Positions 1 through 64,000 of a DNA stretch of 64,000 nt are shown here, piece after piece. The stretch lies in assembly GCA_965637545.1 (NCBI GenBank), contig OZ281501.1, positions 6,882,001 to 6,946,000 of the forward strand. Reading direction: 5' to 3'. The stretch is from Phallusia mammillata (taxonomy: Eukaryota). The notes under the pieces were generated by a model that was not told the origin of the DNA, searched no databases, and saw nothing but the letters and a program-made list of their open reading frames with translations. A program made the position numbers and the translations under genes. The stretch's first letter is position 1; the number at the start of each line of letters is the position of its first letter.

Positions 1-120
1 ATATTTTTTGAATAAATTTGAAGCACTCTTTCTTGATCAAACGCGTTTAATAAACTAGCGTTAAACAGAAAAAAAGATTTAAAAACAATACGGATAAAAA
101 CAATATGTGTCTCCTTTAGG
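1..120 (+). repeat. Terminal fragment of the ~150-bp satellite-like repeat also found at 1176-1712
   Basis: aatttgaagcactctttcttga.caaac and acaatatgtgtc.cctt.agg recur at about 1608-1693. Confidence 0.75.
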
Positions 121-1175
121 AACTAGAATGGTGGCTTTCTGATATACTTCCATTTTATATATTCTATGCGATATTTACCAATTTACTATACACCTCATTT
201 GATCTACGCATATGATTGTTTTTGTAAACAAAAACTAATGGGTCCCCAAACGCGCGTTTGTGCGGATTTACGGTAAACAAATGTTGCGGTGATTTTTAAA
301 TTCTTAAGAACAAATTTTTAGAAAGCATTAACCCAACAATAAAAAATTTTGTTTGTATTTTTTTGCAATATTATTGTCGTATAATTACAAAAACAATAAA
401 AAAGAACGAAACAAATACTTTCATTTTAATCTCTTGCTTTGACCCAGATATTGTCGTCCAAGGTCGGGTTTTAAACACATTTTTTTTTCTAGAAAGCTGT
501 AACAGTTGTGTTACAGACACTTTAAATTAAAACGCGATTTGCTGCAAGTTTATACATAACAAATTGTTTTTCATTTAACTTTGTTTCGCGAAACGAGTAC
601 CATTGACCTGTAGTAACCTTTTAGGGTGCACACACCAAATGACTGTTTGACCTTTTGACACCGTTTTCAATAGCACGCCGTCCTTAGTGTTCAACAACAC
701 CGTTTGACCTAATTTATACATGCCTTGACTATTTGATTAAAAAAAAACAAAAAAAACGCTACGTTATGACGAAAGAAAGTTCTGAACTGTGTTAGTAATA
801 CCTACTAATTGACCTTAAGTAACCCGTGGTCATGCAGCGGCCAACCTGACAACGAGCATTTAAAAAAACATTTATCTTGCAAAAAAAGTCAAGTTTATTT
901 TTTCATATTTAGTTTGATTAACAAAGTTTTGCTTGACATATACGAAACCGAAGCACGCCTTTTAGGTTTAAATCACGTCATATGTGTGAAACCTTTGCCA
1001 AAACTGAAAATGCGAGTGATAACTTAATAAAACGACGTAGCATTGCTGTGTAAAACAGCTGATTTCTAATCACCGAAACGACGTCTCGTAAAACGTCTGT
1101 CCGGCGTCAAGCTGAGCCCTCCCGCTCTGCCCTATTATTCGTAAACGTACTCTCTTGGGACTTCTGCCTACAGTG

Positions 1176-1712
1176 TCTTTCTTGACCAAACGAGCGTTAG
1201 ACACATTTACGTTTCGGGGGCCTGTGGGTGTTCCGCTGGGTCATTCGGGGTCAAACTTCTGGAAAATCAAGTTCAGATTAATAACTAACATATGTCCAAA
1301 TTTGAATCAATTTGAAGCACTCTTTCTTCACCAAAACAGCGTTACAAACGAGCGTTTAAAAATTTTACGTTTTGGGGGTCTGTGGGTGAACCGCTGGGTC
1401 ATTCGGGGTCAAATTTCACGGAGACCAAACTCGGATTAATAACTAACATCTGTCCAAATTTGAATAAACTTGAAGCACTCTTTCTTTACCAAACGAGAGT
1501 TAAAAATTTTACGTTTCGGGGGCCTGTGGGTGAACCGCTGGGTAATTTGGGGTCAAACTTCAGGTGGACCAAGTTTGGATTAATATCTAACATATGTCCA
1601 AATTTCAATAAATTTAAAGCACTCTTTCTTGACCAAACGAGCGTTAGACAGAAAAAAGAAATACGGACAAAAACAATATGTGTCCCCTTCAGGGAAGGGG
1701 ACCCATAAAAAA
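1176..1712 (+). repeat. Degenerate tandem repeat, ~3.5 units of 144-158 bp
   Basis: Units start with tttacgtt(t/c)ggggg at 1206, 1364 and 1508. Each has ccgctgggt.att.ggggtcaaa and gaagcactcttt. The overlapping ORFs at 1155-1812 are by-products of the repeat. Confidence 0.85.
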
Positions 1713-1967
1713 TAAGACCCATATATAAAGACCATGGTGCTACATAAACCTGCAACTTACCCCACAGGAAACTCATAAAATAACTTACAAATGTAACACA
1801 GCAAGTTGTCACAAATGTCCTTCTATGACGTCACACTACACCTACCTAATAATTGAAATCATCGTGACTTACAATTTTGCTGCCTTTTTCGGTAAATAAG
1901 AATTGAAAAACGGACGTGTTTTCATATTCTCTGAAAAAATGTTCAGTTTTATACCCTTTTTTCAGAA

Positions 1968-2717
1968 ATGTGGCGCAGAAAACGGAATTTTTATCCGACA
2001 AATGCCCGAACGCTACAAAAGAAGAGGTAATAAGAATCGAAAAACGTTGTGTTTAAGTTTTAAGTAAGATTTTTGTACAACATTCTTTTCGCAGGTATTT
2101 TGACTTGGAACTGATGTCTATCTCATCGTTCCAGGTAAAAGTTTGTTTGCTTTTAACTTTAAATTCTTACGAGAGCATGCCAAGATATCTCAAAGATACA
2201 ATTAATTTTCACATTTTATTTTACAATCCTTTCTACTAAAGATTATTTACGGCAAAAACTTATCTTATGTATCTCCCACAAACAGGCAAAGTGCTATGAG
2301 CGTGAGATGAGCAAAAAACGAAAATTAATTTTTCCTAAACTGCAAAATTCAGGTTTGTTTGTTGTTTCTAACAATTTGCACAGACTTTATTGTAAAATAA
2401 TCAACGTCACATTTTGCTTTGCAGGCACCATTGGAAAAAAATCCAAAAATATGCTAAAATACATCTTCTGCATGGAAGATAAGCACAAAAGGTAAACGAA
2501 AAGCAAAGGTTATATGGGGCAAACCTAGCATAAATTCACAATCACTAAATACCAAGAACGTTTCAAAAGTAAAGATCTAATTTAAATTCCCAAATCTAAA
2601 GGTTACTTTGGTTCTCGTAGGTTGCTTTTTAGTGGGTCAAAAAGCCTGCTGGTTTCTGCAACAACCCGGAATTCGCAGTTGATTTTGCACCAAACATATT
2701 GTGCAACTCCAAACTGA
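1968..2717 (+). CDS. Possible 5-exon small basic protein (~109 aa), unknown function
   Basis: Candidate exons 1968-2026, 2095-2134, 2286-2352, 2425-2491, 2621-2717 joined by GT-AG introns of 68, 151, 72 and 129 nt keep one open frame (MWRRKRNFYPTNARTLQKKRYFDLELMSISSFQAKCYEREMSKKRKLIFPK...YCATPN*). An acceptor precedes the ATG. No family recognised. Confidence 0.4.
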
Positions 2718-2989
2718 AGACCCAGTAAGACCTGTTGCATCTTATATCCAGTCCATAGCAGCGAAGTGGCAACGTTTTGTAGAAGAATTTCACTTGCTCA
2801 AAAACCACCGACAAAAGTTTTTGCAACAAAGATTACAAACAAGACAGGTTGTACTACTTTCGGCCATGTCAGCAGTAAGCCAACAGGCTACACCCGTTCC
2901 AAGGCCTAGAACACAGAAACCATTTTCAAAGAAGCCACTTGATTCTCAAAATGGTGATCTTCATCAAGACAACGATCCAAAACAATGTG

Positions 2990-3725
2990 AAGACGAGTTC
3001 AAAAAACATGCTGTAGAATTAAGCCAGGACACCATTACTTCAGGGATTGCAGAAGTTGCAAAAAGTCTTGAAAAAAGCAACACAGAAAACGAAGACAATG
3101 CTTAAGAATTGGAAAGCAATGTCCTATCAAAATGGCCAGATAAACAGATGATTACAGATTATAAGCTCAAGCAAGGTGGTGCAGAATTAAGCCAGGAGGC
3201 CATTACTTCAGGAATCATTGAAGTTGCAAACAGTCTTAAAGAAAACAACGACACTGCAATATAATTAAAAAGTAATGTCCTGTTGAAATGCCCAGATAAA
3301 CAGACGATGAGTTCAAGAAACATGCTGTAGAATTAAGCCAGAAGGCCATCACTATAGGGATCGAGGAAGTTGCAAACAGTTTTGAAGACAGCAACACAGA
3401 AAACATATTGGAAAGCAATGTCCTATCTAAACTCTCAGATCAACAGATGATTAAAGATTATGAGTTCAAGTAGGGTGCTGTAGAATTAAGCCAGGAAGCC
3501 ATTACTTTAGGGATCACAGAAGTTGCAAACAGTCTTAGAGAAAGCACCACAGAAAACAAAGATAATATATCAGAATTAGAAAATAATGTCCTTTTGAAAT
3601 GAACAGATAATAAGTTCAAGCAATGTGCTGTAGGATTTTAGCCAGGAAGCCATCACTTCAGGGATCATAGAAGTTGCAAATAGTCTTAAAGAAACAACAC
3701 AGAAAATGAAGGCAATGAAATAGAA
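2990..3725 (+). repeat. Five degenerate ~150-bp tandem units with coding-like character
   Basis: g(t/c)agaattaagccag.a..ccattacttcaggg...gaagttgcaaa.agtctt recurs near 3013, 3181, 3327, 3480 and 3630. The first unit lies in ORF 2701-3105 (KHAVELSQDTITSGIAEVAKSLEK). Confidence 0.85.
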
Positions 3726-4595
3726 TTAAGAATCAAGAATCTAGCAAATTTTCCACATGAACAAATTGCCATATCTCCGGAATTCGCGCTTGGTACCGCG
3801 CTGGCGTCACACTAGAAGTCCAATTTCTGGTAACGCGTGAACTTTATGTGAGCACACGTAGTATAGTTACAGTCACGTCAATCATAAGGCTCACGTCAAC
3901 ACGGTTTTCTGTGAAGAAAACATACACTCAAAAATGGGAAACAGTAATTAATTTTATCCCGACGGGAATAAAGCTTACCAGAGTTTTGGACCGGGGTATC
4001 ACAGATATACATAGCTTGACATCATCAGAAAGCATTCTACACATATGCAAAACGAGTATTTTAAATGTACTGCAAATTGTACAGCTTCAATGCAAAATAA
4101 AGCTCACCTTGCAAAGGCAACATTATTCCTTTTCATCAGAGTTATAAATTTAGCATTACCATCTATTAATTACAAACAAATCATATTTAGTTACTTTCGA
4201 TTGCTTTATCCAAAGTTTGCAAGTTCAACTAACAAACTGCACGTGAAACAAACTAAACTCAATAGTATTGAGTCAATACTAAACGGTCAAAGCACAGCAG
4301 AGAGAAAGAAACTACAAGGGTGTTGTTACGTCATAAAGGATTCTGGCATTGTGGCGCAATCACACGACATGAGATGTGGTGTAGGTATGCACAAAGTACA
4401 TATAAAACACTTTGGGTATGCATACAGTTGAGTGATTTACGATGGTGTGTTGCAATCTTCCACACCGAAGGTTTTTCTAAAAGATTAAGTCATAGCAACA
4501 GGTAAAACTGACAGGAAATCTGGAAACCAAAATTACAAAACATACAAACGAGGAGCTGCCTACAATGACCCCAAGTCACCTAGAACAATCCAAAG

Positions 4596-4729
4596 AAGTT
4601 TTAGGAGGAAGCAAGACTGTATTAAGTTTTAGGAGGGAGCAAGACTGTATTAAGTTTTAGGAGGGAGCAAGACTGTATTAAGTTTTAGGAGGGAGCAAGA
4701 CTGTATTAAGTTTTAGGAGGGAGCAAGAC
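4596..4729 (+). repeat. Minisatellite, 28-bp unit x ~4.8
   Basis: aagttttaggagggagcaagactgtatt repeated head to tail with no spacers. Confidence 0.95.
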
Positions 4730-5171
4730 GGTGATAAACAACAAAGAAAAACCACAAGGTTATCACAGTGAAAAACACTTTCTAAAATCCAAATGGTCTA
4801 CACTACAGAATACCTGACATGATTGAAGAGAAAAAGGCAGATAGTGGGGAAAAAAAGAAAACCAAATCCCAAGTCAACTTAAAACGCCCGTCAAAAATAC
4901 AAAATCACCTAAACGCAAGAAACAAAGACGTGGCTGCTTTGGCTGCTGCGTGCAGTAATTGGACGTTACAAGATGCTTTGGTGGGACTAAATATTCTCAA
5001 GCATGGCAACCATGTTATGCAGTAACAGCATACAAGATTATTTTAAGTACAAAAAGGGCGAAAACCTTATCTGCACAGTTATATTGTCGTTGAATTGTTG
5101 CTGTTTATCGCAATTTTATTCTTAAACCTGTATGATATTTTATTCCGCCATTTTCGTATGATTGTTTAACA

Positions 5172-5405
5172 CAGTGGTCGGCAACCGCCGGTCCGCGGCC
5201 CTGTACCGGTCCGCGAGGAGTTCGTTACCGGGCCGTATAATTTTTCTTGTTAAATGCTATAAAACATTTTGCCTACGTATCCCAGCCATGATAAACTAAT
5301 TTAGACGTTTTTATAGCTATATATTTGTAGTTTTTTAAGACCGGTCCGCGAAAAAATTTTAGTTTCAAAACCGGTCCGCAGTGCAAAAAAGGTTGCCGAC
5401 CCCTT
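5172..5405. mobile_element. hAT-like MITE
   Basis: Ends cagtggtcggcaacc / ggttgccgacccctt, internal ccggtccgc repeats. TSD is imperfect. Confidence 0.7.
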
Positions 5406-5597
5406 AAACTTTAACACATTACTACTATAATAAAAATATTTTTGTTACTATTTATTTCTTTGATATGGATACGGTTCAGAAAGATATTTAACTCTACTAT
5501 TATGAATATAGCTGTTTAATTCACAATGTAAATGTTTGAATGAGTTTAAACAGATTTTTTACAACAGCACTCACAGCAGTTCCTTCTAAGTTCTAAC

Positions 5598-6079
5598 TAG
5601 AGATGTACCGAATATTCGGTTTGCCGAATTTATTCGGCCGAATCGGCCACTTTTGCAAAGATTCGGTTTCGGCCGAATAATTTGTTGCGATTCGGCCGAA
5701 ACCGAATCTTTTACGAACACACATTTAAAGCGTTAAGCGTGTCTCTTCTCCTTTGTACCAACGAAAATCCCGTAAATAATTGTATTTTTTGACACATTAT
5801 CGTTTTTCCCACTGCAGACAACTAATCAGTAATTCATTGTTGGGCTGCAAATTATGCTTAAGGCTATGTTAAACCCCACAGAACCAAAATGAGGACGAAA
5901 CACAACCATTCTGCACTAATTGCCTGATAGATAAACTTATGTTTTTATGTCAAAAGCGTAGCCTACCACTTCGCGTGACGTCATAAATGATTCGGTTGAT
6001 TCGGCCGAATTTATTCGGCAAAACCGCCGAATATTCGGTTTCGGCCGAATCGAAATTTAGCCGATTCGGTACATCACTA
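5598..6079. mobile_element. hAT (Ac-like ends) MITE in a KLHL intron
   Basis: 16-bp TIR tagagatgtaccgaat / attcggtacatcacta (1 mismatch), perfect 8-bp TSD GTTCTAAC (5590-5597, 6080-6087), many subterminal attcggccgaat repeats. Confidence 0.92.
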
Positions 6080-6095
6080 GTTCTAACCCACTTAC

Positions 6096-9000
6096 CTAGC
6101 ACAAATATCTTGCCACTGTGTGTCGCTGTTGAGACACAATGGTGAGGAGAAGGAAGGGCCGCTTTCATGGTCCACTGATTCGTGTCAGGGTTGTAGCACT
6201 GAACCTAAAATATAGTAACGCTGTTTTATCAATTTATCTCAAACTTATTGGTCTCGATTTACAATTATTAAATATATTTTGCGAAACACCGTACCATCCA
6301 CTAACACAATACGGTGCCCAATAAAATCATTTTGCAACGGAAGTGTAATGGTTAGAATGCATTTTCGGAACAATATTATCAAAATAAGATTTGAAGTCTT
6401 GTCTACCCGATTATTCCCTAAACATAATGTAAAAAAGTCGCAATCTGTTAAGTAGAAACGAAATGTGAAACCCTTTAATTGAATATTGCGGGTGTGTCCT
6501 GTGGGGTAAGTGAGTAGTTGGAAAAGTAAATGATTGGATAAACAACATTTATAGACGCAGTAAACCACCTGAAACTCTATTGGTCTAAGCGATCTCGTTT
6601 GAAACACAGAAGCGATGTTGCAATTTGATCACATCAAACACAATCCTTTGACCACACCAAACTCGAAACAGCTAACCAACGTTACTATGCCAAAGCCGGC
6701 CTAATTAAACGGGGCCAATGACATTTCAGTGGTCCAACGTCGTCTGTTTACTCCATCGCGGACTGACAGATCACAAAACCAGAACTAGAGCAGTCGTCAA
6801 TTCCCCGCCGTATTGCAAGCAACCTTTCAATACGTACGAGAGACTTACGATCGAAACGAGATAACGAATACGTCACATGAAGCAGCTGCCATCCGGAGTG
6901 ACTGTTAAATGGTGTGCGTGTTTATTGAAATTCGGGTTTGATGTTAAAATAGGCTGCATATAGGAAACAATAGGCTATATGGGGCAACTCAAGAAATTCT
7001 CATACATTATTTATACATAAAGGTATTGATACTGGCGGTTTGTCGTCACTTTTATACCCGTTTATGACAGCTGCTGTTTCCCACGTTTAATACAATTTGA
7101 CACGGCGTCCGTTTTGCTATTAATCACACTCAGCCTCCATGGCATTTTTAGATGTAAGGTTTTAGTTCTTATCAATTTCAGAATAAATTTGGTGCAGCTT
7201 ATATATTTTGGGGGGACCGGCTAATTCGGTATTATGAATTTACGTTCTTTTTAACTGCTGTATTCTGTGAAAACATTTCCAAATAAACTCAAACCAGCCT
7301 GCCCAACGTTTTGAAATACACTATTAAAATAGTGTCGGGCCTTTCAGGACAGATTTGGGCTGGTTTCGAGGTTTAGTTTGTGTACAACGCTTGATTCAGG
7401 TTGTAAAGATATATTTTTGACCTAATTTTATCTTAGTAAATCTAACTTCAAGGCCAAATTAGGGCTTCATTTGCAGAAAATCATGTTTATAGGCCTGGTT
7501 TGGGTTTTGTATTTTCGGGTTCGTGTTCATTTTGGGCCTGCCAACACCTTTACACTCATGTGTTCGGAAACATGCATGAACTTAAGCCTCAAGTAGGATG
7601 CTGACATACTACATTAGACGTTTTGTGAAATCAAAAGTCTAACCCTTACCTTGTTGAAAACACTCGGGTCCTCTCCTCCCCCACCGATGACGTAAAGCTT
7701 CCCGTTACACGTTGCAAGGGCACACGAACTCACAGCCATCAACATCGGTGGAATCTCCAACCAGGAATTGCAGAAACTACATAAAAATCACGTTTTTCTG
7801 GAGCCTGTATACTGGTTGTTGATATAGTACTACAGTAATTTAACATACCTGTCGTAGCGTTCAACGCTCTTAAGCTTGTTTTTTCCATCGTAACCTCCAA
7901 CACTGTACACGTGACCACCCAAGGTCACCATTCGGTGTCGCCATCTGCCTTTGCACATGGGAGCGATTTTCACCCAGTTGTCGAGATGAGACTGTAATGC
8001 ATTATGATAAGTTAAGCGTTAACTCATATTGTATAATGTAAGTGGTGATGACAAATTGACATTTGGTATTGAGAAATCATTACCATGAACCAAATACTAT
8101 TAATATTGAGATGTACAAAAGTTCATATATGCGCGTTTTTTCCATTTAATTTTGAGCGTGATAAAACCAAGTTTTGTAATAAAGAAATGAAAAATGTTTT
8201 TTTTTGCATTTAATGTATTGGCGCATTGCACTCGTTGAGCATCAAGATCTTTCAGTGTACCAAATGTTGGTGACGCTTTTTTGGTAACCGATTGTTTGTT
8301 AAGACTTAACAACCCAATGTGCAGCAGAAAAGACAACACTAACAAATTGCCAAATAATTTTTTGCCTAGACTTAATACGATTATCTACTCCGGAATAAAC
8401 TGCATCTATTAACCCTTTGAGGGTTACTGGTACATATATGTACCACAACTTTGAAGCCTGGTAGAAAATTAATTTGTTGTTCGATCGATATAATTTTCAC
8501 ACAACCTCTCAATTTGGGTTTAATGTTTATATTTCTATGATTTTTTTGCACTTGCCACCTTCAGATCAGCTGTTTTTGTGCCTTAAAGTAGTCCGTTTTC
8601 GTCATTCTCAAGGGCATAGTTGTTTCACTTACTGGTAAGTATACAAAAACATAAAAACAAGTGACTGATAACGTTTTTTATTGTTTATGTGTTGGTTATC
8701 AATAATTACTAGTTTTAAAAAATAAAACCCAAGTAAAAATGTAAAATTTTTGGACATACATGTTATGGTACATATATGTACCACCGTCCATTTGGGGAAA
8801 AAAGTCAAAATTTTCGGTTTTGTTGAAAAATGCTTTTGTTTGTTTTTTAAGTCCAATTAGAACTACAAAACAGCACATTTAAGGTTTTTAGTATTTTTTA
8901 TTTGTATTTTAAGACATTTCAGAACAAAAGTGACTGGAACAAAAAGTTAGTTTTTCCACTGACATATAGCATTGTGGAGGAAATTTTGTTTGCTGATGTT

Positions 9001-12000
9001 AGTGACACTGAAGGTGACCTTGGTTTAGATGCAGAAGATGTTAAGGTTCTACTAAAAGATTCTAAATTGTTGCTGCCAGTTCAATGCTTGATTGTACGGT
9101 AGCAAAAAAGCAAAGTCCTAGTGATTAGAAGAGATCTGTAGCAAGTTGAACTTCAACAACAATGAAAATATGAAACCGAGAAATGATCCAATGTATGATA
9201 GGGCTTTTAAAATTAGGCCAGTACTACAGCATTTTAATTCATCTTTTCTATCAGTCCTATTTTCTTCCGTTGATGAACATGTGATCAAATTTCAAGGGCC
9301 ACAATTCTAGTATTTGCAAGAAAAGATCTAGCAAAGTCAATACAATTGAAAAAATCAACAATAGACAAAGGTGTAAGCTTTGCACATGTCAAAAGATTCA
9401 GAACAGAACCAACAACAAGTATGTCCAGTGTGACACATATTTTTGTTGTACAAAGGATAGGAAATGCTTCAAACTTTATCATGAAAAATAAGTTTCTGTG
9501 CTTGATTTTGTTGTATTTTAAATTTTTGTGACCTGTTACCATTTGCTATCTATGATTTCTTCGTACAAAACTAGCATTTCCTTTTCATCTCTATATTTTT
9601 GTGAAGCTAAGTTTACTGAACTGAAATCCTACACAGGTAATGACAACAACTATTGTTGAAATACCTGCACCATTATTCTACATTTACAAGTTTTCTGGCA
9701 TTTTTGTATGCTGTTGACTAGGTTTTGTTTGTTGTTTTGTATTTACTAATTAAATACATGGAATACAAGTATTTTTAGTAAACAGAGTTTACTTACAGTG
9801 ATCCTTGAATACAGTTTTTACTATAAAAATGGATTTGCACCAAAATTGAAAAAAAAAATTTTTTCAAAAAAAATTCCCCCAAATGGTTGCTGGTACATAT
9901 ATGTACCATGCTCTAAAATAAACAAACTAAGAAATTACAAAATTTTTTTTGGGGGAATACTTTTTTTGACCCATTTTAACTAAGATTTGTTGACTAAATT
10001 AAAAAAAGCAGTGCACAAAAAAGTGTGTCCCTCAAAGGGTTAATACAGCGACTATATAACCAGGATCGCAACATCTGTACTTGGGTATGCAAGGATTTTA
10101 AACGAAATATGTAAAGTATAGGGATATTGATTTTTAAAAAATCGCAGATAAAATGATAACTGATTGATAATTTCAAAAGGGTGTTAATAAGAAAACATTC
10201 AAAAACACCATTTTCCAACCTGATACAGCCAGACATCTCTTGAGTGAATCCTTCCACCGCTGACAATAATGCTGTTCCGGAATGAAGCCACTGCGTATTC
10301 GGACTTGGTAAAGGCCGGAAGCTTGGCCAGTGAACCCCAGTGACCCGTGACGGGGTCAAATGCTTCAACCTGTGGCATGTTGTATCCTCCAACTCGGTCG
10401 TAGCCACCCACTATCACCACTGCTGCGCTGCAACCCGTTGAACGCCGAGGTCTGGTGCGAGCGCTGTTGATTTCGTTGCCTAAAAGAAACAAACGACAGA
10501 AACTTCGATATTTTATACATAGATATTTTGCAACAGGCAACATGGTATTGATTTTTGAGGTATGTGAAGTTGTAAGTGGGGTCTGAGTTTTTGGTCGGGT
10601 TCGAGTTTTGGTATAAGTCAGTGGTTCTCAAAGTATGGGTCGCGACCCAAACATGGGTCGCGCAGGGTCAAAAAATGGGTCGCGCTATGGTGGTTCAATT
10701 CTGTCCAAACGGACTATTACTGCATTAAGTAAACACAAACGAATTTACTTAATGTTGTAGTAGTAAAGTCCCCTCACTCGACCACGTTGCACAGTGAAAT
10801 GAACTAATCATTGCAACATACTAACAATAGCGTTCTGATTTTTGCTGTTACGCACATGGCGATTGTTACGTCATAGAACGGGAAATAAAAGTTAATCATG
10901 CAAAACTGAACGCGGAGATGTACCAGTTAGCGTTTGAGGATGAGTAAGTATTCGTACACAGAAACATTTTTAGATTTGGGGTTCACTTCTATCAATGATC
11001 ATGGTGCTGCAAAGCCACAATATGTGTTGTGTTATGTAGTATTGTCGAATCGAACTCGTTAAACCTGCAGCCATTTTGAAATGGGCAGACTCATATGCGG
11101 CGACAAAGTGGCCTCGAAATTGTTACATTTTTTGATGTTTGAGGCTTGGGTCGTGAGATGTTCATAAAACTCAGATTTGGGTCGCGGTCCAAAAAGTTTG
11201 AGAACCACTGGTATAAGTGATAGGCCCACTAATAGCTATACGCACTTGGACACATTTGAGTCGTACTTTCACCTTAGTAAATGTAATTTTGTGGCTTAGT
11301 TTCACACAAAAACTTCAAGTCGGGTTTCGGGCATTTTCTTTGGGATTCGGGTAAAAGTTTCAGGACCACAAAAACTTCAAGTCGGGTTTCGGGCATTTTC
11401 TTTGGGATTCGGGTAAAAGTTTCAGGACCGCTTACGACTCTGTTTTAAACTTTACAATTTATGTTAGCGTTTACAAGTTATGTTAACAAAATACATTCAC
11501 GGTCGCTAATAATTTGAAAAGGCAACGTTAAGCATTTTAAAACAAAGAGATTGAAAACGTCAAATTTATAACCAAAGAATTACCTAGAATGTGGTATTTT
11601 CTTGTTTCTTGCAGGATAGCCTGACACGCTGGGTTGGTAGAAACTTGCTCGTCACATTCAACAACGTTGACGAAGTAACTCGGGTGGATAAGAGGAACGC
11701 GAACGTACGACAACAATTCCGCAAAATCTTCTGACCTGTCAAAAGCACATACAGATATTCTTTGCGTAAGATGACACTTATTGGAGGTTTTATACGAACG
11801 CGAACAAAACCTCCATGTGATTTGTGAAATCTAAAAGTGAAGAAGCTATATTGCGAAGGGACACTAAAAAAGTGCTGACCATATCTGAAAAGTCACCGTT
11901 TCAAAAGTGCATACTTTCTACAACTTGGGATTTCTGCAACAAGGTTATGACGTCGTGCAATCACCATTGTGACGTAGTACCTCGTCATCAACAGTATTGT

Positions 12001-15000
12001 CAAAAACAACCAGTCGGAACCATATAATAAACAACTTTGATTAAAGTCACCTATCCCAACTAAAATACAGACTTCAAACAATCAACAACAAGTATCAACC
12101 TGTACGGACATCTACCGTAAACAACAGATGATCGCGTCGTAATAGTTCAAATATTGACAGGATTGTGGCATAAAAATATGACGTCATTTCGTGGTATTAT
12201 TAGGAGAACGGTTTACTTCACTTGTAAACTGGAATTTACGCCATGGGCCATGTGCTGTAGATTCGTCATAAATGTAACAAAAAAAACTCCTTTCTGTTTT
12301 ATGTGATAATGGCTTCTGTGAATCAACTGGTGCAAATCAAACATGAGTCGAGATTAAAATTTACTCTTTGTTCACACAGTGTTTTTCAAGCCGCCTGCGG
12401 ACCGAAATAAAAGCGTAAGCACATTTCATACGTTTTCAATACGGTTTTTTTTCATTAATTTGGTGAATGGCTTTGTTAAAGCAATAGACCGAGATCTTTA
12501 AAAGTTAAGAAAAATCTAGCACTTAATTACGTAAATACCTAATTTGTCGATTTCCAGTCAGTTTGGTTGTAAAGCAAGCTTTTATTGCTGACTTTAGTCG
12601 TTTAACAAATCCGTCCAACAAAAATTACACCCATCGAGGTTGTTTAAATAGTTGCTGTTTTGAATGAAGAAGCATAAATTTTACCATACAATTTCAAGAA
12701 ACGCTGAAATGCTGAACACTTATGGTTTATTTAAACCTATTGCGTCAAAAATCAGAAAAAAAATGTGACAGATAGCATCAACAGGCGCGTCTTTTTCAAA
12801 ATCAAAACGAGCTTTTCCACCAATTCGCCCCCGAGCTATGCAACCTTAGCGTAATGTCGAATTCCATGCTTGACTGATTCATCTTATGTTGACTAATATG
12901 GAAAATCATACGCTTCAGACTGATTATTACCTTCATTAACAATCAATAATGCCTTTCCTTCAATAAGCATCCCATTAAAACGTGATTTTTTTCAAAAGAT
13001 TTGTTTTTTGTTTATTTAGTTTTTGTATTACCATTTCGTAGAAAGGATTGGCTAAACGTTTTTTTGTTTCTTTTTTGTTACTCGCTATTTTCAAACGAAT
13101 AAAACTTTCGCAAATTTGAAACAATTATAGTTTTTGTGGAAAGAAAATCTGTAATCGACAAACCAAATATAACACGTTTTTCTTCAGACAAAACTTTTCA
13201 CTAAGAATTTTACCTCACAACTGGATCATGCGCTACCCATCTCTTCACAGCTTCGTAGACAATCTCCTCACGTGACACGTTGATGTCGTCATCGCTGATG
13301 TAATCAATGACGCGCGTCTTGGGCAATTCCAAAAACTCTTCATGCTAAAAACGTTTTTCCGTGAACTATAAATTGTTTTTCTTGTCAAAATCTTAATTGG
13401 TCTAACTCTAAATTAAATCGTAAGCGCATCACATTTGCTTTTATATTTCATACCCGCAAAACGTTAAGCGATAATGTTAACAGAAACGTGGAGAACTAAA
13501 CGGCTTTTGCGGAAAATGTTTAAAACACAACACCCATTAAAAGCGTAATTTTCTTTATCTATTTGATTCGGAGTTAAAAGAGGTTTGAAAAAATACTTTA
13601 GAAACAAACAACGAGATGGCAAAGAGGGTTTTCGTACCACCACGACGTCTGCAAACTTGTCCATGATGAGTTCAGATGCTTTCTTGAAAAGTTCGGATAA
13701 AGCGTGAGCTTCAGCGAATTCCCGCATACCAATGCAGTTGCATGGATCAAGCTGGGCTTCAAGAAACTTCGTACAAGCTTCACCAAGCGAAGTTATCTGG
13801 ACATGAAAATGTTACACAATCATTATTTGTTGTTCTCAGTACAGTCGAGTAATATATTTGACTTTCCGTACATTTCTAACGTCACTAAAACCAACAAACA
13901 AATCAAAAGCGGGAAACCTATGTGGCTAAAATAACAGCCAACCCCAATACCTACACCTGTGCGTCCATACAAAACCTATATTTACATACATAGTAAAGGA
14001 ATTTTTGTCAATGGCTATAGGTTGGGCAATGATCAGTTGTAGCGGTTTCCTTTGTTATGAATCGATATTTCACCGGGTTGTCAAGGGTTTGTAGTACATG
14101 TCTCAAATTCGGGGCCTATAAATCGTGACAGGATATTGTGGTTCTAAATACAACAAAAGCAACGCGCTTATACGTTAAAAATACTACAGTTCAAAAATTC
14201 AAAAATGTTTTTAGAAAAGCATTTAAATCCCAAGGAGCTTTCATTCAAAAATCATCTAGTTCATTAAAATGATTAAATAGACATTTTTTTAGTTTTGTAA
14301 ACTTTGCGAAATGGACCAATTCGCCAGTTATAGTAGTCAAGCGTTACAATACCGCAAAAAGTTTGACACTTGTGCAACATTTCCATTTCCGAACTTCGGA
14401 ACAGGTTTAGTTATGTGAGTAATAATGAACCACGTTATTACATGTGGAAACGAACGATTAAGTAACGCAGTAAGCCCAGTTGGAATGTTGTGAAGTCGTT
14501 TAATAACAAGGTTCTCATAACAAGGTATTTTGACCCGAGGCTATATGCAACCGGAACTGGCGATGTGCCTAACGATTCGGTAACTTTATGTTTATAGGCT
14601 GTTCGTTTCTGCGGTCATAGGTAACACAGTGTTGCAGGGAATACGTTTAAACCAATCGAAAAGTCCAATTCGCTACAGCGACCCCTAAAAGTCAGGTCGT
14701 GCCAAAACAAAAACGTAACAATTGTTGGTGACAAAATAGTCAACACCAACCACTAAAACCAGTTCACGTAACTTTTTTCACAAGACTAACAAATAATTTA
14801 TTTATAAGTAGGTTACATAGCAAGCTAACCAAATACGAAATAAGAATATATTTTTTAAATGGTAATCTAAAAAAATCCTATTCAAACGTTACACAAGGAA
14901 GCAAAGTTAGTTACCTGAAAAAGATTGGAAGCTTCCAGAAGCAACTGTACGTTATCAGCTGTAATGGAGGCACGTGATGTGTAGAGATAATCCAGCAACA

Positions 15001-15969
15001 AATCCATCACGTCAGCTTGCATCCCGTTTATTTGAACCAACATCTCGCGTGATTCTTTGTGATCGTTGCAGAACATAGCGCGAAAATATCTGCTACCTAA
15101 AACAAAACATAGCTTGTACAACTATTCCAAACATTTGACACGTTAATGCAGAATTGCCAGTACCAACGCTGAAATGGCGAGGTCTTCAAAAAATGTGAAA
15201 TTGTTTGTATTGACGTGTTCTAAACGTGGATACTGAACAAAATGGGCATTTTGTTTCGCTTATTTATCAGTGACTAGTTTCTATAAATTTTGTACCATGG
15301 CACGCAGCTTTTATTGCATGACGGTAAATATATTATGTTCATTCGTTGAAATACGAAGAACTGTTCACGGTAAAGTTGTTGAAACTTAATGACATTTATG
15401 ATATCTTATGTCGACGGATATAATTTCATTTCCCAAATGAAAAGAAAACTTTCATTGCAACGTTTCAAACAACTAGTCCATGTCGGAAAACAATATTCGC
15501 TGGCACGTTAATAACTTTTAAACCAGAAGGCGTTCCCAAGCTTTGAACCACTAGCTGTATGATGTCATGCGTAAGTATTAAAGCTGAAAAGGTAATCCGA
15601 ATGCGTCTACAATTAACATTCATGCTGGGCCAAACCTTACACACTAAAAACCGCAACTGACCACAAACTACCACATTTGTGCGCACGACCAACTTCAAAC
15701 TCATACATACCTGCAACCAACACTGCTCTGTGACATGGAAATTCGCGGTTGGCTGCCGAAAGTATGACGTCGGTGAATAAACCGCTTTGTCTGAGCTGGT
15801 TAAATGTGGTTAGGACCTGACCAGCATGTTTGGTGTTTTCAAATTCATACACCTCACATGTATCAGCACTAAACACATCAGAATCTTGATCGCCGTCCAT
15901 GGCTGGCTTCTTGACCACGGGCGGATTGACACTCATTTGAGAACTTGCCCTTCTTAGGCGCAGAGGCAT
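6096..15969 (-). CDS. KLHL24: Kelch-like protein 24-like (BTB-BACK-Kelch CUL3 adaptor), 9 exons found, 3'-partial
   Basis: Exons 15711-15969, 14915-15096, 13638-13796, 13214-13344, 11584-11735, 10220-10479, 7849-7991, 7650-7776, 6096-6204. All GT-AG and phase-consistent (~507 aa). BTB (FTDVIL..ANREFPCHRAVL..GSRYFRAMF), BACK (LDPCNCIGMREFAEAH), and RTRPRRSTG..VVIVGGYDRVGGYN..FDPVTG.W.SLAKLP.FTKSEYAV, which closely matches KLHL24. The last ~2 Kelch blades were not found. Confidence 0.9.
7330..7549. mobile_element. Degenerate MITE-like remnant (ttcggg-rich family)
   Basis: Ends tagtgtcgggcc / gggcctgccaacac. No TSD recovered. Confidence 0.4.
8413..10039 (+). mobile_element. Internally deleted, non-autonomous piggyBac element in a KLHL intron
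   Basis: TTAA TSD on both sides (8409-8412, 10040-10043), TIR CCCTTTGAGGG. Palindrome ggtacatatatgtacc occurs three times subterminally. Transposase remnants DPMYDRAFKIRPVLQHFNSSF..SVDEHVIKF (~9184-9295) and Cys-rich tail RCKLCTC..RT...CDTYFC...CFKLYHEK* (~9369-9491). Confidence 0.92.
10619..11210. mobile_element. hAT (Charlie/Buster-like) MITE, apparently inserted in an older MITE (~10566-11442)
   Basis: TIR cagtggttctcaaa / tttgagaaccactg, perfect TSD GTATAAGT, tgggtcgcg subterminal repeats. Flanks resemble the gttgtaag.ggg...gcttac.actctg family also seen at 39562 and 62592. Confidence 0.92.
11305..11428 (+). repeat. Exact 62-bp tandem duplication
   Basis: cacaaaaacttcaagtcgggtttcgggcattttctttgggattcgggtaaaagtttcaggac x2. 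Confidence 0.95.
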
Positions 15970-16156
15970 AACATTTAAAGTCAACCGTTGTACGGCAAAT
16001 CGAATCTAATACCACTGCCAGTAATCAGTACAAAACATGTAATTACCCAATTAGCCTTTTTCTTAACCCACGAGCACTTGGTTATAACTGCTGCCAGAGA
16101 AATATCTCCCTGAAATTATTACGAGGCACAAGACAGCTGATGTTGTTTTGCTTTGC

Positions 16157-16201
16157 CACGTGACTTCTTTGTCGTCGCGCACACGCTTCTTTGTGACGTC
16201 A
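16157..16201. promoter_or_regulatory. Putative proximal promoter motifs of the KLHL24-like gene (E-box and CRE)
   Basis: CACGTG at 16157-16162 and TGACGTCA at 16194-16201 in a GC-richer patch ~200 bp upstream of the ATG. Confidence 0.4.
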
Positions 16202-17774
16202 CTGTCTATCGCTACGCTTGAACGCTCAGTTAACGCAGCAGTTTATAACTTGTCGACGACTGTGGTAAAATGGTTTGCGCGACGTTTGCTAAACTGTGTT
16301 CGTTTATTGGTGCAAATAAATCATTGATTTGTCATTTATTAGTGCGAGTAGACAAAACACTGTGGCTTGAGCAGTAAAGTTTTTAGGAATTAAGTTCAAC
16401 AGGTTTGTCACACAACAAATTTAACAAGACCAACTAGGTAAACCTAAATGTATTTCGTAACTGCCTTTGTGAGGTCAACCATACTATGTCAAAAACAGGT
16501 ATAAATTATAGCTGAAACGTTATACCTTTAACCTTGTGAAAAACTAAGTGCTTTGTAAAAGGTGTTTAAATGGTACAAAAAGGCTTCTTAAACTTTGATA
16601 AACGACATCTTCGGGTCAACGATAAATAATTTAAACCAGCCGCTACTGGAGAAAAGAAGCCAACAGTTACGTCTTGTTTAAGTTTCGCCTAATTTGAATG
16701 TAAGAGCCTGTTTAAACTGGACTTGCCTTGTGTTTATTTCACGCTTACCAAATGCTATTCCCAGTCATTCAAGCGTACAGTAGTTGATACACACACATTA
16801 AATATTTAGATCGAAATTTGGTGCGAATGTTTACGACTGGAAAGAGGCACCTTGTAATAAGCTCAACAAAACTTCCTTTTAACTTTGGACTAGTAAATGT
16901 TGATACATAAGCGTTACAAGCCTGAGAACTGAACCTTTGTTAACAAATAGATAAATAACAAAATCAATAGTATTCTAAAATCTAAGGAACTAACTTTCAA
17001 AGAATAGCTTATTCAAACTTTAGATTTCCAATCTCTCAGAAATTAAAATTGGCTGCCTGGCTAGTCCTGTGTATTTCGTATAAGTTACACTAGTCGAGTC
17101 TAATAAACAGTACTGGCGTCTTTGCCTGCTGCGGTAATGGATAACGCAGTGACTGCGAACTATTTCTATCCAGGCGCGAATGTGTGAATGTCTGCGTTGG
17201 TGTCACGTGACGATAGAGCGACGTTCGCCCCAGGCGCAAGACGTTTAACCGCAATTCCACAAACTGGTTCGTGAGTTTGGAAATAAACGTGTTTTTGGAC
17301 GGTAATTCATGAATATGTTGATATTTGGTTAAAAGAAGAAGTATTTAAACTCCAAAACGCAGTTGTTACCTTAGGTTCAAAAAAGTTTTGAAGTGTCAGA
17401 AACAAATTTGCTTCCCAGAAAAACTGCTTTGGCGCAGTACATACTGACGATCACTGTTTGACATTTTAAACTCGAAATCAATGGACTTTAATATAAAATT
17501 AGTCAGTTATAGACAAAGAAAATATATATTTTGCTTGTTCGATATTATTAACGTCGGATGATTGCAAATCACAAATTGACATATAAATCTACAAAGTATC
17601 AAGTATACTATACCTGCTACCAAATAAGATATCATAATTTTTTTTTTTAATTCATTTGATGGGTAGCATCATCTAGCGGCTATATGATCAAACGGTAAAA
17701 AAATATTGCTCAAGGTAGATCTACAGTGCTGTGTAGACAAAAACATACATACTTTGCGAATAAGGTAGGCAAAA

Positions 17775-18236
17775 ACCTGGCCAATGGTCTAGGGGTCCGC
17801 AAAGCGTTTTCAGGGGGTCCGCGACAACTTCCTAATTTTGCAGACAACGATATTAATAAAGCGCTATTTAAAAAAATATGTCTCAGCGTTTTAAAATAGC
17901 ATGAAACTTGTTTAAAATCGTTCTTCATAGGCGACAAACCAAAATGCATTGTGATATTTTAGCCCCATTGTGATGCAACAGAGGTAAATTTTCAGTGGCA
18001 AACAACGTCACATCACAATGTAATGGCTCTTTATTATTGAGTTCCGATGTCGCAGTGCAGTCAAAGTGATTGAAATTTTGGTCCTGGACCAAACGTGGTT
18101 GGTATATTCTGCACCTTTTTGGGTTGCTTGTTAATAAAAAAGGACAAAAAATACCAAAACCTCCATGGGGGTCCGCGATTAGCTTGACAGTACCAAAAGG
18201 GGTCCGCATCAAAGGCAAAAAGGTTGAGAACCACTG
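17775..18236. mobile_element. Partial hAT-like MITE
   Basis: Right end aaggttgagaaccactg and four ggggtccgc subterminal repeats. Left end is approximate. Confidence 0.55.
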
Positions 18237-18925
18237 CTTTAATATATGCTTACGAAATTAGCTCGCTTACAGGAAGTCAAATAGTCAAACGGTTTGATTC
18301 AACTGGATTGCCAAATCACGTTTGGACTTGTAATATTTCCTGTTGCAGTTAAACGTGTACATTTGATCGAGCTGTGTGCTTTGTATTGTGCTGTGACTGG
18401 GTGTTGCTATTGTGCAGAAATTGTATGAGACTTAATCGCAAATACACAGTTGTAGGCTACATGTGATTTAACGCCATGTACCCAGAATTTATAAATCGCG
18501 CCGCTGATGTAATTTCTCACTGCAGTTTTACCCCAATTGCTTGCTTTACAGTAATAATGCAATTGTTTGCCAATAAAGCTTAAGTGAAGGTTGTAATTTC
18601 TACGTGTTTTTTTCTTAACATTCTTTTTGAATAAACATGCTGTTGCATAAGACAATAAACAAACTGAGGTGCAAAACCCTTGTCTATCGAGACTCACGAC
18701 ATTAATTGAACATCAAAAACAAAATTTGGAAATTGAAGATGAAAATACAGGTAGCCTTTATCTACCGCAAGTATAATCGCCTGTCTGGCCTCCACTGTTT
18801 TTTCGACAGAAACCTGTACAAAGACTTGTGCGCTATATTATTCAGTCTTGTGGACTATTTTGAACAGAAACATTGCCATGCAAATAGGTTCATTCCTTGA
18901 CCATCGAGGTTATATTACTCTAACG

Positions 18926-19608
18926 CAGAGGCGGGCAACATACGGCCCGGGATTTTGAGCGGCCCGCAGACAGTTTCTGGTCTTACATGATATAACGTGG
19001 CCCGCGGCCACAGTCTGCCGAATCCCCCACTACTTGCTTACTACGTCAAATTATAGTTGTAACCAGTGTTTTTTTAAGGTGTTTTGGGGGACCGAAACGG
19101 TCCCCCAAATTTCTCCAGCGGTTTCCCAAAATTTGCCAGTAGCCTAATAAATAATTCGTTTAAGCAAATATGGCTATTTTTTGGTATTTAAATGAAACAC
19201 TTGCGGTCTCTTAAAACTACTTAGCGGTCACCCAAACCAAACCTTAAAAAAAACCTGGTTGTAACAAACAGTAACGCTCCCCAGTAACAAAAGAACTTTC
19301 CCGCCGTTGTTACCATTGCACCATACATCCATTGTTACGACATAACTGCCAACCTTGTGTGTGGCCTGCTTTCACGGCTTCCTTTGTTTCCACACGTGTA
19401 GCCTTACTAGCCTAGTTAGTGTTTCACCAGTATCTAAGTCTGTGGTGTATGCATTAAATTTGCTTTGGTGAATAATTTTATGTGGTCAAAAATCCGTTTT
19501 AAATCACTGGAGAAATACGCGATTAATGTATCGATTCACGAATCCGGCCCGCCAAGTACTTCATTTTTCCATATCAGGCCCGCCGACTGGACAAGTTGCC
19601 CGCCCCTG
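18926..19608. mobile_element. hAT (Buster-like) MITE hosting a nested MITE
   Basis: TIR cagaggcgggcaac / gttgcccgcccctg, perfect TSD CTCTAACG, ggcccg repeats. Confidence 0.92.
19064..19257. mobile_element. Nested hAT MITE
   Basis: TIR cagtgtttttttaaggt / accttaaaaaaaacctg, perfect TSD GTTGTAAC (19056-19063, 19258-19265). Confidence 0.9.
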
Positions 19609-20141
19609 CTCTAACGTATAGCTTCAATCAACTGATAATTCGAGATCTAGACGAGAATGATCTTTGTCACGATCTATAGACTAGTTTATTGACATAAGTA
19701 CTGTGTTCTTGGCATATTATGGCGACCTTTCACTACACCTTTGTCCCCACAAATTTAGTTATTTCTGCTTTAGTTTAAGCTTTTATTAATAAAATATCAA
19801 ACTTTTTAGTAGCTCATATTCGTCTGCCTTTATGACTTGTTGACTGAATTTAACAAACAGAATATTGTAGTTATTTTTTATTTAGTAGGGGAAAAATAAA
19901 AATACAAAAATGATCAAAACACAAAAACGACAGCATGATTTCAGAAGACATTTAGGGGGGCGTTAAAAAAATCATCACACATGATTGTAGTCAGATTTCA
20001 GCATAAAAAGCAAAAAGAGGTTGTCAGCCAATAAACGGTACAAGTCGCCATTGGATGGCAAATGATGTAAAAATGTTGAAGAAAAGCAAGAGTTTGGAAC
20101 TCATTTGGGTTAAAAGCGTCATTTAGAAAAACGTGACCCTT

Positions 20142-23100
20142 TTATGTATCAATCAACTGGTCAATGTCGTCGATAATTTGCTGTGTCTCCTGCATGGTGA
20201 CCTGACCGTACTGCGTAGGGGTCATTGACCTTGTATGGAGGTCATCGGCACGAGATGAACCCTGAGCGACGGCGAGAAAACGTCGGTGCAAGAGTTCACC
20301 GTGAAGCGATGCAGTAGAACGTCTTTTTGTGATGTCACTTTTCGCAGAAGGACTAGTGCAACGATTTAAAGGCGCATATGTGGGATAATATTCAGGTTGT
20401 TGCTGCTGCTGTGTCTGTGCTACTGTATTGTGTCCGTCGTGGAAAAGGTCTGAGGCTGAATGCTGGCGTTCGACGTAGCTCTGCGTGGGTACATAGGATG
20501 CTGCACTCTCGTATGTGTGTCCATGCGGGAGCGAGCGCGAATCCATGCGATGCTGGTAAGGCATGGTGTAGCTATGAGCGTACATTGAGTCGCTGTAATA
20601 AGGATTGCTTGAATAACTTGGTTCAGTCAGATAGCTTTCTTCAATTTGTTCGTCCGTCTGGTTTGAGAGAACTGAATGCAGGGGCTGGGTTTCTCGGATT
20701 GTCTCTAAGCCGCATGGAGTCATTGGACTGCTACTGATGATTTGCTGATAGGCGTATGAAGGGGTGTTTGCGCGCCTTGGGTCAACGTAATCACCACTGG
20801 TGGCTGGTGCGTCTGTTGGGATTAATCACAGAAATTGTAACCACATGTTTTTTTATATACAACTTGTGAATTAAGGATCGCTACCTGCTACATATGTCAT
20901 TTTCACCAGCTAGACATTGCGTATTGCTGAGATCAATGTTAATGCGTATGCATACAATTGAGATTAATTCAATGCTAGTCCGCACACCACTAACTGCAGT
21001 GAGTGCTTAAAGATGCGTTGATATCTGTAATTTATATACGATATATTTCGATTAACTTACCGTAAACTGGAAGCCAGCATTTATCACTATGGCCGATATC
21101 CAAGCAGCTCTGTGTGCAATGAGGTCCGAGGTTGCTGCTGTCGTTCATTTCCATAATAGCAACGTCGCAAGGTTCGTTATGGTAGTGAACTACGACCGGT
21201 TTTGGATGTTGCTCAACAGCTTGCATTGATTCTGAAATCAATAAGAAATTTAGCAAATAGGCACAAAAAGATCATTGCACATTTTTTCCAGTAACACAAA
21301 ATTTGGAAGCTACTATTTTGTTGACAAAGGCGCAGATGCTTATTATGAGAATAACTTTTAAATTTTACCTTTGTCCTCATAACTGCCTGTGTCGTGGTCA
21401 CTGTCCCCTCTGCCGCTGTCTCCATCGACCTGTTGCGCCACCTGGTGTAAGCTGTCTGATCTCAAGTTGGGCTAAAGGAAATAAAAAATATATATATATG
21501 TATCGAAACAGCAGTTTTTGGTTATCAATACATTTGCTTTGAAAATTTGTAAACATTTGCAAATTTGTTTTGGTGTTTACCTTTGAGAAACTTGTCATTT
21601 TTCTTTCGATAGTGCGTTGACTTACGTTGGATGAGCTGTGTGATATCTGACATTTCACCAATGGGTCTTTCACGTCGCTATACAACCTAAAATACAAAAT
21701 TTTTGTTAAACACCATATCTTGCAATTGTTTCAAAAATTTAAAACAACAATTTGACAAAAAATATTTGAATACGTTATCTGGTCGTTTTTGGTCGAATAG
21801 TGAAATTTGTTTCAACTTGCCTTTTGTCTCCGTTTTGACTCCACCCCACACTGTTTAAGTTAGAATCGCGCGATGACATCATCTTGGCTGTTGACGCAAC
21901 GCCTACGTCATTAGTGAGCGTGCCCTGACTGGCGCTTAACTTCCAGCCTTTACGGGTTTCTGCACTTCGGCAATTGTAAGTCCGTATTTCCTAAACATAA
22001 AACACCATTTAGTTTCTAAATTTGCAGTTTTCATAAAATAAACCCTAAAACATTCATTTAGTAGTGCAGCGCACACATTAAATCGCACAAAACACGATTT
22101 CATGTAAATCAGATTTTAAGCATTTGTTCAATACTTAACTTTCAAAAAAAAGTATTTTTAATTCGGCCTTTACAAAATACATTTTTTGGTCCAATAAACT
22201 GTTTTGTAAACTTTGTTGTCGTTCACTGAAATTTCTTTTTAAAAAAACTCCAACAAGACAGCTGGGTTATTTCCCAAACTTACTTTGTTTTCCCGTTTAC
22301 ATCTCACTGCCACACCGGTGAGGACAATAATGAGAAGAACAGTGGCTGCAGCGAGTGATGCAATCAGCACAACCGATAGATCTCCAGTGGCCACATCTTC
22401 ATTCAGTCGCTTTTGCATGGAGATGATTTGGTGCAATGGAAGATCAGTTACCTTGACGTTGAGAATTGTGAACCCAGCTGAAGGAGGGACGCCGGAGTCT
22501 TGCGCCTGTGATAAAGTTCATAGGTCAGTAAAGTTACAGTCGGTAGTGGGCGATAAAGAGGATGTGGAAAATGCAAGGAAATGTTCGGTTACCTAAAAGG
22601 TGTTGTCAGTACAGCTGGCGACAAAGTTTATTTGTCATGTACTGGCTCTGTGCTTTTATATTTGTTAATTTGATTTTTGGTAAATTCAGATTATAGTTTT
22701 ACCGAAAAATGCATTTTGCAGTTTTTTATGTACGTTTTAATGTTTTATTTGAAGCCTATTTTGGCCCTTTGCAGCTGGAGCAACTATTATATAAGATTTC
22801 AGGACTTCACTAGCAAAGTTATGCTCAGCACAAAAAGGTCTGTATTGAAAAGGTCTTATCATTTTTTGTTTCGTTTTTAATCTGTAATTATGATTCTTTA
22901 CCTTAAGAGTGATGTAGTGATCACCAAGCATAGTATCCAGATGTGGGTTGCTAAAATTGAGACGCAATGCACCCGTTTTTGGATCAACAATGAATTTTCC
23001 TCCAGCTCTCGTCTTTTTACCATTCTCCAATGAAATCGAGTAACGAATTTTTTCTCCATCTCTATCCATTGCCTAAAAGCAAAACAAAAGACGATTAATG

Positions 23101-26100
23101 CAAATAAAAAAGTACCGTAACTAGTTACTTCGTCTTATTAAAACCGGGATTTGAATTCATTAAGGTTTATTACTGTTCTTTAGTGAATTGAAAGATAATT
23201 GCAACTTTAGCCGCTTTTTTTTCAAACCAATGCAAGATTAGCAAGAATTTCATGTTTACAGTGTTTTAAAATCAGCTGTTTTTCTCGATAAACAGCTTTG
23301 ACCAAAAACTTACCTCCAGTGTAGTGATGATTTCTTCGCTTTTTATGGTCGCGTACACTGACGAATTCGATACAGAGGGATTGGTGAAAATCGGCTTGTT
23401 GTCATTCACGTTGATGACGTCAACACGCAAGTTGGTCCGCGTCGATTGTGGGGGATTCCCCATGTCCCTGGCCGTCACCACAAGCTGTAGCCATGGCAAC
23501 AGGTTTAGATTTTTGTTTGAAAATTCGCTTTTGAAGCTTAGTTTATATTTTGTGTTGTAAAGTGAAAAAGTAACAGTATATCAAAGGTAGTAAAACTTTA
23601 AGTGGAACATTATAGGCAAAGTGACAAACAAATGCATCATAAAAATGGAGTTAGCTTGAGAAACGACTTTTTTGCATTACCAGAAACTTTTGACAACAAA
23701 ATTTATTCAACCGTTTATGAATTCTTTTTTCATTTTACCTCCCACTTTTTCTTGGTTTCGTAATCAAGTTTTCCAGCAAGTTTGAGCGTGCCTGATTGCT
23801 CGTCGATGTTAAAACATCCTTTACCACCTTCCAGTCGATAGCGGATAACTCCATATGACGATGGAACGATGACATTGTCCTATAAAACAGTAAATGCACT
23901 GTCAGAAATGCTACGTCCAAAAAGCTTTGAAACATTAAATCATTCTTTCAGAAACAAACATATTTGTGATGGGGCTAAAATACGTTTTAGTTTGAATAGC
24001 CCATTGATTCCTTTGGATATTGCTTATAACGCATAATCACATCTCAAACAGTTGCCTTACAACTAAACCACTCCTCGACCAAGCTGCAAACAAACCACAC
24101 ACAAGGAAACACACGCTGAAACCCAAGCCGTGCTAATGACGTGTTTACCGTTGTGCAAATGCCCGAATCGTTGAAACCCAGGAAAGTCGAGTTCCTTCTT
24201 AACCTTACCTTAACTAGTCGATACGCTGGTTGATACAGGGCGTCACGGTCCGTCGCGGTTACCACAGCAACCGAAGTACCGATCTCGGTGCTTTCGGAGA
24301 GACGCAGAGGTGCCACGTGATCAAAGACAGGCGAGTTGTCGTTTTCGTCGAGAAGAAAGATGGTGAGGTTTTGAAACGAGCACCTTGATAAAGTAAAATA
24401 GTGTTAAATTGGATATTAATTTTGATTCTAAAAATAAAGTGATTTAAATCTAGTGGGAAACAAGACGTTTTTTTCGGATTTTGGCAAAATCGAGAGAAAA
24501 ATAGTTTCTCTGTAAAAAGTTCATATTTTCCGTTTTAATATTTCATTCTTCTTTAAAATTGTTTCTTATTCCCCCTTTTTTCTTGTTCAAATACTTGATT
24601 TTAATTTCATTCTTCTTTTAAATTGTTTCTTTTTCCCCCTTTTTTTTCTTGTTCAAATACTTGATTTTACTAAAATTAGTTTTATTTGTTTCGCTTTAAA
24701 CTTGAAAGTTCTTGTTTTCTGTACCATTCCTATTTCAAGATGTTTCTTGTGTCCCTTATTTCATTACCTTCCTTTTTCAAAACTTCGTTCTCTAAAATTT
24801 GTTTCCTATTTTGCCTTTTAAAAATATATTTTCAATACTTGGTTCCCCTTGAAACTTCCCCATAAAAATACTTCCGTTTTAAAACCTCGACCCTCACCTG
24901 CTAATAGTTCCGCGATCGCATGAACGAACATCAACCACAAATCCAGGGATACTTTCTCGATCCAGCTGTCGTAGGGTGCTGATAAATCCATCCTCCAGCT
25001 CAAAAAATCCTTCCACGGCCGCTCCCAAAATCGGGGTGACGTCATCGCTGTTTGTGACGTCACCAGCGTTACGCGTACTTGGGTATTCGAGGGTTCGGGT
25101 GGTAATGGTGGTTACGACTTGGCCGTTCATGCCGCTGTCTCCGTCAGTAGCGGTTATTTGAGCCACGATTATACCAGTGTCCTCGGTTTCTTTTAAATAT
25201 GCTGCAAGTAAAATTTAATTTAGAATATGTTTTGTGTATTTTTGCAGTTACAAAGAAAAACTCGTATAGTTGGTGCAATATTGTTCATTTTAATGACTGT
25301 TCAAAACTATTAAATCAAAATATTAAACATATTTTGTATTTTGAGGCAAGTTTGATAATAGAAATATCCATTATTCTTAACCTTACAGCTTATCTTGTTT
25401 TAACATTTTATTGTTGTTTTCAATACACACTCTACTGACACCTACCGGTATTATCCTTTGAAGCCCCAATGATCATGGTTTGAATCACTGGTGAATTATC
25501 GTTGACATCAACAACACGAATCTCCAAAAACTTGTTGCCCACTTTCGAGTTGTCGCCGCCCTGGTCACGTGCCCCGATTATGATTCGAATTCTACGAGAC
25601 AAGAAGCATTGTTACGTCACAAAATGCTGAAATCATCATTTACAAAAAAATTCAAAAAAAAACAGAAAAAGTCTTATGTCTTCATTTTGTGTCAAACGAA
25701 TTTCTTTTTCTTTGACAAAATGACACATTTCTTTGACAAAATGATTATCAAATATTGATAGACCTACGTTCGTAATGACATTATCACTTAGTTGGTCTTG
25801 TCTTGACTATCACTAAATATATTCACGGTTTGAGAAATAAATCGCACGTTTGTTCAAAATTTATTTTAACAATTCTACAAAACTTCTTTACATGCCGAAA
25901 ACACAATGACGTCACACAAATCTATGTTACGTCATGCACTCAATGATGCAAACTTACTTGTCGTGTTTAGCGTAATTTAGGTGGCGATTTAGGTACACCC
26001 GTCCGGTTTCTGGGTCAACTCTTACAAGTTTCCGTGCTTCCAGAGAGTTGCCGCGTTTTGGGATAAAATATCGAACTTGTCCGAATTCGTTGCTGTCCCG

Positions 26101-28540
26101 GTCATGCGCCTCAACCGTTGTGATAATCTCTCCGACAGGAAGATTTTCTCGTAAGTCAACAGTAACAACCTGAACATAGTTAAGTTTGTGTTTTAGTTTT
26201 TACGGCAAAGGCTTTGACGCGAATTGTGTAAAGTTCAGTTTGTTGACCGACAAGACTTTTAACGGCTAAAACACTAAACATATGGATCTGTTTATAAATT
26301 TATGACGAATTTAACAAAAAGCGACATCCCAAATAGATGCAAAAAGCGACATGTTTATTAAACGTTTTGGCAAATGCTTATGCCATCATCTGTGATACAA
26401 ATTAAGTTTTTGTACAAACTATATTAGTCTTTGTGTTGGCACATTTAAGTTTTAAAGTACCGATTTACACCGTATTTTATAACTTAAAAAAGAGCCTAAC
26501 TTAAAAGAGAAAATTCGACAAACAAAAAACCCAAATCGCTACACCTCGCGTAACACAATTATGCTTGGGACACTCTGTCGAAAATCTCTCACAATTATCG
26601 CAAGATTTATCGCTGAGCCTCAAAACAAACCACAAGTTTCGATTTTTAGCTCACGGCCAATATGAATTATGCAACAAAGAGGTTCACCGCAGTTTGGTTC
26701 GCCCTGGTCTACAATCAGCAACGTGGTCTTACCGGAGTATTGAAAACAGGGGCATTGTCGTTGGCATCGATAATGTTAACTCGCAGTAAAGCACTGGTAG
26801 ATTTAATAGGTGTTCCGTCGTCTGTAGCCCGAATAGTCAGTTCTTCAGTATCAGAGCGTTCATGATCTGAAAAATTGAGATAATGTAATTTTGCGTTTTT
26901 TTCGAAATCAATTTAATTTTTATTCGCTGGGTTTTTGACTTAACAAACTGTAAACCGGTGGTTCCCAACGTTTATCGACGAATTCCTCATTTAACAATAC
27001 AAAACATTCTCATTTCTCTCCAATACACTACATAGTAAATGCTAAACCATACAAAGATCATTTAAAATCGGGTCTTTTATCAACTTCACTGGTTATATTC
27101 CCAGAGCTAAAGTGTCTATTAACAAACCACAAGTACAAATTAAAGTCAATTCCTCCCTTAGAAGTAATTCCTCCCCCGGTTGGTAACCACAGTGGTAAAC
27201 TATGCATGGTGAACGTAGAAAGGTAAAATATGGTGTTATGAGCTTACCTAGTTCATCAGCAACCACTAATTCAAGTCTACGAGCTCCAGTATCGTCTTCG
27301 TACTCATTTAGACCAAAGAACGTATTTCGCTGCATCTTGTAAGTGACTCTAGCGTTTTGTCCTACATACACAAAAAATACAACACAAATTATTTTCAAAA
27401 CCTATACATACGAAAAAGTTTTTTTAAGGTTAAAAATATTTCTTGTTGTCGGCAATAAAATCTTAACTGAAAATAACGAATCAGTAAATATTCCTATAGT
27501 TAAACTTCAATAAACAAAATACATTCACTCGGCTAAGATACAAAAAGAGGTATCATATTGGGCTTCAAAAAAGAAAAAAATACATTCACGAGGCTAAGAT
27601 ACAAAAAGAGGTATCGTATTGGGCTTCAAAAAGAAAAAAAAGTGTAAAGTCGATTGACATACCGATATCCCGATCTGTAGCCATGAACTGATCGAGGGGA
27701 ATTCGTTTGTTCAGATGAGCCGATTCGCTTACATTCACAACGATCGGATCGACTGGAAATACCGGCGGGTTGTCGTTTTTGTCAGCCACGTCCAACTCGA
27801 TGTTGATAATTTGCAAGTCGCTTTCGGGTTGACGCACAACCTAGTGACCATAGAAATCGTTTAAAATTTGTAAAAATAGAAATCATAAATCAAAAGCAAA
27901 TAACTTTTTGAAAAAAACATACGATTTTGTATATTTAAATGGGAAAACTAAATAAAAATTCCAAAAATACACCAAAAAAAGCCTTTAAGATCATGAAACT
28001 GATATTATATTGGGACGGCTTTCTCACCTTGACAACTATAACACAGTCTTGTGTAGAATCAACTCCACAGTCCTCTTCTCTGTCAACTGGTGTGTTCACG
28101 GAAAGAACCCCAGTCATTCTGTTCAGTCTCACCCATATTGTTTTACTATCGAGAACTTCAGATCCAGATTTCATTTCTTGGTGTTTAAGCTCGAAATAAA
28201 CCCTGGACTGTACATCTTGTGGTAGATTTTTCTTGAGGTTGTAGATTTCTGCACCTACGCAACAAATGATGGGTTAGTGACTTCATAAGGGCAATTTTTG
28301 GAATTTGTACAATTTTTATCTATAAATAACAATTGCTCAAAAAAAACATATTAGTATTTATTTTTGAGGCGAAGTTTGTTACACATGTTTTAAGAAGATT
28401 TATTTTGACGTTTCAAAATTACCTCTGCTTTCTTCTTCCAAATAGGTCAGTCTTAATGACGTCACAGACACGGCGTCACAGAACGCGACAAATGTGACAA
28501 TGGACAAGAGAAATAATGACGCAAAAGCATCGCGCGTCAT
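20142..28540 (-). CDS. Delta-2-type protocadherin (PCDH17/18/19/10-like), 18 coding exons, ~1177 aa
   Basis: Exons 28423-28540, 28028-28254, 27663-27840, 27248-27361, 26733-26866, 25958-26169, 25446-25591, 24898-25201, 24209-24383, 23739-23879, 23314-23484, 22902-23072, 22284-22505, 21821-21990, 21581-21686, 21369-21471, 21061-21231, 20142-20812. Signal peptide, six cadherin repeats (DRE, DKNDNPP, DANDNAP, DVNDNSP, DENDNSP, NVNDNKP), TM helix, juxtamembrane RCKRENKEIRTYNCR, CM1 (DSGRGDSD), CM2 (CTQSCLDIGHSDKCWLP), C-terminal IIDDIDQLI helix. Confidence 0.95.
24540..24669 (+). repeat. ~64-bp tandem duplication in a protocadherin intron
   Basis: atttcattcttcttt...cttgttcaaatacttgatttta x2. Confidence 0.85.
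27520..27641 (+). repeat. 61-bp tandem duplication in a protocadherin intron
   Basis: tacattcac..ggctaagatacaaaaagaggtatc.tattgggcttcaaaaa.gaaaaaaa x2. Confidence 0.9.
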
Positions 28541-30241
28541 GATTACGGCAATCAGCTGAAACAACAAAAAATCAAATGATTAGACATTACCCAATTGACA
28601 AAAACGACTTTGTATTACTCGGCAAAGGCAATTGCCCCTACTTAACCTTATTGCCCTTATTTTCGCTATTAACTATAGTAGATGTTGAAACGGTGAATCG
28701 TAATCGCAAAATGGATCAAATGATTCGCTCTGACAGAATATGTCGAACTCACAGGTCATGATCTGACCACGCCCTTTGTGATTTTGTCGTTTTCCATGCA
28801 TAACTAAAATGAATGAAGGGAAAATCGATTTGCTATAACAAACAGTTGCAAAGCGCGCAGAAGCGGAAAGGCCAGTAATTTGATCTGAAGTCTTGCTTGA
28901 TTTTAGCGACATACGATACTGCCTTATTACTCGCTATGTTGTCGTAAATCAAATTGGACTCGGTGCCCGGGTTTTGGTAGAAAATGTCGCAATGCTGTGT
29001 GGGTTGACGCAAGGGATTTAGGTAATTTTAAACCTCAGTCCCTAAGACTTAAAAATGTTCATAAGGGTACATGGACTAAAATATGCATGTTTGCTTTCAT
29101 CAAGATGGCCTTTTATGAACTTTTAATAAGGTGTAGTTAGATGATGTATTTTCATTGGAACACAATAGTACGGCACGTGGACAAACAAAAGTCAACAATT
29201 ATTTCAACAGCACTTCGCTCTTGAAAAGCGCTAGGTCATGCAGCCTGGTTATACACCGCAACACGCTCATTGTAAAACAGATAAAAGGCGACCCTGAAGC
29301 CAATACCATGCCGACATTTTGTTCTAGACATACTCACAAGAGACGTTTGACAAAACTTGACAAGCACGAAAGCCGAGTAATTTTTAACTAATTTTTCGCT
29401 TGACTACATGTGGGCTCAAAGTTGAGTTTTTTTCTGGTCTGAGTTTTGTGCTTGAGCTAGACATGGCTGTGTGTAGCGCATGGAACTCTCTGTGCTATTG
29501 TGTTGTTCAACTACGGTGGCGTTATTAGCATTGTATTGTCACGCGTGATGTCTTATGACCCGCATGAAGGAATTCGAGCAAATGGCTGAAAATATAAACA
29601 GCTTCGTGCGATGGGTCCGGAGTAATTCACTTCACTTGAGGGGTGAAGTTTATAAAGGTGAATCTTTTCGGTCAAGGTTACTTGAAAACAAAGATAAATA
29701 GCGAGCCCAAAATTGCTTAATTTTGTAAACAAATTCTCAAGAACGTCTACAATTTGATAGCTTGCTAAGTTTACATCATTTACTCAAGCAATGGGTACTG
29801 TATTTCCAACCATTTTTCAATTTCAACACAACCTTATTAGCCGGCGTTTTGTTATATTTTAGCCAAGCGATAAATCAGTGTTGTCTAAATGCACCAAGGC
29901 GGGAGCTTTGATCAATAGATGTCTTAGGAAGATTAACCAACCGCCATAGGCTACAGTTGATCAAGATCACAAGCCTACCCCTTCAAGTCAAATTTCATCA
30001 CATATCGACACAGATAATGCAGAAAATCGACGCCCATCGTAGCTTATACCACATCCATGTCCTATTTTTAATAACACTTAAAAAATTCTTTAATCATCAC
30101 ATATTTCGACGGGTCGACCTTAAATCTCGCCTTTTACTTCATAACACCGCTGTCAATTCGCGGATTAAATCTTAGATGAAAGTCTCAGGTCCGACTGTAC
30201 GTGTGAGGATTCAATCGGTGGCAAGTCAATCGGCACCCCAC

Positions 30242-30310
30242 TGGCCAGCCAGCTGGTTTAGTGTGAAGGCCGGGTCTTTACAACAGATGTGAGGTTCAAT
30301 TTCGCCCGCT
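30242..30310 (+). mobile_element. tRNA-derived SINE-like head (degenerate)
   Basis: A-box-like tggtttagtgtg and B-box-like ggttcaatttc at tRNA-like spacing. No complete cloverleaf. Confidence 0.4.
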
Positions 30311-33300
30311 GTTTTACTCTGACACCAGTAGAGAGACCACTTGACAAATTTAGCCACGTTGTAAGTAAGGGTCAATACACAAGGCGACTTGGTAATTAAT
30401 TAAGCCGGCGACTTGGCTTATTTCGACAAATTATCAAGGGAGACCTTTAATCCATATTGATCGAAACAAGCTGAATTAAGTGCATAGACGACACATTGTA
30501 ATGCTGATTGGACGAACAATTACTACCAGCAAAATATGTCTTAAATTGCCTTAAATTGTTTTCGCAAGTTGTTTTTGGACTGAACCAAGGAATAGAGAAT
30601 ATTTGACAGTGACAAACGATCTACTGTTTAACTTTCCGCTTGATGTCGTATTTACGGTCAGTGCACTCGGTCAACCGACTTACCGACAAATCAACTCAAA
30701 TCTATGGAGAAACCCGATCACCTCCTTGTCACGGTTGTGCATGCTGAATATTGTTAAAAATCAGAGAAAGTCGCTCATGCCTATCTAAAAGCTGAGTCAT
30801 CGTAAACGTCGAACCGCAAAATAACAGCTCAATCTTGAAGGCTGATTTATAGAAAAAATGATTGCACTAAAATAACTGAAAAATGATTGCACTAAAATAA
30901 GCACAATTTGGCTTTTATCTAGTGATTTGACATGATAACACAAGAAACTGTCTGGCCACAACACTTGTATCAGATATTACCCGTTAAGAACCACGAATCC
31001 CAAAAGACAAAGGGGTCGCTTTCGGATGCTGAAATCAATGAAAGGCCGGAAAGAGCATTTATCTGCATAAAAACCAGCACAGTGCCGTAAAATTACATTA
31101 ACCCGAATAAGTCAGTACTATTGTGTGACCCCAATATCTGTGCAGTGGTGCAGCAAAAGATCACAGGCCTTTAATCGGATCTGCCGACAGACAGGCAGGT
31201 TCCTGGCCGACATAAAGGCCCCGCATATGCCCCTTGAGGCCAAGGGCCACTACATTCCCGTAGTAAATTTGTGCCAAATCCCTATCTTAAAACCTGTTTA
31301 GAGTGTACACGCCCAGTAATGAAACACAGTCCACAAAATTTGGTAATTGGACTAATTTTATGCTTTCCCTTTTTTTGTTTGAATCCAATAAGTTCGTTTC
31401 AACTTTTTTCAAAAAAGCATTATAATTTCTGATCTATGCTTAAATATATCATATACATTTGCAAGGTAAAAATCTATCATAAACGTCTATCTGAACAAAA
31501 ATCGCTGCCTCAAGCCAACTCCCATACTATAGCAAAGTCTAAATGTAAAAAAAATCTTGACCACATGCAAACAGTCGTTAGTCACAAAAAAATTCAACGT
31601 CTCCAAACGGCTTCTAGTTTGTTTTTCGAAGAGATTAAACATCGAGAAGACGCTCGCTCTAATCTAGGCGCCGTTGTGGGCACCCGAACACCTGGATGAA
31701 CTTGTACACGAGCCGGGAGCATCTACAACCTAATTACATGGTATTAGCAAAGCGATCATGGAGCCACACACATGTGCGATCCTCTTATCTAAACAGCCTT
31801 ATGTTATGTCTGTTGCGCTGACCTCGAAAAGAGATTCCAGCAGACGCCGAAGTAATTTTTCAGCAGGAATTTGTCCACTGGAATTAATCGCCTTACGTTT
31901 AGAATGTTTGTGAATTTGATTACTAAAGTTGTGTTGTTATAAACGATATATGATACGTTGACAGAATGGAGTAACCGTCCTTTCACTTTTAAAACATTTA
32001 AAAAAAGGAATATCCAGATAATTTAATCACATGGGCTATCGACTTTAGGCGAAATTTAGTTAGGAAGCCTTACACCGAAATTTGGCATACAGATGGCATA
32101 ATAACGACCTGTCCTTTGACGCTAATTGGGTAAGGCCACAAAACTCGCATGGGGCTTGACACTTCAGGCGCTTAAATTTAATAGATTCGGAAAAAATTGC
32201 CCTCTTGGGGATGGAGACCGCCCCCTGTCAGACCACAGCGGGAAATTTGCCACAAATTTCGCGCCTAGGAAAATCCAATCCTAGTTCTAGTGACGTACAG
32301 TTTAAACGAAGTACTTAAACTGTTCACAAGCCAATGTACAGAAGAAATATACTTTTTCTTTTAGTTTAAGTAGAAAATTTAAACAAAACAATAAGGAAAG
32401 TTTATAAAATTTGCCTGGCAATAACACTATACTCATTGCTCCTAAAAAAATGCAAAAATGTTTGCCAAATGAGAGCTTCATAAAAACTCGAACTCCTAAA
32501 ATATTAAACTATCGTAAATTGCTACATATTCTTTATGAAAACTCACATACCAAACTTACATTCACAAAGTTTTGAATACACACTGCTGACATGCGATTCC
32601 TACCAGTTGAACTAACTTACAATTACTAACACCTGTCGTACACTAACTTAACTACTTAAGTAACTTTAACTGCTGCTGACAGGAAAACTGCTCCACTTAG
32701 CTTAAACAACCGACGTGAATGACGTACTAATCAAATTGAAATCATCATTCGGTCCATTACACTGCTCCCAATTCGCAGGTCTAGACGAATTGCTTTAATT
32801 GACGGTAAAAAATTAGCAACAGCGGGAAGCCTGTTGTACTGCACAGCATGTAGTCCATTGTTTCACTGCGTCACTGCATTGTATTCTGTCGTAATAGAGC
32901 GTGAAAGACTTGGCGCGCAGATCGGTCATGAAAATTTCACGGCATGTTAGCAAAAGTGATACAGTTGGTGTTTCACATGACACGACATGTGCGTTCCATG
33001 ACGAACGACCCAAATCCACTGAAATACACAAGCGCATAATCCAACTGCACCTCTGGCTATTAAATTCGGAAAGGCATTAACCAAATCCAATTCAAATTGC
33101 ACCATAACATATTTATTCATTGACTCGCCCAGAAACTCACCAAAACTTGAAGACAATGCAAAATTTAAAAACATCACTCTTATTGTGCATATTTCAATAA
33201 TCGCGTCTTTGCGACACTGGCTTTAAGCTACTGTGAACAGAAGTTTGAAATTGGTCACAAAAAGCAGAATTCATCAAAGATACCCGGCGAATTGTGTCAA

Positions 33301-36300
33301 GGGTACTTAGGGTACATCTTGATTTGCTTGTACCTAAAGCTGACCACACGTAAAGTGCCGCAAATCGATATGAAGATGTTCCCGCAAATCGTAGAGCACC
33401 AACAAATTAACAACTGAACAAAGCACTAGGTATGAGCAACCTAAAACAACGAGAACTTACACAAACTCTCACCAAGGCTCTCAACAACCATTGTTTATCG
33501 ACAGCTGTGATTAACAAAATACGAAGTGACACTATATGTCTGCTTCAACTGGAGTTTCAAGAGATAAGTATCTACGTCAAACCAGCAAGCACAAGGTAAC
33601 AACCACTGTTGAGTTGTTTTGGTAATCAGTTAAACAAACAGTAATTTTCAATTGGACTGGCCAAGTCATGCGGTGTTTAAATAACATGTTATTGCGTCAT
33701 AACAGCGCGCGTGCCAGCAAGGTTTTAAGTCAGTAATTGGTCAAAACTGCTTTTGATTCATACACTATCACTGAACTGTCGATAATCACTGGCTTTCGCA
33801 AATAACTTAGGAACTTTTCAACGTAACTGATTAGGAGAAAAAGGCAAAAGCTACGCGAGCGAAAGGGGAATTGTAAATAAAACTTTCAATGGAAAGGTAA
33901 TTACTTAATTGGACCATTCAAGCTTTGGCGCGAAAGGAACATATTCATTTTACGGTTCGCCATGTCGTATAGGCTTACTTCGGTGAAATTTGCCAGCTTA
34001 ATTTTACAATGCGCTAGCAACGGCCAACTGTGGGAAAACACAGCTAACAACAATTTAACTTGCCAAATCATAGGACAGGCTATCGAACGAGGTGTCAGAT
34101 CAACACTTAATGGCGATTTGCACTTAAACAAAGTGCTCATTAAATTTCGTGGCCTATTTAGTAATACATGTAACCTAATTGCACCAGTGCCAACTGTACT
34201 GTACAATTGTCCTACAATTTGGAGTATTTCCCTTTACATTGAGACTAACTTTCCACAGGGATTACACCAAACTTAACTTATACTGAAGTCTGGGGAATGT
34301 ATGTCAACGAGAGTCGGCCATCTTGTATCGACAACGCCTAATACTTGTCAAAACAGTTTACCACGGCCCGGATTAAAAAGGAGGCTTCTATAGTGCTTCA
34401 AAAACACGATAACGGACTTGCTTTGATGTGGCTAATATAAAAACCTCTTAAAGCTAGCAGTTTTGTTATGCAAAACTAAACCTGTGACTCGCTTTAAATT
34501 CCAACACATACCCTAAATCGCAATGAACAGGATACATTACGTAGCGATATACCGGACAAGAGTAGAGTCATATAAGTCCAGTTGGCTTGACCCTAATGAC
34601 CGATACAGACTGTAGTAAGCGACAGCTGTTTTAGGCTAACCGACATCTGGCTTGAATGCTATCCGCACAGAGAGTTATGTTGAAAGTTCTCACCTTAAAT
34701 TGAGTTCCGATTCTTTTCACAGTTCGCCTTTAAATTCTTCGCTATGACGTATTGACGGCTTCAAATCCCCGATCAATATGTTTCCTTCAAGCCTTTACGA
34801 TATTTCCGCACCGGGAAATATTCAGTTCACAAATCCAGAATCATAAGTAATTGAGTTTTACAGCTTATAACACGCCTGCTGACAAGAATTATCATTTACT
34901 TTTAAATACAGTGGGAAAATAATCCGTACGATTAAGAACCGTGTCGTATAAACAAGCTTTTCGTTACTGACGCATTTCCGTAAATATTTATGGTTACAAA
35001 ACGAACGCCGGCCGCCAAGCGACCAATTAAGCGATCGTCCTGGATTTCGCTAAACGTAATCATCACAACTTGGCTCAAGCCCGGGAAAACATTGCCGCGA
35101 ATCCGGGCGTTAGGTTTAGATAAGGCCCGAGCCGTAAACCAACAAAAGCTGTGGCCACAATGTGCTACCTACACGCCATAAAACGTTACCTGCGCCACAC
35201 CTAAATGCCTGTACCAACAATTATGTCAATGAACTGAAGATTCTAACGGACTGTTTATTTTCCAGAATTTATATTGCGCTGTTGATTTTTACACCTCGAG
35301 ATAATGGATTAACCGTTTTGCCGACATTTATTTAAAATTACGCAATGTCTGTATATTTGTTCTCTACTGATATTTCTGCATTTCGCGTTTTCTTAATCTA
35401 AAAATACTTCTTGCTGATTTGCCTTCGCTTGCAACGCAATTTTCGGGTTCTGCTTTACAAAAGCTTTCATAATCCATTGATCACTTGACTCGCTGGTGCA
35501 GCAAATAAATGTGAACATAACACTAAACTGGACAGAAAGCCACGCGCCGAATGTTTCGCAGAAATTCGAAATGCCGTCAAAGCCCCTTCAAACGTAATGC
35601 ACGCGCCTGGAAAATGCCGGGTACGCTAATCCGGATACAAAAAGCCCTCGGACGATACTAATTGCAGCGTTTGACTCCAGTCTTCTATAATTCAGCAAGG
35701 TCTGCAGACTGAACGATATGTAATTTTTCAAGAACTGCTGCTCGTAGTCGGCGAACAAAGCTAGCACTTCGGAAGTATTTAGTCGAACATGCAGCTGTAA
35801 TAAGCACACACTTTGCCGAATGCAACAAAACAGCAAATTAGTCTGGTTGGTAATATTTTCCGGCGACAGGAAAAAACACCCCCTATGGATGGTTTTTGGT
35901 TACCGCCCCTTGCATTTAGCAAGCGACAATGCGCAATTTACAAGTCCCAAGAGAACAGTTTCTACAAAATTCTTGCACGCTTTTGTTTAACTCTAGTTCT
36001 TTGAAAGACCTGTTTTCCTGAAGTTATTCTTTACACCTTAAAATATACACTTAAGTTGTAAATGCTAAGCTGTACCATACACAGACTCTCAACAACCAAT
36101 ATCAGGAATATACGCTAAAGCTCCTACCACTACTACTTTCTGCTGTAAATAAACGGCTGTTGATATGGAACGGCTAACACGCTGCCCAGCAAAAAAAGTC
36201 TGCGTCTGGTTCAGGGCGTCTTTCGCGCATTCATGACGCTTCCGTGCCTTTTCCACGATGTGCTCCGCCGCGGTTTCGGCTCTATGTGTGTCTGGATGTC

Positions 36301-39300
36301 ACGTGAGCATCTCGCCTTGTTGCTTGCATTCGCAAAGACCGGATAAGGCATTTGCTAAGGCGATTGCATATACTTTTACTATTGCTTACGTTCTATTGCT
36401 TGGAACCTGATTATAAGGTCAGACACATTATTGATCGAATTGCCGTTCCATGGATACGTTTTGATTGTTATTTTACACATAACATTCATTAAAATATTTT
36501 CTGTCTTGCACTCTAGTCTACATTACACTACAATAAGTACACAAATGCTTTGCAGACATTACACAGTTAGCCAGTTGTTTTTCGTACTTGGCTACATTTA
36601 CTGAACGACCAACCTTTTAAACAATCAGATCTACTACAAATCTATCGATTGAGAGGCGTTTTTAATTTCGACATGTTTGTCTCAGAATATTTTACGGTTT
36701 TATAATATTATTTTTTTCATAAAGCGTTTTTTTCTCATAAAACTAAAAAAGTGCCCATATTACATAGGTACATGCTCTACTACGTTTTACATTTTAAAAC
36801 TAACAAGCATAAACAACTTCATATACTTGCAGCAATTCTTGACAATTTGACTATGTTTTGGTACAACGTCTATTGCATTTCCCTGGCTATATTGTAAATA
36901 CACTATAGTACCGCATTGAAACTTGCGAACTTGCAAAACAGTTTCCAACTTCAACTCTACGATATATAGTAAGCAAAACATATCAAATACCTTTCACGTA
37001 CATCATATCATTCTTACTGAAACATTACATCCGTACATGCTTATGTAACGCAAGTCTCTCTCAACAGGCCTTTAACCCTTGCATATATGAAATCAAACTC
37101 AACTGTTCACAATTACCAACGGGCACTTAGTTTATAGCAGAGCCTGAACGGAAACGACACTTTCTGCAACAAAGCTTACACCGCCAACCACAAAGACCGT
37201 CAGTTTACCGGCCTAATCCTGACCACTGCAATCAGCAAACACGCAGCGGCCAAGTTAAAAGAGACCGATTAACACCTTCACTAATTAGAAGCAACCCCTT
37301 CTGCATCTGTTCTTTGGCGCCCGCGCTTTATCGACTGTTAGTTACTTTTGGGCCGGGGATCCAAGTTTGTTTACATGCGTGTGCTGTATGTTTGTACATG
37401 TGTGTTGCTACGTACAACTTGTGGATTAATCACAGCGGACATTAACTCAAAAATATGCAACACAACTTAACAGCGCTTTAAATATTTTTTGTACCTTAAT
37501 GTGTATGTGATTTGCCCCAATAAAGAACATTTTAGGTTAATAAAGTGTACATCTTAAAATACACTTTTCAAAACCTTCGCATGAATAACTAGGTCGTCCA
37601 AAAAATATTTACATAAGTTCTAAATAAAACCCTGCAACGCACCACTACACTACAAAAAAAGCCCAAAGTAAACCGTTTATTACCCATGACTCAATATGGA
37701 CAATGAATTTCCCCCATAGAAAACCGATCAAATTTTCTACGAAAGTTTTACTGCGTCCGCGAAATTCCAAATTATGTTGCAGACTTGTTTTCAGAATTCC
37801 CCGATATTGTTTTTCTAATAGCAGCGTTAGGCGTTAACGAACCGCGTTTGACGGGAAATTGATCGTCAAAAATCGGCGGCAACAGGAAACAGGCTGTCGA
37901 GGTGCCGTTTCAATTTCGCCTCTTTGAAACATGAGAATATCCCATTTGCATTATGGTGGCGAAACCTAGGCATGGCAAAACATGCAAATGTGATGGGGTT
38001 TGACAAGTTGGTAATTTTTCTCCTGGATGCATTTGGTCGCGTAAATTCGCAAGTACTTAAAGCGCACAGCAAGTAATAACTAATAACAGGATATATATTA
38101 TTTCCAGAAGTTTAGAAATGTTTTTTTCTCGCTACATAACGTTAGGCATAGATGTATTAGATTGTCTATACAAGTGTCAAGCAATGTATACATTGATTTT
38201 AAACAATTTTTCACTTGACCAACTAATGTCCATATATTAGCACGCAGGTATTAGTTAGATATTAAAGACCAACCAAGTTTCCAAACCCCAAAGGCCCCCT
38301 ATGGCAAAATACCCGATTTAGAAAATCCAAAAGTTTTTTTTTTTTTCATCTGTTTTACATGAATACAAGAATAAATAAAACGGTTAAGGTACTACAGTTT
38401 TAAACCGCATGCTAAAAGGTTAGGAATTATAAGCCAATGTATATGGATCTAATCTATTTAAACCCTAAGCCCCCCTGTAGCTGAAATCGCAATGACTTCA
38501 AAACCTTGTGCATCGTAAAAAGATTATGCAGGGCAAAATCGGATGGAATCCAATTAGCAAAGGCAAGCCACGAATGCCGCTTGTCAAATGAAATAAAAAA
38601 TTCATGATTGTAATTAATTACAAGGCACGCCACTTTACTGTGGGTCGATGATAAATCCATGTTTATGATTTTTGGCCCAAGACGTAACCAGCTTTGACCT
38701 ATTTCTACCCATTGCGACATAAACAACTTTTTCGAATGGTTATTGTTAAATTTTTTATTTGCATGGTATGCTTTTTTTGTCTACAGCCTTGTAAGTGCGA
38801 TTGTGCCCTATTAGCTAACACTTTAGAAATAGATATAACTTTAAAATATCGAAATCGGAGTAATGGAGTATATAACAGGTGCTCAAGAAAGAAGAAGCAT
38901 TTTTGGTTACAACAAAATAAATGCGAGCGCAAATTTCTTTCTGAAATGTTTATCAAAATTTACTACGTCTCGCTGTTCGACAAGGCTTGTAATCCAGAAA
39001 CCATGGTTGTACAGTCCTTTTTTGGCTTAACCTTAAAGTATAGCAAATTTTGTCACACCATTTTTGAAAAATTTTAAATTTTGAAATTTTATGACCAATA
39101 TTGGATCACACAAAATGAGGCCCGATTCATGACTGAATTCTATTTGTTTATATGTGTATTACAAATCTTGGAAAAACAACGTTGATATATTGCACAAAAG
39201 TTTTGAATCACGACAACAAACACATTGACTTAGGTACAGCAGGCAAGTCACTACAGATCCAGGTGTCGCCATCAAAATAAAAAGTCGCCAATTTCGCTTT

Positions 39301-39561
39301 AATAATTACCTTATTTTCTGCAGCATGGAAGCGTAACGGACACAAACGCGAAACTAGTTATTACAACATTGTTGTCGCCACGCCGGAATAATCTTAGCTA
39401 TTGATGTTGAGGAACTTTTATACAACATAATTACCTTATTGTGCATATAAGTGTGTGTGATTTATATGGGCCCTTGGAATGATTGTGTTTGATATTTGGT
39501 GATTTCGGTTGTTGAGCATTTGTTGATTGTGTTATTGTAGCGTAAATTTTGTTTCACGTTA

Positions 39562-39775
39562 CAGAATTGTAAGCGGGCCCTAAACCTGCATGGGCCTGAA
39601 CCCAAGAGTACAAACCCAAAATACGTCATGAACCTGTGTTTACAGAAGCCTACCCGAATTAGGGCAAAATTTTGGTGGAATAACTGTGTGTGAAATCAGG
39701 TCCGAATCAAGCCCGTTATATTTGAACTTAGCCTGTCCCCAAACCCAACCCAAATCCCCGAACCCACTTACTCTG
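39562..39775. mobile_element. Degenerate MITE (cccgaa-rich family)
   Basis: Ends cagaattgtaagcggg / cccacttactctg resemble the 62592-62901 element. No TSD. Confidence 0.5.
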
Positions 39776-40358
39776 TTACACAACCCGAAGTTCATCAACA
39801 ACTATTGTTTTTTTTGTGGGAAGGCGGAGACACGATATAAATAATTATTTGTTGCAAAACCAAATGGGCGGTCAGTTAGTAACTGGGACACAAAAACGTT
39901 AAAGTATCCGAGGTGTAGCTTTATAAATAAATGTTGCGTTTTTCTTTAAACATTACCTTACGAACCAACAAGCTATGCTGGTGAAAATAACAAACACAAT
40001 GCTAGATAACAAACATGAATATTATAACAAAAATTTAACAAAGAGCTGTTGCAATAATGTGGTTAGCTAAAAATCCCCCCAATAAGTGTGAAAATTTAAT
40101 CAGTCCGTTTTAATATCCCTCTTGCATTAAATCGAGGTTATTTTATTTTCGCCAAACGGTTCGGAGAGGGCCAACAAGTCTCGATTGCGCGCTGGCAAAT
40201 AATTATCGGGTAATTTGTAGCGCTAGCTGGCTAAAATCGAACCTAACTTTGTTATTGTGGCAGACTCCACCCCAGTGCAACAAGTTTTCGCTATAGGGTC
40301 AACACATTTTGAAGATGAGAGGCCGAATTTGAGTGTCATTGCTACTGCTTGCGGCTAT

Positions 40359-40443
40359 CCAATCGATTGGGCTATTAGCCAATGAGAGCGACAGCCATCT
40401 TCGTATTGATTGGTCGAAGAGTTGATGACGTTGTGGGCACGTG
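40359..40443. promoter_or_regulatory. Orphan promoter-like cluster (4 CCAAT boxes, YY1-like site, E-box)
   Basis: CCAAT/ATTGG at 40359, 40366, 40379, 40409; GCCATCTT at 40394-40401; CACGTG at 40438-40443. Confidence 0.45.
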
Positions 40444-42684
40444 ATCGCTTTGAAGATATCAATTTCATGCGTCAAATTTTTTCAAGAGGTGATGCGAACT
40501 GATTTTCTGTAAATCGATGTAACGTATGCTTTGATCTGCTGGTGCATAAAAAACCCGGTCTAAGAAAGTGTTTTTAAACTAATGACTAGAATCACCGTGG
40601 AAGTGATTTTATGACAGTGTTACACTTCATTCCAATTGTTAAATACCCTTTGCACTGATGAAAAACAGCAATTGTTAAAACGTTTAAATTATTTGAAAGT
40701 ATTCATTTTATGTACAAGGGACCTTACAAGATATGTTTTTGCATTTTACTTAAGTCCATGCGTAGTTTTGGTAACAATTTTCAAAACTTTGGTGAATCTT
40801 CCTTGATTGACAAGGTGAGCAATTAAAGTGCCAAAAAGAGGGGACTTGAATGATGGAGTAAAAGTTAAAACCCCAAAGCCCGGCAAGGGATTACTTGCAA
40901 AAACAGCGTTATCTGAAAACCAAAGAGGCACAACTCAATGCTTTGGGCTCCTTAACATAACACTTTCTAAACCGGGAAATTCGTTGCTACTATCGCACAA
41001 ATTAGTTGAGTAAACAAATTGAAAGTTTTAACAAATGAAATAAAGTGAAGAGACTTTGATTGGTGTGTTGTGTAGGTACACTGCGGCCGTTGGTGCCGGT
41101 ACGCCGGAATTGCCCAGATTCCGTGGGAAACACGAATTACCGCAACTAATTATCGTAAATCGTTGCCTCAAACTTATGTTTCCGATTAGGCTCGCTAAGA
41201 GCTGTGGGCGTCACCTTTCCCTAGTCGCCCATTCAGCCTTCGATGTACTAGGCGGGGCAACAAAGGCGCAAAGAAAGTGCAAAACATGGCAACAACCCAT
41301 TCAAACAGAATAGCACTGGTTTCAGGTTGCTGCTGTTCGAGTGGGCCGCTCGTGTTTTTAGTCTCAAGCCATTGTCCTGCGCTGCGGCAATGTTTTGTCG
41401 CAGTCACCCAGCACAGAAGGAGTTTACACCAAACTCGTGTAGTCGAGTTTGATACAAACAGAGTCATTTTACGTGTAATTCACGCAGCGTAGTCTACTCT
41501 ACCTCACTGCATCTGCGTTTCTTTGCCCGCTGGGTTATGGGTATAAACAAAAACTGTGTAGTTGCTTCTACGCTCCGTTGGAAACGTTTGATTGCGCCAC
41601 AAACCATTTGCTTTGTTCTTTTGACGGTATTGCTATAATCAACAAACTAGTGAAAGGACTGTAGCGTTCGTTAGTCGAGGTAAGGTTTATTTTTCGTCTA
41701 GATGTCATGTATTAGACATCACCAACTGCTAACTCGCACTTTTGTTTAACTGCTGTGGCTTTTGTAAGCTACCAAATTAAGTTTTTTCTCCCACGCCAAG
41801 TAAAAATATAAAGCAGACCCGCTTAATATGCGACACGTTTTTTTTGTGAACTTTGCCAATATTTCTTGACAAATGCGTCGGCATAGCTTTAGAATTTTGT
41901 AATGACCATTTTAAAACACTATTTTCAAAACACAGTATGAAAGCCAAAATGTGATGAAGTTAAACGAAAAATAAAGTAACAACTACAAAACCTGTGTTGT
42001 AAACATCAATAGCCAAAATTCCAACATACTAAAATATATAAACTTCCTTACATAAAGGCAGTCATATTTTAGTATATACATACGTCAGTACTACGCAGAT
42101 AGTTTGCGTAATATTGATTTTTAATTAATTTAGACCCACTAACCATGTCCAAATACCGAAAAGGACTTTTCCAAAATTCTTTCCTCTTAAGGTTGTCTTC
42201 TACTCAAACACCCAAAATAGGCATTTATCTATAGCTCAACAAAAAATGGGTAAATTATAGCTTCTAAGGTTTATATTTTGCTTTGGATTTAGCTTGGGCA
42301 GATTTTGTAACAACTGCACTGTCCTTATGAAATATTAAAGCAACGATTTTTGCGTACAAGAAATAAATGTCAGTGCACATGGAGGGACAAAATCGGCAAG
42401 GCATGTAACTTTAATGTCACAGAATTTGAATCGGGTTCGATCCCTCGTGGCGTCATATCGGAAAATTTAACATTAGGCAAATGCTGATCTGATACATTGG
42501 ATTTATAAGCTCGTTTTGTAACGTGCATTATGCATGATGAATATTCTTCAAGACTGAAAACCTGAACCTGGGTTTTCGAAATCTACGGATGCCTAAATTA
42601 TGCGCATATTGTCGTAAAAACTATTATAATGTGAGTTATCCATGTTTCTTATCAGCACTTATTTGTGTCATCTAATCATTAATG

Positions 42685-42955
42685 CAAGGGTCGGTAACCC
42701 CTGGCGAAGTAGTTTTTCTTGGCACGCCAAACGATTTACGTGTTTATATTATACTATTGATTTAAATACAAGATTGCCTTTTTCAGTTTTTGATTATGCA
42801 ATACTCTTAAAATTCAACCAAAATGCACCCAAACCCCGCTTTTTCCTTACTTTTGAGATCAGCTGGCACAAGCGAATATGGTGGCACGGTAGGTCATTAA
42901 CACATAAAAATAACAAGTGAATAAGCACGGGACGCTTAAAAGGTTGCCGATCCCG
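42685..42955. mobile_element. hAT-like MITE, degenerate
   Basis: Ends caagggtcggtaacc / ggttgccgatcccg, internal tggcac repeats, partial TSD (..taatg). Confidence 0.65.
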
Positions 42956-45003
42956 ATCTAATGTTATCATTATTGACCCCTGATCTAATGTTATTATAAA
43001 TGTTATCAGATAAATTTAGTTGTCTTAATTCCACCCAAAAAATGAAGCTAACGAAAAGTATAGGTCGCGTAAGAATTCCACAAGTTTTGCAATTTGCAAA
43101 TGTAATATGGTTTGTTGTATTTCGAATGTTTTGGATTTTTTCAGTTTTTCATGTCTTTAAGCAGTTTAAAGCAGGCATAAAGATTTGGTTTGGATAAAGG
43201 CATGGATCATTTTCTTAGCAATCAGATCATAGGGTCTTTATACACATGATATAAAACACAAATGGACCTACAGTACTATTTTCTCATTTAAGAAATCGAA
43301 CAGTTACATTAAACTAGTAACAAATTGACACCTAAGTCACTACCTACGTTTAAACACCGGAAAAAAACACTACAATCTTTGGACAAAATAGAGACAGCTT
43401 CACCGCGTTTCGCATGAACGAGCACGGTCGCGCCAGGTAACCGTGCGTTACGCCTGATTGCGCAAAAACAGAAGTGTCAGGTTGCTTGTCGGAAAGAGAG
43501 AGGGAGTCAAGATTAATGTTCACGGTGCTTGATTGTGCAACGTTTAGCGAGGAAAAATATCTTGATGAATCGTGGCGGGTTTGAGTTTGTACAGGTTAGC
43601 TTGTTTTTCAAGAGGGGACTTGTTTTTTGTTGAAAATGCTGCCAACTGTAGAACACTTGACATTTCCGCAAAACCCAGACACGCGATAAGTTTGGCAAGT
43701 TGGTAGTTCCAAATTTCGAGTGTTTAAAAAGCGTAATCAAGACGAATTTTTTTTAATTCACATTTTAGGGAGCGTTTTTCGTTTGTTTCAATGCGCTTTT
43801 CCTTTGTGAAAATAATAATTTAAAATGTCAGACAAATATTTAAAACAAGGAGATACGCTTCTAACAACTTACCCGATTAAATAGTTTCAAACGAGTTAAA
43901 TTTTTTTTAAAAGGCATATTTACGTTGTGTACTCACATACTCAATAAGTTTATTTTTTTGTATTTTTACAGTTTTAGGAGTCTTTGGTGATTCGAGATTG
44001 TTACCGTCTTTCTTCAAACAAAACAACAATGAAAATATTTCAAATGACTGACGACTGTTTCAATTGACCCGATGGCAGTGTTTTGCTTTGGAGGTTTAGG
44101 TCACTGTACATGCCCAGGGTAAACAGCCCTTCCACGAGCAAACATTGTTTCGTAATCTTTGCTCCCTGGGCCCTATAACCCTGCACACCGTAAGAGCTTT
44201 TGGCATTCCGTGGATGCGACCAGTGGCATAGCGTGACAGGATTCTGTCAAGCAAGAACATACCACAAACTCCACGGAGTCCTGACGAGCGTTTTTGGTAA
44301 CCGGACACAGTTTAAGAGAAACGGAATCTTGGTTCAAAATCTAGTTTTGTCAAGAGAAAGCTATTTCTCTTCTTTGCAATAATTGAAAGTCTGTACGTTT
44401 GAAGTATTTTTGCAACTAGAAATCGTGGGAGGTGGGACTGATGACTTAGGTTCTCCATTAGGGTATCCTACTTCAGTAGAATAAGAGAAAAAATCCCTAC
44501 CTATTTTACAACAAGTTTTTGTCATGTCGAAACAACTTATAAATTTGACCCAAATAAGAAAACAATGCATGTAAAAAACGGCGTTTAACTTTTACTGACA
44601 GCAACATCTATAAACACCAGAGCACCAAACCACACACATGCAAGATGTTGCCATGAACACCAAAGATTTTGTCGGATGGATCAAACATCACTGTGTCACT
44701 TACGACACCTTGTGGGCGACAATGATATGTAAGAAAGACTGTCCAGAAAAGCAAGTAAAATTGGAGTTGCGGACATCGTCAATACCAAACCATTAATTTT
44801 TTAAATGTGCAATCCTGGTGTAGGCGTTTCGGGACATATAGGACATTGAAACGTTACTTTAGAACAAAAATCTGCTGGAAGAGCAACAATTGTAAAGAAG
44901 CAATGCGTCTGTTCCGTTGTGAATTTGTTGACAACAACCATTACTGAACACAAAACCACCTTTGAAACTAAGAAATTAAAAAAAACAAGTTTCCCAAAGG
45001 TCT

Positions 45004-47550
45004 CTAAAGGTCCAATTTGCCCTCAAACTGACTTGGATCAAAATCGAACCCGCCCGAAGGAGGTGGTGGGGCTTGATGTTTTTGGCCGCCTTCAGAGTCA
45101 GGACGCATTTCGCCCAATCGACCTAGGTACTCGGAATTGTCGTTTCCCAAGTACAAAAGACCATCAGTTCCCTCTGCCACATCTGTGATCCAGTCGTGTG
45201 TCTGTCCAGTAGGATCTTGTAAAGATTCAACTGCTGTTGCGTTCTGATGGATTTCGACAACGGTGGCGCGATACTCAAAGGCTAAACTGTTTACAAAGTG
45301 TAAAATATGGTTTAACACAGATATGTACAATGAAATATCAATTCAACAGTCGTACAGTGTTTATTTGGAGTCAATTTTATATTCAGAAAAAAATAATTTA
45401 TTCACAAATATCTAAAGATAGTGACATACGTTCAGAGTCAGTTTGACTTTTTAACATAAAAATCTTAATTTTATCTGATTTAAAAAGCATTTTTAGTTTC
45501 AAATAGCACCAACTGCCGTTGTCTTTGGAATCGGAGAAGTTTATAACTTACTTCTGTTTTAAAAAAATGACTGACACTGGTTGTTTTGCCCCTATTGACT
45601 ATTTTTTGACAAGCGTATTTCATTAATGAGTACAGTTTCGATGGCCACAACCCTGAAGCACAGGGTGATTCTTGTAGTCTGTTATAACATTTTCATAAAG
45701 CATGAATTTTACCAAGGCAAACCCACCTTCTAAGCATGGATTCAGGAAGCAAAGTACCAAGCAGCTTTCTAAGCCAAGGACGTGGAATCACATATTCCCA
45801 AAAACTGTCTTTCACAGCATGCACAGCGAGCCAAACAGTTCGGCGGCGATTTGAGACCAAACGTCCGGGGAGCCCGGGATAGTATTCATGGGATATGATT
45901 TCTGTGTTGTTGATTTGCATGACACTCACGCGCCCCCTACCGGCTTCCGAAATCAGCAGTTCGTCGCCGAGAGTGGTGACTTCGACCGACGTCGGGGTGC
46001 AAAGGCCTTCTTTGATTACACTTGATGTGTTTTGAACTAGATTGTAAGCTATAATACGACCCGTGCATTTTCCTGTCACAAAAAACAAGTTAATCGATTG
46101 TGACTTAAAAAAAACAAAGATAAATTTTGCTTAAGCAAGCAATAAAACGCAATAGATCCGTGGTTATTGCGGAGTTGTGAACAGGCATGAAAAACGAGTT
46201 TGAGTTAATGTTGTTTATACTTCCGTTTAAACGCGTAGAATATAAATACATATGTCAACTCAATACGATTATTTTTCGACATGAACATATAGCTCACAAT
46301 CCAAACACGGCATATTTTTTCCATGTTTTGTCGAAAAGTAACGCAATTTACCTTCCAACAGTTGTTTAACTAAGGTTCCAGCTCCATACTTTAGGTTGCT
46401 ATCCACAAGGTAAATAATACCCTTTTGAGAAAGAACGGCGTCAGATAAAGCTCTTATCGGGGGTGTGACGACATCTAGCGGTACTAGGACAGCTGATTTC
46501 TTTTCACGTGGGTCGATCGAGTGTAATCCCAGTTTGGGGTCAGAGACAAAAAGCAGTCCCATGCTGCATCGCATTGCTAAATACATCGGTACAGTTTATT
46601 AACGTATCATTGCTATAGTTATAAGCATTTTTCTGTGTGGCAAAAAAACTTTTTTTAGTATAGTTGTTGATAACATCAAAATTGATTCACAAAAAGAAAC
46701 TGACAAAATTTGTACATAAACAAAAATGGTAACTTTTTCAGCCTATAATTTGTTTAAGACCAAGCTAGTTGTGTAATAGTGTCTGAAAACATTATTTCAA
46801 GCCTTTGTAAGTTCATGAAAAAAAAAAGATTTAATAAAATAAAAATATGTTTGTATTTATTTTTTTTTTTTTTTATTTTTTCTTTTTTTTTTTCTTCACG
46901 GGGTTCGAACCCAGGAACCTCCCGGGGACGAATCCCGATCAGGTTTTTTATGTCTGTATATGGGTCAGGCGCGCCAGGCCCTTGAACCACCTGTCGGATT
47001 TGCAGATACGTGTAATAAATATTCAATTTCTCCAGCCCCTGGTTGACCATATTCGTCCTTTTTTAAAACAGATATTTTTCCACTTGCTTCGGCTACATAC
47101 ACCAGGGGTTGGTAATTATCGTAGCATACTGCTTGTGGGTATTTCAGTTTTCCAGCCTGACTTCTGAAACAAAATTTCAAAGCAATTGTATAATAGGCTA
47201 CGTCCATGCCTACACACAATTAATGTCAAAATTACAGAATGTCCTATGTTGTTATTGGCCTACTAACACTTAACTATACTGAACCTTCTTGCATTGTGTA
47301 ATATGTCGTTGATAGCAAATGCCCCACTCCATTCAACACTCTTGTTCCTATATTCTTCTATTGGAACAGGGTCCATTGAAGACATCGAGAGTGTCAACGT
47401 AAAGATAAGAGACAAAATCCCGGCCACAAATATGACTGGTGGCAAAATATATCTTGGGTTCAAAATCCAGAATACTCGTTTGACATTCTTGCGAATTATG
47501 GAATACCAAGAGCGTTTCTTTGGCTTTTGGCCGTACAAACGTTTGCCCAT
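45004..47550 (-). CDS. Strictosidine-synthase-like / APMAP-family type II membrane beta-propeller (~430 aa), divergent
   Basis: Exons 47285-47550, 46991-47163, 46352-46576, 45727-46072, 45004-45286, GT-AG and in phase. N-terminal TM (ILPPVIFVAGILSLIFTLTL), then GLLFVSDPKLGLHSID, IYLVDS...LLEGKCTGRIIAYN and SLQDPTG..ITDVAEG.DGLLYLG, collinear with APMAP. Confidence 0.88.
46855..46990 (-). mobile_element. tRNA-derived SINE-like element with poly(A) tail at the 5' end of intron 2 of the SSL gene
   Basis: Minus strand: A-box tggttcaaggg, B-box gggttcgaaccc, then a ~40-nt A-rich tail. Acceptor stem does not pair. Confidence 0.65.
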
Positions 47551-48447
47551 GATAGAATAAAAGATTTAACTGTGATGCTTCTAAGAACTGAAAAACAACT
47601 GACAGCACGAAATAAGTGTGTGTTTTTTGTAACTTTCTTCAATAGTTGTGAAAAATTTCCTTAGGGCCTGCGAGATGGTTTTAACTGTTCTACCTAAACA
47701 GTAAAAATATCCTTTGCTTAAATCTTGTAAGAAAACTGCTGTATGTAGCACAAATTTCAAACTACTTTGTCACATAAATTAGGTATTTTAAGCTTTGACC
47801 CTGTTGCATACATCACATTGCATAACATTTTCTATGACATGCCACGACTAGGCTACTGTATCGAAAATCATTTCACACACGTGCCGGTGTCGGCAAAGAC
47901 TACAAATCAGGCTGTTGTTTTGATAAGCAAACAGCTATTACGTGGAGGGTACAAATCCTTGACAGGGTTGAAAGAAATGACTCCAGTTTGTGCAAACTTT
48001 TTAAAACGGAGGTACATCAGATGTTAAAGAATGCAAAAAAGATTTTATGTGGTAAGGTGTTTTTTTACTCATAATATCTGTCAATCAACGTTTTTTTCGC
48101 AATAACGTTGCCGACAACTATGATTGCTAGCATGAATTCTTTATAACAGTGAAAAATCTCAGTTGATTAAATGTTTCAAGTTTGGGTTTAATTTGTTACC
48201 TTTTTGTTTTTTAAAAAAAAAATCAATATTTTAAATGGGGAAATCCCATATCTATGAAGTGCACTTTTTCACAACTGTGTTTCCCATTTAGAAATTTATG
48301 GGTTTTCAAAAATCATCACAAGCAATATCCAATACAAGTAAAGCACCATTACATTTGTGGTGCTATTGCCACATCTTCTCTACTCCAACAACAACATTAG
48401 TTGATCTTTTTATAAAATGCCATTCAATCCTTTTTTGATTGAACACA

Positions 48448-49614
48448 TCAAGGAACTCTGAGCCGAAGATTGTCACTGACAATTTTCCATGTTCCATCAA
48501 CATTTGTGAGGGTAAAGTTTTGTGTAAACGCTTTCAACGGATGTCCATCATATTTCACAGTACCACCAGCTGCCACCATAATAGTTTCTTTACCACTAGT
48601 AAACTGTGAGAGAACTGGCTGGGAATCAAACCAGTCTGTATGGTGAAAACATCCAGGCAGATCCTGTGTACATAAAAACATTAATTATTGGGTAAGTCTG
48701 TGCAAATCAAAAACATAACATTTTTTGGGATTGATGTTTTTAAAACCTGAAGATATTTTTGGATGTTGGCGTTGCCATCTACTCCATTTCCTTCCCAAAC
48801 CAGTTTAGCTGAGTCATGATACATTTTACCAATTTTCTACAAGAAGAAAAATTGGTTATAGACTCGGTAAACAACCGTGATATACCTTTTGTATACTGTT
48901 ATAATGTCAACAACTTGGTACAACCAGCTAACCTACATAGATTGAAGTTTTTTTAATATTTTATCAGTGAAATGTTATGTGAAATCTTTATGAATTTAAT
49001 CTGAAACAAAGGACATTAGTTAATCATGACATTACAAGAATCAAATGTAAACTCAATTTATTACAGGATTCAATTTTTTCGTTGGTCACAATTCCAAGTG
49101 GGTTTACCTTAAGTCATTACATGAGCACTACTAAAGTTGTTTAGCATAATCAATTGCACTTAGTTTGGCAAATTTGTCAGCAGACCTTACACACGCATTC
49201 GATGACAGACTTCTGAGTTGGTAAATTCACATTATTGTCCATAAGAAGTGATTCCAATAATTTAACAACAAAGCCTTGGCCCTAACTTTAGTCACAAAAA
49301 TCAATCACTTTGATATAACTTAGACAAGAGGGGTAAATGGCTTAGAACAACTTGTGTATGGATGTATAACACAATTAATTACATTTACAGAAACAAAAAC
49401 CCAAAAATGATTACAAAGAATGCCTCTTTAATTAACGTTAGTACATTGTGATTGTTGTTAACAACTCAATATAATAGGCAAAGCAAAAACAGCCAAACTA
49501 CAAAGTACAAGTTAAACTTACATGTCGACTTTTGTCATAGGTTTCATAAAATAGATTGCAAAATTTGGTTCCTGCTTCCACAGCTTGTTCAATCTGCAAC
49601 TTTGTTTCGCCCAT
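48448..49614 (-). CDS. NXT1: NTF2-related export protein (p15), 132 aa, 3 exons
   Basis: Exons 49522-49614, 48747-48836, 48448-48663, all phase 0: MGETKLQIEQAVEAGTKFCNLFYETYDKSRH / KIGKMYHDSAKLVWEGNGVDG / DLPG..DSQPV..FTQNFTLT..TWKIVSDNLR. Matches the NXT1/2 pattern (LVWNGNAVSG, WKIASDCFR). Confidence 0.9.
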
Positions 49615-50064
49615 CACGGCTTTCAGAGTTCAGGCTTTAATTTCTTAAGTCTTAATCCAGTTGTTAACAAACAAACTTGCAAAGATTACAATTACAGCTG
49701 AGCCACTTTTAAGTTCAAACTTCGATGCGTTGGCGCGTTTACAAGTTGTTTGGTTCGTCAGTGGTTAAACATCTTTACAACCGCTTACCAGAAAAGTTAT
49801 TCCGCACGTAAAAAAGTGCAGACCTTGCACGTGCCGTATTTTATACTTTTTGCGTTTAATTTGTGAAGCTTTTACGTAATAAGTGCAGTGTCTTAGCCAA
49901 AACAAAAGTTTAGGAGGGGTGCTACATTTATTTGCCAGTAACTGTTGAGTTCTCTTGATGTACGCCTTTCTAGTGTTTAACTGCTAGAACTTGTGTTTCA
50001 AGTTGCAACCCATTGCGTAGTGTGACGTAACAATAACTGCCAGTTTGGTGTGATAACGCAAATT

Positions 50065-50394
50065 ATGCAACATGGCTTAGTTCTGTTCGTTGCTATCGTG
50101 TTGATGATTATTATTGGTGAGTCACTTTGTATAATTAACAACTCCTAAATGTGAATTATAAAAATTTCATTGCGATGACCTAATATGTCATTTCGCTTTG
50201 CAGTAGTTGCCCTGCACGTGTGGTCGAGTTTAGTCAAATCGCATTTGTTTACGTATTGTTCTTGTACGGTGACCTTTAAAATATCAAGGCAATGGACCAG
50301 AAATGACCTTATTCACATTTTAAATGGAGAGGGTGTGGCCCGTTTGACGACCCTGCTACGTAATCGACTGTTTGATTGTGAATGTTTTTACTAG
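50065..50394 (+). CDS. Possible 2-exon small membrane or secreted protein (80 aa), divergent from NXT1
   Basis: Exon 50065-50116 (MQHGLVLFVAIVLMIII, strong donor g|gtgagt), 87-nt intron, acceptor ttgcag at 50203, in-frame exon 50204-50394. No family recognised. Confidence 0.45.
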
Positions 50395-51951
50395 CGACGA
50401 AATTGATAATGTTAGCTACACTTGCTATGTACAATGCTTAAAACATAATGTTTATCTTATTTTTGTCTTACAAGCAAGAAAAAAAAACGTACGAGAAAGA
50501 GTCTGCTAAACGCCTTTCCCTTACAAGTTTTACTGATAAGGTTGTTATCGCAACCGTGAGAAATAAATATAAATCACACATATACATTTTTATGTATTAA
50601 ACGAAGCATTTGTGCAGCGGAACATTCGTTAGCTTCATGCAAGAAGCGTTTGAAGAAAATAAAGCGTTGGCCCGAGAGCATAAAAAATGTGCATGAAAGT
50701 AAACTGAAATGAGTGTTGCAACGTATGATGTGGTTTGCAGAAAAATGTACAGTGTTAATCTTATAATCGTAGCTCTTCCATTACACAAGAAAAAGTACTG
50801 CATGTGTTTGCAAAATATTAAGACCTGTTTTTTGAAGAATGGCATGTCTGTTTTACGGACAACCATTATAAAATATCCTGTTGCAGTTTTTACAAAACAT
50901 TGCTTGGTCTACCAGCCGTACAAGAAGTGTTAAATTCTCAAACGCCAATAACGGCACGGCATATACAATTGACATTGAATGTGGTCGCAGTTACGGTAGA
51001 AGTACGGATAGTTGTTGCTTCTCAAGGGAATGCATACCCTAAAACAGAAGTGTGTTATAAATGACAGCTATCATATCGGTTTGTCATTGTAGCCTACAAC
51101 AACAATTTGTGATAAAAAAATATACGTTAAAGCATATCTCTAAAACTGAGTCCCAGTTAATACTTTTTTGGGTTTGTGTAACCTAATCTAGGCTACCCCC
51201 AATGACCATCATACAATATCACTATTATTACATTTTGTGCACTACGTTACATTTTAAGTATCTAAACAATTCGATTTTTGCATTTCTTGTCTTAGCTATA
51301 GTTTGGAAGGGTACTTTTGTCCTATTCTCTTGAGAATTGAAATCCAGTTTAAATAACTACATTCAAATCTATGTTCTTTTACTGGTAAAAATTGTGGTGC
51401 AAGGGAGAAAACAAATTGGTCTAAAGATAGAGCACTTTACCCAGGCGACTAACTGTCTGACTTGGCAAGACGCAAGTCAGTCACCTTATAACCTGTTGGT
51501 AGCATCCAGGGTTGCGTAACTGGTTGAAATTATCCGAACACTAAATTACGTGTCGCTAACAATCTTGAACTTAGATTAAAACACCTTTTGTACAAATTCG
51601 TTAAGTGTCATGGTCCGTTCATTACAAAAAAATATGACGCATTTTGTCGATCTTTGTGTCCAATGTACGTTTTTGTCATCAGGGTGTGTTGCTACATTGG
51701 GCGTATCACACAATTTGTGGAATGTGAAACGCCTAACACGACTAAAATGTGAAAAGGCATGTTTTTGCATTGAACAAACATTAAATTGTGAATAAAATTA
51801 TAATACAACAATTGTAAAAGTCAAAAAGGGAAATTTCAAAATGGTTATAGTGGCTATACATAATTGTCTACGTGCAAGGTCTAGTTATCATTGAACTAGG
51901 CGCCGTTATCATACTGCTGGGTATTTTCATGCAATCCGTGACAACATAGGT

Positions 51952-52269
51952 TAGTGGTTCTCAACTCGCTTTTGTCCATTGACCACCAGTTCAAGAATGT
52001 CGTGGACCAGTCTATTGGCCAGAAAGGTTAAATATAGCATCCAAAACAGGCATATTGGCTTGAAATATATTTCTTCCGTACAAAATTTCGAGAAGTGATA
52101 TCAAACACTTGACAGCTATAACAATAAATATCCAATAACTTGCATTACCTATTTTCGTACTGAATATTCAATAATGTACATGCAACTATTTTCAGTTGAT
52201 TACCAAATATAATAACATCCTGTGGACCACCCAAAAAAGCCATCATGGACAACCAGTTAAGAACCACTG
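51952..52269. mobile_element. hAT (Buster-like) MITE
   Basis: Ends tagtggttctcaac / gttaagaaccactg, TSD acataggt / acataggc (7 of 8). Confidence 0.8.
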
Positions 52270-52409
52270 ACATAGGCCATTAAATGTAAAAACAAGAACT
52301 TACTTGGTGCAAGCCAAATAAGATTGCTCACACTCGTTGCAACAGCCCCGCCCATGGTCGGATATTGCCCATTCTCGACTGTCTTGTTCAGAGTCAATGG
52401 GAGAAGGAT

Positions 52410-52464
52410 TCTCCTCCTCCTCTTCTTCTCCCCCCTCTTCCTCTTCTTCTTCTTCTTCCTCCTC
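52410..52464 (+). repeat. CTC/CTT trinucleotide-like microsatellite
   Basis: Pure pyrimidine ctc/ctt run. Confidence 0.9.
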
Positions 52465-52575
52465 AAGGTCTGCTTGACGTCTCTGTGGTCAAGTATAAGT
52501 TGACATGTAAACATTGTTTTAAGGCACTATTATAGGGCTGGCTTGACTAGTAAGTAATATGCACTTGCTACTAGG

Positions 52576-52903
52576 CAGGGTTGACATACCGTCCTTATTT
52601 CTAAGAATTGTCCTTGTTTTTGGCCGGAGTTCTTATTTTGTCTTGTTTTAACAATTACAAGGAACAAACTTAGTGAAATAACAGTCAAATCCTTGCTACA
52701 TGGAAAGTAGGCCTGAAACGTCGTAACCTAGGCCTGAAATGCCGTGACATGAACAAAACTTTGTCTACGGACAAGGAGATGCTGGAACAGATATTTTTCT
52801 TGTATAAATGCAAAGATTTGTTTCAAAATGTTTGTTTAGTTTTGTATGAAAATTTAATTTTTCGGTTGTCCTTATTTTGGCGTTTATGTCGATGACAACC
52901 CTG
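52576..52903. mobile_element. hAT-like MITE
   Basis: Ends cagggttgaca / tgacaaccctg, gtccttatt subterminal repeats, TSD ctactagg / cttatagg (6 of 8). Confidence 0.75.
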
Positions 52904-53195
52904 CTTATAGGGCATGAAGAAAAAGCGACCACAACAAAAACTTCTTTGACCGAATTGTCAGCAATGTCTTAGTTTTAAAGTCGATTTTTTTCTGTTGAAA
53001 CTGGGTCTTCTTCTTCTCTGGGATGGTAAATAATGCTATAAATACATCCATATGTTAAGTTTTTGGATAAAGAACCGCTGGTTTAATGGAAAGACTTTTC
53101 ACGTTGTTTACAAAGGCTGCTATAGGTTGGAATCCAAAATAAGCACTACCATACTATACTATAGCGTTGTGTATATAAGTGTCTTACGTTTAGCG

Positions 53196-53583
53196 CAGCG
53201 GTTCCCAACTTTTTGTTGCCGTGACCCCTTCATTACATTCATAACATTTGCCAAGTTGCGGTGACCCCAAGGATAAAATTAGTAGGGTATAGGCTACAAT
53301 AAAGCTATAAATATTAAAGACCCACCCCTGCGGCAGTTACTATAGTTGATATAATAATGAACAAACGATGGAGGGATTGTATGGGCACTTTTCTTTTGTA
53401 TTCTATACACTTTTCTTTGGTAATCTATTGTTAAATTTATTGTAGACCATAATTCTTAATGTTACTGCGTTTTTTCTCAAAAATGAAGTGGTCCATCCAT
53501 GCCCTAAAACGAGTTGGGAGCCGCTACCGTAGGCGACCCCAGGCAAATTGTCAAGCGACCCCAGTTGGGGTTGGGAACCGCTG
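53196..53583. mobile_element. hAT (Buster-like) MITE
   Basis: TIR cagcggttcccaac / gttgggaaccgctg, perfect TSD GTTTAGCG. Confidence 0.92.
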
Positions 53584-54448
53584 GTTTAGCGGCTAGACTT
53601 TGTCCTAGATTTCTCCCCAATTTAGTCGATTCGAACAGCACTGAATTAGCTTCACGAGTGATTTGGTACTGCATGTTTAATTCGATCTTCATATTGCATG
53701 TAGACACGAATATTTTAAACTGTCGGGATGTCTGTTTATATGTCGATAATCCTTTTGGAATTATTTCTACGAATCTATTGAATTGCTGCTGTACTTCGGT
53801 ATTTTATTATTTAACCGGCAAACCTGTATACTTGACGTTGGTTAATCGTTAACCAACTTTTACATTATGTAGTCACAACCCTAGCTCTAAATCGAGAAGG
53901 GTTGTACAGTTTGATTTAACATTGCGAATATTGTACTGTTTATTGACTCTTTACATATATGTCTGGAATACACTTGTTGCGTATCGCATCCACCAAACTG
54001 TCAGGACTGGTTGCTTGGTTAGTAGTGACAGTGACTTGCCGTTTCGGTAAAATATTTAGCGGCTAAACGGCGTTCTGATAACGGAAAGGTGTCATAAGTA
54101 TCGGCCCAATCATAAATCTCTAATCTTCGCATTTTCTAGATAATCTTTGCAGTACTTTGTCTCAGCGATGTTTTGTATTATGTTTCACAGCTATGACGGT
54201 ATTAACAAACAACGTACTGTTCCGGTAAGAAAATTAAAATCGCTCAGATTGGTACGGCCAGTTTGTGACAATGTTTAGCACAGTTTTCATAAGCCGTTTT
54301 TACAAACAAAAATATATTAAGGAACACTACACTGACTTGAAAAGTATTTTGATCGAAAACATAACAGCTTGTGTTTTGAAGTAACACGTCGTATTAGTGA
54401 CGTTTCAACGTCTGTTGAAGACGTGATGCAAAGCCTTTTTCGCTGTCG

Positions 54449-57020
54449 TTACCAGAATAAGGTCACAACAACACTACAATTGCAATGCTGTTCAACATGT
54501 CCGACTCTAAACGATTCGTAAAGTAACATATATTTCCGTACCTTACGATCGGGGTATTCATCTTTGGTTTCATCATAATCCACGTCAATAACCTCTTCAA
54601 TGAAATCGTTTTCGTCTTCATTCATGTCACCATACTCTGGTCCAGGAACAAAATCCATCTTCCACGGGGTGAGCTGGTAGATTGCTAAACCTTCACATTT
54701 CACCCTGATTGGTGCCGGAAGTGACGAAGGACTCACGGGCAGTTTACGGTTCTCTTCCCAAATGACGTCATCCATCACAACTGGCATATTTGCTAGCTGT
54801 GAGAGGAAACTTGTCAAGATTCAATGGAAATGTTTCTAAAACACTTGGCTGGTAGAAGTTCAAACCAATGTTTTCTCACTTAGAAACAAACTTTAGCAAA
54901 ACGTAACTGTATGTTTCACAGTTTTAATAAGGATGCATTAATCCTAATGGACGTAAAAAAGCGAAATATGCAATATGTTTAAACGTTAATATATGGGTTT
55001 CTTTATCTGATGTTTTGTTTGTCCTACCTGGTAAAAATGCACGTGCCATTATCGGTGATATAAAAATGTCGGCTTTTTTGGCAATGTGGGCAAATAAACT
55101 CTCCTCGACAACTTTTGAACACATATTTGAACCAACAAATATTTAGCTCTTCCAGAAGTCTTTATAAAAGACTTAGTCTTTATTCCAGACTGCTGGAAGA
55201 GCTAAAACTTTGTTGATACATTATGCCTGGCAGCAACAGTTTATTCACAAATTTGAACATTTAGTTTTAGAAAAATGATGTAGGCCTATCGAGGTTTCAA
55301 GACTAAAACTTCGCACCATTGCAAAATTTGACTTACGTTGGTTTCATTCATAATTCTGTCCATGATTTCTTGTCGCGGAAAGACTGGAGGGGCGGAATAG
55401 CCGTACATCCTGTCATCACGAATTAAGCAATGTACTCCATCATCTTCACCAACGATAACAGCGGTTACTTCGTTCTGTGGAATAACAACTTTGTCAAAGA
55501 TCAAAAATTTGCATAAAACGATCAATGATTTTAATTCAAAACCGTGCGTTGTATTGAACTTTGAAAGATTTTTTAAATTGTCCGGTAAAACTAAGAAAAC
55601 GGCAAAACTTCAGCAGTTCGTCGGAAAATACTCACAGCAAACCGTCAGGTTTAAAAAAAACAGACGAAGATTTTGCGATTTTACTTATAGTGACAGTTTT
55701 GTGTTTACTCGATTATGGCGGGTGGCGATATATTCGTACCATTCCGTCGCTAATGGAGTCAACAAATAGACTTGGTGAAATGGTTCCACATCGCCTAAGT
55801 ACAGTGTGTGCTGCGCGGTTAAACTCGATGGTTCCAGTTGATCTTTGGCCGTTGACTATCATGTGATATTCGTATTTGTTTTTCTCCTAAAAATATTTTT
55901 GGTAACCATGAAGCAAGATAAAGTTTACAAAAACACAGCAAATACTGACAAGGGAAATTGCTTTGCTACCTGAAACCTGAACAAGCGTCAAAAATGAGAA
56001 TGTGAGGGTTTTTCTTTAGAAAGAAGTTGAATAAGTAAGGCCAGGGTTTTAACACGGATTCGGACAGATTGGGGTTTCAGGTCAAGCAATACGAGTCGAC
56101 CGTTGTCTGACTTTAGAATAAGCCAGTTTTGTGTCCCAATTTCATCTTGATCAGTCTGACTTTCGGGCCTGATTAGGGATTCAGTTAAATAACTTTTCGG
56201 GTTCGGACCGGCAAATCTGTATCGCTTTAAGTCAGTGGTTCCCAAACTTTTTCACATTTTTTTCAAAACGGACCGCCATTATTTCGAGTGCTCGCGGTCC
56301 TTAAGCTTAAATGTGTATTTCATAAAAACAAAAGTTGATTGCAGGATTTTAGCTAGTTATGCAAAATTGCGCAAAAAAATCATCCAAAAACAGCTTGTGA
56401 CATCACAGACAAGACAAAAAGCATTACGATTGTGCGTGAACAATTGCATTTTTGATAGTTGTCATGCAATAAAGGCTATTGTTTGGCAATGGAGACAGTC
56501 GATTCTAAATTTTAATTTAAACTTATTTAGTGGCACAAATGAGAATTATAGAATTACTTCAACCGCTTCGCGGTCCCCCCAAAATTGCCTCACGGACCCC
56601 TAAAGGACCGCGGACCCCAGTTTGGGAACCGCTGCTTTAAGTTAAGGCTAGACTGCATACACATGTAAAGGTTTGCGTTAAAGATACTCCAGTTTTACGA
56701 ATTTCATATTTGCATACAATGGAAGTATTTTAAGGTTTAACTTACCACTGCATGAACGTGCAAGAAGAAGAACGCCAAAAATCCAGTCAGAAATAAAACC
56801 AAAAATGTGCTTAACAGCAGAAGACATGCCCTTCTTTGTTGTACCTTATTTGCAACCTAAAACAGAACCAGTGTTATGCCAATATTTACTTTACGAACCA
56901 ACATACATACCTAGGTTAATAGTGTATGATTTGCCTTACCTTTTTGGGAGGTGATGCGAGTAAAACCTCTGTAGAACCATTTTCCTTCACCCACAAATCA
57001 ACTTTGTTGCTTGCAACCAT
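54449..57020 (-). CDS. BRICHOS-domain type II membrane precursor (~274 aa), 5 exons
   Basis: Exons 56940-57020, 56746-56856, 55740-55886, 55337-55474, 54449-54796, all phase 0. Short cytosolic N-terminus, TM (CLLLLSTFLVLFLTGFLAFFFL), BRICHOS-type motifs VDSISDG...DDGVHCLIR and PAPIRVKCEGLAIYQL, acidic spacer, RKVR, then a 28-aa tail. The C-terminal end may be spliced differently (see findings). Confidence 0.8.
56233..56634. mobile_element. hAT (Buster-like) MITE in a BRICHOS gene intron
   Basis: TIR cagtggttcccaaact / agtttgggaaccgctg, perfect TSD CTTTAAGT. Confidence 0.92.
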
Positions 57021-59677
57021 TTTAAATAGTAATTGTTAACCTAAAATCGAGGTTAAGCAAAATACTAGAAACAAAAATACGCTACTAAAATAATACACAA
57101 TTTAAATAGTTAGATCCTACTAGTGCACTAATGCACACAGCAGACGTCTGCAAAGCGTGCACAACCTTGCTAAGGACAAAAACACCGCGAGTAATCAAGT
57201 TATTTCGCTCTATCGACCGGTGTTTTCGCAGATAGGCTATGTGACATCAAACCAACAGCACTTTCGCTCAAACACGGTCTTTTTGTATGTACAAGCTAAA
57301 TTAAAGTCCTTTCTACTTACAGCCAATTCAAGTAATGTGTTTAATCAAGTCAAGAAAACAAATAGTTTTCTTTCGGCGCAGTGCGTGGTAATTTCCCAGC
57401 AGGGCTGTAAACTCGTACAGTCACGTTTGTTACTGGATGGGGCTGGCGTTGAAAAATGTCAGCTGTAAGACATGATCCAGAAGCTGTCTTTATCAGCATT
57501 GTTAAGATTCATGACCTAACATAGTTTTTAAAGCAAATTTTTGTTATCCTTTTATTCCTATAATACTATAGCAACAAAGGGATCGATTGGTATTATTGAA
57601 TATGCAAAGAGAAAACAGAATTTGCAGTTGTGTTCGTGTAAAAGTGCTATTACTGCGAATTTTACGCTTATTTCTCTCTCCTTTGTTGTCAAATAAACGT
57701 TTCTAGAACTTCTTTGTTCTAAATTACAAAAAATAGAACAACAAAGTCTATATTTTTTCAGCAATACTCTTCACAAACAAACTTCAATCCTGTTAAAACT
57801 GTGTCTAAGCTGTTACCTGTTCCACTGTAAAGCAAACAAAACTAAGAGCTGTCAAGTTAGCAGTTCATTGTGCTAGGTATCGAAGAAAGGAACCTGATAT
57901 ACTTTCTGTCTTGCTCTCAACAATGGCTCTCTCCCTTTGCTTTAAACCACCTCACCGATACACCCTCTTGCTTGCTTCACTTCGCAGCATACAAGCAACG
58001 TCAAGGTTCAATGATCGTAACCATTAAGAAGTCGTTGACGCAGAAACTGTTGAAAGGCCGTGTCTGTTTCGGACGGCGAGGAAATTGTCTTTTTAACGTC
58101 GGTTGTCATTTTTGCAAAAGTTTCGGGCAACACCCTTTGCAACAAACTTTGTTTTTTGAGCTAGTGTCTGTATGTTTTATTGATATAGGCCTACCTTTAA
58201 GAGCTAAAACATCTTTGTTGGTATTTCACGGGTTAGCATCAAGGGCTGAAACACCAGACCAGTAAGTTGCCATGTTTGACTTTAGAAATAAGGACTATCT
58301 ATTTGTCGGTAAACATCACAACAGTATACCATTAGACCCACTAATTTTTACGCTTTAATTCCATACAAACCACATTCTTTGAACGCATTTGCCGTTTATC
58401 TAAAAAAGAAGCTGTTCTATTACATTATGGCCCTATTTCAAGTGTAATAAAATTAAAAGGATTTGAAAGGGTTATTTGTACTACAGTATCGCCTACTCAG
58501 CGACGTGGTTTCGTGTTTTCTAATACTCTCACTCGTACCTACGTTTATATGTGGATCAACTGGGCTGAATAGACGTGAGAATAACATTGCCAGACAACAC
58601 CGTGTATGGCTGTCGTGTAACGCCGTAATAAAATAACAAAAACTACGTAAAATGGTCATAGAAAAAATACTGGCACATTATTGTTCGACGTGTGCGCTAC
58701 GGACCTTTGGGCAACAGCGAAAAAAATAGGTTTTCTTTTAACAAATCATTAATAGCGGAACAGATATGGCACATTTGAGTATAGAAAACAGGTAACACGA
58801 TCGAATAACGTAGGGTGTACACAAACTCGAACCAAAAGGCAAGTGAAAAAATATTTTCTGTACAAGTTTATAAAACATATTATTTATCCGATAAAGCAAT
58901 CACATACTAAAAGCAATTATTTAACTTTACTGCAAGATAACCATGTATATATCTGCTTTTTACTGTAATAAACTATATGCATAACCATGTACAAAAGTAT
59001 GAATACTGTAAGTGTATCTTATAGTGCAAGAATATAATTTTGCTTTTTCATCATAAACAAGTCCGCATGTGAACAAAAATACAAATATATAGGCAAAACA
59101 TGCTGTAGACCATATTTCAAAAGGCTTGTAGGCTACCAAGCACAAGAAAGACACAAGATCATAATAAATGCATTGTCATGCAAAAAGACATGTCCCTGCA
59201 CAAAACGCTTCACAATTTTTAGTGAGTATCAAAAACAAATTGTAAAAATTCCTGCACTAAACTAGTACTTGGAAATAGGTTTCTTCGCCTACATGGCGTA
59301 TCAAAAATAACTCATACTGCGATTTTTCTACTTGAAAGTGCAATTATGCCGATTTTACAAACCGTTGCAAACCAAAAAACCCTTAAAGAGCGAAAATAGT
59401 GAGTATGGTGCAGAATTGGCTTAGCATTTTTTTTACACAAGTGCAATTTAGTAAAAGGCTTTTACGCCTGTACCAAAAACACCTATATTTTTAAAAATGT
59501 TGGTAGAGTACCATGTAAACAATGGGCAGCGCTAAAGAAATGCGTATCTTTGAAAACCTGTGTTTGGCAATAAAGAGTAAACTTGTACAAAGGGAGCTAA
59601 GAAATATTGCATAAAAATAACATAATACTGACGAGGCTTAAAAGGCAGCCGAAAAGAATCGATATTTAGGCCCAACA

Positions 59678-62600
59678 TCACAAACTTGGCACTTCGTATG
59701 GTGTTTCGTCGTTCGACGTCAAAGGCTCGTCGTCAGGGGTAACCCCTTCGGGCGGTTCCGTCATGGGATCGTCGGTGAGCAGGAGCGCGTGTTCGGATGA
59801 GCGCTCTGTAGTTCCACTTTCAAAGTAAATTCGGTCGTATCCTAAAGTCACGCGGTCTCCGTTCGCCGTCTACATAAATTTAAAAATATGAAAGCAGTAG
59901 CTTTAAATTTTGTGATGAGTTTTAAAAAGTTCGGTGGCGCATGTTTTGATTTAATTTTGGATAGAACCTTTTGAAAACTCGGGTAAAACCGAAATGTAGT
60001 AATGTATGAAATTTAGGCCTAAAACTATACAACAGACTAATTTATCTACATGTAGTTAACTGATAAACGTCGTGTTTTTAGCAAACTAGGCCCAAATTAT
60101 GGTATTTGTCTTGAAAAGTAAAAAGCGAATTTACTTAATGGAGGAAACGTATTCATACTGGGATCAGCCCTGAAGCGTCGATGCAGACCAGCGATCACGG
60201 CATACATATCAATAAATCGTAGTACGCCAGGCCTACAAGTGCAGCATACAAGGCAGGCAAACGGTGCTTGTGATTCGACTTTCGGCGGTTTCTCCACTGA
60301 GCCTGTGTAGTTGGTATAGAGCGCGAGTCCCGGAAAGACTCCAGTCGTGGGTTCGAATCCCACCGCAGGCTAGATTTTTCTAGTCTATGCCTTGCCATAT
60401 GAGATTGCTTGGGAGACCAGCTGATTCGGTACAACGCCTTTATAGGCCTGGCGTACTACGATTTACTTAATAGAAGCATGCACGTAAGAACTGTAGTTGT
60501 GCCCAGCAAAATACTAGAACGATTTGTCTAGGATAGGTCAGATTTTGTCCAAATGATTCTTTTAAATCACAAAAAAGGGCTAAAGAAGCAAAAAAGAAAC
60601 AACCCTTTAGTAAAAGCGACCTAAATAGGATGTCAAAACGACGGTATACGCAAATACCATTGCCACAAGGGTTACATCATACCTGGCATAAAGTACAGTC
60701 TGCTTTAATTTGGGGTATTGACCACAAAGTTTAGGATCATCGTCATACCTGGTCGTCGTCACTGGCTTCGATTTCAGTGACAACTTCGTCTTCATAACCG
60801 TTGTCGAGATGTAAAAGTCCATTTGAATCGCTTGTTGCATCCCCATTGTTCAGTTTAGTGGATTCGCCGCTTAGGCTTGTTACCTCGCTGGCATTCAACT
60901 CACTGTATCTCATGTTTTCGACTTCGTTCCGAGAGGGCGACATGAAGTGACGGAATCTATAAAGTAGCAAAAAGACGCATTTTATCTATGTGTACCAGTG
61001 TAACTTCGATAAAGAGCGCAAATTTTTCAAAATTGTAAAAAAAACGTTCATGTACATTGTATGTTGGATAACATAAAATGTGGATCAACTCCAAACGCTT
61101 AGACACCGTTAACCGTTCAGTATTCGCTTTTAAACAATAAAGTATCTTTGACTATACTTACCCCAAACCTTTGGTCTTCTTTCTGTAGACGAACCACAAG
61201 ACCACTCCGACGATCAAAATGAACAGCACCGTTACTATGACGACGGGCGCAACTGGAGACGCTCCAGCAGCTTCGCCTGTCACGTGACAAGTCTTGCCGC
61301 TCGGACAGCCGCATTTGCCAGCAACGCAAGTTTCACCGTCTGTGCACGTCACTCCCACGCATGCGCAGTGGAGCATTTTCGCACGCCCTGATGACGTCAC
61401 TTGCGGGCAGCGGCACGAGTAGGACTCACCGTCGTTCAGACACAACGTGGTCAGGTTCGAGTTGCAGCGAGTACATCTACCCGATTTTTTGCTAAGTTGC
61501 ATAGCAATAGAGGTTTGTGGGACTCCGTCGGCTATAGCAATGGCGGGCGGATTCCCTAAACCGTAATCAACCCATTCTAGGCGTGAGAGTTGCGCGAATG
61601 GGGCAACCCGCTTCGGGCCGCTGTTAAAAAGAAACGGGACAGTTTGGTGGGATTTGCTCAGTCGTTGGGTGGCGCTCGAGGGTAGCGTGTGCGCCAGTTT
61701 GTGGATACGCAGTACACGGAAAGTCAGCGAAGTTGTGGCAAATATGTAGTCCCCGAAGAGAGCAATGGTTTTCGGCCAGATGTGGATATCAAACTGCCGA
61801 ACAAGAACCTGACCAGTGCCGTCAAAGTCCGAACTCCAGATTGACCTGGATTTGCTATCGACCCAGTATATCCTGGAGGCAGGTTCATCCACAACTACAC
61901 TATTGGGCCATTGCATGTTTTTAGATCGTATAGTGATGTGGTTGGCACCACGTTGCCCGTTCGTTGGGAGACGGAGAATTGAAGGTTTGATGACGTCAGT
62001 ACCTCCGTCAGCGACGAACATGAATCCTGTGGTCAGAAATAATCAAGTCAGTTGCTTACACGTACTTAAAAAGTTAGCATACAAACTTTCTGCAATCTTA
62101 TAAAAATATCGACTAAAGAACGTTAAAGGGTTATGGTATATTCAAAGAATCAGATTAAGTGAAAAACTTTCCTTTAAAAGCATGAGTATTTTACTTTACA
62201 CAAAATAATGTCATTTTATTACTAGGACTAATCTTACCACATTATTACATTTGAAAAAGGTGGACAGCAAAGTTATAGCCGTAACCAACCTGTTTGTATG
62301 CTTAGCGCGACATCTAAGGGCCAGTTAATCATCGAGTTTTCACTGTTGTATATCGCAAAGTGTTCGAGCGGTCGTTTGGAAGTCTGACTTTTTTGTATGG
62401 GCATGATATGTACAGACCGCGTCCCAAGATCGCTCCAATATAGATTTGAACCAACCCAGTCGAAGTCAAGACCGCTGGGCCGATGTTTGGCTGGCAAGCG
62501 AAGAAGCTAAAAGAAAATGATTTAATAACGAAATGCAGTTAATAAAAGCATAAAGCTAATAAATAATAGCAGGCAGTGTACATGGCTATAGCAGAGTTGT

Positions 62601-63968
62601 AAGTCGGGCAGAGCTTTTCGGGCCCGGTTCAGGTTCGGGTCGCGTTCGGGCTTAGGTTTTTCTTGATTTGGGTCTGACTTTACACTCTGTGTCAGTATTT
62701 TTGACTAGCTAAGTAATCAGTTTCTGGACCAGGACTAATATCAAACAGCCCCCAAACGCCTTGTTCAAGACAAATTGTCAATTGTGTTTGTTGTCTTGTC
62801 TTTTTTGAGGCTTCAGTGTATATGCCTGTCATTTTTTTGTGCTTGTACTTTCGGGTTCTGGCCGGGTTCGAGCTCGAATTTCAGACCCGTTTACCACTCA
62901 GGGCTATACTAGTCAATACGGCCCATGTCTTGTCACCAGGTGCACTGATGAAACGCAATTTCGTTGTTTAAATGCAAACGATCAACACAAACCAGTGTAG
63001 GGTGTTTTCCATTCCACGAGTAAATACCGCGGTGTTTTGAGTCGATCCAATATATTGTGTCGTCCACAACAGACGGAGTCATCCTGCACACAAGACTTAA
63101 ATGTTAGGTAGCATTTGATACAAATGTTAAACCTAATATTTCCTAATAAATTTGAGGAAATAATTTACCACAATTTGTACCCACTGTTTTATCTACGATA
63201 AGATGCCACGAGCAGCGGTGCCTACGATTCTGATGTTGACAAGAGGGTATAGCTTGTCGGTTTATAGAGCGCGCTATACACCATAGTTAAAGATCGAATT
63301 TGTTTCGACGTTGGTATGTGAGAAAGGCTAAGGTTTGCCTACGCCGGAGCAGCAGTCTTGCTCCTCGTAGCAAGTAACACCATTATTTATGCTTGACACA
63401 AATCTAGTTAATGGCAAGTAAATTTTACAAAAGTGTAAATTACGAGGCGGGATCAAATAAATTATCTCAAGGGTGTGAACTGTGAACCGATGAAAAATAC
63501 AGTGCCCCGTGTCGAAAGGTTTCTGTAATTTTTCTTTTCTATTGCAAAAACAAAATTTTGATCATTTAAGTCTAGTAGCGTATCACCCTTTAGCACTGAC
63601 CATCACCATGATATGTTTCGTGCTTAACAAAAACGAACATTTGAAGCTTTTTACTTGTGTTTGCCCAAACTTTATTTAAGACAACTTTGTAATTAAGACC
63701 TAAAATTTTTCAGCGACACTCTAAATTCTAGTTCCCAATGAACAGAGATTTATTACTAAGCACAATTTGTCTGACAATAGAAGAATGCTGAATGCAAAAC
63801 TTACCTGGTAACTTCGATACCGGATGAGTTGAACTGAACGACAGACTGTCGAGTGACCTTTACCGCCTCCAGTGGTGCAAAAATATGGATTGATGTTGGA
63901 ACACCAGATGTCGTAATGAGTCGCGCTGTTTGTTGTGGTGACCGCGACATTCGACAAAATGTATGGTA
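59678..63968 (-). CDS. YWTD beta-propeller + EGF single-pass receptor (LRP/cueball-like), 5'-partial
   Basis: Exons 63805-63968, 62993-63083, 62290-62506, 61162-62026, 60749-60956, 59678-59869, phase-consistent. YWID, GLDFDWVGSNLYWSD and WPNSVVVD..RIYWVDS repeats, two EGF-like Cys clusters, TM VVIVTVLFILIVGVVLWFVY, acidic tail. The gene continues beyond 64000. Confidence 0.9.
60213..60465. mobile_element. TA-flanked MITE (Tc1/mariner-like ends) enclosing a tRNA-like sequence
   Basis: Perfect 23-bp inverted repeat taaatcgtagtacgccaggccta (60213-60235) / taggcctggcgtactacgattta (60443-60465), with terminal TA at both ends. Confidence 0.8.
60301..60371 (+). ncRNA. tRNA-like cloverleaf (pseudo-tRNA or SINE head) inside the MITE
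   Basis: Acceptor stem gcctgtg/cgcaggc, anticodon stem gagtc/gactc with loop ccggaaa, perfect T-arm gtggg-ttcgaat-cccac, T5 run just downstream. D-stem is defective and position 33 is C. Confidence 0.6.
62592..62901. mobile_element. hAT-like MITE (ttcggg-rich family) in a receptor intron
   Basis: Ends cagagttgtaagtcggg / acccgtttaccactcag, TSD ggctatag / ggctatac (7 of 8). Confidence 0.75.
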
Positions 63969-64000
63969 CTATAATTATAACAAGTTTAATACGAAATAAA

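What the first reader, a model, noticed from the sequence alone, without database searches (positions are those of the whole stretch)
54317..57020. BRICHOS precursor with acidic spacer, dibasic site and a short beta-rich C-terminal peptide: candidate chaperone-released antimicrobial or amyloid-prone peptide
Seen: TM + BRICHOS-like domain, then a very acidic spacer (EYGDMNEDENDFIEEVIDVDYDETKDEYPD), then RKVR, then KYMLLYESFRVGHVEQHCNCSVVVTLFW*. That tail looks like two hydrophobic beta-strands around a polar turn with two Cys. Established: BRICHOS proproteins (Bri2/ITM2B, proSP-C, chondromodulin, annelid arenicin-type AMP precursors) release a beta-prone C-terminal client by proprotein convertase cleavage, and anionic propieces often neutralise AMPs. 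Inference: this is a tunicate-type peptide precursor whose mature peptide I do not recognise. A donor after DRK (gtacgg) and an acceptor at 54443 would instead give DRKRKR-LCITSSTDVETSLIRRVTSKHKLLCFRSKYFSSQCSVP* (stop 54317), a cationic 38-mer. One BRICHOS domain might therefore serve two swappable clients.
Basis: partly seen in the sequence, partly recalled or inferred. Interest (0 to 1): 0.72.

Follow-up and report, generated by a model that had tools for sequence, protein, structure and literature searches.

The report
Chondromodulin-like BRICHOS precursor gene

Summary
The gene model is wrong at its 3' end. Spliced transcript contigs from three studies confirm exons 1-5. They continue with sequence that matches 52482-52453 exactly, not the tail and not the proposed acceptor at 54443.

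The corrected model has 7 exons (57020..50930, minus strand) and gives 339 aa. It has a cytoplasmic N-terminus, a signal-anchor helix and a BRICHOS-like region (Asp, Cys129, Cys193). An acidic linker follows, then R-K-R-R across the exon 5/6 junction, a poly-Glu stretch and a 52-aa C-terminal domain with eight Cys.

Under one offset, five of the six Cys positions published for mature human chondromodulin-I coincide with ours, and the sixth is off by one. This occurred in 41 of 200,000 shuffles.

The 30-codon tail is no longer than chance allows (P about 0.12-0.20). Ascidian chondromodulin genes are already known as Ciona notochord markers.

No Pfam or BRICHOS HMM test of the whole domain was possible, because the spliced protein has no reference. 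The exon 6/7 junction is inferred. Verdict: a new member of a known family, of low interest.

The parts
56940..57020 (-). Exon 1 (coding part): Met1-Lys27, cytoplasmic N-terminus. The 5' UTR reaches at least 57080.
   Evidence: ATG, donor AAG|gtaagg. Joint 56938/56854 is seen in X1, X2 and X9, and contigs reach 57066-57080.
56746..56856 (-). Exon 2: residues 28-64. It holds the signal-anchor helix (about residues 38-60, 56758-56826), preceded by a net +5 flank.
   Evidence: hydropathy 2.5; flank charge. The e1/e2 joint is in three runs; the e2/e3 joint is in X2 only.
55740..55886 (-). Exon 3: residues 65-113, the first part of the BRICHOS-like region. It holds Asp107 and Asp111, the candidates for the conserved Asp.
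   Evidence: The joint 55740/55474 is seen in X1, X2 and X9.
55337..55474 (-). Exon 4: residues 114-159, the middle of the BRICHOS-like region, with Cys129 and the only luminal N-X-T sequon (Asn156).
   Evidence: The joint 55337/54796 is seen in X1, X2 and X9.
54542..54796 (-). Exon 5: residues 160-244. It holds the end of the BRICHOS-like region (Cys193 in ..VKCEGLAIYQLTP..), the acidic linker (54551-54640) and Arg243-Lys244, the first half of the convertase site.
   Evidence: All three transcript contig sets end their match exactly at 54542, at the donor AAG|gtacgg..
54449..54541 (-). This is the 5' end of intron 5 read in frame, not an exon.
   Evidence: Zero transcript-contig depth here, while the DNA run X7 covers it. 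Its length is within chance.
54317..54443 (-). It lies inside intron 5.
   Evidence: No joint to 54443 in any run and no transcript depth over it.
52304..52482 (-). Exon 6: residues 245-304 (last codon split). It holds Arg245-Arg246, which complete R-K-R-R, then Gln247 and a poly-Glu hydrophilic stretch (52345-52476), then the first four Cys (CC-x2-C-x6-C).
   Evidence: The loose ends of X1, X2 and X9 at 54542 match 52453-52482 with 0 mismatches, a unique match in the window. Acceptor ..accacag| and donor AA|gtaagt.
50930..51038 (-). Exon 7 (coding part): residues 304-339 and the TAA stop. It holds the last four Cys, a Tyr/Phe-rich loop and the short tail ..MPCRYWRLRI.
   Evidence: Inferred from the acceptor ttttag|, frame continuity, and restoration of the published chondromodulin-I Cys spacing across the junction. 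The junction was not seen in reads. The X2 contig length (1383 nt) fits this model with a 3' UTR of about 317 nt.
56227..56640 (.). A MITE-like element in intron 2. It is not part of the gene product.
   Evidence: 22-nt terminal inverted repeats. Depth is 1e5-1e6 in DNA run X7, against about 270-350 for the flanks.

Best explanation
A seven-exon, minus-strand gene (about 57080 to about 50613; coding sequence 57020..50930) encodes a 339-residue chondromodulin/tenomodulin-family precursor.

Inferred mechanism:
1. The single hydrophobic helix, preceded by a positively charged flank, anchors the protein as type II, with the C-terminal 280 residues in the ER lumen.
2. The BRICHOS-like region (about residues 70-205, probably with a Cys129-Cys193 disulfide) acts as an intramolecular chaperone while the hydrophobic Cys-rich end folds.
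3. A furin-type convertase cuts after R243-K-R-R246 in the late secretory pathway.
4. This releases a 93-residue secreted protein. Its first half is a very acidic poly-Glu segment, standing where vertebrate chondromodulin-I has its glycosylated 'domain 1'. Its second half is a basic 52-residue domain with eight Cys (four disulfides), an aromatic-rich disulfide-closed loop and a short Trp-containing tail.
5. By analogy with Ciona, where the chondromodulin gene is a notochord marker, it is probably an extracellular-matrix factor of embryonic tissues.

Shown here: exons 1-6, their junctions, and expression.
Inferred: the exon 6/7 junction, topology, BRICHOS fold, cleavage, disulfides and function.
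For: - Spliced contigs from three studies give joints e1/e2, e3/e4 and e4/e5 in all three, and e2/e3 in X2. These joints are absent from DNA run X7.
- All three contig sets leave the window stretch at 54542. Their continuation matches 52453-52482 uniquely.
- All seven exons have canonical borders and one continuous frame of 339 codons.
- Hydropathy maximum is 2.5 at residues 38-57, with a net +5 N-flank.
- The only R-x-[KR]-R motif is RKRR at 243-246.
- The eight C-terminal Cys are at 291, 292, 295, 302, 306, 321, 326 and 332. Minus 223 these are 68, 69, 72, 79, 83, 98, 103 and 109. The Cys published for mature human ChM-I are 68, 79, 83, 99, 103 and 109 (PMC3492907). The five-position pattern arose in 41 of 200,000 shuffles of the last 60 residues.
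- Family features in the literature match: a type II precursor of 334 aa, BRICHOS at about 90-201, a furin site, a hydrophilic domain in exon 6, a Cys-rich hydrophobic end in exon 7, eight Cys forming four disulfides, and an aromatic-rich ring (PMC5390337; PMC13237185; PMC3492907).
- From memory only: human ChM-I reads ..DH..CC.EC..SY..C.K.C.PL...YP.PY...C...C...MPC.WW..RI.., which aligns to ours at about 24 of 54 positions. My recalled residues agree with every residue label in PMC3492907.
Against: - No sequence-search tool connected this protein to any known protein. Pfam and NCBIfam on single exons found nothing.
- phmmer of exon 5 against 1.84 billion representatives gave only one spurious bacterial repeat protein.
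- PDB phmmer with exons 3, 4, 5 and 7 found nothing. A word search with the exon 7 ORF found nothing.
- The BRICHOS assignment therefore rests on position, length, one Asp and two Cys.
- The exon 6/7 junction was not observed. If intron 6 were retained, the protein would stop one codon later (..ACTK*) with only four Cys.
- The tail after the last Cys is 7 residues and basic, not the 11-residue hydrophobic tail of vertebrates.
- There is no N-glycosylation sequon in the released part.
- Cleavage at RKRR is not shown.
Confidence: 0.85

Rival explanations
1. One reading: exon 5 is the last exon, or intron 5 is retained in some tissue or stage. The protein then ends ..DRKVR-KYMLLYESFRVGHVEQHCNCSVVVTLFW, and a short beta-hairpin-like peptide is released after RKVR, as in Bri2 or arenicin-type precursors.
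For: The frame stays open for 30 codons after the donor. R-K-V-R is a minimal R-x-x-R site, and the tail has two Cys and hydrophobic runs. Contigs drop rare variants, so a minor retained-intron form cannot be excluded (note).
Against: There is no transcript-contig depth over 54449-54541 in three studies, and all three contig sets splice at 54542. The open frame is within chance, at 0.12-0.20 per site. The spliced form restores a complete family-typical C-terminal domain. No conservation data could be obtained.
Confidence: 0.04
2. One reading: the donor at 54542 is joined to an acceptor at 54443, giving DRK-RKR-LCITSS..QCSVP*, a cationic 38-mer as an alternative client.
For: The donor is real, and an AG precedes 54443.
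Against: No such joint was found in any of the three transcript sets, and there is no depth over 54317-54443. The implied intron would be only 98 nt, and the polypyrimidine tract is poor.
Confidence: 0.02
3. The gene model is right, but the protein behaves like tenomodulin rather than chondromodulin-I. It stays a membrane protein with its Cys-rich end displayed on the cell surface, and RKRR is not used or is used only partially.
For: Tenomodulin shares the architecture, and whether its end is released is unclear (PMC5390337). Cleavage was not tested here.
Against: Tenomodulin lacks a furin motif. This protein has an optimal R-x-K/R-R site in an acidic, probably disordered linker, at the same place as RERR of chondromodulin-I.
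Confidence: 0.09

Closest known systems
Vertebrate chondromodulin-I (CNMD/LECT1/Chm1) precursor
   Same: - A type II precursor of nearly the same length (334 vs 339 aa).
- A luminal BRICHOS-sized region at the same place (published 90-201; ours about 70-205).
- A furin-type site before a hydrophilic segment.
- Eight Cys at the C-terminus with matching spacing (68/79/83/103/109 coincide).
- An aromatic-rich disulfide-closed ring, and Met-Pro-Cys followed by Trp near the end.
- Seven exons, with the hydrophilic segment in exon 6 and the end in exon 7.
   Different: - The site is RKRR instead of RERR.
- The released part is 93 aa, not 120.
- Its first half is poly-Glu without an N-glycosylation sequon, instead of a glycosylated domain.
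- The ring has 16 members, not 17.
- The tail after the last Cys is 7 residues and basic, not 11 and hydrophobic.
- Four of the eight Cys are encoded in exon 6 here.
- No sequence-search hit was obtained.
Vertebrate tenomodulin (TNMD)
   Same: The same architecture and the same Cys-rich end. Its sixth Cys is also displaced (by four), showing that this position is the variable one in the family.
   Different: Tenomodulin has no furin motif. Ours has one, so in processing it looks like chondromodulin-I. A single invertebrate gene is probably co-orthologous to both (inference).
Ciona chondromodulin-1 (C. robusta KH.C13.35 / Cr-ChM-1; C. savignyi Cs-ChM-1)
   Same: An ascidian gene called the CNMD orthologue. 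It is a notochord-specific marker, and its 'mature' 110-aa C-terminal peptide has been expressed recombinantly (PMC8369891; PMC12662927; PMC5852487).
   Different: It is not the same gene copy or species. The Cs-ChM-1 primer and both Cr-ChM-1 guide sequences are absent from the window at up to 3 mismatches. The Cs primer implies a different C-terminus (..AHTNVIM*). No protein alignment could be made.
Bri2/ITM2B and annelid arenicin-type BRICHOS precursors
   Same: A membrane anchor, a BRICHOS-type region, a convertase site and a C-terminal released part (PMC9714404).
   Different: Those release a short (about 20-30 aa) hairpin directly after the site. Here the short tail is intronic, and the released part is a 93-aa two-part protein with four predicted disulfides.

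Membership tests
Chondromodulin-I / tenomodulin family | Type II membrane precursor of about 320-335 aa with a single N-terminal signal-anchor | tested here: met
   339 aa. There is one hydrophobic helix at residues 38-60 (KD 2.5), and the N-flank is net +5. Topology is inferred from the positive-inside rule.
Chondromodulin-I / tenomodulin family | C-terminal domain with eight Cys (four disulfides) at conserved positions | tested here: met
   Eight Cys lie in the last 49 residues. With one offset, five of the six published human positions coincide and the sixth is off by one. This arose in 41 of 200,000 shuffles. The disulfides themselves were not tested.
Chondromodulin-I / tenomodulin family | Aromatic-rich disulfide-closed ring and a hydrophobic Trp-containing C-terminal tail | tested here: inconclusive
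   The ring Cys306-Cys321 holds Y, Y, F and Y (met). The tail is RYWRLRI, 7 residues with one Trp and three Arg, so it is shorter and not hydrophobic.
Chondromodulin-I / tenomodulin family | Furin motif between BRICHOS and the released part (chondromodulin-I only; absent in tenomodulin) | tested here: met
   RKRR at 243-246 is the only R-x-[KR]-R in the protein. It is formed across the observed exon 5/6 junction. Cleavage was not tested.
Chondromodulin-I / tenomodulin family | Seven-exon gene, with the hydrophilic segment in exon 6 and the C-terminal end in exon 7 | tested here: met
   Seven coding exons. Exon 6 holds the poly-Glu segment and exon 7 the end, compared with PMC5390337. Exact intron positions in the human gene were not compared, and the exon 6/7 junction is inferred.
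Chondromodulin-I / tenomodulin family | Significant sequence similarity to known members | not testable with these tools
   The spliced protein has no reference and was not typed in. Single exons gave no hit. No CNMD, TNMD or Ciona sequence could be obtained. My by-eye alignment to human ChM-I is from memory.
BRICHOS domain (Pfam PF04089) | Match to the family HMM | tested here: inconclusive
   Exons 3, 4 and 5 scanned separately gave no Pfam family at E<=10. The domain is split over three exons, and the joined domain could not be submitted.
BRICHOS domain (Pfam PF04089) | One conserved Asp and two Cys that form a disulfide, in a luminal domain of about 100 aa after the anchor (PMC9627735) | tested here: met
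   Asp107 or Asp111, then Cys129 18-22 residues later, then Cys193 64 residues on. This is a weak test, since the pattern is loose.
Short-peptide BRICHOS precursors (Bri2, arenicin type) | A short beta-hairpin client encoded directly after the convertase site in the mRNA | tested here: not met
   The short tail lies in intron 5, and the transcripts splice to exon 6.

The most novel reading that the evidence does not exclude
Intron 5 is retained in some tissue or stage that the assembled contigs do not show. The same gene would then make both a chondromodulin-type protein and a Bri2-like precursor ending in the 30-residue two-Cys tail after RKVR: one BRICHOS domain serving two clients chosen by splicing.
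Probability: 0.04. Interest if true: 0.6.

Novelty: new member of a known kind. Interest (0 to 1): 0.2.

Why it matters
It matters mainly as a correction. An attractive 'new peptide' read from genomic continuity turns out to be an intron read in frame, and the real product belongs to a known family.

There is modest positive value too. It has, however, replaced the glycosylated segment with poly-glutamate and shortened the tail that matters for the anti-angiogenic potency of the human protein. That gives a natural variant for asking what the Cys-rich ring does in an animal without cartilage.

Tried and rejected
Searches that found nothing useful:
- Pfam and NCBIfam on each exon alone: nothing.
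- phmmer of exon 5 (85 aa) against 1.84 billion representatives: one hit, P0001. It is a 1625-aa bacterial repeat protein (BOF, InlB-type repeats) and was rejected as spurious.
- PDB phmmer with exons 3, 4, 5 and 7 at E<=10: nothing.
Repeated with the 40-aa ORF piece 50933-51052, it had no candidates.
- Word search with the neighbouring 287-aa ORF, to calibrate the database and the taxon: nothing.
- tblastn of the model against the window: no second copy.
- Tests for identity with the published Ciona genes, using the Cs-ChM-1 primer and two Cr-ChM-1 guide sequences: all absent.
Full report
**What is in the sequence.**
On the minus strand an ATG at 57020 opens five phase-0 exons with canonical GT..AG borders (57020-56940, 56856-56746, 55886-55740, 55474-55337, and 54796 onward). 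If exon 5 is read on through the genome, the frame stays open to a stop at 54451-54449. The letters are therefore confirmed.

**What is transcribed.**
The run search found runs holding about a quarter of the sampled words of 54200-57100, which is the share expected if only exons are present. It also found two runs holding 0.84-0.91 of them. I laid X1, X2 and X9 (three studies) and X7 (a DNA-like run) on 53800-57500.
- X7 covers everything, and its contigs do not skip the introns.
- X1, X2 and X9 skip 54797-55336 and 55475-55739 and join exon 1 to exon 2. X2 also joins exon 2 to exon 3. All of these joints have CT..AC ends on the + strand, that is GT..AG on the gene's strand.
- These are spliced transcripts, and they confirm exons 1-5.
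- All three contig sets stop matching at 54542, with at least 133-255 more letters that lie nowhere in the laid stretch. Transcript depth over 54449-54541 is nil.
- The 30 loose letters, reverse-complemented, occur once in the window at 52453-52482 with no mismatch. They sit directly behind an acceptor (..gaccacag|).

It joins to an exon 2 kb downstream, not to 54443.

**Corrected model.**
Exon 6 (52482-52304) ends at AA|gtaagt. If it were read on, the frame would stop at once (..ACTK*). The next good acceptor (ttttag| at 51039) opens exon 7 (51038-50930), which keeps the frame to a TAA. The result is 339 residues.

The length of the X2 contig (1383 nt, of which 778 nt run up to the exon 5 donor) fits exon 6, exon 7 and a 3' UTR of about 317 nt. 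It does not prove the last junction, which I could not lay.

**Anatomy.**
- Residues 1-37 are hydrophilic, and the last 15 have net charge +5.
- Residues 38-60 are the only strongly hydrophobic stretch (19-mer mean 2.5). This points to a type II signal-anchor.
- Residues about 70-205 hold Asp107/Asp111, Cys129, Cys193 and one N-E-T sequon.
- Across residues 212-281, 36 of 70 are Asp or Glu.
- Within that stretch, R243-K-R-R246 is the only R-x-[KR]-R in the protein. Its four codons straddle the observed exon 5/6 junction.
- After it come Gln247, a poly-Glu run, and a 52-residue basic end (pI 8.7) with eight Cys.

**What it is.**
The literature describes chondromodulin-I as follows (PMC5390337; PMC13237185):
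- a 334-residue type II precursor with a BRICHOS domain (residues 90-201 in the human protein);
- a furin motif, RERR;
- a released 120-residue part made of a hydrophilic domain (exon 6) and a hydrophobic end (exon 7);
- eight Cys in four disulfides.

PMC3492907 names Cys68, 79, 83, 99, 103 and 109 of the mature human protein. It also names a Cys83-Cys99 ring 'rich in aromatic residues' and a tail Trp111-Val120. It says that in tenomodulin seven Cys are conserved in place and one is shifted by four.

Our Cys are at 291, 292, 295, 302, 306, 321, 326 and 332. Subtracting 223 gives 68, 69, 72, 79, 83, 98, 103 and 109. Five of the six published positions coincide under one offset. The sixth, which is the one that also moves in tenomodulin, is off by one. 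Shuffling the last 60 residues while keeping all eight Cys reproduces the five-position pattern 41 times in 200,000. The ring Cys306-Cys321 carries Tyr, Tyr, Phe and Tyr.

Two of the matching positions (302 and 306) lie on either side of the inferred exon 6/7 junction. That is the best evidence I have for that junction.

From memory only, human chondromodulin-I shares about 24 of 54 aligned residues with this end: DH, CC.EC, SY, K.C.PL, YP.PY, MPC, W, RI. My recalled sequence agrees with every residue label printed in PMC3492907. It also has Cys131 and Cys193 in its BRICHOS part, against our 129 and 193. That is a lead, not a test.

**What could not be shown.**
- No search tool linked the protein to anything. 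Single exons give no Pfam or NCBIfam family.
- Exon 5 against 1.84 billion representatives gives one spurious bacterial protein.
- PDB searches with four exons give nothing, and the exon 7 ORF shares no words with any protein.
- The BRICHOS domain is split over exons 3-5 and the Cys-rich domain over exons 6-7. The joined sequences have no reference, so I did not submit them to Pfam, folding or fold search.
- BRICHOS membership therefore rests on position, size, one Asp and two Cys 64 residues apart. These are the only residues said to be conserved across the superfamily (PMC9627735).

The 30 sense codons after the donor are not remarkable in DNA that is 62% A+T. From composition P is 0.12 per donor and 0.53 for one of six donors. 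Empirically, 20% of GT[AG] sites on this strand run as far. The other five donors run 1 to 16 codons. Together with zero transcript cover and a complete family-typical end in the spliced form, I take the tail for intron. Assembled contigs drop rare forms, so a minor retained-intron isoform is not excluded, and I give it a few percent. The 54443 acceptor has no support at all.

**How it most likely works.**
This part is inferred from the family.
1. The protein is inserted as a type II membrane protein.
2. The BRICHOS-like region shields the aggregation-prone end during folding. BRICHOS proteins are 'pre-pro-proteins' processed 'usually by proprotein convertases' (PMC9714404).
3. A furin-type enzyme cuts after RKRR.
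4. A 93-residue protein is secreted, with an acidic poly-Glu half and a basic four-disulfide half.

It differs from the vertebrate protein in four ways: the glycosylated segment is replaced by poly-Glu with no sequon, the released part is shorter, the ring is one residue smaller, and the tail is short and basic.

**Known relatives and novelty.**
- Ascidian chondromodulin is already in the literature. KH.C13.35 is treated as the CNMD orthologue and a notochord-only marker in Ciona robusta (PMC8369891).
- Cr-ChM-1 has been edited in notochord cells (PMC12662927).
- A recombinant 110-aa C. savignyi peptide was tested on mammalian cells (PMC5852487).
- The published primer and guide sequences are absent from this window, so this is another species' gene.
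I did not test that.

This is a new member of a known kind.

**Surroundings.**
- Downstream on the same strand is an NTF2-domain gene (49614 to about 48451; Pfam NTF2 E 2e-5).
- Upstream is an exon with an LDL-receptor class B repeat, EGF-like Cys patterns and a membrane helix (61161-62021).
- Intron 2 holds a MITE-like element of very high copy number.
- Intron 4 holds a 46-nt palindrome that is also high-copy.

Noticed in passing
window 56227-56640 (intron 2): A MITE-like element of about 414 nt with 22-nt terminal inverted repeats (TTAAGTCAGTGGTTCCCAAACT / AGTTTGGGAACCGCTGCTTTAA). In DNA run X7 its depth is 1e5-1e6 against about 300 for the flanks, so there are thousands of copies in the genome. 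Pieces of it also turn up in the RNA-like runs.
   Followed up: partly
window 55128-55220 (intron 4): A near-perfect palindrome with 46-nt arms, 80% complementary and 1 nt apart. It coincides with a depth spike (about 64,000) in DNA run X7 and with contig breaks at 55218-55247. It is a second high-copy element or a hairpin-forming repeat.
   Followed up: partly
window 48451-49614, minus strand: The downstream neighbour is an NTF2-domain gene. Its first exon starts MGETKLQIEQAVEAGTKFCNLFYETYDKSRH, and a later exon hits Pfam NTF2 (E 2.3e-5). It may be an NXT/p15-type export factor.
   Followed up: partly
window 61161-62021, minus strand: A 287-aa open exon with an LDL-receptor class B (YWTD) repeat (Pfam E 3.7e-7), Cys-rich EGF-like stretches, a membrane helix and a short basic tail. 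It is the last exon of an LDLR-family or nidogen-like receptor. A word search found no relative within the length window.
   Followed up: partly
window 52400-52465 (exon 6): The poly-Glu run is encoded by mixed GAA/GAG/GGG triplets (about 22 codons). This is a likely site of length polymorphism. None was reported, but the run lay outside the stretch that was laid.
   Followed up: no
window 57095-57110: A TATTTAAA motif lies about 20-30 nt upstream of the furthest 5' end of the transcript contigs (57080). It is a plausible TATA box. No spliced-leader loose end was reported at the 5' end.
   Followed up: no
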